A stretch of DNA of 64,000 bases, taken from an uncultured Gemmatimonadales bacterium (GTDB taxonomy: Bacteria > Gemmatimonadota > Gemmatimonadetes > Gemmatimonadales > GWC2-71-9). Shown piece after piece: positions 1-64,000 of this stretch (its first letter is position 1; each line of letters begins with the position of its first letter). Made by a program: the position numbers and the translations under genes. The stretch lies in assembly GCA_963795085.1 (NCBI GenBank), contig CAWCFX010000001.1:992001-1056000 (forward strand). The letters are read 5' to 3'. The notes below the pieces were generated by a model. It did no database searches. It was not told the origin of the DNA and saw nothing but the letters and a program-made list of their open reading frames with translations.

Positions 1-2
1 CT

Positions 3-212
3 GAGACCGATGCCTCGGGCCAGCCGACCCTGGGCCTGCCCCAGGAGGAGGGCTTTGGCCGCCTCCTGCAGGGCACCCTGGAGTCGAGCAACGTGGAGAT
101 CGTGCAGGAAATGACCGACATGATCGCGGCCCAGCGCGCCTACGAGATCAACGCCAAGGCCATCCGGGCCGGCGAAGAGATGGCGCAGGCGGTCCATGAT
201 CTCATTCGCTAG
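3..212 (+). CDS. flgG: Flagellar basal-body rod protein FlgG, C-terminal fragment (truncated by window edge)
   Basis: Manual translation ...GFGRLLQGTLESSNVEIVQEMTDMIAAQRAYEINAKAIRAGEEM...* is the rod/hook C-terminal motif; lies directly before flgA. Confidence 0.9.
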   Translation, partial: ETDASGQPTLGLPQEEGFGRLLQGTLESSNVEIVQEMTDMIAAQRAYEINAKAIRAGEEMAQAVHDLIR

Positions 213-858
213 CCTGCTGCTGCTGTCGCTGGCGGCGGCCCCGCTCTGGGGCCAGGCCACCACCGACGCGGTGGAGCGGCGGGTCCGCGCCGAGCTGGCC
301 GAGCGGTGGCGGGTGGCGCCGGACCAGGTGCGCCTCGAGTGGGGGCGATGGCCCGACGAGCGCCTGGCGGACGACGTGCCGTTCCGGGTGCAGGGGCAGG
401 GAAGCGACGGGCGTTTCGTGCTGGTGTTGCGGCCCGATTCCGCGCCGCGCGCGGTGCCGCTCCGCGCCGGCATTGCCGACAGCGGCTGGGTGGCTGCCCG
501 CCCGCTCACCCGGGGAACCCGGATCGGGTTCGACGACGTGCGTACGGTCGAATCGGTGCGCTGGGGGGCCGCGGCGTCTGAGACCGGCTCACCGATGGGA
601 TGGGAAGTGCAGCGCCCGCTGGCCGAGGGCCAGCCGCTGAAAGCCCCGGCGGTCGCGCCCCCGGCCGTCATCGAGGCGGGCGACCCCGTGCGGATGACCT
701 GGCGGCAGGGCACCGTGGCCCTGCAGGTCATGGGCGTGGCGATGAACCGCGCGCGCCTGGGAGAACGGGTTCGGGTCAAGGTCGAAGGACGCACCGGGCG
801 GCTGTCGGGGACCGCCAACGGTCCCGGCACCGCCACACTGGGAGGAGATGATTCGTGA
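196..858 (+). CDS. flgA: Flagellar P-ring chaperone FlgA
   Basis: Signal peptide, SAF-like region (VAARPLTRG...), C-terminal GVAMNRARLGERVRVK; between flgG and flgH. Confidence 0.85.
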   Translation: MISFASLLLLSLAAAPLWGQATTDAVERRVRAELAERWRVAPDQVRLEWGRWPDERLADDVPFRVQGQGSDGRFVLVLRPDSAPRAVPLRAGIADSGWVAARPLTRGTRIGFDDVRTVESVRWGAAASETGSPMGWEVQRPLAEGQPLKAPAVAPPAVIEAGDPVRMTWRQGTVALQVMGVAMNRARLGERVRVKVEGRTGRLSGTANGPGTATLGGDDS

Positions 859-1463
859 GAACTGTTTCTGTGGTCACTTTGCTGGCGCTGGCCGCCGGCT
901 CCGCCGCGGCCCAGCAGGCCGCCGACAGTACCGCCGCGGCCCGGCCCGCCCAGCTGGCGGTGCGCCGCGCCTCCTGGACTTCCGACCGGATGCCGATGGC
1001 GGTGGGCGACATCATTACCATCGTCGTTGATGAGCAGACCGCCGCCCGGGAACGGGTCTCAACCGTGGCCACCGGGCAGCGGAGTCAGAATGCCGGGCTC
1101 AACGCCACCGTCGCCGAGGGCGTCCGGCTGGGACCGGCCAAGGGGTTCGGCACCACGCTCCAGGGGAACTCCCGGGACGAGGGTGAAGCCAACCGCCGCG
1201 GCGACCTGACCGCGGTGCTCAGCGTCCGGGTCACCGAGATCGAACCCAACGGCGTCGCCCACATCAGCGGATCCAAGAAAGTCATCGTCGACGGCCGGGA
1301 ACAGCAGGTGGAACTCCAGGGCCTGGTACGGCCCGAGGACGTGACCTCCGCCAACCTGGTGGCGTCCAGCCGGATTGCCGACGCCGTCATCACCTATCGC
1401 GGCAAGAAGATCGGGCCGCGGGCCGGCATCCTCGGCCGCATCCTTTCCATACTCTGGCCATGA
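855..1463 (+). CDS. flgH: Flagellar L-ring protein FlgH
   Basis: VGDIITIVVDE, VTEIEPNG, LQGLVRPEDV..NLVASSRIADA motifs. Confidence 0.92.
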   Translation: MRTVSVVTLLALAAGSAAAQQAADSTAAARPAQLAVRRASWTSDRMPMAVGDIITIVVDEQTAARERVSTVATGQRSQNAGLNATVAEGVRLGPAKGFGTTLQGNSRDEGEANRRGDLTAVLSVRVTEIEPNGVAHISGSKKVIVDGREQQVELQGLVRPEDVTSANLVASSRIADAVITYRGKKIGPRAGILGRILSILWP

Positions 1464-2509
1464 ACAATCTTCGCGAAGCTTTGCTCGCCGCCGTCGCCGT
1501 CCTGGCGCTGGCGGCGCCCCTCGCCGGCCAGGGCCAGGCCCGGATCAGCGATCTCACGATTCACCAGGGGGAAGTGCCCCGGCGCATCGTCGGCTATGGA
1601 CTGGTGGTGGGCCTCGACGGTACCGGCGACCGCAGCTTCGGCACCAACGCCGGCGCGGTGGCGACCGTCCGCTCGGTGGTCAACCTGCTGCGCCGGTTCA
1701 ATGTCGAGGTGCCCGCCGAGCGGCTCCGGCTGCGCGACGTGGCTGCGGTGCTGGTGACGGCGGAGGTCTCGCCCTATCTCCGGGCCGGCGGGAAGTTCGA
1801 AGTCCAGGTTGCCGCGCTGGGCGATGCGACCTCGCTCCGCGGCGGCATGCTGTGGATCACCCCGATGGTGACGGACCCGGGGGCGCCCCCGGTGGGCACC
1901 GCCCAGGGCATCCTGATTACCGCGGACCAGGCGGGACGGGGCGGCTACGGCTCACGGACCAACTCCGGCCGGATTCCCGATGGCGGGGTGATTGAAGTGG
2001 AACCCCCCGCCCAGGAACTGCAGCCCCACCTGGTCCTCAAGTCGCCCAGCCTGGCCACCGCCCGCAACATCGCGGAGGCGATCAATACCTCGCTGGGGGG
2101 CGGTATCGCCAAGGTGACCGATGCCGGCCTGGTGACGCTGACGCCCGCGACGGCCTGGGGCGATACCGCCAGCCTGGTGCTCGCCGCGATCGACACGCTG
2201 CCGGTGAGTTTCCGGCTGCCCGCCCGGGTCATCATCAATGCCCGCGAAGGCACCGTGGTGGCCGGCGGCGAGGTGACCGTGGGCAACGCGGTGGTCAGCC
2301 ACCGCGGCATCACCCTGCAGATCGGGGGGAGCGCGCCGGCCGACAGCACCCGGCCCGGCGATACCTATCTCCGGGTGGAGCCCCGGGCCAGCGTCCAGGA
2401 CATCGCCGGCGGTCTCCGGGTGATCGGGGCGCGTTCGGACGAGATCGCCGCCATTTTCGAGGCGCTGCGCGCCGCCGGCTCGCTCACCGCCGAGGTTGTG
2501 ATCCGGTGA
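1460..2509 (+). CDS. flgI: Flagellar P-ring protein FlgI
   Basis: GYGLVVGLDGTGD, GDATSLRGGML, ARVIINAREGTVV motifs. Confidence 0.95.
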   Translation: MNNLREALLAAVAVLALAAPLAGQGQARISDLTIHQGEVPRRIVGYGLVVGLDGTGDRSFGTNAGAVATVRSVVNLLRRFNVEVPAERLRLRDVAAVLVTAEVSPYLRAGGKFEVQVAALGDATSLRGGMLWITPMVTDPGAPPVGTAQGILITADQAGRGGYGSRTNSGRIPDGGVIEVEPPAQELQPHLVLKSPSLATARNIAEAINTSLGGGIAKVTDAGLVTLTPATAWGDTASLVLAAIDTLPVSFRLPARVIINAREGTVVAGGEVTVGNAVVSHRGITLQIGGSAPADSTRPGDTYLRVEPRASVQDIAGGLRVIGARSDEIAAIFEALRAAGSLTAEVVIR

Positions 2510-2817
2510 CTATTCCCTCCGGGCTGACCGGTATCGCCGCGCCGCCCCGCGACCCGGGGCAGCAGCTCCGCCGCATGGCCGACGAGCTCGAAGCCGTGTT
2601 TCTCAACCAGCTGTTCCAGGTGATGCGGGCCAGTGTGCCCGAGGGCGAGGCCGCCAACCCGGGAGAGCAGATGTTTACCGCCATGCTGGACGAAAAGATG
2701 GCCAGCGAAGCCGCCCGGCGCGCCCAGCGCGGACTGGGCGAAGCGGTCTTCCGCCAACTGAGCCGGCGCCTGCCGCCGGCCGACCCGCCGGCTCCGGCGC
2801 CCGGGAACCTTCCATGA
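2506..2817 (+). CDS. flgJ: FlgJ-like rod-binding protein (N-terminal domain only, no muramidase)
   Basis: ELEAVFLNQLFQVMRASVP...FTAMLDEKMA...GLGEAVFRQL rod-binding pattern; follows flgI. Confidence 0.75.
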   Translation: MTIPSGLTGIAAPPRDPGQQLRRMADELEAVFLNQLFQVMRASVPEGEAANPGEQMFTAMLDEKMASEAARRAQRGLGEAVFRQLSRRLPPADPPAPAPGNLP

Positions 2818-3347
2818 TGCCCGCACGAAATCACGAATCCATGCCCAGCGACGCGGCCGCCCGCGGCTTGGGGCTGCTGGCCCGCGCGCTCGACGCCGAG
2901 ACGCGCCAGATCATCGACCTGCGGAACAACCTGGCGGCGCAGCGGGACGCGGTGTCCCGGGAGGACGGCGAACGGCTGACCGGCACGGTCCACCAGATCC
3001 AGCGCATCCTGCTCGGACTCGACGAATCCCGCCGGGCCCGGGGCGACCTGATGGAAACGCTCACCGGCGGACGGGATATCGCGCTCGACGAACTGGAAAC
3101 CCGCACCGGGCTCCCGCTCTCCGCGGAACTGATCACCGCCCGCGCTCGGCTGGGCCGCGAAGCCCGGGAGGCCGCCCTGGAAGCCGCGATCAACCGCGAG
3201 GTCCTCGAGCGGGTCATGCAGACCAGCGAAGCCTTCCTGCAGCGGCTGTTCACGACGGTGGCCGGCGAGACCCCGGTGTACCACGCCACGGCCGACGAGT
3301 CGCCGGCCGCCGCCGGGTCCGGCCTCCTGCTCAACCGGACGGTGTAA
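2814..3347 (+). CDS. FlgN-like flagellar export chaperone
   Basis: Helical protein with AINREVL...Y...LLNRTV ending, directly before flgK. Confidence 0.6.
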   Translation: MMPARNHESMPSDAAARGLGLLARALDAETRQIIDLRNNLAAQRDAVSREDGERLTGTVHQIQRILLGLDESRRARGDLMETLTGGRDIALDELETRTGLPLSAELITARARLGREAREAALEAAINREVLERVMQTSEAFLQRLFTTVAGETPVYHATADESPAAAGSGLLLNRTV

Positions 3348-3348
3348 C

Positions 3349-4710
3349 ATGTCCCTCGTCAGCATGCTCAGTATTGCCCGCTCCGCCATGCTGGTCCACC
3401 AGCGCGCCATGGCGGTGACCGCCAACAACGTCGCCAATGCCCAGACGCCCGGCTACAGCCGCCAGCGGCTCAACCTGGCCTCGGCCTCGCCGTTCCTCTC
3501 GCCCCAGGGCCCGCTGGGCCGCGGGGTCAGCGACGGCGGCGTCACCCGGGCGCGGAGCGAGTTCTTCGACAGCGCCTACCGGCGAGATAACGGCCTGCTC
3601 TTCTCGTCGTCCACCCTGGGCGATTTCCTGGGCCAGGTGGAAGCGGCGGTGCACGAGCCCTCCGACTTCGGGATCGCGGCCGGCATGGACGGGTTCTTCG
3701 GCGCCTTTGCCGACCTGGCCAACGCCCCGACCAGCGGTGTCAACCGGACCCTGGTGGTCCAGGGGGCGGTGACCCTGGTGAACCGGCTGCACCAGCTCGA
3801 TGGCGCCCTCACCCAGGCGGGGCAGGATGCCCTGACCCAGATGCGGACCGACCTCGAGCAGGCCAACTCGATTCTCAAACGGATCGCCGACCTCAACAAC
3901 CAGGTGGTGGCCGCCCGGGGCGCCGCGGGATCCGCGCCCGACCTGGAAGACATGCGCGACGCCGCCGTGGACGAACTGAGCGGCCTCGCCGCCGTGCGGG
4001 TGCTGACCCGCCCCGATGGCAGCATCGGCGTCCTCGCCGGCAACGCCCTCGTCGTGGACGGCGCCAACGTGCAGCCGCTGGCGCTCGCCGCGGCGCCGGG
4101 CGGCGGCTTCGTGTTTACCGCGGGGGGCAACCCCATGGACCCCCAGGCCGGCAGCCTCAAGACCCTGAGTGACCTCACCACCACGATTCTTCCCGGAATC
4201 CGGGGCCAGCTGGATGCGCTGGTGAGCGGGCTGGTGAGCGAAGTAAACGCCGTACACCGGGCCGGATATACCGCGACCGGCGCCACCAATACCGATTTCT
4301 TCGACCCGGCCGGGGTGACGGCGGGCAGCATCCAGGTCAGTGCGGCCATCCTCGCCTCGCCCGACGAGATCGCGGCGGGCGGAACCGCGGCTCCGGGCGA
4401 CGGCTCTATCGCGCTCGCCATCGGCGGGATGGCCTCGGCCCCGCTGGCCGCGCTGGGCGGCCGGTCGGCCCGCGACGTGTACACCGAGCTGGCCGGCGCC
4501 GTGGGCGCCGCGGTGCGGGATGCCCAGCAGAACGCGTCCACCCAGCTGGCCCTGACCGAGCGTGCCGATACCATGCGGTCGAGCGTGAGCGGCGTGTCCA
4601 TCGACGAAGAGATGGTCGGCCTGATCGGCCAGCAGCAGGCCTACGCGGCGGCGGCCCACCTGGTGAAGACGGCGAACGACATGATGGAGGAAATCCTGCG
4701 GATGGTCTGA
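3349..4710 (+). CDS. flgK: Hook-associated protein FlgK
   Basis: ANNVANAQTPGYSRQR N-terminus, SVSGVSIDEEM C-terminus. Confidence 0.95.
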   Translation: MSLVSMLSIARSAMLVHQRAMAVTANNVANAQTPGYSRQRLNLASASPFLSPQGPLGRGVSDGGVTRARSEFFDSAYRRDNGLLFSSSTLGDFLGQVEAAVHEPSDFGIAAGMDGFFGAFADLANAPTSGVNRTLVVQGAVTLVNRLHQLDGALTQAGQDALTQMRTDLEQANSILKRIADLNNQVVAARGAAGSAPDLEDMRDAAVDELSGLAAVRVLTRPDGSIGVLAGNALVVDGANVQPLALAAAPGGGFVFTAGGNPMDPQAGSLKTLSDLTTTILPGIRGQLDALVSGLVSEVNAVHRAGYTATGATNTDFFDPAGVTAGSIQVSAAILASPDEIAAGGTAAPGDGSIALAIGGMASAPLAALGGRSARDVYTELAGAVGAAVRDAQQNASTQLALTERADTMRSSVSGVSIDEEMVGLIGQQQAYAAAAHLVKTANDMMEEILRMV

Positions 4711-4715
4711 AGCGG

Positions 4716-5438
4716 TTAGTGCCGTCTGCTCTGCCAGGCCGGGAAGGTGAGGGTGGCCCGGCAGCCCCCTTCGGCGCGGTTGTCCACGATCAGGTCGCCA
4801 CCGGTCTCCCGCACCAGGGATCGCGCGACCAGCAGGCCCAGTCCATGGTGCGGCGCGTCCTTGGTCGTGACGCCGGCCTCGAAGAGCCGGGGCAACACCG
4901 TTCCCGCGATCCCGCCTCCGGCATCCTCGACCCGCAGCCGGACGCTCTGTTCATCGCCATCTGCCCACAACTCGATACGGCCCTCCACGGTGCCCAGGGC
5001 TTCCTTGGCGTTGGTGACCACGACCAGCAGGGCGGTCAGCGCCCGGCCGGGGCTGGTGCGAATCGGGGGGAGGGAGGGCTGTACGGTGGACTGGACCGCG
5101 GTGGTGACCAGCCGGGTCTGCATCCGCTGAAAGCGGGTCACTTCGGCCAGCAACTCCGGAACCAGTTGGGGACCGACGGTCCAGTCGTAGAGCCGGTCGA
5201 ACCCGGCCAGCACCTGCCCCAAGTCGGTCATCAGGTCGGCGACCCAGGTGAGCCGGTCCGGCAATCCCGGGTCCTCCCAGTCGTCGCGGGCCAGGCTCAG
5301 CGTCTGCGCGCCGTTGTTGATCGCATGCTTGACTCCGTACACCATGCTCCGCACCAGGGAGCCCTGCACGGCCTGGAGATACACCGGAGTGAACTGATGG
5401 GGAAGTGCTGGAGCGGCGGGACCATCCGTGGGAGTCAA
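4716..5438 (-). CDS. Histidine kinase core without sensor domain (HisKA-like + HATPase_c); TTG start uncertain
   Basis: H-box-like GVKHAINN, N-box VTNAKEA, G1 EDAGGGI, F-box RLFEAGVTTK, G2 GLGL. Confidence 0.75.
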   Translation of the reverse strand: MTPTDGPAAPALPHQFTPVYLQAVQGSLVRSMVYGVKHAINNGAQTLSLARDDWEDPGLPDRLTWVADLMTDLGQVLAGFDRLYDWTVGPQLVPELLAEVTRFQRMQTRLVTTAVQSTVQPSLPPIRTSPGRALTALLVVVTNAKEALGTVEGRIELWADGDEQSVRLRVEDAGGGIAGTVLPRLFEAGVTTKDAPHHGLGLLVARSLVRETGGDLIVDNRAEGGCRATLTFPAWQSRRH

Positions 5439-5465
5439 GCAGAAACCCTGGTCTGGGGCCAGAGC

Positions 5466-5494
5466 AGTGTACTTAAGGAAGGATCGAAAGGCAA
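5466..5494 (-). promoter_or_regulatory. sigma70-type promoter for the histidine kinase
   Basis: TTGCCT-N17-TACACT on minus strand. Confidence 0.55.
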
Positions 5495-5498
5495 TCCA

Positions 5499-6668
5499 TC
5501 AGGATCCCTCTTGCCGGACCCGCGCCGGCCCCACGATGGGATCGTGGCGGTTGCGGAGCTGCACGGTGTGGATCACTTCCGGGGTCAGCCGGGTTCCGTT
5601 GCCCACCAGCTTGATCCCGGCATCGGTGAAGAGATCGTCGGCCAGCACCATGCCGGCGCGGAGATCGGGGATCGCGACGGTCCGGGAGTGTTGCCGGCCC
5701 GCCGGGCCCGACTCTTCTTCTTCTACCTGGTGCAGGTAGACAAGCGCCATCGGGTCATAGGAGGAGCCGGCGTGGGTGGCCATCTCTTCCAGCGCCTGGG
5801 CCGGGGTCCGGAAGCGGCCGCTCTCCAGGAGCGCTACGTACTCGACGGCGACCCGGAGGATACGGCTCCGTAGCGGTATCTGGCCCTGCAGGAGGTGCTC
5901 AGGGAAGCCGGACCCGTCCCAGTTCTCGTAGATGCTCCCCACCAGGTCGGCCGCCCGTTCCAGCGCCGGGATCTGCCGCAACAGCTGCCGGCTCCGGAGC
6001 GCGTAGTGCCGGCTTTCCGGTCCCCCGTCGCGGCCGCCGTTGCCATGCGCTGGCCCGCCTTCCAGCAACCTGCCCAGCTCGCTCAACTGTGCCGCCAGTT
6101 CCAGGTCCAGCAACAGGGCGTCCGGCACATGGAAGCGGTCGGCCAGCGCCCGGGTAATGTCACCGATGCGCTCGGCCCGTTCGCCGGAGCGCGGAACCCG
6201 GTGTTCGAGCACCGATTTCAGTACTGCCAGGATGCCTTCCAGCTTGATTGTCGCGCTGCGGCGGAGCTGGTCCAGTTCGGCGGCCATCATGGCGTCCCGC
6301 CGCTGAAGCGTTTCCAGATGCAGCAGCGTTTCCACCAGGCGGGCTGCCTCCCCCGGCGATACCGGGGTTCGCAGCAGCGCGCTCACCGCCGGGGGGAGAT
6401 CGGTATCCGGGTCCTCCGGGCCAACGAGGAGGATGATGGCCGGGGACGGGGCCTGGTTCAACTGGCGCTCTACCAGGCGCTCCGGGTTCCAGCTCGCGGC
6501 ATCCTGGATGACCAATGCGGGATCCAGTTGCCGCCAGAGCGGCGCCGCCTCGGCGTCGCTGCCGGCCTGGGTCAGCTGGACGGCATCGACCCCGGCGGCG
6601 ATCGCGCCGAAGAGGTCGGCCAGGGCGGGATCCCCGGAGACCAGCAGGATATGGCGCAGGGGCATCAC
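5499..6668 (-). CDS. Receiver-like domain + degenerate HD-GYP domain protein
   Basis: ENWDGSGFPEHL..GQIPLRSRILRVA...YDP matches the HD-GYP fold; HD motif replaced (LSELGR); N-terminal REC-like segment. Confidence 0.8.
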   Translation of the reverse strand: MMPLRHILLVSGDPALADLFGAIAAGVDAVQLTQAGSDAEAAPLWRQLDPALVIQDAASWNPERLVERQLNQAPSPAIILLVGPEDPDTDLPPAVSALLRTPVSPGEAARLVETLLHLETLQRRDAMMAAELDQLRRSATIKLEGILAVLKSVLEHRVPRSGERAERIGDITRALADRFHVPDALLLDLELAAQLSELGRLLEGGPAHGNGGRDGGPESRHYALRSRQLLRQIPALERAADLVGSIYENWDGSGFPEHLLQGQIPLRSRILRVAVEYVALLESGRFRTPAQALEEMATHAGSSYDPMALVYLHQVEEEESGPAGRQHSRTVAIPDLRAGMVLADDLFTDAGIKLVGNGTRLTPEVIHTVQLRNRHDPIVGPARVRQEGS

Positions 6669-7483
6669 TGGCCCGGCACCCCGGCGCCCAGCGTGGCTCG
6701 CAGCGAATCCCGGCCGGGGCGGTCCAGCATGACCGTAATCGCGATGCGCCGGTTGCGGGGAGACAACGGGTCGGAGGCGTCGCGCAGCTGCCGGTCGGCC
6801 CAGCCGCGGATCTGCGCCACGCGGTACTCCTGCAGTCCGTGGGCGTTGAGAATCCGGCGCGCGGCATTGGCCCGGTCGGCGCTCAACTCCCAGTTGGAAT
6901 AGGGCGCGCCCCGGGTGTAGGGGCGCGCATCGGTATAGCCCTCGATCATGATCCGGTTGTCGAGCGTGGTCAGGTTGGCGCCCAGGAGGGCGAGGAACGC
7001 CGCGCCCCGTTCGCTGGGCCGGGAGCCGCCGGTTTCGAAGAACATGCCGGCCGAGTCCTCCAGCAACTGGATCCGGAGCCCCTCGTCGGTCAGCTCGATC
7101 TCGATGTTGTTGGCCAGCGCTTCGAGGGCGGGCAGCTGCTCCAGCTGTTCCTTCACCTGTTCGCCCAGCTGGATGAGCCGGTTCTGGCGGAGGTCGAGCA
7201 CCTGGGACTGGGTGAGCGGCCGGACCGCGGCCGACTGGGCCCCCTCCCCGGGCAGGATCGAACTGCCGTACTCGTCGGCCCGCCCCAGCGGATCCTGGAA
7301 GTACCCGGCGATGGACGACTTGACGTCGGAGCTCTGGTTGACGAGCCAGAGCACGAGGAACATGGCGAACATCGCCGTCATGAAGTCGGCAAAGGCCACC
7401 TTCCAGGCGCCGCCGTGGTGGGGGTGCGCGCCTTTCTTCTTCCGGACGACGATGCGGACGGGGACTTCGCGGCTCTTGTTCAT
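6665..7483 (-). CDS. motB: Flagellar stator MotB
   Basis: GGAWKVAFADFMTAM, OmpA-like domain with NWELSADRANAAR and NRRI. Confidence 0.96.
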   Translation of the reverse strand: MNKSREVPVRIVVRKKKGAHPHHGGAWKVAFADFMTAMFAMFLVLWLVNQSSDVKSSIAGYFQDPLGRADEYGSSILPGEGAQSAAVRPLTQSQVLDLRQNRLIQLGEQVKEQLEQLPALEALANNIEIELTDEGLRIQLLEDSAGMFFETGGSRPSERGAAFLALLGANLTTLDNRIMIEGYTDARPYTRGAPYSNWELSADRANAARRILNAHGLQEYRVAQIRGWADRQLRDASDPLSPRNRRIAITVMLDRPGRDSLRATLGAGVPGQ

Positions 7484-7484
7484 C

Positions 7485-8357
7485 TCAGGCGGCCTCCGCC
7501 TTTCCCTTCACGCCCTTGCAGGCGCTCTCCATCTCGAGGAAGGTGGGCCGGTCGGCGGCGAAGATCGCTCGCCGGGCAAACTCCACCGAGACGATCGGCG
7601 AGAACCCCTTGGCAAAGGCGACGACGCTGGCCTTGATGAAATGGTAGAACCGGGCCTCGGCGGCGTTCTCGTGCTCCATGCTGACCGAGAGCGGGCTGGC
7701 GAAGCCGTAGGCGAGCAGCACCCCGAGGAACGTGCCGGTGAGCGCAGCCCCGACCTTTTCACCGATCTCCTCGACCGGCCCCGCGATGGCGCTCATGGTG
7801 ACCACGATGCCGAGCACCGCCGCCACGATCCCGATGCCGGGAAGGGAATCGCCCACCTTCTGGAGGGTGGACACCGGGCGGTTCTCCTGCTCGTGGTGCA
7901 CGTCGATCTCGTTCTCCATCAGGGTCTCGAGGTCGTACGCCGGCACGCTCCCCACCAGGACCAGGCGGAGCGAGTCGCAGAGAAAGGTCACCGCGTGGTG
8001 GCGGTGGAGAATCTCGGGGTACTTGTTGAAGATGGTGCTCTTGTCGGGCCCCTCGATGTGGGACTCGATGGCGACCAGGCCGTCCCGCCGGGCGGTCTGG
8101 AACAGCTCGAACAGCATCTTGAGGGCGTCGAGGTAGAGGCCCTTGTTGTAGGGCGAGGACTTCATCAGGCCGATCAGCCGGCTGGTGGTGTCCTTGAGGA
8201 CGGGACCGGGGGTGGAAATGAGCATGGTCCCGAGGGCGGTGCCCCCGATGACCACGAACTCGGAGATATGGAACAATGCCGGAACGTGGCCGCCGGCGAT
8301 GATGAAACCGCCCAGGACGGACCCGATGACGACCACGATGCCGAACAGTGCTATCAT
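7485..8357 (-). CDS. motA: Flagellar stator MotA
   Basis: LPGIGIVAAVLGIV, AALTGTFLGVLLAYG, VEFARR motifs. Confidence 0.96.
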   Translation of the reverse strand: MIALFGIVVVIGSVLGGFIIAGGHVPALFHISEFVVIGGTALGTMLISTPGPVLKDTTSRLIGLMKSSPYNKGLYLDALKMLFELFQTARRDGLVAIESHIEGPDKSTIFNKYPEILHRHHAVTFLCDSLRLVLVGSVPAYDLETLMENEIDVHHEQENRPVSTLQKVGDSLPGIGIVAAVLGIVVTMSAIAGPVEEIGEKVGAALTGTFLGVLLAYGFASPLSVSMEHENAAEARFYHFIKASVVAFAKGFSPIVSVEFARRAIFAADRPTFLEMESACKGVKGKAEAA

Positions 8358-8415
8358 GAAACGCGCTCCCGAGGCGGCTGGTGCAGGCCCCCATGGGGGG
8401 CGCCTTCAGGAGCGA

Positions 8416-8442
8416 GTATCGGACAGGCGGGACGGGGCTTGA
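8416..8442 (-). promoter_or_regulatory. sigma28 (FliA)-type promoter upstream of motA
   Basis: TCAA-N15-TCCGATAC versus consensus TAAA-N15-GCCGATAA. Confidence 0.7.
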
Positions 8443-8553
8443 GAGGGCAAAAGTGCGGATTTTTGTCGAAGAACGCGACAGGCGTCACTTTCTATCCAGT
8501 CCCCTCTCCATTCTTCCCCACCTCCCTCCAGATCCTCCGGGTCGAAGTGCCCG

Positions 8554-8579
8554 AGCCCCCGCCCAGATGGGCGGGGGCT
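8554..8579. terminator. GC-rich hairpin downstream of the frameshifted lipoprotein gene
   Basis: AGCCCCCGCCC-AGAT-GGGCGGGGGCT perfect stem; no clear U-tract. Confidence 0.45.
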
Positions 8580-8590
8580 GCAAGGGACGT

Positions 8591-9835
8591 TCAGTTGACC
8601 AGGCAGCAGCCCGCCTGGCAGCGGACCCAGAGCTGCTCGTCAGCCGGATCCCAGTGCCAGCGGACCGCGCCAACCGGTCCGTCATGCGGTTTTCGTGCAA
8701 CGCATGAGTATCTGGGGCTTCCCTGGGCCGGGCTGATACGAGCCCACCAGGTCTCGGGAGGCTTGTCCTTGCAGGGGACAAAGGTGGCCGTCCCGATGCA
8801 GGACTCCTGCGTTCCACTGCAAAGGTGCACGCGGTTCAGACCCGGCTTGAGCCCAAAACTGGTATAAGGTTGCGATCCCTCGAGAACAATATTGGCTACC
8901 GGCACCCACTGCACCGGGATTCTTCCCGTTATCCCAGGCTGATAATGCGGGGACCGGGAATGCGTAGGCGATGATTCCGCTCGGCGTGACCACGCCGTCC
9001 TTGGGGCGACTGGCCACCTTGCTCGTCATACCATCCCTTCACCGCGAGAACCCGTCGCTGCTATTGGGGGTGGATGGTTTGACGTCTCCTCCAATTTCTT
9101 CGGGACTTCCCCGAAGCTGGGGGTCCCGGCTCGACGGCGGAACTGTAAACCCTACTTTCGGCCCAACCTCGCAGTCAGCGTCACCACAGCGCATTCCGAT
9201 ATGTACTGGGTCCTTGTGGACGGATCCCAATCCCAGCGACGACCGTGAGGTACATGCTGCTTCCTCGATCGGCCTGTCGCGGGACGGTACAGTTCGGGAG
9301 ACATCCGACCAGTCTGCAGGCCGGCGGGAATGACGGGACGGCTGCGACCCTTTTGGTCGTGCCGCAAATTCACGACTCTGGCCGCCCATCGATGCGGCTC
9401 GCGCAGGTAGAGGCAATTGCCTCCAGAGTTCAGTCCGAGAGGAGAATCACCATTGTGTCCTCGGGCCAGCGATATAGGATCGCCACCGGGATGGCCTTCC
9501 GGAACGTCAAATCGAGGGAACGTCACCTCGTCGAGCTTGACGCGGGCGAGAAGCGCTATCGGGGGCCGTAGGACATGTCCTGGTTGATCATCCGCTGGCA
9601 ATCATGGTACTCCGGCTTGTCCGAAATATTGCCGACCAAGGTCAACCTTTCGAACTGATTCCGCGTCCAGTGGCTGTCACGGCTCTTGACATCAAAAACC
9701 CCTGGTGGGCACTCATCTGCCTGGATGACCGGTAGGTCCGTCAATGGCGACGAGTGAAGTTGGCGTTACCGGCTCTTCGCCACACGCACTGAGGGCTAAG
9801 GATATACTAGCGGCAATGAAGATAGTGCGGATCAT
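8591..9835 (-). pseudogene. Multiply frameshifted paralog of the Cys-rich lipoprotein at 9881-11170 (pseudogene or locally erroneous sequence)
   Basis: GGAGG RBS then MIRTIFIAASISLALSAC (lipobox); collinear pieces in different frames: PEYHDCQR, NCLYL..WAARV, RWDWD..QYI, GMRCGDADCEVG, VKGWYDEQ, WWAR..RWHW..DEQLWVRCQAGCCLVN. Confidence 0.8.
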
Positions 9836-9880
9836 GGTACCTCCCCCTGTGTGTGATACCCTCTCTCGCGACTTCGAGCT

Positions 9881-11170
9881 TCAATTCACCGTGCAGCACC
9901 CGACCGTGCACCGCACCCACAGCTGCTCGTCGCGCTCTGACCATCGCCACCGGGCGGCATCGGCGGGAATTACCGAGTGGGTCATGCGCGTCACGCAGCG
10001 ATCCGTCGTCGTCCCGTCCGGATTCTGAAACCGGGCCCACCACTGGGAATCCGATGCCGGGTCCACCGTGGATGGACAGCCGAGCGGTGCCGTAACGCCG
10101 CAGGCCGGCCCTCGGCAGAAGGCGACCGCGGTCATGCCCTGCTGGAATTCGAGCTTTCCCTTGTATGGCGCCGTCACAAATACGGACGCGGATGAGACCC
10201 ATCGGCCGCCATAGTCATCCTCCCCGGCGGCGCCGAGGCCGGGGTCCGGGATGATGGTGCCGAACGCCGGCGAGAGCGTCAGGCCGGCTCCGCCTGCCAC
10301 CGAGAGCCGCTGTTCGTCGTACCACCCCTTGATCGCTATCACCCGCTGCCGCAGCCGCGCCGCGTCCGGCCCGCTGCCCCCCAGCGCCAGCAGCCGGGCG
10401 CTGATCTCCCGAACCCGGGCGTTGGATGACCCGGGATCGAGAGGGTACGTCGGCGAAGATGCGAGCCTCTTGTCACCGATTTCGCACCACTGGGCACCGC
10501 ACCGGATGCCGATGTACTGGCGGGCGTTAACGGAGTCGTAATCCCACCGCGCCACGGGAGCCACGTCGCGGGCCGCCAGTCCGGCCGGGAGGGTCTGGGC
10601 GTGGACGGCCAGGACCGCGCCGCCCAGGGTGGCGGCATCCTGGGGGTCTCGGCAGGGTGTCGCCAGCGGACCCAGCGAGACCATTCGCGCCTCCCACCCC
10701 GCCGCCTCTCCCGGGTTGGGAATGAGATAGAGGCAACTGAACCCATGCTTGATGTGCAGCGGCGCGTACTCGGTGCGGTCGAAGTTGTGAATCTCCGCCA
10801 CCGGCGTGGCCCGGGTGACGCCGCTCCCGGAGCCGAGGCCGGGAGACGACACCGTGTCGAGGTCGGAGTTGATGAAGTACCGGGCCAGGTCGGTCGCGGC
10901 CCAGATGGCCACCAGCTGGCCCAGGGTATCCGGCGGGAGCCGGAACCGCTGGCAGTCATGATATTCGGGGATTTCGTCAATCTCCGAGGCCACGGGAATG
11001 TCGCGCGTCGTGTCCGAGCCCACGACGATGCTGATCGAGTCCCGGGGGCAATCGGGGACGTAGGCGATGCGCGAACCATCCGGGTCTCGCTGGCAGGCAC
11101 CGGCTGCGACCAGTGCTAGACAGAGAAGCAACCCATCTGCTGCCATGCCGCTCCGGTCGTGTTGGCGCAT
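9881..11170 (-). CDS. Cys-rich lipoprotein of unknown function with internal two-fold repeat
   Basis: GGAGG RBS before ATG 11170; signal LLLCLALVAAGAC; 13 further Cys in the mature part. Confidence 0.8.
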   Translation of the reverse strand: MRQHDRSGMAADGLLLCLALVAAGACQRDPDGSRIAYVPDCPRDSISIVVGSDTTRDIPVASEIDEIPEYHDCQRFRLPPDTLGQLVAIWAATDLARYFINSDLDTVSSPGLGSGSGVTRATPVAEIHNFDRTEYAPLHIKHGFSCLYLIPNPGEAAGWEARMVSLGPLATPCRDPQDAATLGGAVLAVHAQTLPAGLAARDVAPVARWDYDSVNARQYIGIRCGAQWCEIGDKRLASSPTYPLDPGSSNARVREISARLLALGGSGPDAARLRQRVIAIKGWYDEQRLSVAGGAGLTLSPAFGTIIPDPGLGAAGEDDYGGRWVSSASVFVTAPYKGKLEFQQGMTAVAFCRGPACGVTAPLGCPSTVDPASDSQWWARFQNPDGTTTDRCVTRMTHSVIPADAARWRWSERDEQLWVRCTVGCCTVN

Positions 11171-11215
11171 CGGCTCGTCTCCTCCGTTCAGGTGGTTGCC
11201 TACGCTCACTTCCGT

Positions 11216-14200
11216 TCATCCGGTCCGGATCTTTTCCATGGCGTCTCGCACCGGATGCAGATAGGGGTCGCTCCCGGCCCAGAGAATCGCAACCATGCTG
11301 GCCCAGGTCCGGGCGCCTGCCCGGTCGCCCAGCCGCATTGCCAGGTCTGCCCGGAGGGCCATGGCACGCACCAATGCCGCCGCCCGGTACGGCTCCTGGA
11401 ATCCTGGCGAGGCGGTCGCAAGCGATCCCAGGACGGGATCGAGCCAGGCCGCGGCGTCGCCGGCCCGTCCAATCGCTTTGAGCAGGTAGGCTTCCGCATA
11501 GAGCGCATCGAGGGAGCCCTCGCCGAGCCCCATGCCCTCACGCTGTCGCGCGATTTCGCCCAGCAACCGGCTGACCGTGAGCGTATCCCCGCGGGCCAGC
11601 GCCGCCTGGGCCGTGATCAGGATGTCCCCCTGGTCTTCCAGGCTTTGAATACTGGCCATCGGGTGCGAAGCGAACGCCATGGCGGCGGCGAAGCCAAGAG
11701 TTGCCGCGCGAAGGCCAGGGCGTTGTTCGGATTCGAAGTCGCGATCAATGATTCGGGTCATCCGGGTTTCCAGCTCGTCGAGGCTGTCGGCCGGTCCCCC
11801 GAGGGCGGCATACACCAGCAGGGCGGGCGCCGTGATCGCAAGTTCTCGCGGCAGGCCCCAGAAGTCCCGGGCCTCCGGCGACTGAGACAGCCGGGCCGCG
11901 AGATGCCCGCGGCCCAGCAGGGCCGCCAGGCTGGCCAGTTCGATGTGGCCGGTGACCAGGCGGGGGTCAAGGCGGAGGAGCGAATCGGCCAGCCGGGCTG
12001 CCTCCGCCACCGCTGCCGGGTTTCCCGGGATCCCAAACCGGAGCCGCATGAAGACATCACGGCACGCCAGCCGGATTCGATCGGGGTCTTCCCTCGCCAG
12101 AGCCATGGCGCGGTGCAGGGTGTCGAGCGCCGCCGGGTCTCCGGTGACTTCCATAGACGTCGCGACGGCTTCCAGCGCCTGAAAGCTCTGGGGATACTCC
12201 CGCAGCCACCCCTCGGCGATCTCCCGGAAAATCCGCCGCTGCTGCCGTATGGCGAAGGTGGTGGTGGGTCCCATGATCGCGCGTCCTCGGTGCACATGGT
12301 CCATGGGCACCGGATAAAACACCAGGGAGTCTCCGATCCAGGACGGTGAGGCGAGGAAGCTGATCGTGTCCGGGGGGACCGCCCGGCCCCCCCGAACCAT
12401 GGCGGCGCTGCTGAGCCAGGCGAAGGAACGGTGAGCCCGGTGAATCGAAGGAAGAATGCGGAAGGCCTGCCGGTAGGCCTGGAGTGCGGAGTGGTAGCTG
12501 TTCCGGTAGCGCCATCCCGTGGGGCTTTGAGGGTCCCGAACCACGGCGTCATCCCGCCGCAGGCAATCGCCAAGGCCGAACCAGGTGACAAAGCTGTGGG
12601 GATCGTCCCGGGCCAGGCGGCTCCACACCTGGCAGGCGCGGTCCAGGCGGCCCTGGGCGGCGAGGAGGACAGCATCGGCAATGCCCTGGTCGTTGGGCGC
12701 CAACTGTGCCCGTCCCATGTGGCCCCGCTCTGCCGCCGAGCGCCACTGGGCCGCGGGTTCGTCCCGCCAGAGCCGGGTCAGCGCCAGCCAGGTGAACCCC
12801 TGGGAGAACTGCGGGTCGTACGCGGTCGCCGCGTCAAAGGCGCTGTCCGCCGCATCCAGGCGCCACTCGGTCAGCGCGTCATACCCCGCGAGAAATGCCT
12901 GCCGCGCGGGCAGGACCGTGGTTCCCTCGCCCTGGGCTTCCCGCCTCCGCGTACGTTCATGACGAACGAGAAGGCGTTCCGCCATCCTGGCAAAGGCGGA
13001 GTCGCCTCCTACCAGTTCGGCGGGCACCCGCTCGGCATGGTCCGCCAGTTGCCGGTTGGTCGCCGTTTCGTAGAGCACGGCATGCACCCTCGTTTCTGCA
13101 CCGAGCGGATGCATCGTGACCCGGACGTAGCGCCCGGCTCCCAGTCCCGCGGCCGCCCGCCGGGCCGGGTCGTCCTTCCCGGCCGCGCCGAGGACGGCGC
13201 GGCTGATCCGCTCGGGATCGACCAGCGTGATACCTGACCAGGCCGCGACCGCGTCGGAGAAGAGCAGTGAAGGGTCCGGCGATGCCGAATCACCCGGGAT
13301 GACGGCCAGGAGCGTGGTATCCAGCTCCGGCCCTGCCGGTCCGGTAACCCCGCCCCGGAGCAGGGTCAACGAAGCGGTGCCCGCGATGAGCACCAGTCCG
13401 ATCACGGCTCCCGCCTGCCAGGACCGCCGCGGGCGCGCCACCGGCATCCGCGCCGTCGTCGCGATGCCCTCCAGTGCCCGCGCAAGGTCCCCCGCCGTCT
13501 GGAACCGGTCCGCCGGCTGCTTCTGCAGCGCCTTGCGTACCGTCAGCTCCAGCGCCGCGGGCACGGTCGGCCGGATCGTGATCAGCGATGGCACCGGGTC
13601 CAGCTGGTGGCGCGCCACGATCGCCTGCGGCGTGGCCCCCATGAACGGCGGGTCCCCGCCCAGCATTTCGTAGAGCACGCAGCCCAGCGCGTAGATGTCG
13701 CTCCGGCCGTCGATTTCGCTCGACGCCAGCGACTGCTCCGGCGACATGTAGGCCGGCGTCCCCACCGCCATTCCCTCGGTGGTGATCACGTCCCGCTCCG
13801 CCGCCCGGTTGATCGCCCGGGCGATGCCGAAGTCGGCGACCACCGCCTCCGTCCCGGCCAGCAGGATATTCTCCGGCTTGATGTCGCGGTGGACCACCTG
13901 GTGGGCGTGCGCGTAGCTCAGCGCCGAGGCAACGTCCCGCGCGATGGACACGGCCTCCTCGATGGGCAGCTGCTTCTGCCGCTGGAGCCGGGCCCGCAGC
14001 GACTCTCCTTCCACGAACGGCATGGTGTAATAGGGAAGCGTCCGGCCATCCACGGTGACGGTGCCGGAGTCGAGCAGCGGAAGGATGTGCGGGTGGGTCA
14101 GCTCGGAGGCAAAGCGGGTTTCCTGGAGGAACCGTTCATGCCCCACCGCGCCGGCCAGCCGGGGGTGCAGCACTTTGATCGCGACCCGGCGGTGATGGGA

Positions 14201-14332
14201 GAGATCCAGGCCGAGGTACACCGCAGCCATCCCGCCGCTGCCGAGCTGAATTTCCAGCTGGTAGCGTTCGGACAGCGCGGCCTGCAGCATCCGGAAGAGC
14301 TCGGACATGGGGTCCTGGGGATCGCTACTCAT
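11216..14332 (-). CDS. Hanks-type Ser/Thr protein kinase with TM helix and large helical (TPR-like) C-terminal region
   Basis: LGSGGMAAV, VAIK, HRDIKPEN, DFG, GTPAYMSPEQ, SDIYALG; hydrophobic AGAVIGLVLIAGTASLTLL after the kinase domain. Confidence 0.93.
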   Translation of the reverse strand: MSSDPQDPMSELFRMLQAALSERYQLEIQLGSGGMAAVYLGLDLSHHRRVAIKVLHPRLAGAVGHERFLQETRFASELTHPHILPLLDSGTVTVDGRTLPYYTMPFVEGESLRARLQRQKQLPIEEAVSIARDVASALSYAHAHQVVHRDIKPENILLAGTEAVVADFGIARAINRAAERDVITTEGMAVGTPAYMSPEQSLASSEIDGRSDIYALGCVLYEMLGGDPPFMGATPQAIVARHQLDPVPSLITIRPTVPAALELTVRKALQKQPADRFQTAGDLARALEGIATTARMPVARPRRSWQAGAVIGLVLIAGTASLTLLRGGVTGPAGPELDTTLLAVIPGDSASPDPSLLFSDAVAAWSGITLVDPERISRAVLGAAGKDDPARRAAAGLGAGRYVRVTMHPLGAETRVHAVLYETATNRQLADHAERVPAELVGGDSAFARMAERLLVRHERTRRREAQGEGTTVLPARQAFLAGYDALTEWRLDAADSAFDAATAYDPQFSQGFTWLALTRLWRDEPAAQWRSAAERGHMGRAQLAPNDQGIADAVLLAAQGRLDRACQVWSRLARDDPHSFVTWFGLGDCLRRDDAVVRDPQSPTGWRYRNSYHSALQAYRQAFRILPSIHRAHRSFAWLSSAAMVRGGRAVPPDTISFLASPSWIGDSLVFYPVPMDHVHRGRAIMGPTTTFAIRQQRRIFREIAEGWLREYPQSFQALEAVATSMEVTGDPAALDTLHRAMALAREDPDRIRLACRDVFMRLRFGIPGNPAAVAEAARLADSLLRLDPRLVTGHIELASLAALLGRGHLAARLSQSPEARDFWGLPRELAITAPALLVYAALGGPADSLDELETRMTRIIDRDFESEQRPGLRAATLGFAAAMAFASHPMASIQSLEDQGDILITAQAALARGDTLTVSRLLGEIARQREGMGLGEGSLDALYAEAYLLKAIGRAGDAAAWLDPVLGSLATASPGFQEPYRAAALVRAMALRADLAMRLGDRAGARTWASMVAILWAGSDPYLHPVRDAMEKIRTG

Positions 14333-14380
14333 ATAGCGCGCATCCCGCCACCCCGCAAGACGGGACCTGCCACCCCCCGG

Positions 14381-15721
14381 TTACAACTCGCCCCGGCCCC
14401 AGTCCCCCCAGATGGCGCAGGTCAGGCCGGGCGCCTGCACGTTAAGGAAGAGGGTCTGCCCGTCAGGGCTGAACGTCGCCCCGGCGAACTCGGCGCTGGC
14501 GGGGTGCAGGTTGAGCGCAAAGTCAAAGATGCGGCCGTCGCGGGTCAGGCCCCGGAGGTAGTTCTCCCCCGCGCCGTCTTCACAAAGAAGGAGACCGCCC
14601 CGCGGGCTGACGCAGATGTTGTCGGGAGACTGGAGTACCGCCGCCGAGGGAGACTCGAAAAGAAGGATCACCTCGCCGCCGGCATCGCCGGCCGGCCGGT
14701 ACTGCCACACCTGGCCCATCCCCGCATTCCCGCCGCTCGTAGCATTGAAGTAAATGTGGCCGCCGCCCTGCCAGCAGCCTTCCAGCCGGCCAAAGATGGC
14801 GCCGCCGCCTGCGGCACCCTGGGCGAACACCGCCGCCGGGTTCTCAGCGGCGTCGGAGGGATCGGGATCGGCGATCGGCACCCAGCGGGCTTCGAGCGGC
14901 ACCCCGGTCCGCTGCCCGGTCCGGGTGTCGTAGCCGGGCCGGCCCGCGATGGCCAGCATCTCCAGCTGCCCCCCCGCCGCCAGGCGGCCCCCTTCCGCCG
15001 GCAGGAACCGGTAGAATCCGGCTGCCAGGGCATCCTCGGTTTCGTAGACGATGCCAGTGGCGGGATCCACCGCCACCGCTTCGTGGACAAACCGGCCCAT
15101 GGCGCGGAGCGCCACCGGGTCCGCTTCCCGCTGGGCGGCAACCGGGACATCGAAACAATACCCGTGCGGCCGTTCGAACCCCTGTGCTTCACCCGCGACG
15201 GCCTCCTCGCAACTGATCCAGGATGCCCATGGCGTGGGGCCCCCGGCGCAGTTGCGGATGGTGCCACTCAGCGATACAAACGCCTCGAGGGGAAGCCGGG
15301 TGCGCGGATCTACCGTCAGCGTCGTGGTGCCGCCGTTCGCCCGCGGATCCCAGGAGCGCGCCGGGGCGCCGATGGACACCGCGTCGGCCAGCGTGCGGGG
15401 ATAGGATTCATGGTTCCGGACCAGCCGGACCCGGCTGCCGTGGGCAAACGCCGCCATGCCATCGTGCATCGGCGGGGTGGGCCGCCCGTCCGACATGATC
15501 TCGCCGGTCCGCCCGAAGACGGTGTACGCGAATCCCTCGGGCAGGGCCAGCAGGGTCTCTCCGGTATTACTGGCGGGCGTGGGCACCAGACGGCCGTACC
15601 CGACACGGTCAGCCGGAAACCGCGCTGGGGTTGCACCCAGGCTCCGCGCCTGGAGCGACTGCAGGCCCAGGATGCTTCCACCCACGGCGGCTGTTCGCAG
15701 GAACGATCTGCGACTTGTCAT
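14381..15721 (-). CDS. phoX: PhoX-family (DUF839) alkaline phosphatase, Tat-exported
   Basis: TSRRSFLR Tat motif; NCAGGPTPWASWISCEE, MGRFVHEA, PDNICVSP, LCED, EFAGATFSPDG..LFLNVQAPG. Confidence 0.88.
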   Translation of the reverse strand: MTSRRSFLRTAAVGGSILGLQSLQARSLGATPARFPADRVGYGRLVPTPASNTGETLLALPEGFAYTVFGRTGEIMSDGRPTPPMHDGMAAFAHGSRVRLVRNHESYPRTLADAVSIGAPARSWDPRANGGTTTLTVDPRTRLPLEAFVSLSGTIRNCAGGPTPWASWISCEEAVAGEAQGFERPHGYCFDVPVAAQREADPVALRAMGRFVHEAVAVDPATGIVYETEDALAAGFYRFLPAEGGRLAAGGQLEMLAIAGRPGYDTRTGQRTGVPLEARWVPIADPDPSDAAENPAAVFAQGAAGGGAIFGRLEGCWQGGGHIYFNATSGGNAGMGQVWQYRPAGDAGGEVILLFESPSAAVLQSPDNICVSPRGGLLLCEDGAGENYLRGLTRDGRIFDFALNLHPASAEFAGATFSPDGQTLFLNVQAPGLTCAIWGDWGRGEL

Positions 15722-15750
15722 TCCAGTAGGGCCTCCTGCTACTTTCCGGG

Positions 15751-16155
15751 ATGCGCAACTATTGGATTCTCAAGACCGAGCCTTCAACATACTCATTCGA
15801 GGACTTGGTTGCCGAGCAGGTGGCCACCTGGGACGGGGTCGCCAACCCGGTTGCCGTCAAGCACCTGCGCAGCATGGCCCCCGGCGACCAGGTGATGATC
15901 TATCACACCGGAAAGGAGAAGGCGATCGTCGGACTTGCCACGGTCGCCGGACCCCCCCGGCCGGATCCCCGGGATCCCAGACTCGTCGTCGTGGACCTCG
16001 AGGCGGGCCGGCCGGTCGGGAAACCGGTGTCACTCGCGGCGATCAAGGCGGACTCGGCCTTCAAGGATCTCGCGCTGGTGCGACAGGGCCGCCTCTCGGT
16101 CGTGCCGGTGCCCGAATCGCTGTGGACTCGGCTGGTCGCCATGGGCCGCTCCTGA
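15751..16155 (+). CDS. EVE domain protein
   Basis: [41 protein letters not shown]. Confidence 0.9.
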
Positions 16156-16160
16156 GCCCA

Positions 16161-16189
16161 TACCGAAGAAATACCGTACCTGCTATCTT
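16161..16189 (+). promoter_or_regulatory. uvrB promoter: direct repeat TACCGAA-N4-TACCGTA and extended -10 (TGcTATCTT)
   Basis: Repeat shared with recA promoter; -10 lies 6 nt before the ATG. Confidence 0.5.
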
Positions 16190-16195
16190 GGGGCC

Positions 16196-18241
16196 ATGCC
16201 CAGCCCGCGTTTCGAGGTCGTCGCCCCCTTTGAGCCCGCCGGGGATCAGCCCCGCGCTATCGCGGAGCTGACCACGGCGATCCGCGCGGGCGAAAAATAT
16301 CAGACCCTCCTCGGGGTCACCGGGTCGGGTAAGACGATGACCCTGGCCCACGTCATCGCCAACATCGGGAAGCCCACCCTCGTCCTCTCCCATAACAAGA
16401 CGCTGGCCGCGCAATTGTACGGCGAATTGCGCCAGTTTCTGCCCCGGAACGCGGTCGAGTATTTCGTCTCCTACTACGACTACTACCAGCCGGAAGCCTA
16501 TGTCCCTTCGACCGATGTCTATATAGAAAAGGACGCCTCGATCAACGAGGATATCGAATCGCTTCGGCTTCGCGCGACCACCAGCCTGGCCGAACGGGAG
16601 GACGTGGTCATCGTCGCGACGGTGAGCGCCATCTACGGCCTCGGTGACCCGGTCGAATACCGTAACCTGATTACCGCGGTCTCAGTCGGCGAACAGCGGG
16701 GTCGCGACTCCATCCTCGCCGACCTGGTCCGCATTCATTACCAGCGGAACGATGTTTCCTTCGAGCCGGGGACCTTCCGGGTCCGGGGCGACACTATCGA
16801 GGTGTTCCCGGCCTACGACGAAGTCGCGGTTCGCATCGAGCTCTGGGGCGACGAGGTCGAGCGGATTTCCAAGGTGAGCCCGCTCACCGGCGAAGTGATC
16901 CAGCAGCTGGAGAAATGCGCCGTCTATCCGGCCAAGCATTTCGTCACCCAGCGGCCCACGATCGAGCGGGCGGTCCGCGCCATCAGGGCCGAACTGGCCG
17001 AGCGGCTCCTGGAACTCAAGACCGCCGGGAAGCTGCTGGAGGCGCAGCGGCTGGAATCGCGCACCACCTTCGACATCGAAATGATGCTGGAGATCGGCAC
17101 CTGTGCCGGCATCGAGAACTATTCCCGCCACCTGAGTGGGCGGCTGCCGGGCGAACGACCGGCCTGTCTCTTCGACTATTTTCCGCCCGAGTTCATGGTC
17201 GTAGTGGACGAGTCCCACGTGACGCTGCCCCAGATCGGCGGCATGTTCAACGGCGACCGGGCCCGCAAGCTCACCCTGGTGGACTACGGCTTCCGCCTTC
17301 CCTCGGCGCTGGACAACCGGCCCCTGATGTTCGACGAGTTCCTGGGGCTGGTCCAGCAGATGATCTCCGTCTCGGCGACCCCGGGAGAATACGAGCTCGG
17401 GCTCTCCAACGGCCGGCCGGTGGAACAGATCATCCGCCCTACCGGCCTGATTGACCCCGAGATCTCCATTCGCCCGGTCAAGGGCCAGGTGGACGACCTG
17501 CTGCACGAGATCCGGGCGCGGGTCGCGCTGAGTGAACGGGTCCTGGTGACGACGCTGACCAAGCGGATGTCGGAGGACCTCACCGATTACCTGCAGCAGA
17601 CGGGCGTGAGGGTGCGGTACCTCCACTCCGATATTGACGCCATCGAGCGGATGGAGATCCTCCGCGGGCTGCGGCTGGGGGATTTCGACGTCCTGGTCGG
17701 AATCAACCTGCTGCGCGAAGGCCTCGACCTCCCCGAGGTGTCGCTGGTGGCCATTCTCGATGCCGACCAGGAAGGGTTCCTCCGCTCCGACCGCGCCCTG
17801 ATCCAGACGGTAGGCCGGGCCGCCCGGAACGTGAACGGCAAGGCCGTGCTCTACGCCGACCGGATGACGGGGTCGATGCAGCGCGCCCTGGCCGAGATGG
17901 ACCGCCGGCGCGAGATCCAGCGGGCGCATAACCTGGAACACGGCATCACCCCGGTCTCCATTATCAAGTCGCTGGAGCAGGTTCGCCTCTCCACCCGGGT
18001 GGCCGACGCCCGCACCGAGAAACCGCCGCCCCAGAAGGGCGTCCTCGTGGGCGGGGATCTCCACGACCCGGTCCGGCGGGAAAAGGCGGTGGCCGCCCTG
18101 GAGCAGCAGATGCGGGAGGCGGCCGCCAACCTGGAATTCGAAGTGGCCGCGATGCTCCGCGATCAGCTGCTCGAACTCAAGGCAGCGAGCGGAGGGGAGG
18201 CCCGGAAGTCCGGCGCAACCCGCCGCCGACGTACCGGCTGA
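16196..18241 (+). CDS. uvrB: Excinuclease ABC subunit B
   Basis: [38 protein letters not shown]-terminal UVR coil. Confidence 0.98.
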
Positions 18242-18247
18242 CCCGGT

Positions 18248-18673
18248 ATGATCGGGACATTTACCGAGGCCGAACTCCGCCGGTGGGGAACCAGCGCAGG
18301 GCAGGCCCTGCCTCCCGGCAGCATCGTGCTCCTCGAGGGCGAGCTGGGCGCCGGCAAGACCACCTTGATCCAGGCGGTCGCCCGCGGGCTGGGGGTGGCC
18401 GTGAATGCCACCAGTCCCACCTACGCACTGGTGCACCGCTACCAGGGTGCGCGGGGACCGGTCTACCATCTGGACTGTTACCGCCTGCGCCGCCCGGAGG
18501 AAGCCGCCGACCTCGACTGGGAGACCATGCTGCGCGAAGGCGACGCGGTGCTGATCGAGTGGCCGGAGAAGGCCGGCAGCTACGTACCGGCGGCCACCCG
18601 CCGGTTCCGGCTTTCGCATGTCGCCGAAGATCCCGATTTGCGCCGGTTGGAGGAGCCGGACCCCGATGCCTGA
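18248..18673 (+). CDS. tsaE: t6A biosynthesis ATPase TsaE
   Basis: GELGAGKTT, SPTYAL, HLDCYRL, IEWPE. Confidence 0.95.
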   Translation: MIGTFTEAELRRWGTSAGQALPPGSIVLLEGELGAGKTTLIQAVARGLGVAVNATSPTYALVHRYQGARGPVYHLDCYRLRRPEEAADLDWETMLREGDAVLIEWPEKAGSYVPAATRRFRLSHVAEDPDLRRLEEPDPDA

Positions 18674-19346
18674 TCGCTGGCTGGCCATTGAGACCAGCGG
18701 CGACCAGGCCAGTGTGGCCATTGAGCGGCCCGGCGGCGAGGTCATCGAAGAGATCATCACCGGCTCCCGCCAGCACGCGAAGGAACTGGTCCCCGCCATC
18801 GGACGGGTGCTGGAGCGGGCCTCGTTCCGGCCCGGCGACCTCCACGGCCTCGTGGTCAGTGAGGGCCCCGGCAGTTTTACCGGCATCCGGATTGGCGCCA
18901 CGGTCGCCAAGGGGCTGGCCCATCTGCAGGGCCGGCCCCTGCGCACCGCGTCTGCCCTGGCGGTCATGGCCCGGGGTGCCTGGCGGGAATCGGCCGTTCT
19001 CGAGAGTGCGGGCTGCGAGCTCGCCGTGCTGGCGACGACCGATGCGCTGCGCGGAGAGTTCTACGCCGCCCTCTATCACATTGGGCCCCGAGGCGTGAGG
19101 ACCATCCGGGAGCCCGCGGTGCTGTCCCCCGAGGCCCTCGCCGGGTGGCCGGCGGCCGACCTCCGGGCCCTGCATCCACCCCTCGCCTCCACGCTGCTCG
19201 ATCTCCTGGAGGTGGAAGGGGGTACCGTTCTGGTTGACGCCCTGGAGACCTGGGAGCCGGTGTATGGCCGCCCCGCCGAGGCCCAGGCCAAGTGGGAGGC
19301 CGCTCATGGGCGCCGGCTACCGGATTCGCCCAGCACTGCTCGCTGA
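18666..19346 (+). CDS. tsaB: t6A biosynthesis protein TsaB
   Basis: LAIETS, GPGSFTGIRIG, DALRGEFY, EPVYGR. Confidence 0.93.
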   Translation: MPDRWLAIETSGDQASVAIERPGGEVIEEIITGSRQHAKELVPAIGRVLERASFRPGDLHGLVVSEGPGSFTGIRIGATVAKGLAHLQGRPLRTASALAVMARGAWRESAVLESAGCELAVLATTDALRGEFYAALYHIGPRGVRTIREPAVLSPEALAGWPAADLRALHPPLASTLLDLLEVEGGTVLVDALETWEPVYGRPAEAQAKWEAAHGRRLPDSPSTAR

Positions 19347-19773
19347 CGTTCCCGGTCTTGCGGAGCTGGAGCCGCGGTGCTTCAGCGACCCGTGGTCGGC
19401 AACCGGGTTCCGGGAGATGCTGGAAGCGCCCCATATTTTGGCCCTGGTTACCGAGGGGCCCGGACGCAAGCTCGCCGGCTACCTGGTCGCCCGGGTTATA
19501 GAAGGGGAAGGTGAGATTCTCAACCTCGCCGTGGATCCTGCCCGCCGGCGCCGGGGGTTGGGCTCCGAGCTGCTGGAGGCGGGGCTGAGCCTGATCAAGG
19601 CCCGGGGCGGGGAGGCCATTTTCCTCGAGGTTCGGGTCTCCAACCAGGCCGCCATTAACCTGTACCTGGCGAAAGGGTTCCGTCCCATCGGCCAGCGGCG
19701 GGGCTATTATCGGCGGCCGGTGGAGGACGCCATGGTCCTCCGGTGGCAGGCCGGCCGCCCTGTCGCCCCTTAG
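19306..19773 (+). CDS. rimI: RimI-type N-acetyltransferase
   Basis: FSDPWS, ILNLAVDPARRRRGLG, LEVRVSNQAAINLY, RRGYY..PVEDAMV. Confidence 0.9.
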   Translation: MGAGYRIRPALLADVPGLAELEPRCFSDPWSATGFREMLEAPHILALVTEGPGRKLAGYLVARVIEGEGEILNLAVDPARRRRGLGSELLEAGLSLIKARGGEAIFLEVRVSNQAAINLYLAKGFRPIGQRRGYYRRPVEDAMVLRWQAGRPVAP

Positions 19774-19892
19774 AGAAGTGCTCGCGCTTTTTTGTACCAC
19801 TCGCAGTATCTTTTGGCATCCCACTCGGAGGGACCCGGTGCTACGTTAGCTCACCGTCGTGTCCCATACTCTGCACACCGCAGGAGGTCGTC

Positions 19893-20369
19893 GTGAGTCG
19901 AAGCCTGAACAAAGTCACCCTGATCGGAAACCTGGGCGCCGATCCCGAAATCCGCAGTACGTCCAATGGGTCCCGCGTGGCGACCCTCTCGCTGGCCACC
20001 GGCCGCCAGTGGAAAAACCAGAGCGGGGAGAAACAGGAGAAGACCGAGTGGCACCGCGTCATCTTCTGGAGCAGCAAGTTCAACAACGTGGTCGACACCA
20101 TCGAGAAGTATGTCAAGAAGGGTGACAAGCTCTACATCGAGGGTCGGATCGAATATCGCTCCTGGCAGGATCGCGAGGGACAGACCCGGTACACCACCGA
20201 GATCATCGGCAACGAGCTGCTGATGCTGTCCGGCCGGGGCCAGGCGGGCGAGGGCGAGTCCTACAGCCCGGCCAAGGTCGGGGCCGCGGCCGCGGCGCCC
20301 AAGAAGGACGAGAACTTCGACGACTTCCCGGAAGCCCTGGACGCCGAGGACGACGACCTGCCGTTCTGA
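19893..20369 (+). CDS. ssb: Single-stranded DNA-binding protein
   Basis: AGGAGG RBS + GTG; LNKVTLIGNLGADPE, TEWHRV, C-terminal DDDLPF. Confidence 0.97.
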   Translation: MSRSLNKVTLIGNLGADPEIRSTSNGSRVATLSLATGRQWKNQSGEKQEKTEWHRVIFWSSKFNNVVDTIEKYVKKGDKLYIEGRIEYRSWQDREGQTRYTTEIIGNELLMLSGRGQAGEGESYSPAKVGAAAAAPKKDENFDDFPEALDAEDDDLPF

Positions 20370-20521
20370 AATTGAAGGAATGGGGGAAATGTGGGAATTG
20401 AGGGAATGTGGGAATTGGGGAATTGAGGGAATTGAAGGAATGTGGGAATTGGATTCAATTCCTTCAATTCCCACATTCCTTCAATTCCCTCAATTTTCTC
20501 ATTCCCTCAATTCCCTCAATT
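20370..20521. repeat. Inverted array of 8-9 bp tandem units (AATTGAGGG/AATGTGGG then complement)
   Basis: Purine-rich arm 20370-20451, pyrimidine-rich arm 20454-20521; perfect 31-bp inverted match 20421-20451 / 20465-20495. Confidence 0.9.
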
Positions 20522-20649
20522 ATTTTGCCTCTCCTCCCGCGATCCGCGTAGCTCCGTCCCCGCATCGAGCGTTCCCAGCCGGCCAGCCGAGCCCCTTAAG
20601 TGGCGTTCCCGCACCCCTTTGCGAGATACTACTTGAGGTGGGTCTTGTA

Positions 20650-20665
20650 TGGCGTTGATTTTGCT
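20650..20665 (+). promoter_or_regulatory. sigma54-type -24/-12 promoter upstream of LysM gene
   Basis: TGGCGT-TGATT-TTGCT versus TGGCAC-N5-TTGCW. Confidence 0.6.
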
Positions 20666-20744
20666 AGGGTTATATATTATCGCGGTCTTCGTTCATCCCG
20701 AATCCCAGTGGTCCGTTCCATCAGACTCGCTTGGAGATAACTCC

Positions 20745-21950
20745 ATGCCTCGCAGGATCTTCGGTCAACCGGTCGGCGCCCGTCTTCGCGCCATATCCCT
20801 GGGGCTGGCGGTTTCCGCCCTTCCCGCCCTGCTTGCTGCGCAGGTATCGGCGCCGCAAACCCATACCGTGCGTCGGGGGGATACCCTCTGGGGCATTGCC
20901 GGGCAGTACCTTGGCGATCCGGTGCTCTGGCCGGAGATCTATCGGCTGAACACCGCCGTGGTCGAGGACCCCCATTGGATCTATCCGGGTGAGGAGCTCC
21001 AGTTGGTGGCCGGGGCGGCGCCCCGGCCCGCCGTGCCGACGGAGGATACGCCAGCGCCGGGAGTCGTCATCACGGTACCTCCCGCCCACCAGGCCGACAC
21101 GGTCATGGTGCTGGTGCAGGCGCCGGACAGCGGCATCTCCGGCGTCCTTACGGTCGCCGCCGATACCGCCCCGACCGACATGTCGCCCCTGTTCGGGACC
21201 AGCGCCCGCCGGCGGGACATGGATGCGACCCTGCTCGCCTACAGCCAGCAGCCCTACCGGCCGCTCCGACGCAGCGAGTTCCATTCGTCAGGCTTCCTCA
21301 GCGAGGGACAGGACCTGCCGTTCGGCAAGTTCCAGGGGCCGGTCTCACCGACCCAGATCGCCACCATGACCAGTAATGCCTCCAACGCGCTCTACTCCAA
21401 GGTGGCCGTGATGCCGCCGGCCGGGGGCGCGTACCAGGTCGGCGACAGCCTGCTGGTCGTTCGCATCGACCGGCGGACGGCGGATTACGGGGACGTGGTA
21501 GTCCCGGTGGGGATGCTCCGGATTACCGACGTGAGCCGGGCCGAGAACACCGCGGAAGTCATTGCGATCTACGGACCGATGCGGGCCGGCCATCACACCC
21601 TGCCGGTGGAGCACTTCCCCGACCCGGGCGAGGTGCGTCCGGTGCCAATTTCCGATGGCGTCGAGGGAGCCATCATCGAAAGCCGCGACCTCCAGGTGCT
21701 GAAAGGCCCCCAGGACGTGGTCTTCATCAACAAGGGGCGGAGCGACGGCGTCGCCGTGGGTGACCTGTTCGAGATTCGGCGGCTGCCCGAGGAGCGGCCC
21801 GAAGGCGCTATGACGGTGCCCGAAACCATGGGCGTGCTGCAGGTCGTGCACGTGCGGGACCGGACGGCGACAACCCGCGTGCTCACCATTTCGGCCCCCT
21901 ACGTGACGCCGGGGACCGCAGTCCGCCAGGTCGCCAAACTTCCTTCCTGA
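20745..21950 (+). CDS. Exported LysM-domain protein (TsaP-like architecture)
   Basis: Signal peptide; HTVRRGDTLWGIA..YL....WPEIY..N...EDPHWIYPG; C-terminal DVVFINKGRSDGVAVGD. Confidence 0.85.
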   Translation: MPRRIFGQPVGARLRAISLGLAVSALPALLAAQVSAPQTHTVRRGDTLWGIAGQYLGDPVLWPEIYRLNTAVVEDPHWIYPGEELQLVAGAAPRPAVPTEDTPAPGVVITVPPAHQADTVMVLVQAPDSGISGVLTVAADTAPTDMSPLFGTSARRRDMDATLLAYSQQPYRPLRRSEFHSSGFLSEGQDLPFGKFQGPVSPTQIATMTSNASNALYSKVAVMPPAGGAYQVGDSLLVVRIDRRTADYGDVVVPVGMLRITDVSRAENTAEVIAIYGPMRAGHHTLPVEHFPDPGEVRPVPISDGVEGAIIESRDLQVLKGPQDVVFINKGRSDGVAVGDLFEIRRLPEERPEGAMTVPETMGVLQVVHVRDRTATTRVLTISAPYVTPGTAVRQVAKLPS

Positions 21951-21969
21951 CCGGCGGCCGGTCCGCCCG

Positions 21970-22003
21970 AAAAGGTGCCCGCCTGGCGGGCACCTTTTGT
22001 TTT
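21970..22003. terminator. Intrinsic (probably bidirectional) terminator
   Basis: AAAAGGTGCCCGCC-T-GGCGGGCACCTTTTGTTTT. Confidence 0.85.
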
Positions 22004-22132
22004 GGGTCCCTCCATTCCGCCCAGTTCACCCTGCCGAAGTTCATTGGTCACATGGCCTTTCGCCGCAGGGCCGTATTATCCTTCGTCGGAATTCTGGGTG
22101 GCGGCGATCAAACGAACGCACAAGGGGTGGCT

Positions 22133-23079
<947 letters not shown>

Positions 23080-23083
<4 letters not shown>

Positions 23084-23790
23084 TGCTGCAGGTGGGCGGC
23101 GCCATTCCCTCGTCTTCGCTGGAGCTGGTACTCTCCTCCAGTGTGGAGACCAAGGTCGTGCTTGCGGTGATCGCGATCTTCTCGCTCACGGCCTGGTTCA
23201 TCATCGCCTACAAGTGGTGGCAGTTTCGCCGGGTTCGCCGCCAGGCCGACCGTTTTTTCAGCGAGATGGAGCGCGCCACCCGGCTGGAGGAGGCCTATCA
23301 CACTGTGATGCGGCTGCCGCCCTCGCCGTACAACCGGATTTTCCGGGAGGCGATGGCCTTCGTGTCCGATCTCCGGCCCCGGGGCCCCGAGGGGGGATTG
23401 GTCACCCACGGCTCAATGACGGGCACCCAGCTCGAGGCGTTCAAGATGGTGCTCGCCAAGGATATCGCCGCCGAGCGGGATGCGATGGCGCACTTTATTC
23501 CGTGGCTCGCGACCGTGGGATCGGTGGGCCCCCTGCTGGGCCTGCTGGGGACCGTGCTGGGCGTGATGGATGCCTTCATCGGCATCGCCAGCAAGGGCTC
23601 CGGCAACATCGCCGCGGTCGCCCCGGGCGTGGCCGAAGCGCTGGTGACCACGGTGGCCGGACTCGCCGCGGCTATCCCGGCGGTGATCGCCTATAACATC
23701 TTCGTCAATCGCCTCAATGTCTTCGAGGGCGAAATGGACGGCTTCGCCAACGAACTGATCGGGACCATGGCCCGGGAGGGGGTCCTCTAG
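23080..23790 (+). CDS. tolQ: TolQ (MotA/TolQ/ExbB family)
   Basis: PLLGLLGTVLG, VAPGVAEALVTTVAGLAAAIPAVIAYN; in tol-pal operon. Confidence 0.9.
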
Positions 23791-23792
23791 CG

Positions 23793-24224
23793 ATGGCCGG
23801 CCCCACCGGCGCCGGGCTCCGCCGCCGCGGGCGGATTCCGCTCACGGCCGATATCAACGTCACCTCGCTGGTCGACGTCGCCTTCGTGCTGCTCATCATT
23901 TTCATGATCACTGCCCCCATGATGCAGGGCGGGGTGGACGTGCAGCTGCCCCGCGCCGAGGCCCGTCCGCTCAGCGCCAAGGAAGGGATGGTGGTGTCGG
24001 TGGACCGCGAGGGCCGCATTTTCATCGACCAGACCGAGGTGAGCTACAACGACTTCCGGCTCACCTTCAAGTCCATCGTCTCGGCCCGGAACCCCACCGG
24101 CGTGTACCTCCGCGCCGACAGCCGGGTACCCTATGGCGAGGTGGTGCGGGTGCTCGCCGTGATCCGCACCGCGGGGGTGAGCGACGTGGGCCTGGTGGCC
24201 GAGGACGAGCGGGGCGGGCCCTAG
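23793..24224 (+). CDS. tolR: TolR (ExbD/TolR family)
   Basis: INVTSLVDVAFVLLIIFMITAP, RADSRVPYG. Confidence 0.9.
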   Translation: MAGPTGAGLRRRGRIPLTADINVTSLVDVAFVLLIIFMITAPMMQGGVDVQLPRAEARPLSAKEGMVVSVDREGRIFIDQTEVSYNDFRLTFKSIVSARNPTGVYLRADSRVPYGEVVRVLAVIRTAGVSDVGLVAEDERGGP

Positions 24225-24232
24225 CGGGCGCC

Positions 24233-24922
24233 ATGGCGATCCGGGTCCGGGCTCACGCCAGGGGGAACGCGACGGTCGGCATCGCGGGGACGCTCCTCGT
24301 GCACGCGACCGCCGTGGGCCTCCTGGTCTTTGCCGTGAAGGCGCCCAAGGAGTTCCCGCCGGTGTACTCGGTGAACCTGGTCGCCGCGCCGGCGCCCCGG
24401 GAGGACAGCCGGCCCGCCCCGGAGGCGGTTGCCCGGCCGGTGGAAGAGCCGCCCGCGCCGTCGGTGCCGGTCGCCGAACCCGCCAGGACCGTGCCCAAGC
24501 CGGTCCCGACCCGGCCGCAGCCGGCCCAGCCGAAAGAACCGGCGCCGCGGACCCGGAGTCCCGAGCGCCCCGCACCGGGGGAGACGCCGGGCACCGGCAG
24601 CGACGCTGTGACGGTCAAGACACCGGGGCTGACTTTCCCGTACCCCGGTTATCTTGAGAACATCTACAACCAGATCTACCGCCGCTGGGAACGCCCGGTC
24701 AGTTCCAGTCTCAGCGCAGAAGTCACTTTTCTGATAATGCGGGATGGTTCGGTGCGGGATCTCCGGTTCTCCCGGTCTTCGGGGAACTTTTCATTCGACC
24801 TGAGCGCCCAGGGAGCAGTCGAGGCCGCCGGCAATACCAAGGCGTTCGGCTCGCTCCCCGATGGCTTCGAGGCAGACGTGCTATTGGTCAGTTTTTATTT
24901 TGCTCCGGCGGCTTCCCGATGA
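24233..24922 (+). CDS. TolA/TonB-family energy transducer
   Basis: TM with His (TLLVHA), Pro-rich linker, C-terminal SSGNFSFDLSAQGAV. Confidence 0.75.
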   Translation: MAIRVRAHARGNATVGIAGTLLVHATAVGLLVFAVKAPKEFPPVYSVNLVAAPAPREDSRPAPEAVARPVEEPPAPSVPVAEPARTVPKPVPTRPQPAQPKEPAPRTRSPERPAPGETPGTGSDAVTVKTPGLTFPYPGYLENIYNQIYRRWERPVSSSLSAEVTFLIMRDGSVRDLRFSRSSGNFSFDLSAQGAVEAAGNTKAFGSLPDGFEADVLLVSFYFAPAASR

Positions 24923-26211
24923 GAACCATCGCGATCACCGCCCTCCTGGGTCTCCTGGCTGCGCCGCTTCTCGCGCAGGATACGCTCGGCGTTCGCCTGG
25001 GAATTACCTACGGCAGGGGAAGCCGGCCCGGACTGGTCATCCTCCCTTCCGCCGGGGTGGACTCGGTGCGGGCCATTCTGGCCCGCGATCTCGACTACAG
25101 CGACCGGTTTGAAGTCGTCGCCATTCCCGCGTCGGAAGTCGCCCGGGGCGGCGGTGGCCGGGCCGGCACCGTCAACTACGGACTCTATCGTACGCTGGGC
25201 GCGGCCTATGGCCTCGAGGTGCTGGCCGGTACCGGGGGTGGCGGGGTCCGGGTGCGGCTGCACGATCTCCAGGCCGGCTCCGTTCGCCGTGAGGAGACTA
25301 CCAACCTGCCGCCCCCCGATTCGCCGGCCTTTCGGATGATGGTCCACCGGCTGGCCGACGAAATCGTCCGCTGGATCACCGGGCTGCCCGGCATCGCGGC
25401 GACCCAGTTCGTCTTCCTGGTGGACAAACAGGTGTACCGGATGGACAGCGACGGCTACAACATGACGGCCGTGACGGGCCGCGGCGAGGAGGCGCTCTCG
25501 CCCACCTGGTCGCCCGATGGAGCCCGGGTTGCCTACACGCAGTTCGACGAGGGCCGCGGCTCCATCGTGATTGAGGACCGGGGCGGCACCAAGCGCTCGG
25601 TGCCCGGGACCGGCCGGGACCTCAACATCACCCCGGCGTTTTCGCCCGACGGGCAGTGGCTCGCCTATGCGCGGGTGGGCGAGGACGGGACCGACATTTT
25701 CAAGGTGAGCCTGGCCGGTTCGGGCGGGCCGCAACGCTTGACCGCCGGTCGCTTCGCGGATAACCTATCTCCGACCTGGTCGCCAGACGGGCGGCGGATC
25801 GGCTTCGTGTCCACCCGCTCCGGGCTGCCACAGGTGTATGTTATGGGGGCCGACGGGACGGACCAGGAGCTGCTCGCCCCGTTTGACTACGGTGTCACCG
25901 GGAGTTCCAACGCTCCGGAGTGGTCGCCGGACGGAGCCAGCCTGGTGTTTCACCGCGATGTCTCCCGTTCGCCCCAGGTTTTTGTGCTCGATATCAACAG
26001 CCGGCGGGTTCGCCAGTTGACCTCGTCCGGCCGCAATGAAGACCCGACGTGGGCCCCTGACGGGCGGCACGTGGCTTTCATCTCGGACCGAAGCGGCCGC
26101 CGCCAGCTGTGGGTCATCGACATGGAATCAGGCCGGGTGCGCCAATTGCGCACGTCGGCATCGGTGCGGTTGCCCTCGTGGTCCCGTCACCTGGACGGAC
26201 CCGTTCAATAA
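24919..26211 (+). CDS. tolB: TolB beta-propeller
   Basis: Repeated PxWSPDG (PD40) motifs; directly before pal. Confidence 0.9.
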   Translation: MRTIAITALLGLLAAPLLAQDTLGVRLGITYGRGSRPGLVILPSAGVDSVRAILARDLDYSDRFEVVAIPASEVARGGGGRAGTVNYGLYRTLGAAYGLEVLAGTGGGGVRVRLHDLQAGSVRREETTNLPPPDSPAFRMMVHRLADEIVRWITGLPGIAATQFVFLVDKQVYRMDSDGYNMTAVTGRGEEALSPTWSPDGARVAYTQFDEGRGSIVIEDRGGTKRSVPGTGRDLNITPAFSPDGQWLAYARVGEDGTDIFKVSLAGSGGPQRLTAGRFADNLSPTWSPDGRRIGFVSTRSGLPQVYVMGADGTDQELLAPFDYGVTGSSNAPEWSPDGASLVFHRDVSRSPQVFVLDINSRRVRQLTSSGRNEDPTWAPDGRHVAFISDRSGRRQLWVIDMESGRVRQLRTSASVRLPSWSRHLDGPVQ

Positions 26212-26231
26212 CCTTTTTATCAGGAGTTCCG

Positions 26232-26849
26232 ATGCGCTTTCCTTTGATGTTGGTTACGCTGGTGGTGGCCGGAGTTGTCGGCGCCGCGTGCGGTGGCAGC
26301 CAGCCGCCGGAGACCTCGACTACGCCCGCGGTAGATACCGCCGCTGCAAACGCCCGGGCCCGCGCCCGCCAGGACTCCATCGATGCGGCCAACCGCGCCC
26401 GCGCCGAAGCCGACCGTCTGGCCCGTGAAGAGGCCGAGCGCCGCGCCGCCGCCGATCGCGCCGCCCGCGACCGGCAGGCCCTGATGACCGACATGGCTGC
26501 GATGGTGCACTTCGACTATGACCGTGCCGACATTCGCTCGGACGACATGGCCAAACTTGACCGCAAGGCCGCCATCCTCAGCGCCAACACCGGTGCCCGG
26601 ATCCGGATCTCCGGCCACGCCGACGATCGCGGCTCCGATGAGTACAACCTGGCGCTGGGCAACCGCCGGGCCGCCGCCGCCAAGCGTTACCTGGTGAGCA
26701 AGGGCATCGCCGACGGCCGGATCGACATCGTGTCCTATGGCGAAGAGCGTCCCACGGCCCAGGGCACCGACGAGGCCAGCTACCAGCAGAACCGGCGGGC
26801 CGAGTTCGAGATCGTGGCGGGCGGCGATAACCTCATGGCGCCGAGATAA
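26232..26849 (+). CDS. pal: Peptidoglycan-associated lipoprotein Pal
   Basis: Lipobox AAC; HFDYD, GHADDRGSDEYNLALGNRRA, SYGEERP, NRRAEF. Confidence 0.95.
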   Translation: MRFPLMLVTLVVAGVVGAACGGSQPPETSTTPAVDTAAANARARARQDSIDAANRARAEADRLAREEAERRAAADRAARDRQALMTDMAAMVHFDYDRADIRSDDMAKLDRKAAILSANTGARIRISGHADDRGSDEYNLALGNRRAAAAKRYLVSKGIADGRIDIVSYGEERPTAQGTDEASYQQNRRAEFEIVAGGDNLMAPR

Positions 26850-27680
26850 GTGGCCGCAATCAGGCGCAGTTCCCGAACCAACAGCAAGGCGCACCACGGT
26901 GCGCCCTTGCTGGCGCTCGGCCTCCTGGTGGTCCTGGGGGGATGTGCCCTCAAGGGCGACGTCAAGCGGGTCGAGACAGAGCTGGCGGCGTTCCGCATGG
27001 AATCCGCGGTCCAGGATTCCATTCGGGCGGCCCGGCTCAACGAAATGCTCGAATTGCAGCAGCGCCTCATGGACTCGCTGGGCTCCAGCATCGTTTCCAC
27101 CGAGCGCGCCGTCCTGGCGATCCGCGGTTCCCTGAGCCAGGACATGTACCGCATCCAGCAGCAGCTGGTGCAGGTCCAGGAGCTGACCGGGCAGAGCCAG
27201 CAGCGGCTGAGCGAGTTACGTTCCCAGCTGGAAACCCGCAGCCAGCAGGCCGCAGCGGCCCCGTCCGATTCCGCCGCCGCCCCGGTGCAGGGCTCGGGTG
27301 GCGGCCCCTCGGCCGACCAGATGTACGAGGCGTCGCTGCAGCAGCTGCGGCGGGGCAGCGTAGCCACGGCGCGAATGGGTTTCCGGCAACTGGTCCAGAG
27401 CCACCCGCAAAGCTCCCGGGTGGCTGACGCACTCTATTTTATCGGGGAGAGCTGGGCCGGCGAGTCTCCCGACTCGGCCGCGCGGTATTACGAGCAGGTG
27501 GTGACGACTTACCCCACATCTACCCGGGCCCCCGGTTCACTGTACAAGCTGGGGCTCCTGGCGGAGCGCCGCCGCGATATCGCCGCCGCCCGGGCCTACT
27601 TCACCCGGGTTGCCCGGGATTATCCACGGTCCGAAGAAGCCGCCCTGGTCCCTGACAAGCTGAAGGCGCTCGGGCAGTAA
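26850..27680 (+). CDS. cpoB: CpoB/YbgF tol-pal coiled-coil TPR protein (start uncertain)
   Basis: Lipobox-like LGGC, coiled coil, TPRs (DALYFIGE, SLYKLG, YPRSEEA). Confidence 0.85.
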   Translation: MAAIRRSSRTNSKAHHGAPLLALGLLVVLGGCALKGDVKRVETELAAFRMESAVQDSIRAARLNEMLELQQRLMDSLGSSIVSTERAVLAIRGSLSQDMYRIQQQLVQVQELTGQSQQRLSELRSQLETRSQQAAAAPSDSAAAPVQGSGGGPSADQMYEASLQQLRRGSVATARMGFRQLVQSHPQSSRVADALYFIGESWAGESPDSAARYYEQVVTTYPTSTRAPGSLYKLGLLAERRRDIAAARAYFTRVARDYPRSEEAALVPDKLKALGQ

Positions 27681-27698
27681 ACCCGGGCGATCCACCGC

Positions 27699-30600
27699 AT
27701 GGCCCGCGCCAATGGAGAGATGCCGTTCCTCGATCATCTCGAGGAACTGCGGATGCGGATTCTCAAGTCCGCCGGCGCGCTGGTGCTCGGCATGGCCGTT
27801 GGCCTCTTCGTGGTGGAGCGGTTTCAGCTGATCGTCCTGCTGAAACGCCCCATCGAGCCCTACCTGCCCGCCGGGGGCAAGCTGATCGTGACCGGCCCGA
27901 CCGAGCCGGTCATGATCGTCCTCAAGCTCGGATTCACCGTCGGGCTGGTTCTCGCCTCCCCGGTGCTCATCTACCAGCTGTGGGCCTTCCTTTCTCCGGC
28001 CCTCTACGCCCGGGAAAAGAAAGCCCTGGTCCCCGGGCTGCTGATCGGCCTCCTGCTGTTCATGGCGGGCGGGGCGCTGGGCTTCCTGTATATCGTGCCC
28101 CAGGCTCTCCGGGTGCTCTTCAGCTTCCAGTCGGAAGCGCTGGCCCCGTTCATCACCTACGACAAGTATTTCAGCTTCCTGCTCCAGGTGGTGCTGGCGA
28201 TGGGGATCTCGTTCGAGCTCCCCCTGGTCATCATCCTGCTGTCGATTTTCGGGTTGCTCACGCCGGCCGCGCTGCACCGGTTCCGCCGCTTCGCGATCGT
28301 GCTCGCCTGCATCGCAGGCGCGGTGCTTTCGCCCGGAGCAGACGTCATTTCCATGGTGATGATGACGGTCCCCCTGATCTTTCTGTACGAGGTGGGCGTC
28401 GCCGGGTCTTCAATCGTGTACCGGCGCAAGAAGCGGCGGGAGGCGCGGGCGGCCTCGGCGGCCGCGCTGCTCTTTTTCCTCTTCGCCGGAGTGGGAGCGG
28501 TATCGGCCCAGGAGCCGGTGCGGCCCCGGCCCGATTCACTCCGCCCGGCGATCCCCCGGGACAGCCTGCTTCGGGCGCGCCCCGACACGGGTCGCCGCCC
28601 CCGGGCCGGGAGCCAGCTGGACACCGCGACGGCCGCGCGCCTGGGGCTGCCGACCGCGCCCACCCGGAGTTTTCCCGCCCCCGACTCCATCATGGAGGCC
28701 CTCCTGGCGCGGCCCGGATTCCAGGCAGTGCGCTATCGGGCCGACTCCGCGACCCTGTATGCCGAGGAGCGGCGGATCCAGCTGCGCCGGGACGCGCTGA
28801 CTCAGCGGGGGCAGTCGGTGATGGAAGCCGACAGCGCCATCACCTACGACGACTCCGAGTGCATGATGACCGCCGGCGGCAATCCCCGCCTGTTCGACGG
28901 CGGGTCGGTGGTGGTCTCGAAACACATCTCCTACAATCACTGCATCCGGCGGGCCGTCATCGCCGACGCGCTGACCAATTTCCAGGAGGGATCCACCACC
29001 TGGTTCCTCCGGGGCACCCTGGCCCAGGACTCCAGCTCCAGCCGGCTCTACGCGCATTCCGGAGAGATCACCAGCTGTGATCTGCCGAATCCCCACTATC
29101 ATTTCTCGGCCCGGCAGGTGAAATGGATCTCCAAGACCGTGCTGGTCGCCCGGCCCGCGGTGCTCTACGTGCGCGATGTCCCCATCCTGTGGCTTCCGTT
29201 CATTTTCCAGGATGCCCGGCCGGGGCGGCGGTCCGGCATCCTGGTGCCCCAGTTCGGGATCAACGACATCGTGCGTCCCAATGGAGGCTATAACCGGCAG
29301 GTGACCAACGTGGGCTACTACTGGGCGCCCAACGAGTACTTCGACCTGACCGCCCGGCTCGACTGGTACGCCAATCGCTACACCCAGTATGGCATCGCGG
29401 GTCAGTACCGGTGGCTGAACCGGTTCGTCACCGGCAACCTCGCGTACAACCGCACCTCGGAGAACACCGGGCAGCGCTCCACCAACGTCCGCTGGGACCA
29501 CCGGCAGAGCTTCAACCTCAACACCACGCTCAATTTCAACCTGAACTATGCCAGCAACTCCAGCGTTATCCGGCGCAACGCGATCGACCCGCTCCTGTCC
29601 ACCCAGAACATCACCAGCGCGCTCAACTTCACCCGCCGCTTCGGCTGGGGGTCGCTGACCCTGGGCGGCAACCGGCGGCAGAGCCTCACCGACCGGAGCG
29701 TGACCCAGCAGTTCCCCGCGCTCACCATCAACCCCAAGCCCCTGGATCTGTCCCGGAACCTCACCTGGTCTCCCTCGGTGAGCTTCACCCGGGACGAGAG
29801 CCGCAATACCCCGCGAGGTTTCTTCGTGGTCGCCAATGCGCTGGGCGGGCTGGACTCGGTGGCGGCCACCGAGGATACCCGGCTGACCGCGTTCAACCTG
29901 GACACGCCGCTCCGGTTCTGGGGGTTCAACTGGCGCAACTCCGTCCGGATGACCGACCGGCTGGTGCAGGGCCGTCAGGCGGTGACCTTCCGGGAGGAGA
30001 ACACGGCTACGCCGGAGCCGGGGGACTCGGTGAACGTGACCCGGGTGTTCAGCGGAGATTTCTCGACCGGGGTAGACTGGAATACCGGCATCAATCTGCC
30101 GACACTGGCCCGCTCCACCTTCAAGCTGCAACCCACGCTGGGCATCGACAATATCGTGACCGGGCAGCCCTTTCTCCTCCGCAACCGCAACACCGGCGGC
30201 GACTACGTGGTGCAGGGCAAGCGGTTCGCGCTGTCGATGAGCGCGGCACCCACCGTGTTTGGCTTTTATCCCGGCGTCGGGCCGCTGGCCCGGATCCGTC
30301 ACAGCCTGTCGCCGGTCTTCAACTGGACCTACCGGCCCGCCGCCGAGATCCCGGCCGAGTTCGCCCGGGCCATCCAGCAACCGGGCCGGCCCATCGAATT
30401 GCGCAGCGATCCCAACCAGACGGCCAGCATCAGCCTGTCCCAGTCCTTCGAAGCCAAGGCGCGGCAGGCCCCCGGCGATACGACCGATCCGCAGAATGTC
30501 CGGAAGTACCGGCTGTTGAGCATCTCGACCAGCCAGCTGGCCTACGATTTCGAGCAAGCCAAGAAACCGGGCCGTACCGGGTGGATCACCCCTAGCATTT

Positions 30601-31247
30601 CGAACACCTTCCAGAGCGACCTGCTCCCCGGGTTCAACCTGTCGATGTCCCATGACCTGTGGCGGGGGGCGGTAGGGACCGACACGGCGGAGTTCGACCC
30701 GTTTCTCTCCAGTGTGAGCGCCGGGTTCGCGGTTTCAGGGAATACTTTCCGGACCCTCCTGTCGTTCGTCGGCCTGGCCCGGCGGCCGGAGCCCGCCGCG
30801 GCAGCCGCCGGGCAGCGTCCCGCCCAGCCGACCTCCTACGTCGCGGACGTGGGCCGCCGGCGGGGCGGCAGCAGTTTCTACAATACGGACCAGTACGCGG
30901 TGGGGATGGGGCGGGCGTTCACCGCCAACTTCAACTACTCGCTCTCCCGGGCCCGGCCCACCCCGGGCGATGGGATCGCCGATATCGAGCCGCGGCAGAA
31001 CCTCGGTTTCAGCACCAGTTTCTCGCCCACCCCGCTCTGGTCGCTCTCCTGGACCGCCCAGTACAACATCACCGACCGGCAGTTTGAGTCCCACGTGGTC
31101 CGCCTGGAGCGGGACATGCACGAATGGAAGGCCAGTTTCAACGCCATCAAGAACGCCAACGGCAACTTCCAGTTCTTCTTCAGTATCTACCTGAGCGACC
31201 TCCCGGAAGTGAAATTCGACTACGACCAGACCACCATCGAGCGCTAG
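27699..31247 (+). CDS. tatC: TatC fused in frame to an LptD-like outer-membrane beta-barrel protein
   Basis: MPFLDHLEELR, YQLWAFLSPALY, FELP, VLSPGAD, LYE (TatC); then TSCDLPNPHYHFSARQVK, RRSGILVP and amphipathic beta-strands (LptD-type). Confidence 0.85.
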   Translation: MARANGEMPFLDHLEELRMRILKSAGALVLGMAVGLFVVERFQLIVLLKRPIEPYLPAGGKLIVTGPTEPVMIVLKLGFTVGLVLASPVLIYQLWAFLSPALYAREKKALVPGLLIGLLLFMAGGALGFLYIVPQALRVLFSFQSEALAPFITYDKYFSFLLQVVLAMGISFELPLVIILLSIFGLLTPAALHRFRRFAIVLACIAGAVLSPGADVISMVMMTVPLIFLYEVGVAGSSIVYRRKKRREARAASAAALLFFLFAGVGAVSAQEPVRPRPDSLRPAIPRDSLLRARPDTGRRPRAGSQLDTATAARLGLPTAPTRSFPAPDSIMEALLARPGFQAVRYRADSATLYAEERRIQLRRDALTQRGQSVMEADSAITYDDSECMMTAGGNPRLFDGGSVVVSKHISYNHCIRRAVIADALTNFQEGSTTWFLRGTLAQDSSSSRLYAHSGEITSCDLPNPHYHFSARQVKWISKTVLVARPAVLYVRDVPILWLPFIFQDARPGRRSGILVPQFGINDIVRPNGGYNRQVTNVGYYWAPNEYFDLTARLDWYANRYTQYGIAGQYRWLNRFVTGNLAYNRTSENTGQRSTNVRWDHRQSFNLNTTLNFNLNYASNSSVIRRNAIDPLLSTQNITSALNFTRRFGWGSLTLGGNRRQSLTDRSVTQQFPALTINPKPLDLSRNLTWSPSVSFTRDESRNTPRGFFVVANALGGLDSVAATEDTRLTAFNLDTPLRFWGFNWRNSVRMTDRLVQGRQAVTFREENTATPEPGDSVNVTRVFSGDFSTGVDWNTGINLPTLARSTFKLQPTLGIDNIVTGQPFLLRNRNTGGDYVVQGKRFALSMSAAPTVFGFYPGVGPLARIRHSLSPVFNWTYRPAAEIPAEFARAIQQPGRPIELRSDPNQTASISLSQSFEAKARQAPGDTTDPQNVRKYRLLSISTSQLAYDFEQAKKPGRTGWITPSISNTFQSDLLPGFNLSMSHDLWRGAVGTDTAEFDPFLSSVSAGFAVSGNTFRTLLSFVGLARRPEPAAAAAGQRPAQPTSYVADVGRRRGGSSFYNTDQYAVGMGRAFTANFNYSLSRARPTPGDGIADIEPRQNLGFSTSFSPTPLWSLSWTAQYNITDRQFESHVVRLERDMHEWKASFNAIKNANGNFQFFFSIYLSDLPEVKFDYDQTTIER

Positions 31248-31353
31248 TCAGCGCAACCTGGATAGGTCGTGCTGTCCTCGACCAGGGACAGCCCCCCGTC
31301 CTTCCCGGGGCGCAACTCGCGGCGGGGCGGCGGGTTAGGGCCGGGGGGCCAGA

Positions 31354-31369
31354 TGGCACACCCCCTGCT
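31354..31369 (+). promoter_or_regulatory. sigma54-type promoter
   Basis: TGGCAC-ACCCC-CTGCT (GG-N10-GC). Confidence 0.55.
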
Positions 31370-31400
31370 TTAACGCCGGCATCCCCACTGGAGCAGACCC

Positions 31401-32525
31401 ATGCGAGTCGCGATGTCGGCGGTCCTGTTGAGTGTGTTGTCCCTCGGCTGCCAGGACGAGTTCCTCGGCGGCGGCTCCCTGCTGAACCCCCCGACCAACC
31501 TTACGTACAAGGTCGAACCCAGCGGCACTCCAGGAAGCCCTTCCGGGGTCCTGCTGCAATGGGATTTCAGCACCGATCCGGCCATCGCGGTGTGGCGGGT
31601 GTACTCGCGGGGAAGCAGCTCCGGGTCCTTCCGGCTCCGCGGGTCCACCACCTCCAACACCTATCATGACAACGGCATACCCCACCTCCAGTATTACGTG
31701 ACCGCGGAGGACGATGCCGGGTACGAGAGCGATCCCAGCAACGCGGTGACAGTGGACGAGCGGCTGGCCCTGGACGCGCCCCTGGCCCTGACCACCACGT
31801 CGCTCGACCAGGCCATCGCGCTCAGCTGGACCGACAACGCCTACACCTCCGAACCGCAGGGATTCTCGATTTACCGGATATACAGCACCGCCTATGACCT
31901 GGACCTGGGACTGTGCGGCGCGACCTGGTCGCTGGAAGGCACCACGGTAGCCCCCGAGTACATCGCCGGCGCGCTGACCAATGGCGCGCCCCGCTGCTTC
32001 GGCGTCTCCGCGATCAGCGTGGAAGGCTTCGAAAGCCTCTGGTCGCCGGTCCGTTCGGATACGCCGCGGCCCGACGCGCGGAATGTCCTGATCTATGCCC
32101 GCCAGTACTCGGTGGGCGGCAGCGGCTTCCGCTTCTGGCGCGACCTGGACAGCGATGGCCGCAGCGATCCCAACGAGATCGGGCTGGTTGGATCGGGCAA
32201 CGCGGTGGATATCGATTTTTCGATCGAGCGGGACCCTGCGGGCGACCTCTTCTTTACGCCGGTGCGGGCCGGGACCGGGGTCATCGCCTACGGCAGCATC
32301 CCGGTGGAAGACCTGACCAGCATCGATTATGCGCCCGACGTGAACTATCCCTCGGCCGCGCTGAGCGCGGTGCCCGGGTGGGGCTACGTCTTCGCGATGG
32401 ATGGCGGCGACGGGTACTCACGGTTCGGAGCGGTGCGGGTGACTCACGTGGGCCAGGACTACCTGATCCTGGACTGGGCCTTTCAGACCGATCCCGGCAA
32501 TCCGGAACTGATCCGGGCGCGGTAG
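31401..32525 (+). CDS. Lipoprotein with two FN3-like repeats
   Basis: Lipobox LSLGC; PPTNL...LQWD...YYVTAEDDAGYES.PS and APLAL...LSW...FGVSAISVEGFES.WS. Confidence 0.75.
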   Translation: MRVAMSAVLLSVLSLGCQDEFLGGGSLLNPPTNLTYKVEPSGTPGSPSGVLLQWDFSTDPAIAVWRVYSRGSSSGSFRLRGSTTSNTYHDNGIPHLQYYVTAEDDAGYESDPSNAVTVDERLALDAPLALTTTSLDQAIALSWTDNAYTSEPQGFSIYRIYSTAYDLDLGLCGATWSLEGTTVAPEYIAGALTNGAPRCFGVSAISVEGFESLWSPVRSDTPRPDARNVLIYARQYSVGGSGFRFWRDLDSDGRSDPNEIGLVGSGNAVDIDFSIERDPAGDLFFTPVRAGTGVIAYGSIPVEDLTSIDYAPDVNYPSAALSAVPGWGYVFAMDGGDGYSRFGAVRVTHVGQDYLILDWAFQTDPGNPELIRAR

Positions 32526-32651
32526 CGGGCAGGGGGCCGGGAGGGACGGGGAGGCACGCAGTCGTGGCCTCCCCACTTTTCTTGCCCCTTGCCCTCCTGC
32601 CCCCTTTTTCCCCTTCTTCCCCCTCTCCCCGCCTCCCCGCTATGTTGGGCC

Positions 32652-34199
32652 ATGCCTTTCACTCTGACGATTGACGGCAAGTCCCTCAGTATCGCCGACA
32701 CTGTCCGGTTCGCGCGGGAATCGGACAGCCGGTTGGCCGTCCACGCGGACGCGCGGGCCCGGCTGGGCCGGAGCCGCGACCTGGTCGACGCGGCGATCAA
32801 GGGCGGCGCCACCATCTACGGAATCAACACCGGGTTTGGAAAGCTGGCCAACGTGCGGATCGCGCCGGACCGGCTCAGCGAGCTCCAGGCCAACCTGATA
32901 CGCAGCCACGCCGCCGGGGTGGGCGCCCTGCTGCCCCGCGACGTGGTCCGGGCCGCGATGCTGCTTCGGGCCAACGTGCTGCTGCGGCCCACCAGCGGGG
33001 TGCGACCCGAACTGGTGGATGCGCTGGTCACGATGGTCAACGCCGGTGTGGTCCCCGCGGTACCGGAGCAGGGCAGTGTAGGGGCCAGCGGCGACCTGGC
33101 TCCGCTCGCCCACATTGCCCAGGTCCTGATGGGCGAGGGCGAGGTACTGGTGGACGGCGACGCGTTCCCCGCGGCGTCCGTGCTGGGCGCCGCCGGCATC
33201 ACCCCGTTCGCCCTGGCGCCCAAGGAAGGCCTCGCCTTCATCAACGGCACCCAGGCCCAGACCGCGCTGCTCGCCCTCCTGGTCCATGATGCCGAAGTGC
33301 TCTGGCGCAGCGCCGTGGGAGCGGCCGCCATGAGCCTGGAGGCGCTGCGCGGCACTCCGGCGCCGCTGGACGCCCGGATTCATGAGGCCCGCCCCCATCG
33401 CGGGCAGATCCAGGCGGCCGCGGTGATGCGCAGCCTGCTGGAGGACAGTGCCATTCGGGAATCCCACCGGGACAATGACGAGCGGGTCCAGGATGCCTAC
33501 AGCCTGCGTTGCACCCCGCAGGTGCTGGGCGCGGTGGCCGACGCCATCCGGTTTGCCCGGGACACCGCGGTGGTGGAGCTCAATTCGTCCACCGACAATC
33601 CGCTGGTGTTCGACAATGGCGACGTGATCTCCGGCGGCAACTTTCACGGTCAGCCGGTGGCCCAGGCGCTCGACTTTCTGGCGGTCGCGCTGACCACGCT
33701 GCAGGCCATCGCCGAGCGGCGGGTGGAGCGGCTGGTCAATCCCGATCTTTCCCAGGGGCTGCCGGCGTTCCTCACCGCCGATCCGGGCCTCTGCTCCGGA
33801 TTCATGATGGTCCAGATCACCGCCGCCTCCCTGGTGGCGGAGTCTCGCACGCTCTGCATGCCGGCCAGCATCGGGAGCATTCCCACGGATGCCAACCAGG
33901 AAGACTTTGTCCCCATGGGCATGGCGGCGGCGTACAAGACCCGGCGGGTGCTGGCCAATGCCCAGCGGGTCATTGCGAGCGAGTTTCTCTGTGCCGCCCA
34001 GGGGCTGGAGTTCCTCAAACCGCTGGAGCCAGGTCGGGGGGTGCGCCAGCTCTACCGCCGCATTCGCGAGAGCAGCCCCCCGGTGCTACCGCTCACGGCC
34101 GACCGGCCCCCGGCGCCGGACCTGGCGCAGCTGACCGCGATGATCGCGGTGGGCCTGCTGGATCCGGGCATTGCGCCGGGCCCGGGGGGTGCGCAATAG
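32652..34199 (+). CDS. hutH: Histidine ammonia-lyase
   Basis: YGINTGFG, GSVGASGDLAPLAH (MIO), VQDAYSLRC, SGGNFHG, ANQED. Confidence 0.93.
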   Translation: MPFTLTIDGKSLSIADTVRFARESDSRLAVHADARARLGRSRDLVDAAIKGGATIYGINTGFGKLANVRIAPDRLSELQANLIRSHAAGVGALLPRDVVRAAMLLRANVLLRPTSGVRPELVDALVTMVNAGVVPAVPEQGSVGASGDLAPLAHIAQVLMGEGEVLVDGDAFPAASVLGAAGITPFALAPKEGLAFINGTQAQTALLALLVHDAEVLWRSAVGAAAMSLEALRGTPAPLDARIHEARPHRGQIQAAAVMRSLLEDSAIRESHRDNDERVQDAYSLRCTPQVLGAVADAIRFARDTAVVELNSSTDNPLVFDNGDVISGGNFHGQPVAQALDFLAVALTTLQAIAERRVERLVNPDLSQGLPAFLTADPGLCSGFMMVQITAASLVAESRTLCMPASIGSIPTDANQEDFVPMGMAAAYKTRRVLANAQRVIASEFLCAAQGLEFLKPLEPGRGVRQLYRRIRESSPPVLPLTADRPPAPDLAQLTAMIAVGLLDPGIAPGPGGAQ

Positions 34200-34228
34200 T
34201 TGCTAGGCCCTGCTGGGTCCCGTATCTT
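34200..34228 (+). promoter_or_regulatory. sigma70-type promoter
   Basis: TTGCTA-N17-TATCTT. Confidence 0.5.
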
Positions 34229-34273
34229 TAACTCATTGCCCCGTATCTGCTTCCCCGCTACCAGTCGAGCCTG

Positions 34274-36823
34274 ATGAATCTCGAAAAACTGAAGGACGCG
34301 GCGCGCAAGCACGAACAAAAAGAGGATTGGCGGCGGGCCATCGAGGTGTACCAGAAGGCCATCGTCGAGTTTGAATCGGGTCACGACCCCAATCCGGATC
34401 TCTCGATCTATAACCGGGTGGGCGACCTTCACATGAAGGCCAACAACCCGACGGCCGCGGTCCAGGCTTATGAACGGGCGGTGGACCTCTACAGCGACCA
34501 GGGTTTTCTCAACAACGCCATTGCCCTGTGCGGCAAGGTGCTGCGCGTCAATCCCGGCCGCATCCAGGCCTACCTCAAGCTGGCCCAGTTGCACGCCCGC
34601 AAGAACGTTGTCATCGAGGCCAAGAAAAACCTGATCGAGTATCTCGAGCGGATGAACCAGGTGCATCAGCTCGACGAGGCTTTCAAGGCCGTCAAGGCCT
34701 TCGCCGACCAGTTCCCCGGCAACCAGGAGATCCGGCTGATGCTGTCGGACCTGCTGCGCGCCTCCTCCCGTACGACTGAGGCGCGGGAACAGCTGCAGAA
34801 GCTTTCGGAGGACCTGGAGGCGAAAGGGGACGCCGCCGGCGCCCGGAAGACGAGGGAGCGTCTGCAGGCCATCGATGAACTGCCGGAAGCGCCTCCCCAG
34901 GCGCCCCGCCGGGGCGACCTCGTATTCCTCGATATCGGCATCGAGGTGGCCCCCACCAGACCGGCGCCTCCCCCTCCACCGACTCCGCCGCGCCGGTCCA
35001 CCATCCGGACGCCCCGGCCAACGGTCCGCACGACCCCGATGATTCCTCCCGAGGCGTTACTCGACGAGACCCCGGTGACGCCGGCCTGGGAAGAACCCGC
35101 CGGCGAGTCGCTGGAAATCGAAACATCCCGCCTGGCGGACAGCGACATCGACCCGGCAGCGATGGTGCCGCAGGAGCCGTTGGCGGACCTGCTCGGGGCC
35201 GACGATGCGCCCGCCCCGATTGAGGGACTGGACGGCCTGGAGCCGACCATCTTGGAATCGCCGCCCGAGTCCGGGTCGCCGGAGGCCCTGAGCGGGCTCG
35301 AGGTCGCCAGTGATTTTTCCCCCGGCTTCGACGCGGCGGAATCGCTGCTCGAGGACGACCTCTCCGTCGTGGAGCCGGTGGAGGCACTGGAGGGCATCGA
35401 GCAGGCGCTGGATGAGGACGTGCTGGGCGAGCCGGTGGACGTGGACGGGCAGGCACTTGCGGCGGATGACGGCCTGGTGCTGGATGTGGTTCCCGATGAC
35501 GGCGCCCGGATCAGTGAGTCCCTGGAATTCGCGGAGGCGGAGATCGTCGACGTGACAGAACCCGGGACGCTCGGCGGGGCGCTGGATGACGGCACCGATT
35601 GGGAGATTCCCGAGGACCTGGAGCCGCTGGTGGGCCAGGCGGAAGCAGGCCTGCCGGAGTCCGGGCTGGCAATGGATGAACCGGTGGCGGGCGAGCCCAT
35701 GATGGCACCCGTGGATGGCTCGGCCGAGGCGTCCCTTTCGTTCCTGCAGGTGGAAGAGCCAGCCCAGCCGACCATCGAGGACCTCGAAGATCTCATCCTG
35801 GACGATCCCGACAACCCGGAAACGCACCGGGCCCTGGGTGAGGCGCTGCTGGCCTCGGGGGACACGGTCCGCGGCATCGACGAACTCGACCTGGCGCTGC
35901 TCGGCTACGAGAACCGGGAAGACTGGGAGCATGCGCTCGACCTCATCAGCGAACTGATCCGGGTGGAGCCCACCAGCGTCCGCTACTACCAGAAGCGGGT
36001 GGAAGTTGCCTACCGGACCGGCGAGAAGGGCCGCCTGATCGAGGCGTACCAGGAACTGGGCGACGCGCTGGTCCGCAGTGGCGCACTGGACAAGGCGCTG
36101 GCAGTGTACCGCCGGGTGCTGGAGCACGAGCCCGACAACGCCCGCGCCGGGTCGGCCCTGCAGGCACTGGCCCCGCCGGAGGAGGTTCCGCCCGCGGCCG
36201 AAGCGGCGGCCCGGCCGGCGGCTGGCCGCCCCTCGGCGCCCGCGGTTCCCCGCAGTTCAGCGCCACCGGCGCCGGCCGGCCCTGTCGGCGGCGGCGATTT
36301 CATCGATCTCGGCTCGCTGATCCTCGAAGAAGACGAGGTGATGGACACCCGGATGCGGGTGGAAGACGAAGAGCCGACCGGTGACGAAGAGCGGGATTTC
36401 AAGGAGATGCTGAGCGCATTCAAGCGGGGCATCGAGCAGAACCTGGACGCCGAAGACTTCCAGTCCCACTATGACCTGGGGGTGGCCTTCAAGGAGATGG
36501 GCCTGCTGGACGAGGCCATTGCCGAGTTCCAGAAGGCGCTCCGTTCGCCGGATGGCCGGCTGCGCACCTCGGAGGCGCTGGGTGTCTGCTTCTACGAGAA
36601 AGCCCAGTATCCGATCGCCGAGGCGATTCTCCGCCGGGCGGTGGATTCCCAGCCCGGGGCCGATGACGAGAAAGTCGGGCTGCTCTACTGGCTGGCACGG
36701 GCGCTCGAGGTCCAGGGCAAGGTGGACGATGCGCTGGCCACCTTCCGCCGGGTGCTGGCGGTGGACATCCGCTTCGCCGATGCCAGCGACCGCATGGGCC
36801 AGCTCAGTGCCGGGCGCGCCTGA
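34274..36823 (+). CDS. Large TPR protein: three TPR clusters separated by Pro-rich and acidic linkers
   Basis: Repeating TPR helices; C-terminal SHYDLGVAFKEMGLLDEAIAEFQ. Confidence 0.85.
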   Translation: MNLEKLKDAARKHEQKEDWRRAIEVYQKAIVEFESGHDPNPDLSIYNRVGDLHMKANNPTAAVQAYERAVDLYSDQGFLNNAIALCGKVLRVNPGRIQAYLKLAQLHARKNVVIEAKKNLIEYLERMNQVHQLDEAFKAVKAFADQFPGNQEIRLMLSDLLRASSRTTEAREQLQKLSEDLEAKGDAAGARKTRERLQAIDELPEAPPQAPRRGDLVFLDIGIEVAPTRPAPPPPPTPPRRSTIRTPRPTVRTTPMIPPEALLDETPVTPAWEEPAGESLEIETSRLADSDIDPAAMVPQEPLADLLGADDAPAPIEGLDGLEPTILESPPESGSPEALSGLEVASDFSPGFDAAESLLEDDLSVVEPVEALEGIEQALDEDVLGEPVDVDGQALAADDGLVLDVVPDDGARISESLEFAEAEIVDVTEPGTLGGALDDGTDWEIPEDLEPLVGQAEAGLPESGLAMDEPVAGEPMMAPVDGSAEASLSFLQVEEPAQPTIEDLEDLILDDPDNPETHRALGEALLASGDTVRGIDELDLALLGYENREDWEHALDLISELIRVEPTSVRYYQKRVEVAYRTGEKGRLIEAYQELGDALVRSGALDKALAVYRRVLEHEPDNARAGSALQALAPPEEVPPAAEAAARPAAGRPSAPAVPRSSAPPAPAGPVGGGDFIDLGSLILEEDEVMDTRMRVEDEEPTGDEERDFKEMLSAFKRGIEQNLDAEDFQSHYDLGVAFKEMGLLDEAIAEFQKALRSPDGRLRTSEALGVCFYEKAQYPIAEAILRRAVDSQPGADDEKVGLLYWLARALEVQGKVDDALATFRRVLAVDIRFADASDRMGQLSAGRA

Positions 36824-37812
36824 TGAGTTCTCAGACCGCGCCGGTCTCGCTCCGGGAACTGCAGGCTCCGCTGGGCGGCAAGCTCGACGAGGTGCTGGCC
36901 GAGCTGCACCGGATCGTGCAGAGCGACTTTCAGCTTATCAGCGAGGTCAACTCGCATCTCTTCCAGATGCGGGGCAAGATGTTCCGGCCCACGCTGCTGC
37001 TGCTGGCGGACCAGGCGACCGGGAACCGGGATCCCCGGACCCGCACCCTTGCCGCGGTGGTCGAACTGATCCACCTGGCCACCCTGGTGCACGACGACTC
37101 GGTGGATCACTCGGTGCTCCGCCGGGGCATGCCCACCATCAACGCGCTCTTCAGTCACCAGATCTCGGTGATCATGGGAGATTACCTCTACTCCCGGGCC
37201 GTGATCGAACTGGTGGCCCTGAACGACCTGGAGCCGCTCCGGGTGCTGGGCCGGGTTACCAACGAGATGACGGTGGGCGAGATGCGGCAACTACTGTCCC
37301 ACGAACCGCTCAGTTTCAGTGAAGAAGAGTATGACCTGCTGATCCGGGCCAAGACCGCGTCACTCCTCTCCGGCGCCTGCGAGGTCGGCGCGCTCCGGGC
37401 TGAGCCGGAGGAGCGAGCCGCGCTGCGGCGCTTCGGCGAGTACCTCGGGATGGCGTTCCAGATCATCGACGACCTGCTTGACTACACCGAGCTGGAGGAA
37501 GTCACCGGCAAGCCTTCGGGCTCCGACCTGCGGGAACACAAGGTCACGCTGCCGCTCATCGCGGCCCTCCCTCGATTCTCCGAGGCCGACCGGCGGCTGG
37601 TCAACCGTCTGATGGCGACCGCCGAACCCGGCGACCAGCAGATCGCGGATGTTATCCAGGCGGTGGCCGCTGCCGACGGGCTGGACTACGCCCGCGACCG
37701 GGCCCACTCCCTCGCCAGCCAGGCCGAGTCGGCCCTGGATTCACTCCCTCCCGGTCCCGCCACCGAGGCGCTCCGGGCCAGTATTACCTACGTGCTCGAC
37801 CGGAGACGCTGA
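36823..37812 (+). CDS. Long-chain polyprenyl diphosphate synthase (IspB/HepT-like)
   Basis: GKMFRP, ELIHLATLVHDD..D....RRG, FQIIDDLLD, GKPSGSDL. Confidence 0.93.
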   Translation: MSSQTAPVSLRELQAPLGGKLDEVLAELHRIVQSDFQLISEVNSHLFQMRGKMFRPTLLLLADQATGNRDPRTRTLAAVVELIHLATLVHDDSVDHSVLRRGMPTINALFSHQISVIMGDYLYSRAVIELVALNDLEPLRVLGRVTNEMTVGEMRQLLSHEPLSFSEEEYDLLIRAKTASLLSGACEVGALRAEPEERAALRRFGEYLGMAFQIIDDLLDYTELEEVTGKPSGSDLREHKVTLPLIAALPRFSEADRRLVNRLMATAEPGDQQIADVIQAVAAADGLDYARDRAHSLASQAESALDSLPPGPATEALRASITYVLDRRR

Positions 37813-38084
37813 TGCCCGCTGGACCCCGCCGACCCGCGTTCTACCTTGGCGTGCTCACCGCCGGCTTCCTGGCCGGCGGCTTCCTGACGGCGCTGCTCCG
37901 GGAGTTCTTGCCGGACAGCGTGGCCAAGGAGGTCTTTACCTACACCGTCTCCCCCTCCGTGGGGCCGGTCTCGCTCGACCTGCTGGTCATTAATTTGACT
38001 CTGGGGCCTCTGGGGCTCCATGTTTCCATCCTCAGCCTGCTCGGCGTCGTGCTCGCCTACCTCGTGGCGCGCTCGCTTTTCTAA
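37812..38084 (+). CDS. Small membrane protein (DUF4321-like)
   Basis: Two hydrophobic segments, SLDLLVINLTLG pattern; translationally coupled. Confidence 0.6.
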   Translation: MPAGPRRPAFYLGVLTAGFLAGGFLTALLREFLPDSVAKEVFTYTVSPSVGPVSLDLLVINLTLGPLGLHVSILSLLGVVLAYLVARSLF

Positions 38085-38094
38085 GGAGTCCCGT

Positions 38095-38349
38095 ATGTTC
38101 GGCAACCTCGGTGTGTGGGAAATCCTGATGATCCTGGTGGTGGTGATGCTGCTCTTCGGCGCCAAGCGGCTGCCGGAGATGGGCGCCTCCATCGGCAAGG
38201 GAATCCGGGAGTTCAAGCGCAGTATCAGCCAGACGGAAGACGCGATCATGAAACCGGAAGACCAGCACCAGGTGAATGCCGGACGCCAGATGGACCAGCC
38301 CCCCACCACGCCGCCCGCCGGCGGGGAGCCGAAACGGTTGTCGCAGTAG
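38095..38349 (+). CDS. tatA: Twin-arginine translocase subunit TatA
   Basis: AAGGAG RBS; EILMIL...LLFGAKRLPEMGASIGKGIREFK. Confidence 0.95.
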   Translation: MFGNLGVWEILMILVVVMLLFGAKRLPEMGASIGKGIREFKRSISQTEDAIMKPEDQHQVNAGRQMDQPPTTPPAGGEPKRLSQ

Positions 38350-38402
38350 AGTGCAGAGTGCAGAGTACAGAGTATAGAGTGCAGAGTGCAGAGTACAGAG
38401 TA
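38347..38402 (+). repeat. Heptamer tandem repeat (YAGAGTR)x8
   Basis: Two exact copies of TAGAGTG CAGAGTG CAGAGTA CAGAGTA starting at the tatA stop codon. Confidence 0.9.
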
Positions 38403-38467
38403 TGCGGGAGGGTCCGACGCGTGGCACTGCGATTCGACAAGGTGAGATAGCCGACCCTGGAAAACGC

Positions 38468-38501
38468 CAAAGGCGGGAGCGACCCTTGCTCACCGCCTTT
38501 G
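38468..38501. terminator. Hairpin between convergent tatA and ppiD
   Basis: CAAAGGCGG-GAGC...GCTC-A-CCGCCTTTG. Confidence 0.6.
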
Positions 38502-38550
38502 ATGCATCTGGCATCTGTGTTCTACGCTCTGGCCTCCGATAGGCTGCTCG

Positions 38551-38597
38551 CTGCACTCAGCACCCAGCACTCATCAGCACTCTGCACTCTGCACTCA
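38551..38597 (-). repeat. Heptamer tandem repeat (GAGTGCW), inverted relative to 38347-38402
   Basis: Minus strand TGAGTGCAGAGTGCAGAGTGCTGATGAGTGCTGGGTGCTGAGTGCAG starting at the ppiD stop codon. Confidence 0.8.
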
Positions 38598-40451
38598 AAT
38601 CGGCGGCTGCCCGGTCTGCTGGCGGACCCGCTCGGCTTCCGCTTCCGCCTGGGCAGTGGTCTGGTAGATCTCCGAGCGATAGTCCTTGACGCTGGCCTGG
38701 TCGCGCAGGGCGGCCATGTAGCTCCGGATCCGCTGCTGCCGTTCCTGCCGAATGGCGGTGAAGCGGAGCTCATCGAGCTGGGTGCGGAATGCGGCGCTGT
38801 CCGCATCGGTGTGCGCCAGCACTTCGAGGACATAGATCCCCTCCTCGGTGTCGAGGGGCGCGGAGTGCTCGCCGGCCTTGAGGCCGAAGGCGGCGCCGAT
38901 CAGCTGCGGGTTGGGCAGCGGCGGGTTGACCCGGCTGAAGGGGCCCATCTCCTGGTGCGGAAGGTTGAGGGCCGAGGCCGCCTGCACCAGGGAGCTTCCT
39001 TCCTGAAGTCGCCGGGCGGCATCCTTCGCCATCTCGCGGGCCCGGGTCCATTTTTTCTGGTCCCGCACCGCCGCCTCGACCGCCGGGCGGATGCCGGCCA
39101 GCGGTGGCACGCCGGCCGCCTGGATGCTGTCCAGCCGGAAGAGAAAGTAGGCTTCCGGAATCTCGATGATGCCGCCGATCTCGCCGGTCTGGGCCTGGAA
39201 GGCCCAGATCCCCGCATCGGGCACGACATACCTCCCGACCTGGACCCGGGTACCTTCCTGCACCGGCCCGGTGCGCAGGATGGGGAGGCCCAGGACCCGC
39301 GAGACCGTATCGAGCGCGGCCGGGTCCAGCCGCTCCGCCGCCAATGCCTCCAGGGAGTCCGCCTGCGCGTCGAGCCGGTCCCGGTGGTCGCCGGCAACCT
39401 CGATGGGAACCAGGATGTGGCGGCCGGTGGCCTTGTTCCCGGTTCGCCTGGTCACCTCGATCAGGTGATAGCCGAACTGGGTCAGGACCGGCTGGGACAC
39501 GGTGTTGAGGGGCAGGGAAAAGGCCGCCGAATCGAACTGGGCGTCAAAGTCCCCACGGGTCCATTCGCCCAGGTCGCCGCCCTTGGAGCCGGAGACGGTG
39601 TCGGACGATTCCTGCCGGGCCAGCTCCGCGAAATCCGCCCCGCCGTCCAGCTGCTCCCGGAGGGAGCGCGACCGCTCAAACGCCGCCGTGCTGTCCGACG
39701 GGTTGACCGACCGGGGCAGCGCCACGTAGCTCATGAACCCGGTCCGGCCCCGGCGGAATTCTTCCTGGTGCGCCTGGTAATACTGCTGCACGTCTTCCGG
39801 TGTAAACGACACGAGGGAATCGGCGATGACGGTCCGGGGGACCAGCGCGGCCAGCCGGATCTTGACCGTCTCGTGCTCGTCGCGGTAACTCTCCCAGAGC
39901 GCCGCGTCGGAGAGAAAGACATCGGCGGTCACGACCCGCCAGAGCTTGGCCTGGCGGATCTCGTCGCGGTACTGGGCTTCGAGATAGGGGATGTAGGCCT
40001 GCCCGTTGCTGGACCGGAGCCACTGGTCGTACTTGGCGGGGTCGAACTGGCCGTCGGTCTGAAAGTTGGAGTCCGACATCAGCATCGGCGGGGGGCTGGT
40101 ACGGATCGCCTCGACCACTTCGTCCGCCGTCACCGTGATGTTGTGCCGGTCCATCTCCTGCTGGAGAATGCGGTTCTGGATGAACTGCTCCCAGACCTCG
40201 TTACGGATGCGCTCGATATCCTCGAGGGTGAGCGGCGCGCTGCTTCGCTCCTGCTGCTGCCGGATGGCGTTCTGGACCGCCTCGTCGTACATCCGGGTCT
40301 CGATCCGCTGGCCGTTGATCCGGCCTACCGTGGTCTTGCTGAAGACCCCGGCGCCCCCGGTGATCCCGCTCAAGTCAACCAGCCAGAGTATGAGCATGAC
40401 GCCGAAGAACACGGCGATGAGCTTCGCGCTGTTCCGAAATGCTTGCATCAT
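38595..40451 (-). CDS. PpiD/SurA-like membrane-anchored peptidyl-prolyl isomerase chaperone
   Basis: N-terminal TM, SurA_N region, parvulin motif FAELARQESSD...GGDLG...PVLTQFGYHLIEV. Confidence 0.9.
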   Translation of the reverse strand: MMQAFRNSAKLIAVFFGVMLILWLVDLSGITGGAGVFSKTTVGRINGQRIETRMYDEAVQNAIRQQQERSSAPLTLEDIERIRNEVWEQFIQNRILQQEMDRHNITVTADEVVEAIRTSPPPMLMSDSNFQTDGQFDPAKYDQWLRSSNGQAYIPYLEAQYRDEIRQAKLWRVVTADVFLSDAALWESYRDEHETVKIRLAALVPRTVIADSLVSFTPEDVQQYYQAHQEEFRRGRTGFMSYVALPRSVNPSDSTAAFERSRSLREQLDGGADFAELARQESSDTVSGSKGGDLGEWTRGDFDAQFDSAAFSLPLNTVSQPVLTQFGYHLIEVTRRTGNKATGRHILVPIEVAGDHRDRLDAQADSLEALAAERLDPAALDTVSRVLGLPILRTGPVQEGTRVQVGRYVVPDAGIWAFQAQTGEIGGIIEIPEAYFLFRLDSIQAAGVPPLAGIRPAVEAAVRDQKKWTRAREMAKDAARRLQEGSSLVQAASALNLPHQEMGPFSRVNPPLPNPQLIGAAFGLKAGEHSAPLDTEEGIYVLEVLAHTDADSAAFRTQLDELRFTAIRQERQQRIRSYMAALRDQASVKDYRSEIYQTTAQAEAEAERVRQQTGQPPI

Positions 40452-40613
40452 AACGAGTAAACCGGCCTCCAGCTGGAGTGGGAAGAGCCGCGAAGTGTAA
40501 GGGCGGAGGGCGCGATTCTCAAGCCGACCCCGGGGCTTCGATCCCCCGCCAGGGCCCTCGCCAGCGGTGCGGGAGGGCCGGATCAGGTCCCGCCCAACCC
40601 GGCTCCGCAGCGG

Positions 40614-40642
40614 TTGACAGTGGAACTCTGGATTGCTACGTT
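40614..40642 (+). promoter_or_regulatory. sigma70-type promoter of the TPR-aroQ-...-ftsK run
   Basis: TTGACA-N17-TACGTT with TG extension. Confidence 0.65.
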
Positions 40643-40681
40643 TACTCTAATTCTGACAACAACTTAGCTCACGGGACCCGG

Positions 40682-42505
40682 ATGGCCTACACCAGCGAGA
40701 TCGACAAGCTCGAGCGGCGCCACAGGGAGAATCCCGAAGGTCGAACATTTGCCCCGCTGGCCGATGCCTATCGCAAGGCGGGCGACCTTCCTCGCGCGCT
40801 GGAAGTGCTCAAGGCCGGCCTTGCCCACCATCCCGACTATCTCTCCGCCAGCATCGTCCTCGGCCGCTGTCACCTCGACCTTGGCGACCTCGCCTCCGCC
40901 GAGGCGGCGTTTCGCCGGGTCCTGGAACTCGACAAGGAAAACGTTATCGCGATCAAGGCCCTGGCCGATATCACCGAGCGGCAGGCCCGGTTCGACGAGT
41001 CCGAACACTGGCTCAATTACCTGCTCTCCATAGACGGGAGCAACGAGGACGCCCGCCAGCAACTGCACCGTCTCGCCGGTGTCCGGGACCAGCATTCCCA
41101 ACTGCACTCGCCGCTGGAGGCCCCCCCCGAAGCCGGCACCGAGGTCGAGAGCGAGTCCGGCGCGGAGCCGGCGACGCCGACCGTGCCGGTCGAGGCGGTG
41201 ACGGCAGGCGGGGCCGCCGCCGGGGAGGACCTCGCCGGTCTCGACATTCCCGCGCTGGACGAGCCGGAGTCGATGGAAACCGTCGAGATCCCTCCGCCCG
41301 CGCCGGTGGCCGCGCTGGATACCGATGCCCTCGATGCCGCGATCGAGGAGCTCGACTTCGCCGCCTACCAGCCCCGGAGCGGGGCCGAGGATCGGCCGGA
41401 GGACCGCGAAGACCCAGAATCAGCAGAGCGGACGGCGCCCGCTGTTCCCGAGTTTCTGCTGCAGGAGGATCCCATGGCCGGGCCGGTATCCGTCTCCGCG
41501 GAATTCGACGTGGGGGTCGAGCGGCACGAGGAGATCGTCCTGCGTCCCTCCGCCACCTCCGAATTCCAGGCGCCCAGCGACGCCGAATTACTGGACGGTT
41601 CCCGGGGTGCCGGCAGCTATCCGCCGTCCTTCGAAGAAGAGGACACCCTGCCCGGCATGCCCGCCCTCTCGGAGACCGCGGAGGGATCCTTCTCCGAACC
41701 GGCGGAGCCCATGGCGGCGCCCGCCTGGCAGACAGCGGAAGCATCCTTCCCTGAGCCGGCCGAGCCCGTGGCGGCGGTAACCGCCGAGGCATTGTGGCAG
41801 AGCCACCCCGAGGATTCCACCGGCGAACCCGCAAGCGAGCCGGTGGGCACTGCGTTCACTGAGTCCGGCGGCGACGCCCCGCCGGAAGCCGAACTCGGCG
41901 GGCCGCTGGTCACCGAGACGATCGGGGACGTGTATGCCGCACAGGGCCACCACGGCCCGGCCCTCGACGTCTATCGGGAACTGCTGCGCCGCTCTCCGGC
42001 GGATGCCCGGCTGGCCGAAAAGATCGCGTCCCTGGAGAGCCGCCAGCCGGCCGCCGCCGCTTCGGCGGCCCAGGGCTTTGCCGCCGCGGATACCGGCGGC
42101 CAATCGGTCCTGAGCTACTTCGGAGACCTGCTCTCCTCCCGTCTCCCGGAGAGCAACGGCGCCCCGGCTCCCGCGCCGGAATCGGCGCCACCCCCCGCCG
42201 GTGCGCCGGTTTCGGCCGGCTTCATGGAGGAGGCGTTCCGGGCCGACGAGGAGTCGGTGGGCGGGGAGCCGACCCGGCCGGCCAGCGGCCCGCTGACGCT
42301 CAGCGCGATCTTCGGCGAGGATTCGTCGCCGGTGCCGCCGGTGGTGTCCGGTCCCGAAGGCGAGCAGTCCGCGGCGGGCCCGTCGCACTTCGACGAGTTC
42401 TTCGGTGAGGCCGGTTCGACGATCCGGGGCCGGGGGTCGCGCCGGGATTCCGACCAGGACGACCTCGACCAATTCCACAAGTGGCTGAAGGGTCTCAAGC
42501 GCTGA
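40682..42505 (+). CDS. TPR protein with long acidic low-complexity linker
   Basis: FAPLADAYRKAG...HPDYLSA..LGRC TPRs; LVTETIGDVYAAQGH; C-terminal DLDQFHKWLKGLK. Confidence 0.8.
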   Translation: MAYTSEIDKLERRHRENPEGRTFAPLADAYRKAGDLPRALEVLKAGLAHHPDYLSASIVLGRCHLDLGDLASAEAAFRRVLELDKENVIAIKALADITERQARFDESEHWLNYLLSIDGSNEDARQQLHRLAGVRDQHSQLHSPLEAPPEAGTEVESESGAEPATPTVPVEAVTAGGAAAGEDLAGLDIPALDEPESMETVEIPPPAPVAALDTDALDAAIEELDFAAYQPRSGAEDRPEDREDPESAERTAPAVPEFLLQEDPMAGPVSVSAEFDVGVERHEEIVLRPSATSEFQAPSDAELLDGSRGAGSYPPSFEEEDTLPGMPALSETAEGSFSEPAEPMAAPAWQTAEASFPEPAEPVAAVTAEALWQSHPEDSTGEPASEPVGTAFTESGGDAPPEAELGGPLVTETIGDVYAAQGHHGPALDVYRELLRRSPADARLAEKIASLESRQPAAAASAAQGFAAADTGGQSVLSYFGDLLSSRLPESNGAPAPAPESAPPPAGAPVSAGFMEEAFRADEESVGGEPTRPASGPLTLSAIFGEDSSPVPPVVSGPEGEQSAAGPSHFDEFFGEAGSTIRGRGSRRDSDQDDLDQFHKWLKGLKR

Positions 42506-42940
42506 ATGCTCGTGGCGGTGCTGAACGGACCCAACCTCAACCTGCTCGGGATCCGGGAGCCGGAGATCTACGGCTCCACCTCCCTGGGCGAGATCGAAGC
42601 CATGGTGCGAGCCGAGGCCCTCCGGCTGGGCCTCGATCTCGAGTGGAGCCAGACTAACCACGAAGGCGAATTCATCGAGACGGTCCACGGCTGGCAGGGC
42701 CGGGTGGCCGGAGCCCTGGTCAATGCCGCCGCCCTCACCCACACCAGCCTCGCCGTGCGCGATGCCTTCCTCGCGGTGCGGCCGGTCTTCGTGGAGGTCC
42801 ACCTTTCAAACATCTTTGCCCGGGAGCCGGAACGCCGGCACTCGGTCCTGGCCGATCTCGCCGTGGGCCTCGTCGCCGGGTTCGGTCCCCGGAGTTACCT
42901 GCTCGGCCTCCAGGCGCTCGCTGGCCGCCTCCGTGGCTGA
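42506..42940 (+). CDS. aroQ: Type II 3-dehydroquinate dehydratase
   Basis: LNGPNLNLLGIREPEIYG, NHEG, EVHLSNIFARE. Confidence 0.96.
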   Translation: MLVAVLNGPNLNLLGIREPEIYGSTSLGEIEAMVRAEALRLGLDLEWSQTNHEGEFIETVHGWQGRVAGALVNAAALTHTSLAVRDAFLAVRPVFVEVHLSNIFAREPERRHSVLADLAVGLVAGFGPRSYLLGLQALAGRLRG

Positions 42941-44015
42941 CCGGCGCGGTGAGCGGCAGGCGGCGCTGCGCGCCTCGTTTACCGCGCAGGGGATGGGCGG
43001 CGTCCTGCTCCAGCACCTGCCGAACATCCGGTATCTCACCGGCTTCACCGGGACGGCGGCCCTCCTGCTGGTGCGGCCCGAGGATGCCGTGCTGATTTCC
43101 GATTTCCGGTACGCGGTGCAGGCGGAGCAGGAGGTCGGCGCGGTCGCCCGGGTGGAGATCGACTCGGTGAGCGTGTGGGACCGGCTCCGGAAGCTGCTCG
43201 CCGATTCCGGGGTGGAGGTCCTGGGATACGAGTCTCACGTCGCCACCGTGCGCGACCTCGAACGGCTGGCCGGGCTCCGCAGCCGGCTGGTGCCGGCCGG
43301 CGACCTGGTGGAGCGGCTCCGGGCGACCAAGTCCCCGGAGGAGATCGCGGCCATTCGGGCGGCCGCCGCCCTGGCCGAGTCGGCGCTGGCCGAGAGCCTG
43401 GACGGGATCCGGGCGGGACAGACCGAGTACGAAGTGGCCGCGATCCTGGAGGCCGCGCTGCGCCGGCGGGGCAGCGAGTGGCATCCGTTCCCGACCATCG
43501 TCGCCTCGGGGCCCCGGTCGGCGCTGCCGCATGCGCGGACCAGCGAACGCACCCTGGGACCGGGCGACTGGCTGCTGCTCGATTTCGGCGCCCGGGTAGA
43601 TGGGTACTGCGCCGACCTGACCCGGACGTTCGTGGTGGGCGCCGTGCCGGACAGCCGGCAGCAGGCGACCTACCAGCTGGTGCGGGCCGCCCAGGAGCGT
43701 GCCGTGGCCCAGCTCCGGGCCGGCATGTCGGGCCGGCAGGGCGATGCCCTGGCCCGGGATCTTATCGCCGAGCGGGGTTTCGGCGCGGCGTTCGGGCACT
43801 CCCTTGGCCACGGACTGGGGCTGGAAGTCCATGAGGCGCCACGGCTTTCGGCCCTTTCCGAGGACCCGCTGCCGGAGGCGGCCGTAGTCACAGTCGAGCC
43901 GGGGATCTATTTTCCAGGCTGGGGCGGGGTCCGGCTGGAAGAGGACGTCCTGCTTCGGGGCGAGGGAGCCGAACTGCTCTCCAGCGGCCCCACCGATCTC
44001 ATCGCGCTGCGCTGA
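42933..44015 (+). CDS. Xaa-Pro aminopeptidase (M24B)
   Basis: DFGA...GYCADLTRT, HSLGHGLGLEVHEAP, TVEPGIY..GGVRLEED. Confidence 0.92.
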   Translation: MADRRGERQAALRASFTAQGMGGVLLQHLPNIRYLTGFTGTAALLLVRPEDAVLISDFRYAVQAEQEVGAVARVEIDSVSVWDRLRKLLADSGVEVLGYESHVATVRDLERLAGLRSRLVPAGDLVERLRATKSPEEIAAIRAAAALAESALAESLDGIRAGQTEYEVAAILEAALRRRGSEWHPFPTIVASGPRSALPHARTSERTLGPGDWLLLDFGARVDGYCADLTRTFVVGAVPDSRQQATYQLVRAAQERAVAQLRAGMSGRQGDALARDLIAERGFGAAFGHSLGHGLGLEVHEAPRLSALSEDPLPEAAVVTVEPGIYFPGWGGVRLEEDVLLRGEGAELLSSGPTDLIALR

Positions 44016-44048
44016 GACCATTGCCGTAACATCCGAGACGAGGAACGC

Positions 44049-44609
44049 ATGGCCACAACCGCAGACTTCAGGAACGGTCTGGTGCTGGAAATTGATGGAC
44101 AATTGTACCAGATGACGTACTTTCAGCATGTCAAACCGGGGAAGGGCGGTGCCTTCGTCCGGACCAAGCTCAAGAACGTGCGCACCGGCCTGGTGCTGGA
44201 GCGGACCTTCAACGCCGGCGAGCGGGTGACCGACGTGCGGCTGGAACGGCGGCCCATCCAGTTCTCCTACGCGGACGGCCATTTCTACCATTTCATGGAC
44301 CAGCAGACGTTCGACGACATCCTCATTACCGACGAGATCATCGGCGAGGACCAGCTCCGGTATCTCAAGGAAGGCATGGAGTGCGAAGGGCTGGTGTACA
44401 AGGACACGGTCATTCTGGTGGATCTTCCCGTGTTCGTGGAGCTGGCGGTCACCCGGACCGACCCGGGCTTTCGCGGCGATACCGCCACCGGCGGGACCAA
44501 GCCGGCCACGCTGGAAACGGGCGCCACCGTGCAGGTGCCCCTGTTCATTGAGGAGGGCCAGGTGATTCGAGTGGATCGGCGCGAAGACAAGTACCTTACC
44601 CGCGTATGA
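44049..44609 (+). CDS. efp: Elongation factor P
   Basis: HVKPGKGGAFVRTK, PGFRGDT, KPATLETG..VQVPLFI. Confidence 0.97.
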   Translation: MATTADFRNGLVLEIDGQLYQMTYFQHVKPGKGGAFVRTKLKNVRTGLVLERTFNAGERVTDVRLERRPIQFSYADGHFYHFMDQQTFDDILITDEIIGEDQLRYLKEGMECEGLVYKDTVILVDLPVFVELAVTRTDPGFRGDTATGGTKPATLETGATVQVPLFIEEGQVIRVDRREDKYLTRV

Positions 44610-45088
44610 ACCTTTCAGAAATGGAACGGCTGATCCGCCTGCTCCGGGAATCGCCCGAGGTCGGATCCATCGAGATCAAGGGCTGGTTCGGCCGGGGCGT
44701 AATCGTGACCCGGAACGGCAACGGCGCGGCCCCGATGTACGCCATGCCGGCCCCGACGGCCGCTCCCCCGCCGCCGGCGCCCGCCGATGGCCACCGGGAG
44801 CCGGCCCGGGCCGAAACCCCCGCACCCGCAGCGCCGGCGATCCCGCTCAAGGAGATCAAGTCGCCCATGGTGGGGACCTTCTACAAGGCCCCCGAGCCGG
44901 GTGCCGAGTCCTACGTCAAGGTGGGGTCGCGGGTGGCGGCGGGACAGACGGTGTGCATCATCGAAGCCATGAAGATCATGAACGAAATCGAAGCGGAGAT
45001 CTCCGGCGTGGTGCGGGAGATCTGCGTGGAGGATACCCAGCCGGTCGAGTTTGGCACCGTTCTCTATCGGGTCGATCCCCATGGCTGA
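44606..45088 (+). CDS. accB: Biotin carboxyl carrier protein
   Basis: SPMVGTFY, IIEAMKIMNEI. Confidence 0.96.
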   Translation: MNLSEMERLIRLLRESPEVGSIEIKGWFGRGVIVTRNGNGAAPMYAMPAPTAAPPPPAPADGHREPARAETPAPAAPAIPLKEIKSPMVGTFYKAPEPGAESYVKVGSRVAAGQTVCIIEAMKIMNEIEAEISGVVREICVEDTQPVEFGTVLYRVDPHG

Positions 45089-46268
45089 TCCCACACCCGG
45101 CCCGGCCGGCCAGGCGCCGTTCAACTTCAAGCAGGCCATCTCCCAGATGGTCCAGCGGCACGGCTCCGACCTGCTGCTCAAGGTGGGCCGCGCGCCCACC
45201 GTGCGGGTCAACGGCGATCTGACCCCCCTCGGCATGCAGCCGCTCAAGCCGGAGGACCTCAAGCTGCTGGCCGAGCAGATCATGACGCCGCGGCAGGTGA
45301 AGGAGTTCTCCGAGAAGAAAGAAGCGGACTTCGCCATCGGGGTGCCCGGGGTGGGGCGGTTCCGGACCAACATCTACCAGCAGCGGGGCACCCTCGCCTT
45401 TGCCTTCCGGGCCATCCCGTACGAGGTCAAGACGATCCGGGAACTGATGCTCCCCGAGGTCCTGGAAGAGATCGCGTTGCGGCCCCGGGGCCTGGTCCTC
45501 GTCACCGGCGTCACCGGCTCGGGCAAGTCCACCTGCCTTGCCGCGATGATCAACCATGTCAACCACCACCGCCGGGTCAACATCATCACCATCGAAGACC
45601 CGATCGAGTTTCTCCACCGGGACGTGCAGGCCAACATCTCCCAGCGCGAAGTGGGCAGCGATACGCTGTCGTTCGGGATGGCCCTGCGGCACGTGCTCCG
45701 GCAGGATCCCGACGTCATCCTGATCGGCGAGATCCGGGACATGGAAACCCTGGACACCGCCCTCAAGGCCGCCGACACCGGCCACCTGGTCTTCTCGACC
45801 CTGCATACCACCGACGCGACCCAGACCATCAACCGGGTCATCTCGTTCTATCCGCCGCACCAGCACCAGGAAATCCGTTCGCTGCTTTCCACCGCGCTGC
45901 AGGCGGTGATCTGCCTCCGGCTGGTCCCCCGGGCCGACGGGAAGGGCCGGGTGGCGGCCTCGGAAGTCCTGATCAACTCGGCGGCGGTGGCCGACAATAT
46001 CCGGGACATCGAAAAGGCGCTCAACATTCCCGACCTGATCTCCGAGGGCACCGTCTCCTACGGCATGCAGTCGTTCGACCAGTCCCTGATGAAGTGGTAC
46101 AAGGACAAGGTGATCTCCTACGAGAGCGCGCTGTTCTATTCGTCCAACCCGAGCGAGTTCGCGCTCCGGGCCAGCGGCATCGATTCGGCGTCCGACCGCA
46201 CCTTCAGCGAAATCGCGGGCAGCCCGAAGCAGGGGACCGGGGACATGTCCAACCAGTTCCAGCCCTGA
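45081..46268 (+). CDS. PilT/PilU-family type IV pilus retraction ATPase
   Basis: [51 protein letters not shown]. Confidence 0.93.
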
Positions 46269-47626
46269 TGTTCAACAAGGTCCTGATCGCCAACCGCGGG
46301 GAAATCGCCCTGCGGATCATTCGAGCCTGCCGCGAACTGGGAGTCCAGACGGTCGCCGTGTACAGCGAGGCGGACCGGGAATCGCTGCACGTGCGCTTCG
46401 CGGACGACGACGTCTGCATTGGCCCCCCGCCCAGCCGGCAGTCCTACCTGCGGATTCCCAACCTGATCGCCGCCGCCGAGATTACCGGGGCCGATGCCAT
46501 CCATCCCGGCTACGGGTTCCTGGCCGAGAACGCCGATTTCGCGGATACCTGCAAGAGCTCCAACATCGTGTTCATCGGCCCCACCGGCGAGCAGATCCGC
46601 CAGATGGGCGACAAGGCCACCGCCCGGCGGCTGGCCAAGGAGGCCGGCGTGCCGACGGTGCCCGGCTCCGCCGATACCCTGGACGACCTGGATGAGGCGC
46701 TCGCCATCGCCGGCGAGATCGGGTACCCGGTGATCATCAAGGCGACCGCGGGCGGGGGCGGGAAGGGGATGCGGATCGCCCTGGACGCCGAACAGTTCGC
46801 CCAGGTATTCAACCTGGCCCAGAACGAGGCACTGGCGGCCTTCGGCAACGGGGCCGTGTACGTCGAGAAATACCTGGCCCGGCCACGGCACGTGGAGATC
46901 CAGGTCATGGGCGACAACCATGGCCGGGTCACCCACCTCGGCGAGCGCGATTGCTCGGTGCAGCGCCGGCACCAGAAGCTGATCGAGGAAAGCCCCAGCC
47001 CCGCCCTCACCCCGGAGCTGCGCCGCCGGATGGGGGACGCGGCGGTCAAGCTGGCCTCGGCCATCGGCTACTCCGGCGCCGGCACCATCGAGTTCCTGCT
47101 GGATAGCGACGGCTCGTTCTATTTCATGGAAATGAACACCCGGATCCAGGTGGAGCACCCGGTGACCGAGATGGTCACCAGCTTTGATCTGGTCAAGGAG
47201 CAGATCCGGGTCGCGTCGGGCGAACCCCTCAGCTTCAAGGGTGACGGCAGCCGCCTGCGGGGCCACGCCATCGAATGCCGGGTGAACGCGGAAGATCCCT
47301 ACCGGAACTTTCAGCCCTCGCCCGGCCACATCACCGCGTACCACCCTCCCGGCGGCCCCGGGGTGCGGGTGGACAGCCACGTTTACGCCGGGTACACGGT
47401 CCCGCCGTACTATGATTCCCTGCTGGCCAAGGTCATCGTCCACGGCAACACCCGGGAAGAGGCGCTGGGCCGGATGGGCCAGGCGCTCGACAGTTTTATC
47501 CTCGAGGGAGTGACCACCACCATCCCCTTCCTGGCCCGGGTCATCCGCCACCCGGACTTCGCCGCCGGAGAGGTGGACACCAAGTTCCTGGAGCGGGAAT
47601 CCCACCTCTTACGGCCCGAAGCATGA
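46268..47626 (+). CDS. accC: Biotin carboxylase
   Basis: [45 protein letters not shown]. Confidence 0.97.
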
Positions 47627-48366
47627 GCCTCGACATCGTGTTTACTCCCCTCGGTCTCACCACCACGGAGACCGGGGGCCGGTCGGTGTTCGTGATCGAT
47701 ATTCTCCGGGCCACCACCACCATGTGTGCCGCCCTCTCGGCCGGGGCCCGGGCCATTATCCCGGTGGGCTCCACCGAAGAAGCGCTGAAGCTGAAGCAGA
47801 GCCTGGGGAGCGGCGACGTCCTCCTGGCGGGCGAGCAGAATTGTGTCCGGATTCCCGGCTTTGAGCTGGGCAACAGTCCCGGCGAGATGACCGGCGAGGC
47901 GGTGCGGGGCCGGGTGGTGGTCATGCGCACCACCAACGGCACCCGGGCCCTGATGGGAATCCAGGGCGCGGCGGCGATCTATCCCGCGGCCGCGGCCAAC
48001 CTGGGCCTGGTGGGCGAAAAGGCGCGGGAGATCTATGAGCGGGACCAGGATATCCTGATCGTGTGCAGCGGACGGGAGAACTCGTTCTCCCTGGATGATG
48101 CCTACTGTGCCGGCCGGCTGGCGGTCGCCGCCATGGGCGGCCGCCGCCGGTCCAAGGGCCTCAACGACGCGGCCCTCGCCGCGCTCGACCTGGTGCGGCG
48201 CTACGGCGACCGCTGGGACCGCCCGCTCCGCGCCAGCCGTGCCGGCCGGGAACTGGTCAAGCTGGGCTTCGGCCAGGACGTCGAAGACGCCAGCCGGCCC
48301 GATGCCTACCCGGTGCTGGCCCACTACACCGACCGGCGGGTCACCGCCCTGGCACCCGCGGCATGA
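47623..48366 (+). CDS. comB: 2-phosphosulfolactate phosphatase family
   Basis: [12 protein letters not shown].....[22 protein letters not shown]. Confidence 0.88.
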
Positions 48367-50585
48367 GCGAGGACGCCAGGCGCCGGCTGGGTGCCATCGC
48401 GGCCCTCGTCGCCGGCCTGTTCCTGGGGCTCACCCTCCTGCCGTTCCCCCTCACCGGTCCCATGGGCAGCGGTATCGGCCGGCTGCTCTGGAAGGGCCTC
48501 GGCGCCGGCGCGGTCGGGGTCCCGCTGCTCGGTTTCGGGCTCGCCCTGGCCGGCTTCGACCGCACCCCCCGCATCTCCATGAAGCAGGCCGCCCTGCTGC
48601 TGGGCGGCCTGAGCTTCCTGGTGCCCTATGTCATCGGGATCCTCACCCGGGTGACGGCCCAGGCCTTCATCCCGCCGCTGGACCAGTGGTCGCTGACGGC
48701 GCGCGCCATCGGCGTTATCCCGGGGTTCGTCGCCACCGCGGTCTACAACCTGGTGGGCTTTGCCGGCGGGCTCCTCCTGGGCTTCCTTGCCCTCTCCGCG
48801 CTCACGCTCCTTACCCTGGCATGGCATCCGCTCCGCCGGCTCGAAGGGGGCCGGGTCGCCGAGGAGCTGCCGGCCGACGAGCCGCTCCCGGTGAAGCCCC
48901 GTCACGAACCGCCACCGCCGGCCGAGGACAACGAGATCTTCGAGCGCCCGGCGAAAGAGAAAAGGGAGAAGGAGAAGAAGCCAAAGAAGGTGCCGGCCCG
49001 GGCGGGCGGCGGACCCGAACCGGAGACCGGGCTGCCCTCGGTGGAGCTGCTGACCCCGCCTCCTACCGGCGATGCCGTGGCCGACAGTGCCTCCCTGGAG
49101 CGGTTGGGGCAGAAACTGATCGATACGCTCAAGACCTTCAAGGTGGATGCCTCCATCGCGGGCCGTACCACCGGGCCGGTGGTCACCCAGTTCGAGGTCG
49201 TACCGGCGCCGGGCGTGAAGGCGGGGCGGATCGCGGCGCTGGCCGACGACATGGCCATCACCATGCGGGCGCCGTCCATCCGGGTCGCTCCCATCCCGGG
49301 CAAAGGCGCCGTGGGGGTGGAGGTGCCCAACCCGGTGGCCCGGATGGTGACGCTCCGGGAACTGTTCGACACCGAGGAGTGGCAGAACAGCAGGGCGGCG
49401 CTGCCCATCGCGCTGGGCCGGGACCTCGAGGGCAAGCCGGTCATCGCCGACCTGGCCAAGATGCCGCACCTCCTGATCGCGGGCGCGACCGGGTCCGGCA
49501 AGTCGGTGGCGATCAACACCATTATCACCAGCCTGGTCTATCACTACGGCAAGCGGGATCTCAGGCTGCTGATGGTGGACCCCAAGATGGTCGAGCTGTC
49601 GATGTACAACGACCTTCCCCACCTGCGCCACAAGGTGGTGACCAACAACAACGATGCGGCCAGCGTGCTCAAGTGGGCGGTGAGCGAAATGGACCGGCGC
49701 TACAAGCTGCTCCACGCCAACAACGCCCGGAACCTGGCCGACTTCAACCGCAAGGCGGAAGAGGGCAAGCCGCTCCGGATGCCGGAGCGGCCCCGGCTGA
49801 CCCTGAGCGCCATCAGCGCCGAGGCGCCGGACACCCCGCCCGAGGAGCCGCAGGCCGAGTTGTACACCGACGGGCCGCTCCCCCTGGTCGTCATGATCGT
49901 GGACGAACTGGCCGACCTGATGATGACGGTGCAGGGCGAGGTGGAGACCCCGCTGGCGATGCTGGCGCAGAAGGCCCGGGCGATCGGGATCCATATCATC
50001 CTCGCCACCCAGCGCCCCTCGGTGAACGTCATCACCGGCCTCATCAAGGCCAACTTTCCGTGCCGGATCGCTTTCCGGGTCGCCTCCAAGGTGGACAGCC
50101 GCACCATTCTCGACCAGAACGGGGCCGAAGCGCTGCTCGGCAACGGCGACATGCTGTTTCTGCCGCCGGGCAAGAGCGAACCGATGCGCCTGCAGGGCGC
50201 GTTCATTGCGACCGAGGATACCGAGCGGATGATGGACTGGTTCAAGGCGCGGCGGACCGAGCTGGCGCTGGGGACTGATCGGCCGGAGAGCGATATCCTG
50301 GCGGAGGTCCGCGCTTTGGAAGCCGCGGAGGAGGGGGACGGCGGCGGCGAGCCAGGGGGCGGAGGCGGCGACCGGGATCCCCTCTTCCGGAAGGCGGCGG
50401 AAGCCTGCATCCAGAACCAGAACGGGTCCACGTCTCTGCTGCAGCGGAAACTGCAGATCGGGTATGGCCGTGCGGCCCGCATCATCGACCAGCTGCACTA
50501 CGCCGGCATTCTGAGTCCGCCCGACGGAAGCAAGCCGCGCGAGGTGTTGATCGGATTTCATCAACTCGACGAATACTGCGACTGA
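48363..50585 (+). CDS. ftsK: DNA translocase FtsK
   Basis: N-terminal TMs; MPHLLIAGATGSGKS, DPKMVE, VDELADLMM, LATQRPS; gamma domain LQRKLQIGYGRAARIID. Confidence 0.97.
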   Translation: MSEDARRRLGAIAALVAGLFLGLTLLPFPLTGPMGSGIGRLLWKGLGAGAVGVPLLGFGLALAGFDRTPRISMKQAALLLGGLSFLVPYVIGILTRVTAQAFIPPLDQWSLTARAIGVIPGFVATAVYNLVGFAGGLLLGFLALSALTLLTLAWHPLRRLEGGRVAEELPADEPLPVKPRHEPPPPAEDNEIFERPAKEKREKEKKPKKVPARAGGGPEPETGLPSVELLTPPPTGDAVADSASLERLGQKLIDTLKTFKVDASIAGRTTGPVVTQFEVVPAPGVKAGRIAALADDMAITMRAPSIRVAPIPGKGAVGVEVPNPVARMVTLRELFDTEEWQNSRAALPIALGRDLEGKPVIADLAKMPHLLIAGATGSGKSVAINTIITSLVYHYGKRDLRLLMVDPKMVELSMYNDLPHLRHKVVTNNNDAASVLKWAVSEMDRRYKLLHANNARNLADFNRKAEEGKPLRMPERPRLTLSAISAEAPDTPPEEPQAELYTDGPLPLVVMIVDELADLMMTVQGEVETPLAMLAQKARAIGIHIILATQRPSVNVITGLIKANFPCRIAFRVASKVDSRTILDQNGAEALLGNGDMLFLPPGKSEPMRLQGAFIATEDTERMMDWFKARRTELALGTDRPESDILAEVRALEAAEEGDGGGEPGGGGGDRDPLFRKAAEACIQNQNGSTSLLQRKLQIGYGRAARIIDQLHYAGILSPPDGSKPREVLIGFHQLDEYCD

Positions 50586-50834
50586 AGGGCGGGCCGGCAG
50601 GGCGTCCGCTCTGAGGGGGACAGTCTCTACGCCGGCGAACGAAGAACTTTGTTCAGCGACCTCTCGGTGAGCCCTGGCGTCCTCTGCGCAATGCGCCTCG
50701 AGGTCCGAACGGAGCGATCCCGCCGCCGCAAGAAAGCACCGCCAGATCCGGGTCCCTCCTGTCTGCGTTTGTTTGGCCTCTCTTCGCATTCTTCCGGTTA
50801 CCGTGCGAGCGCCGCTCCTCCCTACCTTGGTTCC

Positions 50835-51239
50835 ATGCGAACCCGGACGTTCACCCCTACCGAAGAGTGGGAAGACCAGCGCCAGGTCCTGGGCCTCCAG
50901 GGCGAGCGGGAGGCGATGGCCTATCTCATTTCCTGCGGGTATGAAGTAGAAGACCATCGCCACCGGCTGGGCCGTCACGATATCGACCTCATCGTCCGCC
51001 GGGGCAACGTGGTGGCCTTCGTCGAGGTGAAAACCCGGCGGGGCCATGCCTCCGGAACGCCGCTGGAAGCGGTCACCCGGAGGAAGCAGGGGATCATTGC
51101 CAAGTGCGCCGATCTCTGGCGCATTCGATTTGGACGTCCCTCCGATGTGTACCGGTTCGACCTGGTGGCCGTGGACGAGGACGGCCACGGGACGTTCTCC
51201 ATTCAGCACGTTGAAGATGCCTGGCGGGTGAACCGGTAG
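50835..51239 (+). CDS. YraN-family (UPF0102) nuclease-fold protein
   Basis: GLQGEREA..YL, IDLIV, FVEVKTR, EAVT..KQ, RFDLVAV. Confidence 0.88.
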   Translation: MRTRTFTPTEEWEDQRQVLGLQGEREAMAYLISCGYEVEDHRHRLGRHDIDLIVRRGNVVAFVEVKTRRGHASGTPLEAVTRRKQGIIAKCADLWRIRFGRPSDVYRFDLVAVDEDGHGTFSIQHVEDAWRVNR

Positions 51240-51268
51240 CGCACAGAGAAGGCGGACAGAACTCGCTC

Positions 51269-51297
51269 TTGATTCGGCAGATGTTCGGTAGTAGCTT
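51269..51297 (+). promoter_or_regulatory. recA promoter with overlapping direct repeat TTCGGCA-N4-TTCGGTA
   Basis: TTGATT-N17-TAGCTT; repeat at 51273-51290. Confidence 0.6.
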
Positions 51298-51351
51298 GGA
51301 TATACCGGTGTGGAGTAAAATCGGTCACCTCACTATCAAGGAACTCCTCTC

Positions 51352-52404
51352 ATGGCTCCAGACGAAAGCCGCCTCGACGCCGATCGGCGCAAGGCTCTGA
51401 ACCTCGCTATCGCTCAGATCGAAAAGCAGTTAGGGAAGGGTTCCATCATGCGGATGGGGTCCGAGACCCCCCGGGTGAGGGTAGCGGCGATCCCGACCGG
51501 CGCCATCAACCTGGACGCGGCGATCGGCATTGGCGGGGTTCCCCGGGGCAGGATCACCGAGATCTACGGTCCCGAGTCCTCCGGCAAGACCACGCTCACC
51601 CTGCATCTCGCGGCCAACGTGCAGCGGGCCGGCGGGGTCGCTGCGTACGTCGATGCCGAGCATGCGCTCGATGTCGAGTATGCCCGAAAGCTGGGGGTGG
51701 ACGTGGACAACCTCCTGGTGTCCCAGCCGGATACCGGCGAGCAGGCGCTCGAGATCGTCGAGATCCTGGTCCGTTCCGGGGCGGTGGACCTGGTGGTGGT
51801 GGATTCCGTCGCCGCCCTGGTGCCCAAAGCGGAAATCGAAGGCGAGATGGGCGATAGCCACATGGGGTTGCAGGCCCGGCTCATGAGCCAGGCCCTCCGC
51901 AAGCTGGCCGGCGCCATCAACCGCTCCAACTGCGCGGTGGTTTTCATCAACCAGCTGCGCGAAAAGATCGGCGTGATGTTCGGCAACCCGGAAACCACGA
52001 CCGGCGGCAAGGCGCTCAAGTTCTACGCGTCGCTGCGGCTGGATATCCGGCGGATCGGGCCGGTCAAGGAGCGCGAGAACATCATCGGCAACCATGTGCG
52101 GGTCAAAGTGGTGAAGAACAAGGTGGCGCCGCCCTTCAAGCAGGCCGAGTTCGACGTGATGTTCGACGAGGGTATCAGCCACACTTCGCTCCTGGTGGAT
52201 ATTGCCGCGGAGGCGAACATCATCCAGAAGTCGGGCGCCTGGTATTCCTACGGCGACCAGCGGATCGGCCAGGGGCGGGAGAACGCCAAGCTCTTTCTCA
52301 AGGACAACGGCACCTTGCAGGTCGAGATCGAGCAGAAGGTCAAGGATTACCTGGGCGTCAAGAATTCCGGGGCGACGGCTGTCGCCGAGGAAGGGGATGA
52401 CTGA
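51352..52404 (+). CDS. recA: Recombinase RecA
   Basis: [37 protein letters not shown]. Confidence 0.99.
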
Positions 52405-53032
52405 CCCGGACGTCCTCACCGGGCTGGATGCCGAGACCCGGGGGGCTGGTGCCCTCCGGGTCCAGGTCAATGGCAAGTCGTTCGGGGCCATTCCGCTCGT
52501 CGCGGCCCGGGAGTTGGGTCTCCGGGTTGGCATGGTGGTGGACGAATCGCTCCGGCTTCGACTCTGCGAGGCGGCAGATGCCCAGGCTGCGTACCGGTTT
52601 ATTCTCGCGGCGCTGGGCCGCCGGGGCTTTGCCCGGCGGGACCTGGAGCGCCGGCTGGTCCATCGGGGTCACCCGGCTTCCGCGGCCCGGGCGGCCATCG
52701 AGCGGGCCGCCGCGGCGGGACTGCTCGACGATCGGGTGTTCGCGCAGGCCTACGCCGAGGCCAAGTCGGGCCGGGGCCGCGGCCCGGCTCGCCTGTTACG
52801 TGATCTGTTCTCGATGGGGGTGGATCGCGCGGTGGCCGAAGAGGCGGTGGCGGCTGCGTGGCAGAAAGCGGATTCCGTCGTGGCCGCCTCCCGGGCCCTG
52901 GCCGAGAAACGGGCGGCCCAGCTGGGCGCCTTGCCGCTGCCCGTCAAGCGGCGCCGCCTGCTCGCCTACCTGGCCCGCCGGGGCTTTACCGGCCGCGAGG
53001 TGCGCCAGATCGTACAGGCCCTGGCGAGCTGA
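52397..53032 (+). CDS. recX: Regulatory protein RecX
   Basis: [18 protein letters not shown]...GV, YLARRGF; follows recA. Confidence 0.88.
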
Positions 53033-53038
53033 CCGCGG

Positions 53039-53572
53039 TCAGGGTATGCAGGTCTCGCAGGCTCCCGGCGGTTCTTCCGTGATCCGCCAGGTACCTTGGG
53101 CCAGCCCGGTGGTATCGGATCGGGTGTCCAGCGGCTGGCATGTCCATTCGCCCGCGGCCAGGCCGGGGGCGCCCATCCGCCCCGCGAAGAGCGACTGCTG
53201 ATCCCAGAACCGGCTGTCGCCGGGCGGGAACGGATGCAGGTATCCCAGCTCAATGCTGTCCCCCGGCAGTACCTTCACCAGGAATTCCCCGCCTGCGTCC
53301 GCCCAGAATACCTCTCCCGAGCCATCCACCTGCAGGTGGGCCCGGTACGCCTCTCCCCCGAAGAACCCGACATACTCGCTGGCCTGGCTGGTCTCCCGCC
53401 GGGTCCTGACTTCGTAGATGTAGGACAGCCGGCAGTCGATCGTGTCGCCGCTGGCGGCTTCGGCCACGAAATAGAACCGCGCCGGGAGATCGCCGGTGAT
53501 GCCCGGGCCCCCGGCCTCGCCGCATCCGGCGCTCATGCCCAGGGCCAGCAGACTGGAGACCATGATACGCAT
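53039..53572 (-). CDS. Hypothetical lipoprotein
   Basis: MRIMVSSLLALGMSAGC lipobox; fills the recX-alaS gap; aromatic/beta-rich. Confidence 0.7.
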   Translation of the reverse strand: MRIMVSSLLALGMSAGCGEAGGPGITGDLPARFYFVAEAASGDTIDCRLSYIYEVRTRRETSQASEYVGFFGGEAYRAHLQVDGSGEVFWADAGGEFLVKVLPGDSIELGYLHPFPPGDSRFWDQQSLFAGRMGAPGLAAGEWTCQPLDTRSDTTGLAQGTWRITEEPPGACETCIP

Positions 53573-53701
53573 CGGTTCCACCTTCGCGGGTTGGAGGTAC
53601 TTCCAAGACTTCGATAGGGTTGGCTCGGTCACATTCGTCCACCGTTCCGGGCCGGGCGTGACGGGTCGCCCTGACCCCTGACCCGCAGTATATTCCGCTC
53701 C

Positions 53702-56326
53702 ATGCAAGCGAGCCATATCCGGCGTCTTTTTCTCGACTTTTTCGTCGCGTACGGGCACCGAGAGGTGCCTTCGTCGTCATTGGTCCCGGCCGACGACCCG
53801 ACCCTCCTCTTCACCAATGCGGGGATGGTCCAGTTCAAGCGGGTATTCCAGGGCCAGGAGCAGCGCGACTATGTCCGCGCGGCCACGGTGCAGAAATGCG
53901 TGCGGGCCGGCGGCAAGCACAACGATCTGGAACAGGTCGGCCTTACCCGCCGGCACCATACCTTCTTTGAAATGCTCGGGAATTTTTCCTTCGGCGACTA
54001 TTTCAAGAAGGAGGCGATTGCCTACGCCTGGGAGTTCGTGACCAGCGCGAAGTACCTGGGCATCCCTGCGGACCGGCTGCGGGTCACGGTGCACCATACC
54101 GACGACGAGGCGCGGGCCCTCTGGCGGGAGGTGGCGGCGCTGCCCGACCACCGGATCTACGGCCTGGGCGACAAGGACAACTTCTGGCAGATGGGAGACA
54201 CCGGTCCCTGCGGTCCCTGCAGCGAGATCTACGTCGACCTGGAATGGAAGCCCGGCTCTGCGCCGGCCGAGATTCCCCAGGCTGAATTCGAGCACCAGGC
54301 GGAGGCCGGCCGTTTCCTCGAAATCTGGAACCTGGTCTTCATGCAGTTCGACCGCTCGAGCGATGGCACCCTGGTGCCGCTGCCCCGGCCTTCGGTCGAT
54401 ACCGGCGCCGGGTTCGAGCGGATCGCCGCGGTCCTCCAGGGCGAGGACGACAACTTTCACACCGACCTGTTCCTGCCGGTGTTCCGCGAGGCGGAACGGC
54501 TGATCGGGCGGCCCTACGGACGCACCGCAACGGGAGAGGATGTCTCGTTCCGGGTGCTGGCCGATCACGCCCGGGCGGTGGCCTTTCTGCTGGCCGACGG
54601 GGTCTATCCCAGCAACGAGGGACGCGGCTATGTCCTGCGGCGGATCCTGCGCCGGGCGGTCCGCCACGCCTGGCTGCTGGGGCGGCGGGAGCCCACCCTG
54701 GCGCCGCTCACCACGGCGGTGGTCCGGGAGATGGGTACCGCCTACCCCGCGCTCAGCGCCAGGAGTGACTACATCGCCAGGGTCGCCCGCACTGAAGAAG
54801 AGCGGTTCCTTGAGACGATCGAGGGCGGACTCAGGCGCCTGGACGAAATCGTGGCCAGCGGCGCCCGGAATATTCCTGGCGACGAGGCCTTCAAGCTGTA
54901 CGATACCTTCGGCTTTCCCATCGACCTGACCGAGATCGTCGCGCGGGAACACGGCCTCACCGTGGATCTGCCGGGGTTCGACATCGCGCTGGAGGCGCAA
55001 CGGAGCCGGTCCCGCGCCGCGCGGAAGGGCGCTGCGGGGCAGTCCGCGGCCGTCCACACCGGCGACGCCGGGGCCTGGCGGACCCTCAAGGACGAGCCCC
55101 AGCGTTTCGTGGGCTACGAACGCACCGAGGCCGATACCGAGATCCTCGCGTTCCGCCAGGAAGGCTCCCGGGTGGATCTCCTGCTCCGGGAGAACCCGTT
55201 CTACGCCGAATCGGGCGGGCAGGTGAGCGACACCGGGGTGGTGACCGGCGAGGACTGGGCGCTCCCCATCGAGAGCGTTGCCAGGGACCCCCGGGGGACC
55301 GTGGTGTCGGGCACCTTCGCGGACAGTTTCGAGCCGGCGCCGCTGGAGGCGGCGGTGGATGTCTCCCGCCGGCGGAGCATCGAGCGCAACCACAGCGCCA
55401 CCCACCTGGTGCACGCGGCGCTCCGGCGAATATTAGGAAGCCACGTGCGGCAGCAGGGCTCGCTGGTGGAGCCGGACCGGCTGCGCTTCGATTTTTCCCA
55501 CCACGGGCCTATCGAGCCTGATGTCCTGCAGGCCATCGAACGGGACGTCAACGAGCAGGTGCTGGAGAATGCCCTGGTGGAGACGCGGGAAATGCCCTAT
55601 CCCGAGGCGCTCAAGCTGGGGGCCATGGCCTTCTTTTCCGAGAAGTACGGCGACCGGGTCCGGGTGGTCACCATGGGCGATTCCATCGAACTGTGCGGCG
55701 GGACCCATGTGCGCAGCACCGGCCAGATCGGGCTCTTCCGGCTGTCGGGGCAAGGCGGTGTCGCGGCGGGCGTCCGCCGCCTCGAGGCGGTGACCGGGAC
55801 CGGCGCCTACCGCGCGGTGCTGGAGCTGCAGCACCGGCTCCGGCAGGTCGCGGAAACGCTGAAGGCGCAGCCGGACCAGCTGCTCCGCCGGACCGAGCAA
55901 CTCCTCGAGGATAAGTTGCGGCTGGAAAGCCGGCTGGCCGACGCGCTCAAGGCCGGCGGAGCGGCGATCCCGGCGGGCGAGGTCATCACGATCAACGAGG
56001 TGGCCGTCACGGTGGGCGATACCCAGCTCGAGAACCGGGACGAGGTGGCCGCGGCGGCGGACGCATTCCGGAACGGGCGGAGCGGCGCGGTGCTCATCCT
56101 GTTCAACGGGGCCGGCCGGGGCGCGGTGCACGTGGCCGTCACCGACGACCTGGTCAAGGCGGGGCGCAAGGCCGGCGACCTCGCGAGCCGCCTGGCCGCG
56201 GTGAGCGGCGGACGGGGAGGCGGCCGTCCCCCGTTCGCTTCCGCCGGGCTGGGCGATCCGGCCCGGCTTCCCGCCGTTCGTGCCGCGGTTCCGGCGCTGG
56301 TGGCCGAATGGCTGGGGCCCCGGTGA
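53702..56326 (+). CDS. alaS: Alanine--tRNA ligase
   Basis: LLFTNAGMVQFK, HHTFFEMLGNFSFGDYFK, EIWNLVFMQ, NHSATHL, ELCGGTH. Confidence 0.99.
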   Translation: MQASHIRRLFLDFFVAYGHREVPSSSLVPADDPTLLFTNAGMVQFKRVFQGQEQRDYVRAATVQKCVRAGGKHNDLEQVGLTRRHHTFFEMLGNFSFGDYFKKEAIAYAWEFVTSAKYLGIPADRLRVTVHHTDDEARALWREVAALPDHRIYGLGDKDNFWQMGDTGPCGPCSEIYVDLEWKPGSAPAEIPQAEFEHQAEAGRFLEIWNLVFMQFDRSSDGTLVPLPRPSVDTGAGFERIAAVLQGEDDNFHTDLFLPVFREAERLIGRPYGRTATGEDVSFRVLADHARAVAFLLADGVYPSNEGRGYVLRRILRRAVRHAWLLGRREPTLAPLTTAVVREMGTAYPALSARSDYIARVARTEEERFLETIEGGLRRLDEIVASGARNIPGDEAFKLYDTFGFPIDLTEIVAREHGLTVDLPGFDIALEAQRSRSRAARKGAAGQSAAVHTGDAGAWRTLKDEPQRFVGYERTEADTEILAFRQEGSRVDLLLRENPFYAESGGQVSDTGVVTGEDWALPIESVARDPRGTVVSGTFADSFEPAPLEAAVDVSRRRSIERNHSATHLVHAALRRILGSHVRQQGSLVEPDRLRFDFSHHGPIEPDVLQAIERDVNEQVLENALVETREMPYPEALKLGAMAFFSEKYGDRVRVVTMGDSIELCGGTHVRSTGQIGLFRLSGQGGVAAGVRRLEAVTGTGAYRAVLELQHRLRQVAETLKAQPDQLLRRTEQLLEDKLRLESRLADALKAGGAAIPAGEVITINEVAVTVGDTQLENRDEVAAAADAFRNGRSGAVLILFNGAGRGAVHVAVTDDLVKAGRKAGDLASRLAAVSGGRGGGRPPFASAGLGDPARLPAVRAAVPALVAEWLGPR

Positions 56327-56619
56327 GTGACTGGCTCGACCGGCACTCGCGGTCGGCGCCGGCCGCCCTTCTGGAGCGGGTCCGCTTCCATATCGCCGCC
56401 GTGGAGCGCCGCGGTTCCGAAGCCGAAGTCCTGGCCCGGGCCAGCCACCACGCGCTCCACCTCGTGGCCGCCCACCCCGACATGGGGCGCTCGGTCGCGC
56501 TCGACCTGCTCGCGGCCGACGCGCTGATCACGCTGGCCCTCCTGCACCAGGCCGAGGCGGCACCCGCCGGCCTGGAGGCGTTTGCCGCGGCGCTGCTGCA
56601 GGTGCCATCCGCGGCATGA
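56323..56619 (+). CDS. Hypothetical protein
   Basis: GTGA/ATGA overlaps at both ends; ALDLLAADALIT.A motif. Confidence 0.65.
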   Translation: MSDWLDRHSRSAPAALLERVRFHIAAVERRGSEAEVLARASHHALHLVAAHPDMGRSVALDLLAADALITLALLHQAEAAPAGLEAFAAALLQVPSAA

Positions 56620-57380
56620 TCGACCTTCACTGCCACCTGCTCCCCGCCGTGGACGACGGCTCCCGCTCCGTGGAGCAGTCCGTGGCCGTTCTCCGCGAGA
56701 TGGCCCGGCACGGTGTGCGCTCCGTCTGCCTCACCCCGCACCAGCTGGCGAGCCAGTTGAACCGGGGACTTCCCACCGCGCACGACGGCGCGTTCGAAGC
56801 CCTGCGGGCCGAGGCACCCGAGACGCCCTCGCTCTCCCGCGGGCTCGAAGTCATGCTGGACGGGCCCCTGGACGCCGCGGTGGGCCGGGAACGGCGGGGC
56901 ACCCTGGGGGGGTCCCGCTATATCCTGGTCGAATTTCCCCGGATGGTTTCCCGCGGCGCGGTACTCAAGGCGCTGGCCGACGTGGTGGCCATCGGGCTGA
57001 TCCCCCTGGTGGCCCATCCGGAGCGGTACAGCTGCTGCACCCCGGAGACGGTGCGGGCCTGGCGCGACCTCGGTGCCCGGATGCAGATCGACGCCACGAC
57101 GCTGGTCTCATCGCGCCCCCGGGGGGGCCGGGCCCGCGAGCTGGTGACCTGGGGGCTGGGCGATATCATCGCCGCCGACAATCATGGCGACGGGCGGCTC
57201 ATCGCCACCGGGTTCCACCTGCTCGCCGAGCGGGGCGGCAACCTGCAGGCGGAACTGCTTGCCACCCACAACCCGATGCGCATACTGGAAGACAGCGAGC
57301 TGCTACCGGTGCCCCCGCTCGCTCTGCATGACACCTGGTGGCGGCGCATCCGTTCCGTCTTCGAGCAGCAGGGAGGATAG
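56616..57380 (+). CDS. CpsB/CapC (PHP-family) protein tyrosine phosphatase
   Basis: MIDLHCHLLPAVDDG, TPH, YILVEFP, AHPERY, ADNHG. Confidence 0.9.
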   Translation: MIDLHCHLLPAVDDGSRSVEQSVAVLREMARHGVRSVCLTPHQLASQLNRGLPTAHDGAFEALRAEAPETPSLSRGLEVMLDGPLDAAVGRERRGTLGGSRYILVEFPRMVSRGAVLKALADVVAIGLIPLVAHPERYSCCTPETVRAWRDLGARMQIDATTLVSSRPRGGRARELVTWGLGDIIAADNHGDGRLIATGFHLLAERGGNLQAELLATHNPMRILEDSELLPVPPLALHDTWWRRIRSVFEQQGG

Positions 57381-57382
57381 CC

Positions 57383-57964
57383 ATGGATCCCCATTACCTG
57401 GCCGGCGAATTCGAAGCCCGGGCCGCCCTGGCCCGGCGGATGGGGGCGATGGCGGAGGCGATCGTCTCGCTGGCCCGGCGCTACGTCCGGGTCCTGCGGG
57501 AAGGCGGCACCCTCTACTTCGCGGGCAACGGCGGCAGCGCCGCGGATGCCCAGCACATCGCGACCGAGTACGTGGTGCGGTACCGGCGGAATCGCCGCGC
57601 CATGGCCGCCGTGGCGCTCACCACCGATACCTCGCTCCTCACCGCGGCGGGCAATGACCTCGGATTCGACGAGGTGTTTGCCCGGCAGGTGGAGGCGCTC
57701 TGCCGGCCCGGCGATCTCCTGGTGCTGCACAGCACCAGCGGGGAAAGCCGGAACCTGGTACGCGCGGCCGAGGCGGCCCGCACCGGTGGCGTCGCCACGG
57801 CGGCCCTGCTGGGCCGCGGCGGCGGTGCGCTCAAGGGCCTGGTGGACGAGGCGCTGGTGGTCCCATCCGACGTGGCCAGCCACATCCAGGAGGTCCACCT
57901 CGCCGTGGAGCACCTGATCGTCGAACTGGTGGAGGACGCGCTGGTCGAGGGAGACAGCGCATGA
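57383..57964 (+). CDS. gmhA: Phosphoheptose isomerase (SIS domain)
   Basis: GNGGSAADAQH, NDLGFDEVFARQV, STSGES, IQEVH. Confidence 0.92.
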   Translation: MDPHYLAGEFEARAALARRMGAMAEAIVSLARRYVRVLREGGTLYFAGNGGSAADAQHIATEYVVRYRRNRRAMAAVALTTDTSLLTAAGNDLGFDEVFARQVEALCRPGDLLVLHSTSGESRNLVRAAEAARTGGVATAALLGRGGGALKGLVDEALVVPSDVASHIQEVHLAVEHLIVELVEDALVEGDSA

Positions 57965-58710
57965 TCGATCTCCGCGGCCGGGCCGCGCTGGTGACCGGTG
58001 GCAACCGGGGCATCGGACGGGCGGTGGCGCTGCTGCTGGCCCGGGCCGGCGCCAACGTCGGGATCAGCTGCCGCAGCCGGATGGCGGAAGCCGACGCGGT
58101 TGCCGCGGAGGTCCGGGCGATGGGCCGGAAGGCGCATGCCGCGGCGGGAGACCTGGCCGATGAAGCCGCCGCCGAGCGGATCGCCGCGGAGTGCCGGGAC
58201 GCCCTGGGCGGACTCGACATCTTCGTGGGAAACGCCGGGATCTGGCCGCCGGACGAGGTTCCCCTGCGGGATCTTTCCGCCGGGCGGTGGCGGGAAACCA
58301 TGGCCGCCAACCTCGACGGCATCTTCTACTCCACCCGCGCCGCTCTCCGGCGGATGGACCGGGGCGCGGTGGTGCTGATCGCCAGCACGGCGGGCCAGCG
58401 GGGCGAGGCCTTCCACGCCGACTACGGCGCCTCCAAGGGCGCCGTCATCGCGCTGGTCAAGTCGCTGGCGGTCGAATGCGCCCCCCGGATCACGGTTAAC
58501 GCGGTGGCCCCGGGCTGGGTGGACACCGAGATGTGCATACCCGCCTTCGCGGGAGGCAACGGCGAGCGGATCGCCGCCGGTATTCCGCTGGGCCGCATCG
58601 CCAGCGCCGAGGATATCGCGGGGCCGGTGGTGTTTCTGTGCAGCGACCTTGCCCGCCATATGACCGGCGAAATCGTCAACGTCAACGGGGGGAGCGTGCT
58701 GTGCGGATGA
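57961..58710 (+). CDS. SDR-family oxidoreductase (FabG-like)
   Basis: TGGNRGIG, NAG, YGASKG, VNAVAPG. Confidence 0.92.
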   Translation: MIDLRGRAALVTGGNRGIGRAVALLLARAGANVGISCRSRMAEADAVAAEVRAMGRKAHAAAGDLADEAAAERIAAECRDALGGLDIFVGNAGIWPPDEVPLRDLSAGRWRETMAANLDGIFYSTRAALRRMDRGAVVLIASTAGQRGEAFHADYGASKGAVIALVKSLAVECAPRITVNAVAPGWVDTEMCIPAFAGGNGERIAAGIPLGRIASAEDIAGPVVFLCSDLARHMTGEIVNVNGGSVLCG

Positions 58711-58805
58711 CCCGCCGTGACCCGTGGCCGGTGACCGGGAACCGAGTGCCTCACCTGCCGTTTGTCACCGGGGACTCCCCGCGGCCCACCCCGTACTGAC
58801 CGATC

Positions 58806-60008
58806 ATGCAATTTCCCTCCACGCTCGCCGTCCCGCCGGAAGTCCTGGACATCGCCACTCAGCTCGAGGAGGCGGGCCACCAGGCATGGTGTGTCGGCGG
58901 TGCCCTCCGGGATGCGCTCCTGGGCCTGAGCCAGTCCGACTTCGATATCGCCACCTCCGCGACCCCGGAGGAAGTGCAGGCGCTGTTTCGCCGCACGGTC
59001 CCCGTGGGCATCAAGTTCGGGACGGTGGGCGTGCTGGACGGGCGGCGCCGGCTGCACGAGGTGACCACCTTCCGGCGCGACGTCTCCACCGATGGCCGCC
59101 GGGCGGTGGTCGCTTATGGCGCATCCCTGGAGGAGGACCTGGCCCGGCGGGACTTCACCATCAACGCGATCGCCTATCACCCGCTGCGCCACGAATGGCG
59201 GGACCCGTTCACCGGCGCCATTGACCTGGCCCGGCGCCGGCTCCGGGCGGTGGGCGACGCCGGCGAGCGGTTCCGCGAGGACTATCTTCGCATCCTGCGC
59301 TGTGCCCGGTTTGCCGCCCGGCTGGGCTTTACCGTGGAGCAGGACACCTGGGAGGCGGCGGTCGCCGCCTCGGATGGGCTGCCGTCCCTATCCGCCGAGC
59401 GGGTGCGCGACGAATGGTATAAGAGCCTGGAGACCGCGAAGGACCTGGAGCGGATGGCGGGGCTCTGGAGCCGGATCGGCGCCGCCGCGCATTGGTTTCC
59501 TGAACTGCGGGGGCCGGATGAGCGGCAGGATATCGATGTGCTGCAGGGCCTTCGCGACCGGGAATTTCCCCGTGACCCGGTGCTGCTGACGGCCTTACTC
59601 TGCCGCCAGCCGGCGGCGGTGCTCACCCGGCTCAAGGCAAGCCGGGCCGAGATTTCCCGGGCCGAGGCGCTGGAGCGCGCACCGGCCGCGCCGGTGAGTA
59701 ATGAGCACGCCGACGTGCGCCGCTGGCTGGCGCAGGTGGGCGACGCGGCACGTGACCTCACCGAGCTCTGGCGCCTCCGGCGCGGGAGCTGGCCCACCTG
59801 GCGGGCCGTGATCGAGGTGGTTCGCGGCCGCGGCGACGCGACCGCGTTGCGGGACCTGGCGGTTACCGGGGAAGACCTGATCGCGGCCGGCTGCGTTCCG
59901 GGCCCCGAACTCGGGAAAACTCTCGCGCGGCTGCTGGAGCGGGTCCTCGAGGACCCCCGACTCAACTCCCGGGAAACCCTGCTGGCCCTGGCCAAGGACC
60001 ATTCCTGA
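58806..60008 (+). CDS. cca: tRNA nucleotidyltransferase (CCA-adding, class II)
   Basis: VGGALRD, DFDIAT, EVTTFR, EDLARRDFTINA, EDYLRILR. Confidence 0.9.
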   Translation: MQFPSTLAVPPEVLDIATQLEEAGHQAWCVGGALRDALLGLSQSDFDIATSATPEEVQALFRRTVPVGIKFGTVGVLDGRRRLHEVTTFRRDVSTDGRRAVVAYGASLEEDLARRDFTINAIAYHPLRHEWRDPFTGAIDLARRRLRAVGDAGERFREDYLRILRCARFAARLGFTVEQDTWEAAVAASDGLPSLSAERVRDEWYKSLETAKDLERMAGLWSRIGAAAHWFPELRGPDERQDIDVLQGLRDREFPRDPVLLTALLCRQPAAVLTRLKASRAEISRAEALERAPAAPVSNEHADVRRWLAQVGDAARDLTELWRLRRGSWPTWRAVIEVVRGRGDATALRDLAVTGEDLIAAGCVPGPELGKTLARLLERVLEDPRLNSRETLLALAKDHS

Positions 60009-60721
60009 GCCCCCTCCTGCTGGCCCTCGTGGCGGCATCCGCCAACCTCCTGGGCGCCTGGGCGGTCGTTCGGCGGGAACGGCGCAGCCTGGCGCTGATT
60101 GAAGCCTTCATCGCCTTCGGCGCCGGCTTCATGCTGGCCGTGGTCCTGATCGACATGCTGCCGGAGGTTTTCGCGGCCGACCCCGGCGCCGCCCTGTACG
60201 TCCTGCTCGGCTATTTCGCGGTGCACCTCGCCCAGCACGTCCTGATTCCCCATTTCCATTTCGGCGAAGAGACCCACCGGGTGTCTTCCTCGGCCGGCAT
60301 GTCGGCGCTGATCGGACTCCTGCTGCACACCTTCTTCGACGGCGTCGCCATTGCCAGCGGGTTCCTGGTCTCGCCTTCGTTGGGGATCCTGCTGTTCGTG
60401 GCGGTGTTCCTGCACAAGCTGCCGGAGGGCGTGACCATGGCGAGCCTGATGCTGGCGGGGGGGCAGAGCAAGTCCCGCGCGCTGGCGGCCGCCTCCACCC
60501 TGGGTCTCGCCACCGTGGCGGGGGTGTTGCTGACCGAGTATACCGCGCCCCTGGCCACCCACGGGCTCGCCATCGCCGCGGGAGTGACGCTCTACGTGGC
60601 GGCCTCCAACCTGGTCCCCGAGTTCCAGGCCAAGCGCACCTGGTGGATGCCGATCGCGTTCTTCGGGGGCGGCGCGGTGTTTTTCATTACCAAGGTGCTG
60701 GTGGAGCGGTGGGTGGGGTGA
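60005..60721 (+). CDS. ZIP-family metal transporter (start CTG 60005 inferred; first GTG at 60029)
   Basis: FGAGFML, HFHFGEE, LHTFFDG, HKLPEG, LYVAASNLVPE. Confidence 0.88.
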   Translation: MSPLLLALVAASANLLGAWAVVRRERRSLALIEAFIAFGAGFMLAVVLIDMLPEVFAADPGAALYVLLGYFAVHLAQHVLIPHFHFGEETHRVSSSAGMSALIGLLLHTFFDGVAIASGFLVSPSLGILLFVAVFLHKLPEGVTMASLMLAGGQSKSRALAAASTLGLATVAGVLLTEYTAPLATHGLAIAAGVTLYVAASNLVPEFQAKRTWWMPIAFFGGGAVFFITKVLVERWVG

Positions 60722-60782
60722 GGAAAAAGGGGGCCAGGGGCCAGTCGGCCGGGGGGCAGGCCGGCAGGATTAGATTTCCCGG

Positions 60783-62096
60783 ATGGCGAAGTCCTCTCCT
60801 TCCCTGTTCGCGCCTCCGGAGCCGCTGGCGGCCCGGCTTCGGCCCGGCACGCTCGACGATTTTGTGGGGCAGGAGGCCATCCTCGCCCCCGGGAAGCCGC
60901 TGGGCGATGCCATCCGCCGGGGAGACGTGGGCAGCGCCATCTTCTGGGGTCCCCCCGGGTCGGGCAAGACCACCCTCGCCCGCCTGATCGCCCACTATAC
61001 CGAGCGGGAGTTCGTCGGGTTCAGCGCGGTGACCGAGGGATTGCCCCGGGTGCGGGAGATCCTGAAAGAGGCCGAGGCCCGGCGCGACGGGCTGGGCCGG
61101 GGAACCATCCTGTTCTGCGACGAGATACATCGGTTCAACCGGGCCCAGCAGGACGCCTTCCTGCCGAGCGTCGAAAGCGGCGTGATCACGCTGATCGGCG
61201 CGACCACCGAAAACCCCAGCTTCGAACTGAACGCCGCGCTGCTGAGCCGGTGCCGGGTTTACGTGCTGCAGCCCCTCGGCACGGCGGACCTGCTGCTGGT
61301 GCTGGAGCGGGCGCTGGCCGACCCCGATCGCGGGCTGGGACCGCTCAGGCTCGCGGCGAGCCGCGAGGCGCTCGAGTTCCTGGCGGTCCAGGCCGACGGC
61401 GATGCCCGGCGGGCGCTGACCGTCCTGGAGGCCGCCGGGCTCCAGGCCGGCCCCGGCGGCGAACTGACGCGCGACCTTTTCGCCGATGTGCTGGCCCGCC
61501 GCCTTCCGGCCTACGACAAGAGCGGGGAGGGCCATTACAACCTGGTCTCGGCGCTGCACAAGGCGATCCGGGGCAGCGACCCGCAAGGGGCGCTCTACTG
61601 GCTGGCCCGGATGATCGAAGGGGGCGAAGACCCGTTGTTCCTGGCCCGCCGGCTGGTCCGCATGGCCGCGGAGGATATCGGGCTGGCCGACCCCCAGGCG
61701 CTCCAACTGGCCCTCGCCGCGAAAGACGCCTACCACTTCCTGGGATCGCCCGAGGGAGAACTGGGGCTGGCCCAGGCGGCGGTGTATTTGGCCACAGCGC
61801 CCAAGTCCAACACCGTGTATCGTGCATGGGGCGAGGCGTTGGAGGCGGCCCGGGAGACCCCGGCCGCCCCGGTGCCCCTGCATATCAGGAATGCCCCGAC
61901 CGGGCTGATGAAGGACCTGGGGTACGGCACCGGTTACCGGTATGCCCATGACTACGAGGGGGCCTACGTTCCCCAGGTCTACCTGCCGGACGAAATGGCC
62001 GGCCGGACCTTCTACCGTCCCGGCGGGCTGGGTTTCGAGAAAAAGATCCGGGAGCGGCTGGAGTTCTGGGCCAAACAGGTGAGAGGTGAGAAGTGA
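60783..62096 (+). CDS. rarA: Replication-associated recombination protein RarA (MgsA)
   Basis: [47 protein letters not shown]. Confidence 0.96.
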
Positions 62097-62125
62097 GAGG
62101 TGTTTTCCTCGAACATGGAGTGAAG

Positions 62126-62614
62126 GTGAGAATTCCATTCATCGGTTTCCTGGTGGTCGCCGGCGTGACCGGGTGCGCGGCGCTGGGCATGACAAAATTC
62201 CAGGAGCCTTCGATTGACCTGGACTCGATCGTGGTGCGGAGCGTCGGGCTGACGGGGGGAACCCTGGACCTGATGCTGGAGGTCAACAATCCCAACAGTT
62301 TCGATCTCAAGGGCACCCACCTGGAGCTGGGGCTGGATGTTGAGGGCGTCCACTTCGGGGACGTGGAGCTGAACGACGCATTCAACCTGCCCCGGGGCGC
62401 GCCCACCCGGGTGGTGGTACCGCTGTCGTTCAACTGGATCGGGGTAGGCGCCGCGGCGCGTTCCGCGCTGAACTTCGGCACGGTCAAGTACGAGATCGAG
62501 GGCATTGCCAGCCTCCAGACTCCGTTCGGGCTGGAGAAGCTTCCATTCAAGCGAAACGGGTCGGTGGCGTTGAATCAGTTGCAGCCGGCCCGCGGCAGCA
62601 GCCCCAACCGATAG
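62126..62614 (+). CDS. LEA type 2 / WHy-domain lipoprotein (start approximate)
   Basis: Lipobox VTGC; LEVNNPNSFDL. Confidence 0.8.
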   Translation: MRIPFIGFLVVAGVTGCAALGMTKFQEPSIDLDSIVVRSVGLTGGTLDLMLEVNNPNSFDLKGTHLELGLDVEGVHFGDVELNDAFNLPRGAPTRVVVPLSFNWIGVGAAARSALNFGTVKYEIEGIASLQTPFGLEKLPFKRNGSVALNQLQPARGSSPNR

Positions 62615-62626
62615 CGCGAGGTCATC

Positions 62627-63919
62627 ATCCGGAATCTCATCACGATCCAGCCGCCGGTCGAACGGGCCATCCTGGTCGCCGCCCCCCGCAAGGGCTCCGC
62701 TGACGTGGCCCACCTGGAGGAGCATCTCGAGGAACTGGGCCGCCTGGTGGACACGGCGGGCGCGGAGGTCGTCGGGAGGCTGTCGCAGCAGGTGGCCTCA
62801 CCCAGTCCCGCCACCCTGATCGGCGAGGGCAAAGTCGCCGAGCTGCAGGAGCAGGTGGCCGCCTCCGGGGCGACGATGGCGATCTTCGACGAGGAGCTGT
62901 CGCCGGTGCAGGGCGCCAACCTGGAGCGGGAGCTCAAGGTGCGGGTGATGGACCGGGCCGAAGTCATCCTGGACATTTTCAGCACCCGGGCCCGGTCCCA
63001 CGAGGCCAAGCTCCAGGTGGAACTGGCGCAGCTGGAGTACATGCTGCCGCGGCTGACCCGGATGTGGACTCACCTTTCGCGGATCCGCGGCGGCATCGGT
63101 CTCCGGGGCCCCGGCGAAACCCAGCTGGAAACCGACCGGCGGATGATCCGCCGGAAGATTTCCCTGCTACGCTCCAAGCTTCGCGACGTGGAGCGGCACC
63201 GGGATACCATCCGCTCCGGCCGCCAGCCGCTGCTCTCTGTGGCGCTGGTGGGCTACACCAATGCCGGCAAGTCCAGCGTCCTGCGGGGGCTCTCTCCATC
63301 CTCGGAGGTGCTGGTCGAGGACCGGCTCTTCGCCACCCTGGATACGCTGACCCGGGAAGTGGACCTGGGCGACGGGATCCGGGTGCGGGTGACCGATACC
63401 GTGGGATTCATCCGCAAGCTGCCCCACCACCTGGTGGCGAGCTTCCGGGCGACGCTGGAAGAGGTCCGGGAGGGCGACGTGCTCCTCCACGTGGTGGATG
63501 TGAGTCATCCCCAGTGGGAGGAGCAGATGGAGGTGGTGACCGAAGTGCTGGCGGAGCTGGGCGTGGGCGAGCGGCCCATCGTGCCGGTCTTCAACAAGAT
63601 GGACGTGGTCGAAGATCCCGAATCGGTGGCCGCGCGGGTCCGCGATCTCTATCCCGGTGCCATCATCGCCAGCGCCATCCGCCCCGACGGGCTCGATGAA
63701 CTCAAGTCCCGGCTGCGCGAAATGTCGCGGCGGGAGCGTCCCGCGGTGTCGGTCCGGATTCCGATCAGCGACGGGGCTCGCCTGGCCGAAATCTACCGGC
63801 TGGGCGAGGTGGTCTCGCGGGTGCAGGTCAACGGGATGTTCGAGCTGAAGGCCCGGCTGGACCCGGCGGAGGCCAGCCGGCTGCGGGGCCTGGGCGTTGA
63901 GGTGAAAGGGGAGAGGTGA
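62627..63919 (+). CDS. hflX: GTPase HflX (start probably non-canonical ATC; first GTG at 62705)
   Basis: ERAILV, ILDIF..RA, GPGETQLETDRR, GYTNAGKS, LFATLD, DTVGFI, NKMD. Confidence 0.95.
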   Translation: MRNLITIQPPVERAILVAAPRKGSADVAHLEEHLEELGRLVDTAGAEVVGRLSQQVASPSPATLIGEGKVAELQEQVAASGATMAIFDEELSPVQGANLERELKVRVMDRAEVILDIFSTRARSHEAKLQVELAQLEYMLPRLTRMWTHLSRIRGGIGLRGPGETQLETDRRMIRRKISLLRSKLRDVERHRDTIRSGRQPLLSVALVGYTNAGKSSVLRGLSPSSEVLVEDRLFATLDTLTREVDLGDGIRVRVTDTVGFIRKLPHHLVASFRATLEEVREGDVLLHVVDVSHPQWEEQMEVVTEVLAELGVGERPIVPVFNKMDVVEDPESVAARVRDLYPGAIIASAIRPDGLDELKSRLREMSRRERPAVSVRIPISDGARLAEIYRLGEVVSRVQVNGMFELKARLDPAEASRLRGLGVEVKGER

Positions 63920-63958
63920 GAGCCTGAGGGATTCTCACCTCTCACTTCCTCACTTCTC
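63902..63958. repeat. Inverted heptamer repeats (GTGAGAR) between convergent stop codons
   Basis: GAGAGGTGAGA 63911-63921 pairs with TCTCACCTCTC 63933-63943. Confidence 0.7.
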
Positions 63959-64000
63959 GTGCTCGCTCAGCATCTGCTCCAGGATCAGCCACCGGTCCAT
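63950..64000 (-). CDS. C-terminal end of a convergent gene (truncated by window edge)
   Basis: ...MDRWLILEQMLSEHEK*; too short to identify (RW..LE recalls ABC-F C-termini). Confidence 0.45.
   Translation of the reverse strand: MDRWLILEQMLSEHEK

Follow-up and report, generated by a model that had tools for sequence, protein, structure and literature searches.

How can one open reading frame supply both TatC, a protein of an inner-membrane translocase, and LptD, an outer-membrane barrel? Such a frame lies in the window, the 64,000-nucleotide stretch of DNA analysed here (Table 1). The sequence-only reading of this locus had proposed that an extra helix between the two parts acts as an internal signal and that signal peptidase I releases the barrel at Q271. 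The support that we obtained for this proposal is comparative. The gene is probably a natural polyprotein, which signal peptidase I would cut into a TatC that keeps a seventh helix and a normal LptD.

Table 1. Features at and around the fused gene (window coordinates).
Feature	Position	Strand	Basis or remark
tolQ-tolR-tolA-like-tolB-like-pal-like-cpoB-like cluster	23080..27680	+	ends 18 nt before the tatC ATG
Fused tatC-lptD frame	27699..31247	+	1182 codons and stop; both Pfam domains in one frame
TatC part, residues 1-240: predicted core of six helices, with the conserved LYE motif (residues 229-231) at its end	27699..28418	+	PF00902, TIGR00945
Junction, candidate internal signal peptide, residues 241-270 (Y241 to A270): basic RRKKRR, hydrophobic core, c-region V-S-A	28419..28508	+	hydropathy segment 249-271
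Q271 codon, predicted first residue of mature LptD	28509..28511	+	Q conserved in relatives
Pro/Arg-rich low-complexity stretch and conserved motif LDTATARRLGLPTAP.RSF, residues 271-330	28509..28688	+	as long in unfused relatives as in fused ones
LptD-like body, residues 331-1182: Lpt beta-jellyroll-type N-domain, then LptD_2 region	28689..31244	+	PF19838 and matches of a profile to solved LptD
TatA/B-family gene, the only one of the genome, about 7 kb downstream	38107..38253, inside ORF 38020-38349	+	PF02416, E 1.8e-17

Gene neighbourhood and extent of the frame

The frame is uninterrupted, as first read: it encodes 1182 amino acids without an internal stop, and a Pfam scan of the protein matched both PF00902 and PF19838 within it. 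Base composition is continuous along the gene. In the genome, which is 93.4% complete, it is the only TatC gene and the only LptD-type gene, with a single LptD_2 locus. The earlier placement at the end of a tol-pal operon also stands, since the fused gene follows the cpoB-like gene of a tol-pal-cpoB cluster. The upstream products were assigned to MotA/TolQ, ExbD/TolR, TonB_2-C (TolA-like), a PD40 beta-propeller (TolB-like), the OmpA family (Pal-like), and a TPR protein (CpoB/YbgF-like). In relatives, too, cpoB lies directly upstream of tatC. The genome has one gene for a type I signal peptidase (S26; PF10502, E 3.9e-45) and encodes the LPS pathway partners LptE, LptF, LptG, and LpxC.

Contigs of four sequencing runs were uninformative about the junction either way, the bins at 28311-28412 being empty. 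Positions 28413-28514 were touched only by three short pieces, all of low identity and from a single run, and none of them connects the TatC and LptD parts. The best DNA runs shared at most 0.17 of the words of the stretch, and no RNA run containing the stretch was listed by shared words.

TatC part

The first 240 or so residues had been taken for a complete TatC, and the HMM scan bore this out. PF00902 matched residues 12-225 over its full length (profile positions 1-208 of 208; E 2.5e-58, 197.8 bits against a cut-off of 25.1), and TIGR00945 (tatC) matched residues 11-230 with 191.1 bits (cut-off 132.7). A profile built from an alignment of the fused proteins (A1) matched the solved TatC chains 4b4a_A, 4hts_A, and 4htt_A with E-values of 1e-69 to 1e-74, those over profile positions 8-255 being 7e-72 to 1.6e-73; the whole TatC part corresponds to the solved Aquifex TatC (4b4a/4hts; E about 1e-70). 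Hydropathy segments were found at residues 20-48, 68-99, 108-137, 158-195, and 198-237, the last comprising two helices, with one extra segment at 249-271; by this predicted seventh helix the fused TatC differs from the canonical E. coli-type protein. It is not a stand-alone protein of about 250 residues either, the frame running on for 940 residues; this extension is a variant feature and no ground to doubt the TatC domain.

LptD part

The approximately 912 residues after the junction proved to be of LptD type, as the sequence-only reading had it. PF19838 (LptD_2) matched in two stretches, with E 1.2e-36 and 126.9 bits against a cut-off of 22.5; the best match lies at residues 483-679, and the second, profile positions 233-431, at about 29991-30554 of the window. 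The nearest Atlas clusters consist to 96-100% of LptD_2. A profile of the LptD part (A3) matched solved LptD (7omm_A, E 2.1e-15; 8h1r_A, E 1.8e-9) as well as LptA (8onu_A, E 2.6e-5) and LptH (4uu4_A, E 4.9e-5), which identifies, at its N-terminus, an Lpt beta-jellyroll related by homology to LptA and the N-domain of LptD. The matches to solved canonical LptD cover the jellyroll and the early barrel and then stop. A 993-aa stand-alone LptD (P0190) aligns end to end, its residues 37-983 corresponding to 273-1177 of the query. The classical LptD models PF04453 (barrel) and PF03968 (N-domain) had no match in the protein or in the whole genome; we therefore assign the protein to the LptD_2 type only, in distinction from the canonical E. 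coli-type LptD.

Between the Q and the body of LptD lies a Pro-rich stretch with median lengths of 58, 52, and 57 aa across fused and unfused relatives (range 39-72). Since the length is the same with and without fusion, there is no fusion-specific linker and no sign of fusion-specific adaptation.

The junction and its cleavage signature

The n-region, the h-region, the V-S-A site, and Q271 all lie where they had been placed. The junction reads ...SIVYRRKKRREARAASAAALLFFLFAGVGAVSA↓QEPVRPRP, the arrow marking the predicted cut; the part of the fused chain that spans it includes ...GVGAVSAQEPVR..., and the predicted N-terminal semi-tryptic peptide of mature LptD is (pyro)QEPVRPRPDSLR. A search for glutaminyl cyclase (PF05096) gave no match, but a Bacteroides control was silent too, which makes this probe uninformative.

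The seventh helix aligns, over residues 246-275 of the query, with residues ~5-30 of stand-alone LptD representatives, whose N-termini are classical signals with plain Sec-type n-regions and end in A-x-A↓Q. Judged from this alignment, it is the counterpart of the signal peptide with which stand-alone LptD begins, in line with its proposed role as an internal signal. The basic cluster RRKKRR is TatC's own cytoplasmic tail and is found in unfused TatC as well. The RR pairs, to which the sequence-only reading had pointed, lead nowhere: a twin-arginine reading was rejected, as the cluster belongs to TatC and the signals of unfused LptD are plainly of Sec type.

Across the fused junctions of alignment A1 (44 rows), Q occupies position +1 in every row, position -1 is A (37), G (4), S (2), or V (1), thus A, G, or S in 43 rows, and position -3 is A (24), L (15), V (2), S, T, or M (one each). 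The conservation of Q271 depends on the alignment, being 44/44 in A1 and at least 90% in A2. A cleavage-type site was present in 119 of 121 proteins, a count in which positions -1 and +1 were imposed by the search pattern and only -3 was unconstrained; the residue at -3 was A, V, L, T, G, S, or I in 118. The fused gene thus holds an internal segment with n-, h-, and c-regions and small residues at -3 and -1, conserved among relatives, as a polyprotein should. The stretch is otherwise variable, and within it the cleavage signature is, by these patterns, under selection. The one evident role for a conserved Q at +1 is that of a new N-terminus, which favours cleavage.

The same pattern is usual elsewhere in the genome. 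Signal-like N-termini carried Q at +1 more often than any other residue (128/640, 20.0% against a background of 3.9%), and A-x-A↓Q is the usual signal-peptidase pattern of this genome. Our signal-peptide calls rest on crude heuristics and a genome-trained matrix. The matrix was trained on 457 signal-like N-termini with the fused gene left out; it placed the best site of the protein after residue 270, with 16.1 bits (training median 13.9). An internal site scored as high in 149 of 4452 other long frames, a null that is contaminated because true N-termini lie inside long open frames. A crude screen for other polyproteins returned 14 frames in the genome, and a basic n-region together with Q at +1 was found only in tatC-lptD.

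The nucleotide sequence around the junction was also inspected for RNA features. A terminator-like hairpin at 28449-28465 was rejected as chance (folding z-score -1.30; 20 of 200 shuffled sequences scored as well), and a T-rich stretch occurs at this place in just 9 of 35 fused genes. No Rfam families were found in 26500-32700.

Fused, split, and unlinked genes in Gemmatimonadota

Of 72 genomes sampled from the same family, 63 keep the frame unbroken over the junction, at identities down to 45%. Both domains were present in all 120 protein clusters listed from metagenome relatives (60-86% identity), and the gene was fused in 22 of 59 loci of a second, named set. The TatC-LptD fusion is thus confirmed in independent genomes, far beyond chance, and it is old.

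Fused genes and adjacent separate genes both exist among related genomes, the fusion being common in the family and the split arrangement elsewhere. Among 52 loci read in detail, 14 had tatC and lptD split but adjacent; four families at a greater distance contributed 10 genomes, and all 10 show this arrangement. In 11 of the 14 split loci the lptD start overlaps the tatC stop (GTGA/ATGA), as it does in 22 of 30 in a further count. With the two genes elsewhere adjacent and overlapping in this way, the fusion is one indel beyond translational coupling. At least nine changes between the fused, split, and unlinked states were counted on the 52-row LptD tree, and sister pairs differ in state. Such interchange is expected if the mature products are identical. 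In three genomes lptD is separated from tatC, and there the serving TatC has no seventh helix.

The coupled tatC + lptD (LptD_2) pairs (L046-L053, L057-L066, L091-L122) have the same proteins in the same order and the same place after cpoB, and their LptD signal also ends in A-x-A↓Q, with the Pro-rich N-terminal stretch after it as in the fused protein. Their TatC stops 10-25 residues past the basic cluster and their lptD begins at an overlapping GTG or ATG, whereas the fused gene has lost the stop together with the tail of TatC and the n-region that belonged to LptD, and encodes a single chain.

Proposed processing and alternative explanations

The ancestral state, which most other Gemmatimonadota families retain, was tatC followed by lptD, translationally coupled through an overlapping stop and start (GTGA/ATGA). 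In the GWC2-71-9 family, a small frame-changing event deleted the stop and joined the cytoplasmic basic tail of TatC directly to the hydrophobic core of the Sec signal of LptD. We suggest that co-translational insertion leaves the C-terminus of TatC in the cytoplasm and that the former LptD signal then enters the membrane as a seventh, N-in/C-out helix and begins Sec translocation of the LptD part of about 910 residues. Signal peptidase I would cut after A270 (V-S-A↓Q), mature LptD would be released from Q271 and go to the outer membrane, and TatC would be left with a permanent seventh helix. In this scheme both products presumably work normally.

A first alternative is that the chain stays whole, the seventh helix serving as a permanent anchor, with TatC residing in the inner membrane and, tethered to it, the barrel of LptD in the outer one. 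A disordered linker of about 60 residues would then cross the periplasm and join both machines. The frame, unbroken in most genomes of the family, suits such a protein, and by our estimate an extended Pro-rich segment of 39-72 residues could span a periplasm of ~20 nm. The uncharged core of the helix also has a median length of 17 in fused forms (range 13-25, n=124) against 14 in the signals of stand-alone LptD (range 6-23, n=67); being somewhat longer, it edges toward signal-anchor lengths and counts against cleavage. However, an uncut chain would give the invariant Q of the A-x-A↓Q signature no obvious mid-chain role, and the linker, equally long in unfused LptD, did not evolve for tethering. 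The repeated swapping of fused, split, and unlinked states among close relatives and the service of a TatC lacking the seventh helix in the three genomes with lptD apart also speak against it, and we consider both the tethered protein and its periplasm-crossing linker unlikely. It is similarly improbable that either an uncut share of the chains forms a covalent tether between Tat and the LPS translocon, or the seventh helix works in the Tat receptor, for example by occupying a helix-binding face. Either of these would force LptD biogenesis onto a TatC-led co-translational route at a fixed 1:1 ratio.

A second alternative, raised at the outset for GTG 28416, is that LptD is made from a start codon in the junction with an ordinary signal, the fusion being a tolerated by-product. 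In 31 of 35 fused genes the junction does contain in-frame GTG, ATG, or TTG codons, GTG 28416 (V240) among them, and the ancestral layout depended on re-initiation at the overlapping start. Yet four of the 35 (L017, L021, L025, L031) have no in-frame ATG, GTG, or TTG from the end of TatC to the hydrophobic core, and the candidate starts, GTG 28416 included, are at no conserved position except the Val codon (GTG) of LYEV. Shine-Dalgarno-like motifs are rare, most being the GAG-GT of this LYEV motif. Moreover, no stop codon remains, so termination-reinitiation is not available and ribosomes on tatC would read through such sites. We give internal initiation little credence.

An assembly frameshift or decaying pseudogene joining two genes by accident is for practical purposes refuted by the recurrence of the fusion: a few long-read MAG records (L070, L080, L090, L096) do carry frameshifted or truncated versions, but the same in-frame junction is found in dozens of independent assemblies and in the 120 listed clusters (45-86% identity), both halves score as intact families and are the only TatC and LptD of the genome, and base composition is unbroken.

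Comparison with known systems and significance

A close parallel to the proposed polyprotein is FbcH of Bradyrhizobium japonicum, a cytochrome b - cytochrome c1 precursor that is reportedly split at an internal signal peptide (attributed to Thony-Meyer, Hennecke and colleagues, ~1989-1991). Both join a polytopic protein of the inner membrane, its C-terminus cytoplasmic, to a protein destined for export, with a cleavable signal between the two; for TatC-LptD this signal is predicted from sequence, whereas FbcH is said to be processed into two proteins. The products of FbcH are subunits of one complex, while TatC and LptD serve unrelated machines in different membranes. Flavivirus C-prM and bunyavirus Gn/Gc are similar in that an internal hydrophobic segment restarts translocation and gives a signal-peptidase site; unlike TatC-LptD, such viral and eukaryotic polyproteins depend, in a viral setting, on the signal peptidase complex of the eukaryotic ER.

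We know of no other polyprotein joining an inner-membrane translocase to an outer-membrane barrel. A description of the TatC-LptD fusion was not found in the literature searched, and neither "fusion" nor "fused" occurs in a 2013 paper on TatC diversity (PMC3827258). If cleavage is confirmed, the gene would count among the rare natural polyproteins of bacteria that signal peptidase I processes. It would also be a natural test case for how Sec and signal peptidase deal with a signal that follows six transmembrane helices, and for co-translational delivery of a beta-barrel protein. The locus shows that translational coupling by overlapping stop and start can tip into gene fusion and back.

Public annotation names the listed fused genes only "TatC", and pathway reconstructions therefore miss the only LptD in a whole family of common soil bacteria. 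If the polyprotein is processed as proposed, synthesis of TatC and LptD in these bacteria would be obligately 1:1, and the targeting of LptD would shift from a post-translational to a TatC-led co-translational route.

The fused gene and its neighborhood

The Pfam TatC model was covered entirely by residues 12–225 of the 1182-aa fused product (E 2.5e-58), and this part passed the TIGR00945 equivalog cut-off (191.1 vs. 132.7 bits). A profile of fused relatives matched the solved TatC chains 4b4a, 4hts, and 4htt with E from 1e-69 to 1e-74. Within the remaining ~912 residues, LptD_2 (PF19838) was recognized in two stretches (E 1.2e-36); the classical LptD models PF04453 and PF03968 had no match in the product. 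A profile of the LptD part matched solved LptD (7omm_A, E 2.1e-15; 8h1r_A, E 1.8e-9), and its first hundred positions also matched LptA and LptH (E ~1e-5), so an N-terminal Lpt jellyroll is recognizable.

At the junction, helix 6 ends in the conserved LYE motif; the basic residues YRRKKRRE, a hydrophobic segment, V-S-A, and QEP follow in this order. The sequence-only reading had described a basic region, a hydrophobic core, V-S-A, and QEP, which were found exactly so. We refer to the signal-peptide-like residues 241–270 as the seventh helix. A terminator-like GC hairpin with a T-run inside this coding stretch was rejected, its folding z-score being only -1.30. A T-rich stretch occurs at the same position in 9 of 35 fused relatives, and the hairpin probably arises incidentally from Ala and Phe/Leu codons.

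Features of the fused tatC-lptD gene and its surroundings, with positions in the window
Feature	Position (nt)	Strand	Remarks
TolQ, TolR, TolA-like		+	upstream of the fused gene
TolB-like propeller	24919–26211	+	upstream of the fused gene
Pal-like OmpA	26109–26849	+	upstream of the fused gene; overlaps the 3' end of the TolB-like ORF by ~100 nt
CpoB-like TPR		+	upstream; ends 18 nt 5' of the fused-gene ATG
Fused tatC-lptD frame	27699–31247	+	1182 codons, 0 internal stops; base composition continuous
Junction, basic cluster through first codon of predicted mature LptD	28419–28511	+	ends with the Q271 codon
Terminator-like hairpin (rejected)	28449–28465	+	inside the signal-peptide coding stretch
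Motif LDTATARRLGLPTAP.RSF	~28617–28676	+	residues 307–326, after the Pro-rich stretch and before the jellyroll
ORF with lipoprotein-signal-like N-terminus (…LSLGC)	31401–32525	+	374 aa

The true start of the Pal-like ORF is probably further downstream than the listed one. In the host genome (3.89 Mb, 93.4% complete), the fused gene is the sole TatC gene and the sole LptD-type gene, and therefore both halves are presumably needed. TatA is encoded ~7 kb downstream, and the genome also encodes a single type I signal peptidase, LptF, LptG, LpxC, and LptE. The 374-aa ORF had no Pfam match; in 10 of 11 family loci of relatives, examined with flanks of 1.5 kb, it lay directly 3' of the fused gene. 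Its Atlas neighbors were hypothetical clusters confined to Gemmatimonadota, with weak fibronectin-III hints. The product may be an LptD-associated lipoprotein, with a separate LptE encoded elsewhere in the genome.

Origin of the seventh helix

Stand-alone LptD representatives (~900–1030 residues, 32–39% identity) align their own residues ~5–30 with residues 246–275 of the fused product, and they begin with ordinary Sec signals that end in A-x-A|Q. In one of them, residues 37–983 align with residues 273–1177 of the fused product. The Pro-rich stretch after the glutamine also occurs in unfused LptD. The post-Q stretch has the same length in all groups: the median was 58 in fused genes of the window's own family, f1 (39–72, n = 33), 52 in split ones of f1 (n = 4), 57 in other split genes (n = 9, one locus without a site), and 57 in unlinked ones (n = 3). 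The motif LDTATARRLGLPTAP.RSF is nearly invariant in families f1 and f3, whether the genes are fused or split; family f2 has another sequence instead. The helix alignment and the shared post-Q stretch thus indicate that the fusion retained the signal core and the mature N-terminus of LptD. The short tail of TatC and the n-region that LptD itself had carried were lost. The RR pairs noticed earlier in the n-region belong to the cytoplasmic basic cluster of TatC, which is also present in unfused TatC, and are not a Tat signal.

Distribution of the fusion

A word-indexed protein search gave 1239 matches, and both Pfam domains were present in all 120 of the best 120 inspected (60–86% identity, several sources). 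Every one of the 151 genomes drawn across the phylum contained a match. By hand count, a single match spanned residues ≤6 to ≥1178 in 55 of 72 f1 genomes; four of these rows carried a "1 TAG" flag, and reading of the loci placed the stop outside the region between the TatC and LptD parts. Partial matches crossed residue 271 without a stop in six more (G013, G035, G041, G054, G095, and G101), G037 was fused with a long acidic insert, and in G007 the TatC frame was open across the junction as far as the contig end. Overall, the junction frame was unbroken in 63 of the 72, including one unpublished genome (G057), on which no claim rests. The other nine comprised four with adjacent separate genes, three with lptD unlinked from tatC, and two unresolved fragments (G063 and G118).

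A further set, which overlaps the first and comprises 59 named records, was labeled Gemmatimonadota or its subgroups, except for one "Actinomycetota" and two "bacterium" records. Fused loci numbered 22 in this set and split loci 33, three of the latter resembling frameshifted fused genes; two loci had no TatC match, and two were unresolved at a contig end. Clustering at 50% left five full-length fused representatives. An artefactual origin of the fusion was excluded. A search of public sequencing runs yielded neither usable coverage of the junction nor an RNA run containing it.

The record labeled Actinomycetota (L125) is a split pair on a 3.1-kb contig, likely mis-binned Gemmatimonadota. One long-read MAG contig carried two fused copies in opposite orientation, separated by ~1.4 kb, of which one is frameshifted (L070 and L071), and frameshifted or truncated copies were seen in the same kind of assembly (L080, L090, and L096). 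This doubling and these defects probably reflect faulty assembly and not biology.

Ancestry of the fused gene

Among 52 loci read in detail, 35 were fused, 14 split but adjacent, and three unlinked. In all ten genomes sampled from the more distant families f4, f6, f7, and f10, tatC lies directly 5' of a separate lptD, and the pairing is kept in all 62 sampled genomes, which span 8 of the 12 sampled families, except for the three unlinked cases. The lptD start overlaps the tatC stop (ATGA or GTGA) in 11 of 14 split loci and in 22 of 30 in the named set, which is the classical layout of translational coupling. The overlap sets lptD one base out of the tatC frame; we therefore infer that a single indel suffices to fuse or unfuse the genes.

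A quick maximum-likelihood tree built from the LptD part of 52 loci, among them the unpublished G057, required at least nine changes between fused, split, and unlinked states. The f1 clade comprised 33 fused, four split, and three unlinked genes, the exceptions being nested within fused groups. Two fused genes had separate origins inside the mostly split f2, one of them having a split gene as its sister at 100% support. In the unlinked genomes (G025, G033, and G066; loci L042–L044 and L127–L129), cpoB lies directly 5' of lptD with no tatC there. The only TatC found in them is encoded elsewhere, is f2-like (43–46% identity, 253–277 residues), and lacks a seventh helix, a pattern suggesting that the fused tatC part was deleted once another tatC was available.

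Probable processing of the fused chain

The comparative evidence points to cleavage of the fused chain by signal peptidase. A MAFFT alignment comprising 44 fused proteins shows the junction to be one of the most variable regions; position +1 was Q in 44 of 44, position -1 was A (37), G (4), S (2), or V (1), and position -3 was A (24), L (15), V (2), S (1), T (1), or M (1). In a second alignment, Q271 was at least 90% conserved and not invariant. A site search that imposed the -1 and +1 residues located the site in 119 of 121 proteins, with the free -3 position occupied by A (82), V (10), L (8), T (8), G (6), S (3), I (1), or F (1). Genome-wide, Q was the commonest +1 residue (128 of 640 signal peptides called by a crude heuristic, 20.0% vs. 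3.9% background). No role for a conserved glutamine is obvious other than that of a new N-terminus. When a position matrix was trained on 457 of the 640 N-termini, excluding the fused gene, the best site in the whole protein fell after residue 270 (16.1 bits; training median 13.9). Two observations count against cleavage: the median uncharged core is 17 residues in fused forms vs. 14 in stand-alone signals, and an equal-scoring internal site occurs in 149 of 4452 other long frames, a null that includes genuine N-termini within long open frames.

Glutamine at +1 is known as the "Q-rule" described for Bacteroidetes, in which it becomes pyroglutamate; the Q-values reported for the rest of the FCB group are 2–77%, and Gemmatimonadetes are not named there (PMC5837995). 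A term search in a further paper (PMC10653852) gave no match. Glutaminyl cyclase PF05096 was not found in the host genome with a probe that also missed a Bacteroides control.

A permanently uncut TatC-LptD tether is compatible with geometry; it is disfavored by the conserved cleavage signature, a linker unchanged between fused and unfused forms, gene states that interchange freely, and the absence of the helix from TatC of unlinked genomes. Translation of LptD from a start codon inside the junction is likewise disfavored: in 4 of 35 fused genes, the segment from the LYE motif to the hydrophobic core contains no in-frame ATG, GTG, or TTG, the only position that candidate starts have in common is the Val codon of LYEV, and Shine-Dalgarno-like motifs are scarce there.

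Precedent and significance

The nearest precedent known to us for the TatC-LptD fusion, with its predicted cleavage, is FbcH, a cytochrome b-c1 precursor from Bradyrhizobium japonicum. TatC-LptD would belong to an already known kind, the polyproteins with an internal signal peptide. No description of a TatC-LptD fusion was found in the literature searched; a survey of TatC diversity published in 2013 covered only one Gemmatimonadetes genome and contains neither the word fusion nor the word fused (PMC3827258). Points of note are the ancestry from an overlapping stop and start, the lability of the fusion on the tree, and the genome-wide A-x-A|Q pattern, together with fused genes devoid of any internal start and the replacement of TatC in unlinked genomes.
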